Assembly: GCA_048882385.1 (NCBI GenBank)
Contig: JBHLRQ010000074.1
Location: 1 to 16,087 of the forward strand
Direction: 5' to 3'
Source of the DNA: Candidatus Thorarchaeota archaeon
GTDB lineage: Archaea > Asgardarchaeota > Thorarchaeia > Thorarchaeales > Thorarchaeaceae
DNA length: 16,087 bases
The translations under genes were made by a program, and so were the position numbers. A model generated the notes under the pieces. It made no database searches. It was not told where the DNA came from and saw only the letters and a list, made by a program, of their open reading frames with translations. How positions within the stretch are numbered: the first letter of the stretch is position 1; every line of letters begins with the position of its first letter. Shown one piece after another: positions 1-16,087 of this stretch.

Positions 1-639
1 GTTACAGAAGGTGACAGTGAAGGGTATTTTCTGATAGATCACATTAGCCTCAGTCTCTTCCGTGTTGTTATTGGATTTGCTTTCGCGATAATCACAGCTG
101 TCCCAATGGGTATAGCCATTGGAAGATATCGGATATTTGATGCGATACTCAGTCCTGTTGTAGAGGCTATGCGTCCCATCCCTCCAATTGCTTGGATCCC
201 TCTGGCGATTCTAATGTTCTCTCGAAATCTGCTTGGTGCTCAGGTGTTCATCATTTGGGTCGGTGCTTTCTTCCCAATTCTGATAAATACAACAACGGGT
301 GTAAAACGTACGGAACCAGTTCACATAGATGTTGCAAAAACATTTGGTGCTGGAGAGATTCAGATTCTACGTAAGATCGTCATACCATCAGCTGGACCTG
401 AAATCTTTGCAGGTCTGAGAATTGGTTTTGGTATTGGTTGGATGTGTCTTGTCGCCGCTGAAATGATTGGAGGGGGTCTTGGACTGGGATATCTGATTTG
501 GATAATGTGGCAAGTTGGCCGAACAGGTGCAGTAATCATTAGTATGTTTATGATTGGCTTGATTGGTTTTCTAGTAAGCTACTTCTTTCTGTTCATTGAA
601 AAAAGACTGCTCAAATGGAGGCAGACTGTTTCGGTCTAG
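1..639 (+). CDS. ABC transporter permease, nitrate/sulfonate/taurine (SsuC/TauC-like) family, 5'-partial
   Basis: Frame is open from base 1 (VTEGDSEGYFLIDHISLSLFRVVIGF...), upstream of the ATG at 106. Contains RPIPPIAWIPL, an EAA-like loop (DVAKTFGA...ILRKIVIPSA), W.CLVAAEMIG..GLG and several hydrophobic helices. Confidence 0.92.
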   Translation, partial: VTEGDSEGYFLIDHISLSLFRVVIGFAFAIITAVPMGIAIGRYRIFDAILSPVVEAMRPIPPIAWIPLAILMFSRNLLGAQVFIIWVGAFFPILINTTTGVKRTEPVHIDVAKTFGAGEIQILRKIVIPSAGPEIFAGLRIGFGIGWMCLVAAEMIGGGLGLGYLIWIMWQVGRTGAVIISMFMIGLIGFLVSYFFLFIEKRLLKWRQTVSV

Positions 640-1408
640 AACGGCTCATCGCTTTCTCCTGTTCCACCTTGAGGACCTCCAAAATATTACTTCTATAAGC
701 CAAACACTCTGGTGAAGCTCTATTACGAGGCTTTGGGATGTCCACCTCGTATTCTGCAAGAATCTTAGCAGGTATGTTACTTAACACAAGAATACGATCA
801 CCCATGAAGACTGCTTCGTCTACATTGTGTGAAACAAAGATGATTGTTGAACCAGTTGATTCTCTGATTCTGAGTAATTCCTCTTGTAGGTGATTTCTGG
901 TCTGAGCATCAAGATTGGATAGAGCTTCATCAGCAACCAGAATGTCAGGGGACACAACAAGACTTCGCGCCACCTCAGTCTTTCTAGCCTGTCCTCCTGA
1001 GATTTCGTGTGGATAGTTGTCTTCTAGACCATTCATTCCAACAATCCTGATGATTTCCTCTACTCTGGTCTGCATCTCGTTTCGATCTAAGTTTGCGATT
1101 TCAAGTCCAAACTCAATGTTCTGTTTCACAGTTCTCCAAGGAAACAAAGACTCTTGCTGGAAAATGTAGCCAACTCTGTTGTGTCCTGGAAAAACTTCTT
1201 TGCCATCTATCTCGACACGCCCATCTTCCGGCTCAAGCAGTCCTGCAATGATTTTCAATAATGTAGTCTTCCCACATCCACTGGGTCCTAATATACAAAG
1301 TAGCTCTCCTTCTTTAACATCAAAAGAAATATCATCTAGTACCTCTATGAACTCCGATTCACCATTCGGATATGATTTTGAAACATTTTTGACAGAGAGC
1401 TTGGGCAT
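611..1408 (-). CDS. ABC transporter ATP-binding protein, SsuB/TauB-like
   Basis: Walker A GPSGCGKT, Q-loop IFQQESLFPWRTV, signature ISGGQ, Walker B/D-loop LVADEALSNLD, H-loop VSHN, C-terminal IPKPRNR. ATG at 1408 (MPKLSVKNVSK) is preferred over the TTG at 1420. Confidence 0.93.
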   Translation of the reverse strand: MPKLSVKNVSKSYPNGESEFIEVLDDISFDVKEGELLCILGPSGCGKTTLLKIIAGLLEPEDGRVEIDGKEVFPGHNRVGYIFQQESLFPWRTVKQNIEFGLEIANLDRNEMQTRVEEIIRIVGMNGLEDNYPHEISGGQARKTEVARSLVVSPDILVADEALSNLDAQTRNHLQEELLRIRESTGSTIIFVSHNVDEAVFMGDRILVLSNIPAKILAEYEVDIPKPRNRASPECLAYRSNILEVLKVEQEKAMSRSRPKQSASI

Positions 1409-1569
1409 ATTTTTGACCAAGTTGATTGAAAACTCTCAATCTGTTAAATGCTATGCTGCCAACATGCGCGCAAAGTAAAAAAAGGCCCTTGATGCTGTTT
1501 TTAGCTGTATTAGGCGCACGGACCTAGTAGATAATTCCATAGACGCTATGAAGCAGGAAGGTTGCTGAT

Positions 1570-3867
1570 TTGGGTACACCTAAAGTTCTGTTCGAGATTG
1601 AAGATGACGAGAGCACTAGTGCGATTGCAGTGGGAGATGTTACTGGCAATGGTGCCTCTGAGTTATGTACCGGTGGGCGCGATGGTGTCCTTCGACTCTA
1701 TGATGCGAATCGTAGCGAGATCGCTTTTCTTGCACAGCTTGACGTTGGGGGTAGTATTCTATCCATCAAAATTGCAGACGCCAACAATGATGGTCAGATG
1801 GAACTAGTCGTTGGAAGGGCAGTAGGAGTTGGTGAGACTCCTGGTGAGGCTGGAACCGTCCAAGTGTACAGATACGCTCCTAGTGGACAACTCGAGCTTC
1901 TTAGTGAATTTGCAGTAGACCGCTTTGTCACAACTGTCCACGTGACTGATGTCACGGGTGATGAAAAGAATGAGATTCTGGTTGGTGGAAGTGATTCTAC
2001 ACTTCGAATTCTACAGATGGACACTGACAACAACATCACTCAGTTTGTCAATCATCAGTTGGATGACATGCCTATTGCCATTGGTACATGTGATGTGATT
2101 GGTGACGAAATTGAAGAGATAGTTACAGGTAACCGAGACAAAACTCTACGAGTATTCAAGGTCCGTGACCATTCTGTTGAACAAATAGAAGTCATTGAAC
2201 TACCCAGTCCCGTCATCTCAGTGGCTGCTGGTGATATCCTTGGGGATAGGAAGATGGAACTTGGTGTTGTCACTCATGATGGTTCCATACGTGTCTATAG
2301 AAATGAAGAGAGCAAACTTGACTTATTCTCGACTCTTGAGAATGTAAATGCTCTATCTGTTAGAATTGAAGAACTCAATGCAGATCATATGGATGAGGTC
2401 GTCGTAGCCACTTCCGATTACAAAGTAAACTTCTACAGTCTCCAGATGGCGGATCTTAACCAGATTGCATCTGTTGACATTGGAAAGAAGATTCTATCTA
2501 TCAATGTGGGCGATGCGGGAGGCGATGGTCGAAAAGAGGTGCAAGTCGGTATTTCTGAAGCACCATTAAAGGTCATTGAGGGTCTCTACAAGCTAATTCC
2601 AAAATTCGAAGTTAGTCCCGAGATCAAGACTGGAACAGACCTCCGTGGAAAAATCACTGTCTATAATGTCAGTGATGAGCCAGTTACTGGAGTTTCTGGT
2701 AAAATCTATTGGTTCCCCAAAGACCATATGGATGTTGAACCACAACAACTCAGGTTTGACCTAGCTCCTGGTGACTGTCAATCTATAGATGTCCAGTTAA
2801 CACCTCGAGTCGAGGGTACAGTCATCATACGTCCCATTGTTCTGATGTGGACTGACTCCAGAGGTCAGGTCAGACAAGTCACAACCCCTGAAACAGCAGT
2901 CCTTGTACAAGAAGGAGCCGCGATGGCTGCTCCCGCAGCAGTTGCACCAGTTCCAGTTGAACCTACTCCGGTAGAAATTCCTGAGGCTGAGGTCACACCA
3001 TTTGGTTCTGTGGTTGGTACAGGCTTTAAGGACTTGGAAGCTAAAGAAAAAGCAGCTGAGATACTTCAAACAACCATGACTGGTGATGCGAGTGAATCAC
3101 TTAAAGCCGCTGAAGAGCTTTTAGATAAACTCTTTGGCGCAGAAGAAACTGGCGCCGCAATGGCAGAGATTGACGATGTCGAAGCCTTGATGGCTGAACC
3201 AACCCCTGAAGAAACCACTATAGCAGCTGTTGCTGGAGACACAGAGAGTGACCTAGTCGCAGATATTCGAACCAGACGTCCCAAACCTCCCAGACCCGGA
3301 ACAGCACCTGATGCATATCAGTTCCTTTTCAAAACTATGGTGATCGGTGAAGGTGCAGTTGGAAAGACAACTCTTGTAAACCGCTATGTGACAGGAGTCT
3401 TTGAGCGCGACTACAAGACGACAATCGGCTCTCAATTCGCTGTCAAACTGACCCACATCTCACCCCCTGAGGCTGAATATTCTACAGGAATCAAGCTTCA
3501 AGCGTGGGACGTTGCAGGCCAAGCGAGATTCAAGGCAGTGCGGAAGATGTACTATTCTGGAGCCGCAGGCATCATCTTAGTGTTTGACGTGACGAGGCGT
3601 CGTTCTTTCACAGAGCTCTCGAAGTGGGTTGAAGAAGCTGACGAATCCATTGGAACTCGCGTGCCAATGATATGCGTGGGTAACAAGACAGACCTCCCCG
3701 ACAGAGCGGTTCCCTCGGATGAAGCAAAGCGCTGGTCGGAGGACAAAGGTTTTCTCTATATGGAATCATCCGCCAAGACAGGTGAGGGTGTGGCCGACAT
3801 GTTCACGGTTCTTGCGGAAGTCATGTGGAGAGAGGCAAGAAAGGCACAGGAAGGCAAGAAAATTTAG
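1570..3867 (+). CDS. Fusion protein: 7-bladed FG-GAP-type beta-propeller + Ig-like domain + acidic linker + Rab-like small GTPase
   Basis: Seven repeats in aa 1-~338: GDVTGNGASEL, ADANNDGQMEL, TDVTGDEKNEI, CDVIGDEIEEI, GDILGDRKMEL, EELNADHMDEV, GDAGGDGRKEV. Beta-sandwich pattern (ITVYN...LAPGD...VQLTP..EG) at aa ~343-448. Ala/Pro/Glu-rich linker follows. GTPase motifs: G1 GEGAVGKT (3346-3369), G2 YKTTIG, G3 WDVAGQ (3505-3522), G4 NKTD (3682-3693), G5 SAK (3769-3777). TTG start, preceded by purine-rich GCAGGAAGG. Confidence 0.9.
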   Translation: MGTPKVLFEIEDDESTSAIAVGDVTGNGASELCTGGRDGVLRLYDANRSEIAFLAQLDVGGSILSIKIADANNDGQMELVVGRAVGVGETPGEAGTVQVYRYAPSGQLELLSEFAVDRFVTTVHVTDVTGDEKNEILVGGSDSTLRILQMDTDNNITQFVNHQLDDMPIAIGTCDVIGDEIEEIVTGNRDKTLRVFKVRDHSVEQIEVIELPSPVISVAAGDILGDRKMELGVVTHDGSIRVYRNEESKLDLFSTLENVNALSVRIEELNADHMDEVVVATSDYKVNFYSLQMADLNQIASVDIGKKILSINVGDAGGDGRKEVQVGISEAPLKVIEGLYKLIPKFEVSPEIKTGTDLRGKITVYNVSDEPVTGVSGKIYWFPKDHMDVEPQQLRFDLAPGDCQSIDVQLTPRVEGTVIIRPIVLMWTDSRGQVRQVTTPETAVLVQEGAAMAAPAAVAPVPVEPTPVEIPEAEVTPFGSVVGTGFKDLEAKEKAAEILQTTMTGDASESLKAAEELLDKLFGAEETGAAMAEIDDVEALMAEPTPEETTIAAVAGDTESDLVADIRTRRPKPPRPGTAPDAYQFLFKTMVIGEGAVGKTTLVNRYVTGVFERDYKTTIGSQFAVKLTHISPPEAEYSTGIKLQAWDVAGQARFKAVRKMYYSGAAGIILVFDVTRRRSFTELSKWVEEADESIGTRVPMICVGNKTDLPDRAVPSDEAKRWSEDKGFLYMESSAKTGEGVADMFTVLAEVMWREARKAQEGKKI

Positions 3868-3876
3868 GAAAACGCT

Positions 3877-4473
3877 TCACGAAAGAGCTTCTGCGCCTTC
3901 ATTGAATGCAGTCAGATTGTCTTCTGAAACAAGGATCTTTGAAACTGCATCTCTGAGACTCCTAGGTTCAAGTGGTATGCCCTTCAGTGATGAAAGCCCA
4001 CCCACCATGAATGAATTGAGAACTCGGGTTGAACCCAAACGCTTCAAAACTGGTTCCGTATCAAGAAGATGAACCTTTTTGCATAATGACTGAAGTGCTC
4101 TTTCGATATCCTCTATCTTGGGGTAAGACTTGTCACCTGTTGTTACATTTACAGGGGGTACAGGCATCGTGTTTACTAGAGCTACTGTATTCCCACCAGC
4201 ATATTTTGTAGCTGCTCGTAATGCTTCGAGTGGTTCAAAGCCAAGTAGAACATCGAGTTCTCCTTTGGGTATCAAAGGTCCCCAGTCCCTTTTGCCAATC
4301 CTGATATGCGTAAGAACACTACCACCTCTTCGTGAGGCTCCGAATGTGTCCCCAACCACAGGTCGTAATCCCTGTAGAACTGCAGCCTCCGCGATAATCC
4401 GGCCACAGACAAGATTTCCCTGACCTCCAACACCTGCGACCAAAATGGAGAATGGGTCTTTCACATCACTCAC
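3877..4473 (-). CDS. iorB: Indolepyruvate:ferredoxin oxidoreductase beta subunit
   Basis: AGVGGQG, G.SRRGGSV..HIRIG, D.LLGFEPLEALR, N.FMVG, N..AF..G. Overlaps the iorA 3' end by 8 bp. Confidence 0.9.
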   Translation of the reverse strand: MSDVKDPFSILVAGVGGQGNLVCGRIIAEAAVLQGLRPVVGDTFGASRRGGSVLTHIRIGKRDWGPLIPKGELDVLLGFEPLEALRAATKYAGGNTVALVNTMPVPPVNVTTGDKSYPKIEDIERALQSLCKKVHLLDTEPVLKRLGSTRVLNSFMVGGLSSLKGIPLEPRSLRDAVSKILVSEDNLTAFNEGAEALS

Positions 4474-6313
4474 GCTCCACTATTGCTTTGTGCGGACACA
4501 CATCGATGCACGCTCCACATTGTACACATGAATGTTCTATGACTATCGGATGTTCTGTTTCATCACTCCAGCTGAGAGCTGGACATCTGAAATCTGACAC
4601 GCAGATCATACACTTTTCTCCCCTACAGAGATCCTCTTCTATTCTAACTGGAGTGTCACCCACATGCCCAGGTTCCTTTTTCACTTCCTCAAGTCTGCAG
4701 ACACTATCAAGAAGAAGAACCTTCAAGCCCTCTTTCTGTACGGTTGAATGAATTAGTTTTGTAAGGGCTGGAATGTCTGTTGCATCTCCTCTTGCAAAGA
4801 AGTCTGGCTCAATCGATCTTACCAGATTCTCAATCTCCAATCTTCGAAGATTCTCAGGCTGATCGCTTGATCCTGGATGCAATTGAAAGCCCGTCATTGC
4901 TGTGGTAGTATTATCAAGAATGACAAATGCCAGGTCTGAATTCTTGTGTCTTGCATTTATCAAGCCTGGCAAGCATGCATGGTAGAAAGTAGAATCTCCT
5001 GCTACGCTGATAACCTTCGATTCAAATCCGAACCTCTTTAGTTGCCCTAATCCAGAACCGATACCAATTCCTGAGCCCATAGCTTGCATGGTATCCATTG
5101 CTTGATCATAGAAGACTCCTAGAGAATAACAACCGATGTCTCCTGCAACCACAAGTTTTCCACCTAGTCGTTTCTTTACAGTTCGGACCGCCCAGTAGAA
5201 ATTACGATGAGTACATCCAGCACAGAATGTAAGGGGTCTCTCCACGATGAGATCTTTAGGATGTACCGATGACTTCTTTTCGGTTTTGCCTGTTAAATTC
5301 ATGAGCGCGCTCAAGACAACATCCGTGGTCATTTCCCCATAGCTAGGTATGTGTTCTGTTCTTCTCCCAAAGAACTGTGGCTTGTCCTTCAAATTGACTA
5401 CCAGCGACCTAATCTCATCCTCCAAGAATGGATCATTCTCTTCTACAAACAAAACTTGCTTAGTAGCTTCAAGAAGACGAATCAATGTTGACCTTGGCAA
5501 TGGATATGTTGTAACAAGATTCACGTGGTCGATCTTATGTGAGCCAAGTAGGTGGATTGCCTCCTTTGTATACAGCGAGCTTATACCACTTGAAATGACC
5601 AAGAGGTCCCTTTCTTTGGCACTAGAATCACTGTTGAATTGTGAATTCTCAAACTCCTTTCTCACTTTATCCATCTTGTTTAGGAGGTCTCGGTGTCTTA
5701 GATGTGGTGATGGGACATTATAGAGTTGATTCGGGAAGTCTTGTATTCTCTTCTTCTTCTTTGGAATCCTACTTATTTGAACCAGCCCTCTCGAATGCGA
5801 TAGTCTTGTTGTACTCCTGATGAAAACTGGAATCTCGTATTTCTGAGAAAGCTTGAATGCAATCCGGGTGAGATCTTTCGCTTCTTGATATGTTGAAGGC
5901 TCCAGTAGTGGAATCTGTGCTGCTTTCGCATAGAATCTTGAATCTTGTTCGTTACTGGAACTGTGTCCCCTAGGATCATCACACACTACAATAACGAGAC
6001 CCCCCTTACCTGATCCAGATAGGTTCAGGTTCAGTAGAAAGTCTGAAGCAACATTCAGACCCAATGACTTCATAGGACTGAGAGCTGGAATTCCAACCCA
6101 ACTTGCAGCGGCCGCAGATTCAAGAGCAACTTTCTCATTTGTAGACCACTCAACATGAATATCGTGTTCTGCAGCAGATTCAAAGAGCATAGTCGCAATC
6201 TCAGTCGAAGGAGTTCCCGGATAGGATGCGCAGAACCCTACACCTGCTTCTAAAGCACCTGTCGCTATGGCTTCATTACCACTCATGATGATGTTTTGTT
6301 TAGATTCGCTCAT
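4466..6313 (-). CDS. iorA: Indolepyruvate:ferredoxin oxidoreductase alpha subunit
   Basis: GNEAIA.GA, YPGTPSTEI, EWSTNEKVA, DDP..HSS.NEQD, RPLTFCAGCTHR, GDIGCY, TPP-binding GDSTFYH...DN.TTAMTGFQ, and a C-terminal ferredoxin domain (C....C..C...CP and CVQCGACIDVCP). Confidence 0.95.
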   Translation of the reverse strand: MSESKQNIIMSGNEAIATGALEAGVGFCASYPGTPSTEIATMLFESAAEHDIHVEWSTNEKVALESAAAASWVGIPALSPMKSLGLNVASDFLLNLNLSGSGKGGLVIVVCDDPRGHSSSNEQDSRFYAKAAQIPLLEPSTYQEAKDLTRIAFKLSQKYEIPVFIRSTTRLSHSRGLVQISRIPKKKKRIQDFPNQLYNVPSPHLRHRDLLNKMDKVRKEFENSQFNSDSSAKERDLLVISSGISSLYTKEAIHLLGSHKIDHVNLVTTYPLPRSTLIRLLEATKQVLFVEENDPFLEDEIRSLVVNLKDKPQFFGRRTEHIPSYGEMTTDVVLSALMNLTGKTEKKSSVHPKDLIVERPLTFCAGCTHRNFYWAVRTVKKRLGGKLVVAGDIGCYSLGVFYDQAMDTMQAMGSGIGIGSGLGQLKRFGFESKVISVAGDSTFYHACLPGLINARHKNSDLAFVILDNTTTAMTGFQLHPGSSDQPENLRRLEIENLVRSIEPDFFARGDATDIPALTKLIHSTVQKEGLKVLLLDSVCRLEEVKKEPGHVGDTPVRIEEDLCRGEKCMICVSDFRCPALSWSDETEHPIVIEHSCVQCGACIDVCPHKAIVERE

Positions 6314-6369
6314 TCTATCCCTCGCAGAATTTCAACACGTGAGGCATCAGAAAATACTTTCGACGAGTC

Positions 6370-6383
6370 AATTCTATAGAATT
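6370..6383. promoter_or_regulatory. Perfect 14-bp palindrome in the divergent iorA/DHH intergenic region; candidate operator
   Basis: AATTCTATAGAATT is its own reverse complement and lies roughly midway between the two start codons. Confidence 0.35.
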
Positions 6384-6435
6384 AAAGAGTACCTACGGGA
6401 AGATAAAATAAGCGAGCACTCAACCTGTTTTATGA

Positions 6436-7515
6436 ATGTATATGCCTGAAGAACCAGAAAATCCATCAAAGCCTAAAAAAATCACATCTGTTCTATCCAT
6501 ATCTCACGATAAAGATGTAGACGGATTGAACTCTGCAGCGATTGTGTGGAGATATGCAAAAGAAAAGGGTCTTGAGTTCAAGGCATTACTCACTGATTAC
6601 GGTTCATTTGAACAGGTATTCTCTGCCATAGGCAAAAGGCGGGATACACTCATCATTATTACCGACCTAGGTATGGATGATACGATAATTGACGTTGTAC
6701 AGGCTGGATTAACACAAGCAATCTCACAAGGCTGTAGAATTGTGTGGTTGGATCATCACCAATGGTCAGATAGCGCCATCAAGATGGTGCTCTCACTTGG
6801 GAATAAACCCATTCTGAAAGTCAATCATGATTTTTGTGCAGCTGAAATTGCAAGCAAGGTTCTCATGCCACGAGATGAGATTTGCACTGAACTAGCCACT
6901 ATTGCACATGATACTGATTTCAATCTTCGAGAGATTGAAGTAGCCACTGCACTCACTGACGCAGTAAGCGTGACTCGTTTTGGTGCAATCGATAAGAAGG
7001 AAGAAGTCACTGATGCATTATATCCCCTTCTCACCAAATTAGCAGAGAGTGGAATAAGTGGTGTATGGGATATTAGCACTCGCAAGTTCAAGGACACCCT
7101 CCTGCATAAGCGTGTAGAGAATTACCAGAAAGAGAAGTCAAAGAAGATGAGGAAAGCTCTGGCCGGGCATTGTGATCAGGTCATTCATGATAAACTTGTG
7201 CGAATCGTAGAGATTCCCAGTGGTCTGACTTCAACAGACATGGGAACATTTGCATCAAATCAAGAGAATCTCACTAGAATTGACTCTGAACTGAAGGTTG
7301 CTGACCTTCTACTCTCACTCAGTCAAGGTGGAATGTTAGGCTTCAGAAGAGGTAGTGATGGGGTCATGTGTAATGCTGCTGCAAAGTTGTTTAATGGAGG
7401 TGGACATCCATATGCTGCTGGAGGGGAGTACGGTTTGTATGAAGATTTTCAAGCAGTATGTGATGATATCTTTCTTACTCTCTCAAAAGACAAAACTTGG
7501 ATTTCAGATACCTAG
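6436..7515 (+). CDS. DHH/DHHA1 family phosphoesterase (nanoRNase/RecJ-like superfamily)
   Basis: Motif I HDKDVDG, motif II ITDLG, motif III WLDHH, CAAEI, motif IV AHDTD, and DHHA1 GGGHPYAAG. The start may be the ATG at 6442. Confidence 0.88.
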   Translation: MYMPEEPENPSKPKKITSVLSISHDKDVDGLNSAAIVWRYAKEKGLEFKALLTDYGSFEQVFSAIGKRRDTLIIITDLGMDDTIIDVVQAGLTQAISQGCRIVWLDHHQWSDSAIKMVLSLGNKPILKVNHDFCAAEIASKVLMPRDEICTELATIAHDTDFNLREIEVATALTDAVSVTRFGAIDKKEEVTDALYPLLTKLAESGISGVWDISTRKFKDTLLHKRVENYQKEKSKKMRKALAGHCDQVIHDKLVRIVEIPSGLTSTDMGTFASNQENLTRIDSELKVADLLLSLSQGGMLGFRRGSDGVMCNAAAKLFNGGGHPYAAGGEYGLYEDFQAVCDDIFLTLSKDKTWISDT

Positions 7516-8489
7516 GACTTCTGTTCACGTAACATTTTATTCACAAGTTCAAGAACATCAATCCCTGTTTCCCAGAGTTCATCAAAGGTTCTAATGGCGT
7601 CATTTATCAATCCTGGATTATCCTCTCTGTGGACCAGTGCTGCCATATCTGACTCCTTTGCATGAGTCAAATAGAGTAGCATTTTGTCTTCATTTAGACT
7701 TACTATTCGATACGTATTCATCGGTTCACGCGATAATTTGAGCTGAATGTTACCAGATTTTGTAGCTTGCTCAAAGGCATCTATCATCGGTGTGAGGTGG
7801 CTTGTCATCAAGTTCAAATCCAGTTCGGTGGTCCCGACTGGAGTAAGTAAACCCCTGACTTTCACACCTCTAATGCCTGACTGGATGATCCTCAGTTCTG
7901 TAACACCACCTGGTCCAAGTCCTTCTGCCAAGGTGCTTGCATGACCTAGTATCCTCACAACATCGCCAGCTTTTGCACCATCTGCAAATTCTCGTATGAT
8001 TGTACTTCTAACGTTCTCAACTCCTTCAATCACACCCGATTTTCCAATTGATGAACTGCCTACCAATTGTTTGTGGAGTACAAGAGCCAGCTCCGAACCG
8101 CTGACTGATTTGAGTTGATTGAGTTTAGAGGTAAGATGTTGCTTCTCTGTGTTGGTGTTAGTTATCCTGTCTTGTTTACTTGCTACAAGTGCTTCAGTAA
8201 TACCTGATTTTTTGACAACGTAAGTTCTCGGAGTACTGATGGCATCCACGATAGAAATGAGCTTGCTATCTAGTAGGTCATTTAGTCTTCTATAGATATA
8301 GGCTCTTGTGAAAGGTTGTTTACCAGTTATCAATTCTAGACATTTAGAAATCTCATCATATTTGACAGGTCTGTCAAGACCTCCCGCAGCCTTGAGAACT
8401 GCTCGAAATACCTGCATCTGACCCGAGTTCATATCAAAACCAAGTTTCTCGAGTTCTTGTAGGAAAATCTTACTGGACAATCCGGTCAT
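7512..8489 (-). CDS. Putative TrmB-like regulator (wHTH + coiled coil + PLD-like-fold sensor domain), paralog 3
   Basis: wHTH-like segment (VKYDEI...TRAYIYRRLNDLLDSKLI...TPRTY), heptad segment, IEGVENV, GDVVRI, RGVKVRGL, C-terminal NPGLINDAIRTFDELW. ATGA overlap with paralog 2. Confidence 0.65.
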   Translation of the reverse strand: MTGLSSKIFLQELEKLGFDMNSGQMQVFRAVLKAAGGLDRPVKYDEISKCLELITGKQPFTRAYIYRRLNDLLDSKLISIVDAISTPRTYVVKKSGITEALVASKQDRITNTNTEKQHLTSKLNQLKSVSGSELALVLHKQLVGSSSIGKSGVIEGVENVRSTIIREFADGAKAGDVVRILGHASTLAEGLGPGGVTELRIIQSGIRGVKVRGLLTPVGTTELDLNLMTSHLTPMIDAFEQATKSGNIQLKLSREPMNTYRIVSLNEDKMLLYLTHAKESDMAALVHREDNPGLINDAIRTFDELWETGIDVLELVNKMLREQKS

Positions 8490-9403
8490 CCCTCATAGTC
8501 TACTATATCAATTCCAATCTCATAGTCTCTATCAAAACTATCAATTGCACTGTCAACAAGTTCCGGATTAGAACTTCTTGGAATCCAGGTCACTGAGAAT
8601 GGACTCTCAGATACTACCAGTACAATCCCATCTTTGTTTCGTCCAACAAACTGGTATGTTGCATCCTTCCTGGGTAGAACTTTGTATCCTGCTTTGTACC
8701 CTTTCTTACGCCAACCAGGGATGATTTTTCTGAAATTGTCACGAATAACTTTCTCTCCTCTATCATGGTCAAGTGACCGAAAATCAACCCCTCTTGCAAG
8801 CATCTTTACTGTATCATTAAGGGTGTTATCACTCATGTAATCATGTTGAGTGACCCATTCAAGTGTGATTCTTATCACATCCCCCTCGCTGAGTCCACTG
8901 TACACTTTGTCTTTAATCATTTTCATGAAGTCTTCCCAACCCTGAGCGAAGGTGGGTTTTTCGATTTTTCTCTTACCAAGAATGAAATCAACCATCTCTT
9001 CTGCCATAGAATTAACATTGATCTCCGAGAGAGCCGCTTCTTCAGAGCTAATATTCTTCAATTCCCTTTCCAGACCTTTGATAGTTTGAGTCAACCTCTT
9101 CTTCAAAGCTCTCTCAATAATTGCGATGCTTGAATTGTATCCGTGTTTTTGCTGGCTCTTATCAATCCGCAAAAATCCCTCTTTCTCGAGCCACGAAAGA
9201 CTTCGATAAACCAAGGAATCTTTCCCTTTTCTGCCACCTTCATCTTTGGCTAGCTGCTCACGAATGGATTCAAAATCAATGAAATCAGAGGGTTCTTTCT
9301 GAGCCTTCAGCAAAGCCCCTAGTACGACCATGTCTTTCTTGGACCTCTCCAACTCCATCATCTGAAGAATTTCTTCATGCTTGACCTCAATAGTCACCCT
9401 CAA
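8486..9403 (-). CDS. Putative TrmB-like regulator, paralog 2
   Basis: wHTH-like segment (IDFESI...DSLVYRSLSWLEKEGFL), coiled coil, AQGWEDF, GDVIRI, RGVDFRSL, NPELVDSAIDSFDRDY. Start codon uncertain (TTG 9403 or GTG 9397). Confidence 0.65.
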   Translation of the reverse strand: MRVTIEVKHEEILQMMELERSKKDMVVLGALLKAQKEPSDFIDFESIREQLAKDEGGRKGKDSLVYRSLSWLEKEGFLRIDKSQQKHGYNSSIAIIERALKKRLTQTIKGLERELKNISSEEAALSEINVNSMAEEMVDFILGKRKIEKPTFAQGWEDFMKMIKDKVYSGLSEGDVIRITLEWVTQHDYMSDNTLNDTVKMLARGVDFRSLDHDRGEKVIRDNFRKIIPGWRKKGYKAGYKVLPRKDATYQFVGRNKDGIVLVVSESPFSVTWIPRSSNPELVDSAIDSFDRDYEIGIDIVDYEG

Positions 9404-9419
9404 TCCCCCAGTTATCGAA

Positions 9420-10451
9420 TTATTTCACACCACCTTTACTGAAAATCTTTCTGATTAAGCCACCGGGTTCAGCCCCAAATGCTTGCATATCTTCAGGATT
9501 CATATCCAACAAAGATTTAGCATTCTTCCAAGCCTTGTCAAAGGCTTCTACAGCATTATCTATCAAATCCGGATTGAAATCTCGAGTGATCCATGTAGCT
9601 GTCAGAGGTTCTTCAGTGATTATCAAAGCCATGTTATCCTTGTTTAGACTCACTTGGAAGTAAGTCTTTGGACCTGCGTAGATTCGAAAATCAAGCTTGA
9701 TCCCTTGTTTTTTCAGCTGCATCAAATTTTGAATCATTGCCGCCGCTCTATCTTCATCGAATTCGATATCAGTCAATTCTTCTATTCTGAAAACCTCAAG
9801 TGGCATCATATAGCGAACATCAGCTCCCCTCATGGCTGCTTCGATGAATCTCTGTGTCCTGTCCATGACTCCCTCGTCCATGAAAGGAGCCATCCAAAGC
9901 AAGGTTGCTCGAATTGTATCCCCCTTTTTTGCCACATCCAACATATTGTATTTCAGTACCCTGTGAAGTTGGTCAACACCGCGCACAATTCGAGAGCTGA
10001 TTTTTTGTTGAGTCCCAGTAATATCTTTGACAAAGTGTTGAGCAATCTGTCCACAATCGAGTTTTTTGACCTCCTCAAGAGTTTTCTCGGTTTCTCCCTT
10101 CTGAGATTCAAGTTCTCCTATACGTTGACTCTTTAATTGTTCAAGTCCCGCCATGACTGTGTTAACATCTGCAATGTACCTCTTACGGTGAGCTGCTGGA
10201 TTATCAACACGAATCAGCTGAACTTCCACCAGGGATTTGAGGACTCGATGGACCCACGCTTTTGTTAGTTTAGCCTCAGGTTCTTCCTTCAGCATCTGGT
10301 CATATATCTCACCAAAAGTAAGAGGAATGGGCGGATCTGTTTGGAGTTTTAGGATGATGTTCAACAGACTCATCAGACGCGACTCCTGTCTATCTCCTGT
10401 TATGAACCCACACAGTTCTAGAGCCTTTGAAACATCGATTTCTTCAGACAT
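9420..10451 (-). CDS. Putative TrmB-like regulator, paralog 1
   Basis: wHTH-like segment (LTFGEI...TKAWVHRVLKSLVEVQLI...HRKRY), coiled coil, VRGVDQL, GDTIRA, RGADVRYM, NPDLIDNAVEAFDKAW. Confidence 0.68.
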   Translation of the reverse strand: MSEEIDVSKALELCGFITGDRQESRLMSLLNIILKLQTDPPIPLTFGEIYDQMLKEEPEAKLTKAWVHRVLKSLVEVQLIRVDNPAAHRKRYIADVNTVMAGLEQLKSQRIGELESQKGETEKTLEEVKKLDCGQIAQHFVKDITGTQQKISSRIVRGVDQLHRVLKYNMLDVAKKGDTIRATLLWMAPFMDEGVMDRTQRFIEAAMRGADVRYMMPLEVFRIEELTDIEFDEDRAAAMIQNLMQLKKQGIKLDFRIYAGPKTYFQVSLNKDNMALIITEEPLTATWITRDFNPDLIDNAVEAFDKAWKNAKSLLDMNPEDMQAFGAEPGGLIRKIFSKGGVK

Positions 10452-10464
10452 CGTACCACTTCCT

Positions 10465-10480
10465 TACTCATCCATGAGTA
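10465..10480. promoter_or_regulatory. Inverted repeat TACTCAT-CC-ATGAGTA; candidate autoregulatory operator of the TrmB-like operon
   Basis: Perfect 7-2-7 inverted repeat separated from the 10451 start codon by 13 bp. It fits TACT-N7-GAGTA and is flanked by GTACC (10453-10457) and GGTAC (10482-10486). Confidence 0.55.
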
Positions 10481-10531
10481 CGGTACAAAATTCATCATCT
10501 TACTAACTTGATGACTGTATACAACCACGCG

Positions 10532-10557
10532 ATATATATATGCTCATTGCTATATAC
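10532..10557. promoter_or_regulatory. Two TATA-box-like elements; candidate archaeal promoters for the regulator operon (-) and the putative ncRNA (+)
   Basis: ATATATATAT at 10532-10541 and TATATAC at 10551-10557. On the minus strand the latter reads GATAAAG-TATATA, with a purine-rich BRE-like flank. Confidence 0.5.
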
Positions 10558-10562
10558 TTTAT

Positions 10563-10710
10563 CTAGCAGCTGACCGCTGCTAAGCTCCGGGTGGATGTCC
10601 ATTAAGGTAATTCCACGCGCATGTTACAGGGCATGCCGGTAAAACGCCGGTCCACGAAGCTGGGCGCAGGGGGGTGTCCCAGCTTCTCCCCTCTCTCTCA
10701 CGATTTTTTT
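10563..10710 (+). ncRNA. Candidate structured non-coding RNA of unrecognised family (~145 nt)
   Basis: 78/130 GC (60%) over 10561-10690 against an AT-richer background. Five consecutive potential hairpins, G-U pairs that favour the + strand, a TATA element about 22 nt upstream and a T7 tract at the end. Confidence 0.55.
10704..10710 (+). terminator. Oligo-T tract; candidate archaeal terminator of the putative ncRNA
   Basis: TTTTTTT after a pyrimidine-rich run (CTTCTCCCCTCTCTCTC) and a 9-bp hairpin. Confidence 0.4.
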
Positions 10711-11938
10711 AAAGTCCGCTCACAGCGATTGCTCGAAGATATCCAACACCGATTTTCATCACCATTGGAAGGAAGTCTGTCATCAACGACATGTATGTTG
10801 AAACCCCAGCTGAGCCCTGTATTAGTTCATTCAAAGTTTGCGCGTCAAGCTGATCCAACACAATCTCTGCCGCGGCAATTGGATCGTTGAACATGGAGTA
10901 CTTGGAAACAGCCCACATCCCTTTCCCGGTATTGGTGATGTTAGAAGCGAGTTTTGACTTGCGATACTCTTTCTCATAGAGTCCAACGCTCTTCTTTGAG
11001 TAGTCCCCAGAATCTGCCATTCTCTTGGCATGTTTCGCAAGCATCTGACCTGCATGGAAACATGTCGTAACGCCTCCACCCACAATTGAAGAGACCTGTC
11101 CGGCTGCGTTTCCGCAGAGTGCAACACCTGAGTCTGTGAACTTTGGAATGATTCCGGCGCAGGGTACGACTCCTCCATTTACAGAAGCAATCTTTGCGTT
11201 CTGTGTTTCAGGGTGTGTCTTCATGTATTTCTTCAGAACATCCTGCATAGGAGGTAGCTTGTGCCAATTAGTCTTGGATGATGGAACTCTCCCAATTCCG
11301 AGATTTACCTCAGTTTCAGACCTTGGATAGAGCCACAGATATCCGAGGCCGACATCCTTTCCGACAAAGAAATACGCCACATCTGGATCTACATTCTTAC
11401 AGTTTTCAAGCTTGAATCTATAACCATAACTCAGAAGCCATTTGGGATGGGTAAAACCTGCAGTTTCTGAAACCCTACTGAACGAACCATCCGCACCAAC
11501 GACCAGATTTGCTCGAACCTCACTGCCCTGATTATACCTCACTCCCACTACCGACTTGTCATTCTTAATAACCGAACCAACTCTTGCCTTGTATTTGATC
11601 TCTGCACCGTCTGATAGTGCGCGGTCTCTCATTAACTCCTGGCATTTATCCTCATCGAAGAGGTATGAGTTTCCAAGGAGTGTTCTATCAACAACTATGT
11701 TTGCACCAGTGTCAAGACTCTCTCCCACAATTGAGCGATACTTATTGCCAATATATTCAGAATCTGGCTTTACTCTAAGAAACCTTAGTGCCTTGTCTGT
11801 GACCAATTCTCCCATCAATGAGTCAGTCACTTTTTCGCGCTTCTCTAAGACAAGAGTCTTCAAACCATACTTTGCACATTGCTCAGCTGTCATGAGTCCA
11901 GCAGGACCAGTTCCAGCAATTATTACGTCTGAGGTCAT
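10709..11938 (-). CDS. Geranylgeranyl reductase family FAD-dependent oxidoreductase (divergent)
   Basis: DVIIAGTGPAG Rossmann motif, VVGADG..SRV, GYLWLYP..ETEVNLGIG (YxWxFP-like), GGVVP, GNAAGQV...GGGV. Confidence 0.85.
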   Translation of the reverse strand: MTSDVIIAGTGPAGLMTAEQCAKYGLKTLVLEKREKVTDSLMGELVTDKALRFLRVKPDSEYIGNKYRSIVGESLDTGANIVVDRTLLGNSYLFDEDKCQELMRDRALSDGAEIKYKARVGSVIKNDKSVVGVRYNQGSEVRANLVVGADGSFSRVSETAGFTHPKWLLSYGYRFKLENCKNVDPDVAYFFVGKDVGLGYLWLYPRSETEVNLGIGRVPSSKTNWHKLPPMQDVLKKYMKTHPETQNAKIASVNGGVVPCAGIIPKFTDSGVALCGNAAGQVSSIVGGGVTTCFHAGQMLAKHAKRMADSGDYSKKSVGLYEKEYRKSKLASNITNTGKGMWAVSKYSMFNDPIAAAEIVLDQLDAQTLNELIQGSAGVSTYMSLMTDFLPMVMKIGVGYLRAIAVSGL

Positions 11939-12074
11939 CTAAGGCACTCTCTGAATCAAGTAGCAACTCGTTTCTGATTCCTCTATATCTGTTTCTCTAG
12001 GATACTTCTTGATAAGTAAATTTCAAATCTATGATTGGAAATACCTTTCAGAACATTAACTGGAGCTAATATGC

Positions 12075-12923
12075 TTGAAACGACGAACCCTCTTGTACGG
12101 CTTTTACATGGTGATATCTATCATCTTTAGTCTGACTGTTTCAACGCTTCCGGCCGTGATATTCTTCTTCTGGTTCTTCCAGAATTTGGATCCACTGATT
12201 TTGAGTATTGGCTGGCCTTTTGTTGATATCCACAGTTTTTTCTTTACACAATTTTCTGGCTCATTTCCGATGTTCGTTTTCGACCACTTCTATTTTCTTG
12301 TTTTGCTGGTACCAATACTCTTGATCAGCTATGGCTTCTTTATTGGTTTCCTAATTGCCATGCTTAGATTCACACGCCGGGGAATACCTTACCTTGAAGA
12401 TGGACTCTATTATGAAGAAACAGAAGATTGGCTACTCTACGAGTTCCATCAGATATACTACACCTTCCTTCCTCACTTTATCTGGTTCCTAGCATTCTTT
12501 CTTGATAGTAAATACAGGCACGTTTGGTTTGGAGCTAATATTGGAAAACGTACAATCCTTGGAGGAGCTCAGGTCATGACCCCTGATAGAATTACGATTG
12601 GGGATGATTGTATGATTGGGTTTGGTTCTATTGTCACAGGTCATGTTTACCAAGACAAGACATTATACCTGAAAAAAATCAAGATTGGGAATAATGTGAC
12701 CGTTGGTGGGTATGCTATTATTTTTGCTGGAGCTGAAATTGGTGACAACACTATAATTGGAGCAAATACAGTCGTTCCACAAGATCGTGTTGTACCACCA
12801 AATTCTATTTGGGTTCACGGAAAAGCAATACCCCGAAAGGAATTATCCGGAATTGACCCAATTGTCATTGATGGGATGGATGGTGACATAGACCTTGAGA
12901 AAATTCACGAGGATGATGCTTGA
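12075..12923 (+). CDS. Membrane-anchored hexapeptide-repeat (left-handed beta-helix) acyltransferase-like protein
   Basis: Two or more N-terminal hydrophobic helices, then FGANIGKRT, ITIGDDCMIG...GH, IKIGNNVTVG, AEIGDNTIIGANTVV, VPPNSIW. TTG start preceded by GGAG. Confidence 0.85.
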   Translation: MKRRTLLYGFYMVISIIFSLTVSTLPAVIFFFWFFQNLDPLILSIGWPFVDIHSFFFTQFSGSFPMFVFDHFYFLVLLVPILLISYGFFIGFLIAMLRFTRRGIPYLEDGLYYEETEDWLLYEFHQIYYTFLPHFIWFLAFFLDSKYRHVWFGANIGKRTILGGAQVMTPDRITIGDDCMIGFGSIVTGHVYQDKTLYLKKIKIGNNVTVGGYAIIFAGAEIGDNTIIGANTVVPQDRVVPPNSIWVHGKAIPRKELSGIDPIVIDGMDGDIDLEKIHEDDA

Positions 12924-12958
12924 GAAAAACTCATGACAATCCCTTCTACGAATCTTGA

Positions 12959-13366
12959 TTGAGAGTGGTTTCGATTCGGTTATTAATGCTACATGTGGAA
13001 AGCTTTTGGTATAGTCCCAATGAGTCTGCTTCAGATGACAGAACAGAGATTGGTGAGTCCCTTCATGTGTGGATTCATTCTGAAGAACATGATGAGGAAA
13101 ACAGAACAAGCGTTCTAAGAAAAATGGTGAAGAACATACGCTGGCTTGCTCAGAAGAATGATTGCGATGCTATCACACTTCATTCATTTGCCCACCTTGG
13201 TGATAGCAAATCCGATTCTAAGTTCGCAGATTTATTGATTGAAGAGGCTGCTGATAGATTGAGGGAGCGCGGATTCGAAATTCATGTTGTGCCATTCGGA
13301 GCATTCTATGAGTTCAATCTACATGTTAAAGGACCATCATTAGCTAAAGTCTTCAAACAGATTTGA
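12959..13366 (+). CDS. Stand-alone archaeal-type threonyl-tRNA synthetase editing domain protein
   Basis: IRLLMLH...Y, E.HDE, LHSFAHL...S, VPFG.F.EFNLHVKG.SLAK match the archaeal ThrRS N-terminal editing (DTD-like) fold. No catalytic domain follows. Start codon uncertain. Confidence 0.85.
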   Translation: MRVVSIRLLMLHVESFWYSPNESASDDRTEIGESLHVWIHSEEHDEENRTSVLRKMVKNIRWLAQKNDCDAITLHSFAHLGDSKSDSKFADLLIEEAADRLRERGFEIHVVPFGAFYEFNLHVKGPSLAKVFKQI

Positions 13367-13411
13367 GTAATCAGATGAGTTCTTAACGCCCCAAACAAAC
13401 GAGGATTAGAG

Positions 13412-14842
13412 ATGTCGAAACCCAAGTATACTCCACGAGGCTATCAAACTCACATTCTAGAGAGTGTCAGTGAAAAAAATGGCACACCCTTACTAGTGGA
13501 GCTGGATTGCGGTCTAGGGAAGCGATTTCTAACACACCAACTTGTTACTGAGAAGTTCCCTGAATCCAAATTCATTATTGTTGTTCATTCCTCATCATCT
13601 CTAGCTGAAACCATCGACTACCTAAAAGGAGAATATGGAGGTCTCGAAGACGATCTTGGTGAACTCTCCTCAAGAGTTCCCTCAGGAAGGCGTCCGTATG
13701 TCCTCCGAGAGAAACGAGTTGTTGTTACAACTCCTCAGGTATTGGCTGGTATGTTCAAGAAAGATCCATCACTTCTGGAACCATTTGAAATTGTTCTCAT
13801 CAACGAGGTCGATACTCTTGTTCGTAGATCTGGTGGTCGCACCGCAATTGTCTACCCTTGGCCAACATTACTCATGTTTTTGCATGGAAAATGGCTCATA
13901 GGTATGAGTGGGACTCTCCGGGATGACCATGCAGTTTTCACACAAGAACAAGTTGAGATCAGAAGGGAACTAGATACTCTCCGACAACACTTCCCAGGTG
14001 CTGAAGTACTCACAATGGAGGACCTCTATGATACTGATGTGGAAGACTTCTTAGAACCGACTTTTCTTACTGTTAGTAAAGTAAATGACACTCGAATTCG
14101 ATCAATATCAAAAGTCATTGATGAGTTGATTCGGAATACACGAGGCGACATCATGAGTGAACTTGCTGAGGATGACAACCTCTATCTCGTTGATGGAGAC
14201 GCACGTCGAGTTCATTTAATGATTGAACGACTTCCTATTACTGAAGAGTTGAAAGGTAGATACACCGGACTCTTGATGCTCAGAAAATATGTCTATGCTA
14301 TGCCCCCCAAACAATTCCTCAGGATGTTTCATACTGACTACCTGAAACATTACTTCAATGTGAGCGAGTTACATAGGACACTCCCTACCATTTCCGCCAA
14401 AGTTTCAAGCGTATTGAAAATTGCAATCAAACACAAGAAGACAGTAGTTCTAACTTCCTACCTAGAGATGGTTTCTCAGGTAAAAGAAGTACTATCCAAG
14501 GCTGGTCTTAACGTCCTGACAATCACAGGTAGAACCCGCAATAAAGGAGAAGTCCTTCGAGCATTTCGTGATGACGCTGATATAGAGGTTCTTGCCATGT
14601 CTCCAGTCGGTGAACGTGATCTAGACATCCCTCAAGCTGAGGTCATGATAGTATGTGATTCTATCAACACCAGCAAGACAATGTATCAGAAGTTCAAGCG
14701 TACAAGAGGTGGTCTTGTTGTGCTGCTAGCCTATTCTGGAACATCAGAAGTAAGAAAAGTGGAGCGTTTAATGGCTCGCATCTTGGATCGATATCCATGG
14801 TCTACAGCAGTACTTGAAACCCCGTCTGAGCCTCTGGGATAG
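13412..14842 (+). CDS. SF2 helicase-like protein (Hef/FANCM-like helicase core) with degenerate motifs
   Basis: Q motif PRGYQ, motif I LDCGLGKR, Ib TTPQVL, II INEVD, III MSGT, IV VVLTSY, ITGR, V SPVGERDLDIP, VI QKFKRTRG. No C-terminal nuclease domain. Confidence 0.8.
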   Translation: MSKPKYTPRGYQTHILESVSEKNGTPLLVELDCGLGKRFLTHQLVTEKFPESKFIIVVHSSSSLAETIDYLKGEYGGLEDDLGELSSRVPSGRRPYVLREKRVVVTTPQVLAGMFKKDPSLLEPFEIVLINEVDTLVRRSGGRTAIVYPWPTLLMFLHGKWLIGMSGTLRDDHAVFTQEQVEIRRELDTLRQHFPGAEVLTMEDLYDTDVEDFLEPTFLTVSKVNDTRIRSISKVIDELIRNTRGDIMSELAEDDNLYLVDGDARRVHLMIERLPITEELKGRYTGLLMLRKYVYAMPPKQFLRMFHTDYLKHYFNVSELHRTLPTISAKVSSVLKIAIKHKKTVVLTSYLEMVSQVKEVLSKAGLNVLTITGRTRNKGEVLRAFRDDADIEVLAMSPVGERDLDIPQAEVMIVCDSINTSKTMYQKFKRTRGGLVVLLAYSGTSEVRKVERLMARILDRYPWSTAVLETPSEPLG

Positions 14843-14856
14843 TCATGTCATTATGA

Positions 14857-14862
14857 TTATAA
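14857..14862 (+). promoter_or_regulatory. TATA-like element upstream of acpS
   Basis: TTATAA 30 nt before the TTG at 14893, a spacing compatible with a short-leader archaeal transcript. Confidence 0.3.
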
Positions 14863-14892
14863 GAGCCACACGTTACTCGAGCAAGAAACAAG

Positions 14893-15333
14893 TTGACAGA
14901 TGACCATTTTGATGAAATTTGTCTTGGCTCCGATATCGTAGAGATAAAACGTTTCCGTGACCTCGATTCAGAGTCGCCATTTTATAGACGCGTTTTTACA
15001 GCCAATGAACTTCAGTATTGTAATCGATATCCTGATTCAGCTCCACATCTTGCAACGACATTTGCTGGAAAAGAGGCTGTTGTGAAAGCTACAAGTTCAA
15101 TCTGCAACCTGTCAATTGATTCAATTGAAATTCTACGAAGAGTCGATGGATCACCATATGTTGTAGTTCACAAAGACTGTTCACTTCATATTAACATAAG
15201 TCTCTCTTATTCATCAACGCATGCAGTGGCAGTTGCTCTTTCACTGCCAAAATCAATCTCTGACCAAAAGCGTATTCAAGGATTGCTTGACGAAAAAATT
15301 CAACAAATACTTCCAAGTGGTGAGATGTCATGA
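14893..15333 (+). CDS. acpS: Holo-[acyl-carrier-protein] synthase (AcpS-type 4'-phosphopantetheinyl transferase)
   Basis: LGSDIVEIKRF, RVFT.NE..YC, LA..FAGKEAVVKA, IEI....G.P, ISLSYS...AVAVA. About 25 extra C-terminal residues. Confidence 0.9.
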   Translation: MTDDHFDEICLGSDIVEIKRFRDLDSESPFYRRVFTANELQYCNRYPDSAPHLATTFAGKEAVVKATSSICNLSIDSIEILRRVDGSPYVVVHKDCSLHINISLSYSSTHAVAVALSLPKSISDQKRIQGLLDEKIQQILPSGEMS

Positions 15334-16087
15334 ATGACGAGTTTGAAGAAGTCCTGAAGCCAGTCCGAGAAGACCCCTCATATCTCAATCTTTGGAGCGC
15401 TTACAAGAAGATCCTAAGTATGGAACTATCCAGTATAGATGAGAAAGATAATCTTCATCTCTCTTTGATTGGGTCGTCTACCTTGGAACCACTAGCCGCA
15501 TGCATTGACATCAAAACAAGGCTTGAAGGATTTAGTCCATCAACTTTTGTTGGAGGATTCAACACCTATCGTCAAGAAGCGATGGACAAGAACTCCCCTC
15601 TTTACAAATCAAAACCTGACGTCATTATTCTTGCTGTGGATGCCTGGTCTATTCTTGATCAGAATTTTCTGAGCACATATCCCAGGATATCTGATAAAGA
15701 GAGAAACGACCTTCGAAAACAACTCGTTAAGGATGTTGGATCTATAGCCCAGATTCTTGAAACGAATACTTCAGCTGTGATCCTCGTTAACAACTTCATT
15801 GTCCCTGTTTTCTCTCCCCTCGGAATAGTTGATAATAAGCAAAAAATCGGGCTCAAGAGATTCTTCAAAGACGCAAACCTGGAACTCTCTGAAATGTTTA
15901 GTGAGAGCAGTAGAGTATATGTTGTTGACCTGGACTCAGCCGCAGCAGATTTCGGTAAATCGCGAATAACCAACTGGAATACATGGTATCGAGGGTCTGT
16001 TCTATTTAGTGAGGAGTTTTCACCAACTCTCGCTGATACATATCTTCGATACATACGTGCATTTAAAGCAAAGACAAAGAAGTGCAT
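15330..16087 (+). CDS. FkbH-like (HAD-IIIC) domain protein, 3'-partial; not in the supplied ORF track
   Basis: ATG at 15330 overlaps the acpS stop (ATGA) and the frame is open for 252 codons to the window end. Translation: MNDEFEEVLK...LSLIGSSTLEPL...GGFNTYRQEAMDKNSPLYKSKPDVIIL...ILVNNF..P...PLG...N..L...RVYVVDLD..AADFG...WYRGSVLFS...YIRAFKAKTKKC. This matches the typical N-terminal region of large FkbH proteins, ending just before the expected KKC.VLDLDNTLWGG HAD motif. Confidence 0.85.
   Translation, partial: MNDEFEEVLKPVREDPSYLNLWSAYKKILSMELSSIDEKDNLHLSLIGSSTLEPLAACIDIKTRLEGFSPSTFVGGFNTYRQEAMDKNSPLYKSKPDVIILAVDAWSILDQNFLSTYPRISDKERNDLRKQLVKDVGSIAQILETNTSAVILVNNFIVPVFSPLGIVDNKQKIGLKRFFKDANLELSEMFSESSRVYVVDLDSAAADFGKSRITNWNTWYRGSVLFSEEFSPTLADTYLRYIRAFKAKTKKC

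Follow-up and report, generated by a model that had tools for sequence, protein, structure and literature searches.

The BBSome uses the Arf-like GTPase ARL6, a separate protein that acts as its recruiter, and KICSTOR acts with Rag GTPases. Asgard archaea encode many small GTPases, and the targets of these switches are largely unknown. Tran et al. 2024 (PMC10933270) mention Asgard GTPases fused to longin and roadblock domains, and the word 'propeller' appears nowhere in their main text. In a recent preprint, the Lokiarchaeial structural cluster A0A842VYQ8 is presented as a 'BBS7/ITFG2 beta-propeller' ESP, with 13 Asgard members assigned to Lokiarchaeia (8), to lineages unresolved at the phylum level (5) and to Thorarchaeia (0) (bioRxiv 10.64898/2026.10.28.762692, PMC13734099). 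The gene analyzed here lies in a 16,087-nucleotide stretch of a Candidatus Thorarchaeota genome (the window) and encodes a protein of 765 aa that consists, from its N- to its C-terminus, of a propeller, an Ig-like sandwich, a linker and a Rab-like GTPase (Table 1). No description of this architecture was found in the literature searched.

The open reading frame 1570..3867 begins with a TTG codon, and its orthologs carry an ATG (MGSPK...) at the matching position. Its upstream neighbour is a divergent ABC ATPase gene and its downstream neighbours are convergent oxidoreductase genes. These neighbours lie on other strands and have metabolic or housekeeping roles, so that the gene looks monocistronic and probably acts as its own unit; an operon or a functional link to the flanking genes, which are metabolic and on the opposite strand, was considered and rejected. 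Gene order around the fusion is kept across 62 loci (ABC permease in 55/62, ABC ATPase in 57/62, oxidoreductase subunits in 57/62 and 55/62), and this could simply follow from how closely the genomes are related. The protein shows no sign of a signal peptide or membrane segment, because its N-terminus is acidic and the highest Kyte-Doolittle score of any 19-residue window is only 1.5. The protein is predicted to be cytoplasmic, and a role of the propeller as a secreted adhesin was rejected, given the missing signal peptide and membrane segment and the presence of a cytoplasmic-type GTPase.

Much of this layout had been proposed in a first-pass annotation. The motif scan and the hydropathy profile agree with its seven DxxGDxxxE-type blades and its lack of a signal peptide, and the two blade strings that it quoted are both present in the translation of 1570..3867. 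The beta-sandwich of ~105 aa and the linker of ~130 aa that it described map to residues 343-448 and 449-580, the small GTPase that it called intact has a complete set of GTPase motifs, and its RabF-like strings are all found (IGSQF at 619, KLQAW at 642, RFKAVR at 653, YYSGA at 661 and LVFDVT at 670), each having been set beside a Rab consensus string in that annotation.

Table 1. Features of the propeller-GTPase gene, in window coordinates.
Feature	Residues	Position	Strand	Basis
Whole gene	1-765	1570..3867	+	765 codons + stop, TTG start; ortholog starts at same residue
Seven-bladed FG-GAP-class beta-propeller	1-342	1570..2595	+	motifs, Pfam FG-GAP_3, AF2, VIA
Ig-like beta-sandwich	343-448	2596..2913	+	AF2, generic Ig-fold matches, sub-threshold ASH
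Acidic, mostly disordered linker (132 aa)	449-580	2914..3309	+	pLDDT, composition
Linker motif 1, PFGxVVGTGF	477-486	2998..3027	+	ortholog conservation
Linker motif 2, SLKAAEELLDxLFG (predicted helix)	510-523	3097..3138	+	ortholog conservation, AF2
Linker motif 3, ESxLVxEIRxRxPKPPRPG (basic/proline-rich, adjoins GTPase)	559-577	3244..3300	+	ortholog conservation
Rab-like small GTPase, without C-terminal cysteine	581-765	3310..3864	+	Pfam Ras, G1-G5, PDB matches

The propeller is marked by motifs of the form D-x-x-G/N-D/N-x-x-x-E at residues 23, 70, 127, 175, 222, 268 and 315, spaced 46-57 residues apart; against these seven, 2000 shuffles of residues 1-345 yielded a mean of 0.94 motifs and a maximum of 5. 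AlphaFold2 (AF2) models residues 1-342 as an all-beta propeller with seven four-stranded blades (block pLDDT about 80-95), and model residues 1-344 reach rigid-body (VIA) Z scores of 31-34.5 against seven-bladed propellers. Searched alone, the propeller matches Pfam FG-GAP_3 (FG-GAP/VCBS class PF13517) with 76.2 bits, and its closest relatives by sequence, beyond the family itself, are long FG-GAP/VCBS proteins of prokaryotes (25-35% identity, 57-114 bits). A stand-alone propeller paralog of 336 aa is co-distributed with the fusion.

The sandwich that follows is a generic Ig fold, to which GAE domains come no nearer than CARDB or macroglobulin domains. Folded alone, residues 343-448 give an AF2 model with a pLDDT of 92.9, and the motifs GK.Y.FPK and RP.V.MW are invariant in the orthologs. 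As many as 101 chains reach a VIA Z of at least 8 against this model. Those on the GAE and appendage side (BBS9 GAE 10.8, with 19% identity; alpha-adaptin appendage 9.1; GGA2 GAE 8.9) do not lead other Ig folds (bacterial alpha-2-macroglobulin 12.3, C3 12.2, transglutaminase 11.2, CARDB 10.3), and the GAE-like identity proposed in the first-pass annotation is not singled out by this comparison, the BBS9 domain ranking below macroglobulin and about level with CARDB. In Foldseek the domain finds MSP (E 1e-4 to 1e-3, TM about 0.4-0.55), the ASH domain of OCRL (4e-4, TM 0.41) and TRAP-beta (TM 0.83). Its Pfam matches when searched alone (ASH, Transglut_C, fn3_6, BatD) are all sub-threshold; for ASH (PF15780), the window's domain reaches 20.8 bits where the cut-off is 27, and 37 of 38 ortholog domains match at E <= 1, the best at 3.2e-5. 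A profile search of PDB sequences with the Ig domain gave a best E of only 0.46.

The linker contains 26 D+E against 10 K+R, and in the full-length AF2 model pLDDT is below 50 over residues 448-556. Within it, three short motifs stand out by their conservation. In motif 1, conservation among 28 orthologs is 90% or more at F478, T484, G485 and F486, and that of GTG is 95% or more among 61 sequences. Motif 2, over which AF2 predicts a helix (508-522) with low confidence, has A514, E515, L517, L518, L521 and F522 invariant in the same 28 orthologs, as are E559, S560, R569 and P576 in motif 3. The most distant ortholog, P0124 (781 aa, 41-43% identity), keeps the whole architecture and the proline/basic run that precedes the GTPase. 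Neither motif 1 nor motif 2 can be recognised in P0124, and for this reason they may be dispensable for the core mechanism.

The C-terminal domain is a Rab-like small GTPase. It matches Pfam Ras with 156.6 bits (E 5.4e-46, cut-off 21.6) and contains the motifs G1 to G5 (GEGAVGKT at 593, YKTTIG at 615, DVAGQ at 647, NKTD at 705, SAK at 734), with the catalytic Gln (Q651) present. Its top match in the PDB is the Thorarchaeota Rab 7EZB (E 1.8e-43), followed by Rab14, Rab25, Sec4 and Rab11; nearly all of the 60 PDB matches listed are named Rab, Sec4 or Ypt, and a few have uninformative names. The last 20 residues, TVLAEVMWREARKAQEGKKI, hold zero Cys, and the orthologs end in a Cys-free KKxx. Judged from its sequence, then, the domain is missing the C-terminal Cys motif for geranylgeranylation of bona fide eukaryotic Rab proteins. 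In a GTPase tree built without eukaryotic Rab, Ras, Rho, Ran or Arf references, the fused domains form one group (support 99/95) whose sister (93/87) is a family of stand-alone 182-aa thorarchaeal Rab-like paralogs, and the two come from a common stock. An 843-aa open reading frame adjoining this sister paralog was considered as a conserved partner and rejected, as it looks secreted and recurs at 0 of 12 paralog loci; another open reading frame beside the sister paralog encodes 193 aa. The genome has 29 Ras-family matches, of which one is in the propeller gene. RabGAP-TBC (PF00566) and DENN (PF02141) have no match in the same genome, and the control genomes are equally silent, so that absence is not implied.

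The fusion is a real gene and not an assembly artefact. Had it existed only in this assembly, the case made in the first-pass annotation would have lapsed; instead, within the window's family 77 of 85 genomes carry it as a single copy, and so does the only genome (1/1) of the sister family. The survey across Asgard genomes that the annotation had recommended reveals an architecture conserved in one lineage, with no match to the fusion at E <= 1e-20 in 312 of the 313 remaining Asgard genomes. All of its holders in this survey belong to the window's order, and public records label them Candidatus Thorarchaeota. Mean identity over 60 orthologs is highest in the GTPase (85%), followed by the propeller (76%), the Ig domain (66%) and the linker (47%), and all three folded parts are under strong purifying selection. 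A search for RNA runs containing the gene listed none, which says nothing about its expression. Invariant in 28 orthologs are the switch regions YKTTIGSQFAVK and WDVAGQARF and the blade 5 loop LGDRKME, and the invariance of switch I/II residues and blade loops suggests conserved partners. As the fusion is near-universal, single-copy and highly conserved in one Asgard lineage, its role there is probably central.

We propose that the fusion is a self-contained switch with its own binding platform, a reading to which we give about an even chance of being correct. The propeller-Ig module would provide a protein-binding surface, and the linker would act as a leash that keeps the tethered GTPase at high local concentration, such that its nucleotide state could alter what the surface is able to bind. 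This might come about if the GTPase docked back onto the platform, or onto one of the linker motifs, resulting in autoinhibition and release, or if GTPase and platform bound one client jointly. The full-length AF2 model is uninformative on docking because confidence in the GTPase is low (block pLDDT 27-82, pTM 0.58), and a complex prediction of residues 1-450 with residues 575-765, GTP and Mg, which scored 0.00 in both of its uncontrolled runs, neither supports nor opposes binding.

A more ambitious reading sees the propeller and the sandwich as specific homologs of BBS2/7/9 or ITFG2, and the GTPase as the means by which a one-gene coat or adaptor is recruited to membranes. We consider it improbable. 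A BBSome/ITFG2-like propeller had been proposed in the first-pass annotation, together with an AlphaFold and Foldseek check that would favour it, and both hold in so far as BBS2, BBS9, BBS7 and BBS1 take the first ten places in the Foldseek comparison with the PDB (E from 3e-21 to 9e-16, alignments of 470-620 columns), with ITFG2 next (E 2e-14), and Pfam Beta-prop_BBS7, BBS2_Mid and Itfg2 all exceed their cut-offs. What does not hold is specificity. Among 23 unrelated prokaryotic FG-GAP proteins taken as controls, 22 match at least one of the same Pfam families and 4 have a higher BBS7 score than the thorarchaeal propeller, and a larger FG-GAP set (n=64, overlapping the 23) matches BBS2_Mid in 51 cases, BBS7 in 43 and Itfg2 in 41. 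In the fusion itself these families match as blade-level pieces, not collinearly over their full length: Beta-prop_BBS7 is broken into 3-4 pieces, of which the best spans 159-294 or 189-287 of its 299 profile positions; BBS2_Mid aligns at best over positions 3-31 of 108; and Itfg2, at 30 bits where the cut-off is 27, aligns at best over positions 70-169 of 330, or 19-170 with the propeller alone, PHTB1_N remaining under its cut-off. By VIA, BBS2 (Z 34.5, rmsd 2.2 A, 296 residues, 17% identity) and ITFG2 (Z 34.1, rmsd 2.9 A, 325 residues, 13% identity) are nominally first, but WD40 propellers nearly tie with them, Ciao1, LGI1, alpha-COP and RACK1 being only 1-3 Z units lower. Likewise, BBS2/BBS1 clusters do occur among the ESM Atlas feature matches (0.81-0.84), but bacterial FG-GAP/VCBS clusters score slightly higher (0.85-0.87), with every Atlas score below 0.9. 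The Z of 10.8 between the Ig model and the BBS9 GAE and the co-distribution of the propeller paralog also speak for this reading. Against it, the long Foldseek alignments to BBS proteins have an rmsd above 20 A, so that only the domain order would be common to them and the fusion; the coiled-coil, platform and C-terminal helical domains of BBS proteins are unmatched in Pfam, where the best 25 of 28 families at E <= 1 include none for a GAE, platform or C-terminal domain of BBS proteins; and the protein is without a lipid anchor. Its GTPase, moreover, is Rab-like and not Arf-like or Rag-like, which weakens the 'Rosetta stone' link between coat and GTPase drawn in the first-pass annotation. The likeness to BBSome and KICSTOR propellers is thus measurable, yet it is common to ordinary prokaryotic propellers and does not prove ancestry. 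Should the fusion and the 336-aa paralog nonetheless constitute a primitive GTPase-controlled adaptor or coat, with an ancestry in common with the BBS2/7/9 propeller-Ig core and ITFG2, they would represent an archaeal survivor of the scaffold class behind ciliary and lysosomal GTPase-linked complexes; this is a long shot.

Two further readings concern the relation between propeller and GTPase. Under a logic similar to that of ROCO proteins, the propeller-Ig part would sense a ligand such as a peptide, a glycan or Ca2+ at the DxNxDGxxE-type loop of blade 2, and the GTPase would relay the signal to partners downstream. Pfam Roc matches the GTPase as well (106.4 bits, E 1.4e-30), related FG-GAP propellers are also joined to signalling modules of the STAND NTPase and CHAT/TPR kinds, and the blade 2 loop DANNDGQME, with D70, N73, D74, G75 and E78 invariant in 28 orthologs, fits the integrin-type Ca2+ loop consensus. 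On the other hand, one blade only fits the full Ca2+ consensus, and COR or any other output domain is unmatched in Pfam. In our judgement a sensor of this kind is unlikely. The propeller could instead, alone or with a linker motif, be a cis exchange factor or activator of the GTPase tethered to it. Eukaryotic propeller exchange factors do exist, the seven-bladed propellers RCC1 and Sec12 serving Ran and Sar1, and here a complete GTPase is permanently joined to a highly conserved propeller; yet catalytic motifs lend this no support, and RCC1 and Sec12 are not among the 50 matches listed by Foldseek or VIA, although they are not thereby excluded. We regard such a built-in regulator, too, as improbable.

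Read as a switch with its own platform, the fusion presents a Rab-like switch covalently joined to a candidate effector platform, and hence a single-polypeptide system in which to ask how the nucleotide state of an archaeal Rab-like protein couples to protein binding. More generally, the labels 'BBS7', 'BBS2' and 'ITFG2' that Pfam and Foldseek attach to prokaryotic propellers should be taken to indicate the FG-GAP class and not ciliary or KICSTOR ancestry.

Set beside known systems, the fused GTPase and the 182-aa paralog share YKTTIGSQFAVK, WDVAGQ, FDVTRRR and NKTDLPDR, and both are without a C-terminal Cys; the paralog and Thor-Rab (7EZB/7EZD/7EZE) are single-domain proteins, whereas the fusion has 580 more residues at its N-terminus. 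Prokaryotic FG-GAP/VCBS proteins with CARDB, DUF11 or FixG_C domains have the same blade motif and often the same propeller-then-Ig order, but most of these relatives are long, multi-propeller proteins that carry extracellular modules, in contrast to one propeller, no signal peptide and a GTPase in the fusion. Integrin alpha heads also place an Ig domain after a propeller (Foldseek E about 1e-13). The cluster A0A842VYQ8 is likewise an Asgard FG-GAP-like propeller, whose table row in the preprint names no GTPase domain. ROCO proteins (Roc-COR, e.g. LRRK2 with its WD40 propeller) resemble the fusion in combining a Ras-like GTPase and a propeller in one chain, as well as in the Pfam Roc match, but in the fusion no COR family is matched, the GTPase is C-terminal, and the domain order and propeller class differ. 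BBS2, BBS7, BBS9 and BBS1 (6VBU, 6VOA, 4YD8, 4V0M) share with it a cytoplasmic seven-bladed FG-GAP-like propeller and, later in the chain, an Ig-like domain (GAE); the fusion is without their coiled coil, platform and C-terminal helical domain, its Ig domain comes directly after the propeller, and it carries the GTPase that BBS proteins lack. The ITFG2 subunit of KICSTOR (9V6E, 9O5A), finally, has the same type of cytoplasmic seven-bladed propeller and nothing else, and to such a propeller the thorarchaeal fusion adds an Ig domain, a linker and a GTPase.

The fusion protein has the features of a cytoplasmic protein and an intact GTPase, is under strong constraint, and is encoded by a single-copy gene restricted to one lineage. 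Seven D-x-x-G/N-D/N-x-x-x-E motifs (aa 23, 70, 127, 175, 222, 268 and 315) lie within its first 345 residues, as opposed to a mean of 0.94 and a maximum of 5 in 2000 shuffles. An AlphaFold2 model built on an alignment of 28 orthologs shows an all-beta propeller of seven blades at aa 1-342 (block pLDDT mostly 80-95) and a beta-sandwich at aa 343-448, which reaches pLDDT 92.9 when modelled alone from 38 cut orthologs; pLDDT is below 50 at aa 448-556, and the C-terminal GTPase reaches no more than low confidence in this model. The GTPase retains all five G motifs and matches Pfam Ras (E 5.4e-46), the linker contains 26 acidic versus 10 basic residues, the N-terminus is acidic, the highest 19-residue Kyte-Doolittle window of the protein is 1.5 and its final 20 residues hold no cysteine. 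The motif count, the model and the Ras match thus bear out the arrangement proposed in the first-pass annotation, with propeller, sandwich, linker and intact GTPase in one ORF, and the five Rab-like strings quoted there are all found in the GTPase. Orthologs start with ATG at the residue matching the TTG of the window's copy. Both switch regions, GK.Y.FPK of the sandwich and the blade loops, above all LGDRKME of blade 5, are invariant. Of the three linker motifs, a distant 781-aa ortholog (P0124) recognisably keeps just the proline/basic run that precedes the GTPase.

Features of the fusion gene, its neighbours and related loci, with mean identity to the window's protein over 60 orthologs and VIA Z scores of structures against the sandwich
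Feature	Position	Mean identity	VIA Z	Remark
Fusion ORF	1570..3867 (+)			765 codons, TTG start
Propeller	aa 1-342	76%		
Sandwich	aa 343-448	66%		
Linker	aa 449-580	47%		
PFGxVVGTGF	aa 477-486			linker motif
SLKAAEELLDxLFG	aa 510-523			linker motif, predicted helix, six invariant residues
ESxLVxEIRxRxPKPPRPG	aa 559-577			linker motif
GTPase	aa 581-765	85%		
Bacterial alpha-2-macroglobulin			12.3	
Complement C3			12.2	
Transglutaminase			11.2	
BBS9 GAE			10.8	
CARDB			10.3	
TRAPPII			9.6	
CEP192 ASH			9.4	
Alpha-adaptin ear			9.1	
GGA2 GAE			8.9	
Three tandem ORFs	7512-10451 (-)			325, 305 and 343 aa
Editing-domain protein	12959-13366 (+)			135 aa
Locus of the sister Rab-like protein	C5:25210-26402 = L085:5210-6402 (+)			182 aa, window's own genome (G000)
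Stand-alone propeller	C21:31721-32728 (-) = L002:1180-2190 (-)			336 aa, G000
Truncated ortholog	L084:1918-4943 (+)			sister family, G311
Propeller protein without GTPase	L083:1580-3814 (-)			744 aa, Asgard genome G143
Gelsolin-repeat protein	L083:5112-6176 (+)			G143

A word-indexed search returned 169 proteins, the best 120 of which are 66-100% identical and share an identical Pfam set; most of these 120 are full-length or nearly so, the few shorter ones covering at least 77% of the query. Among the matches listed, those with names are called 'GTP-binding protein' of Candidatus Thorarchaeota, while Promethearchaeota, Sifarchaeia or Lokiarchaeota appears as the label of single rows. Of the 80 loci retained from species-representative genomes, 62 have a full or nearly full ORF, 12 have a GTPase paralog only and six are contig-end pieces. 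A survey of 400 genomes of the phylum (aa 1-450 as query, E <= 1e-20) found matches in 77 of the 85 genomes of the window's family, in the single genome of the sister family within the order (46% identity, truncated where its contig ends) and in 1 of the 313 genomes from all other Asgard families. Of the 77, 75 have a single match and two have the gene split over two contigs; completeness is 52-93% in the eight genomes without a match. The fusion is thus real beyond the window, and the possibility raised at the outset that it exists only in this assembly does not apply. With aa 1-450 as query, an exhaustive phmmer search of 1.84 billion representatives found 1771 matches at E <= 1e-3, of which only six reach E <= 1e-30. 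The six are a pair of close full-length-type clusters, three fragments and P0124, which is 41-43% identical and shares the whole layout of propeller, sandwich, linker and Ras domain; after them the score falls from 382 to 114 bits. This steep drop and the genome survey together indicate that the family has sharp limits and is confined to a single Asgard order.

The lone outside match, in G143, combines a similar FG-GAP/BBS7-like propeller (Pfam BBS7 44 bits) with four C-terminal repeats ending ...SRSAPRGY... and has no GTPase. Its next neighbour but one is a gelsolin-repeat gene (Pfam Gelsolin E 2e-19), with an ORF that appears TFIIB-like by eye in between.

The closest PDB match of the GTPase is a Thorarchaeota Rab (7EZB, E 1.8e-43), followed by Rab14, Rab25, Sec4, Rab11, Rab4 and Rab2. 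Its own genome has 29 Ras-family matches, one of them in the propeller gene. A tree of 43 domains took in 18 stand-alone Ras-type domains of this genome (two weak matches were left out), the window's fused domain, 12 paralogs and 11 fused domains from other genomes and that of P0124. All 13 fused domains fall into one group (support 99/95), and its sister (93/87) is a conserved stand-alone 182-aa Rab-like family, likewise devoid of a C-terminal cysteine. Hence, the topology indicates a single fusion event, which drew on thorarchaeal Rab-like stock and preceded the divergence of the order's two families. At 11 of 12 loci of the 182-aa gene, a same-strand 193-aa ORF without a Pfam family comes next, followed by NAD kinase; its product could be a regulator or effector of the Rab-like protein.

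As to the kinship of the propeller, the first ten Foldseek ranks against the PDB are BBS2, BBS9, BBS7 and BBS1 (E 3e-21 to 9e-16), above ITFG2 (2e-14), integrin alpha chains (~1e-13 to 3e-14) and WD40 propellers (~1e-13), and the fusion protein passes the Pfam cut-off of 27 bits for Beta-prop_BBS7 (55.6), BBS2_Mid (46.4) and Itfg2 (30.0). The likeness to BBSome and ITFG2 propellers suggested by the first-pass annotation is therefore measurable, but its specificity is not supported. The Pfam matches are blade-sized pieces without collinearity, and among 23 non-orthologous phmmer matches of aa 1-450, all FG-GAP controls scanned at E <= 1e-5, 22 match at least one of BBS2_Mid, BBS7, BBS1 and Itfg2. 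Four exceed the 61.5 bits of the fusion propeller against BBS7, one of them reaching 103.7 bits in a protein that also has a CARDB domain; DUF11, dockerin, CHAT/TPR or STAND NTPase modules occur in other controls. A second control set, comprising all 64 phmmer matches of up to 1000 aa and not independent, as it overlaps most of the 23, yielded FG-GAP_3 in 64, BBS2_Mid in 51, BBS7 in 43 and Itfg2 in 41, with neither BBS accessory domains nor Ras among the best 25 of its 41 Pfam families. Rigid-body alignment places BBS2 (Z 34.5, rmsd 2.2 A, 296 residues) and ITFG2 (Z 34.1, 2.9 A, 325 residues) only 1-3 Z units above the unrelated seven-bladed propellers of Ciao1 (33.0), LGI1 (32.6), RACK1-type proteins (32.1) and alpha-COP (31.9). 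Where Foldseek aligns whole BBS chains at length, the rmsd exceeds 20 A, so that these alignments mirror domain order rather than a shared rigid body. The ESM Atlas feature search ranks bacterial FG-GAP/VCBS clusters (0.85-0.87) over BBS2/BBS1 clusters (0.81-0.84), all below the 0.9 under which a match counts as a lead only. We assign the propeller to the FG-GAP class, which also includes those of BBS and ITFG2; BBS2 and ITFG2 are its nearest solved structures, without demonstrated specific affinity.

A 336-aa propeller of the same class, encoded on its own elsewhere in the genome, is 27% identical to the fused one (Pfam BBS7 36 bits). It occurs in 82 of the 85 genomes of the window's family, in 1 of 1 of the sister family and in 0 of 313 from other families of the phylum, a phyletic pattern that matches the fusion's, and is a candidate partner of the fusion protein.

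The sandwich is generic Ig-like, with neither the GAE-like reading of the first-pass annotation nor the CARDB alternative singled out. Across 38 orthologs Pfam gives no GAE match and only sub-threshold ones to ASH (37 orthologs, best E 3.2e-5; window's copy 20.8 bits versus a cut-off of 27), Transglut_C (18), fn3_6 (18) and BatD (11). Foldseek places the TRAP-beta luminal Ig domain on top (E 2e-6, TM 0.83), above MSP domains, the OCRL ASH domain, complement MG domains, CARDB (5.6e-4) and BBS9 (5.9e-4). An exhaustive VIA search retrieves 101 chains at Z >= 8, with BBS9 GAE below alpha-2-macroglobulin and near CARDB.

Gene order around the fusion is kept across 62 loci, with an ABC permease and a divergent ABC ATPase on the 5' side and convergent 2-oxoacid:ferredoxin oxidoreductase subunits, then a DHH protein, on the 3' side. 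These neighbours serve metabolism or housekeeping and lie on other strands, and we read the fusion gene as a stand-alone unit. The oxidoreductase immediately downstream is of the indolepyruvate type in the window's family, and the truncated ortholog of the sister family also lies near genes that resemble such subunits by eye. Three tandem ORFs without a Pfam family, kept downstream in 42 of the 62 loci, share a C-terminal motif by eye and look like paralogs. Further on, a stand-alone protein matches the archaea-specific threonyl-tRNA synthetase editing domain (PF08915, E 7.7e-32), and its 3' neighbour is helicase-like (Helicase_C and ResIII matches).

Functionally, the propeller-Ig module may act as a binding platform, which the leashed GTPase would gate. 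A BBSome-like proto-coat, to which the Foldseek ranking lends some appeal and the FG-GAP controls do not, seems very unlikely, and we give equally little credit to the propeller being a built-in exchange factor or activator of the GTPase; a ROCO-like sensor is also unlikely, if not quite so remote. Full-text literature searches on Asgard and Thorarchaeota GTPases and propellers, which miss most subscription journals, found no description of the architecture. A 2026 preprint (bioRxiv 10.64898/2026.10.28.762692) reports an Asgard 'BBS7/ITFG2 beta-propeller' structural cluster of 13 members, eight from Lokiarchaeia and five unresolved at phylum level, and the table row for this cluster names no GTPase. 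As described by Liu et al. (bioRxiv 2020.10.19.343400), multidomain ESP architectures are mostly lineage-specific products of domain shuffling; the present fusion fits that pattern, and the family might be among the entries of their supplementary tables. Prokaryotic FG-GAP proteins and integrin alpha heads, too, usually have an Ig-like domain after the propeller.
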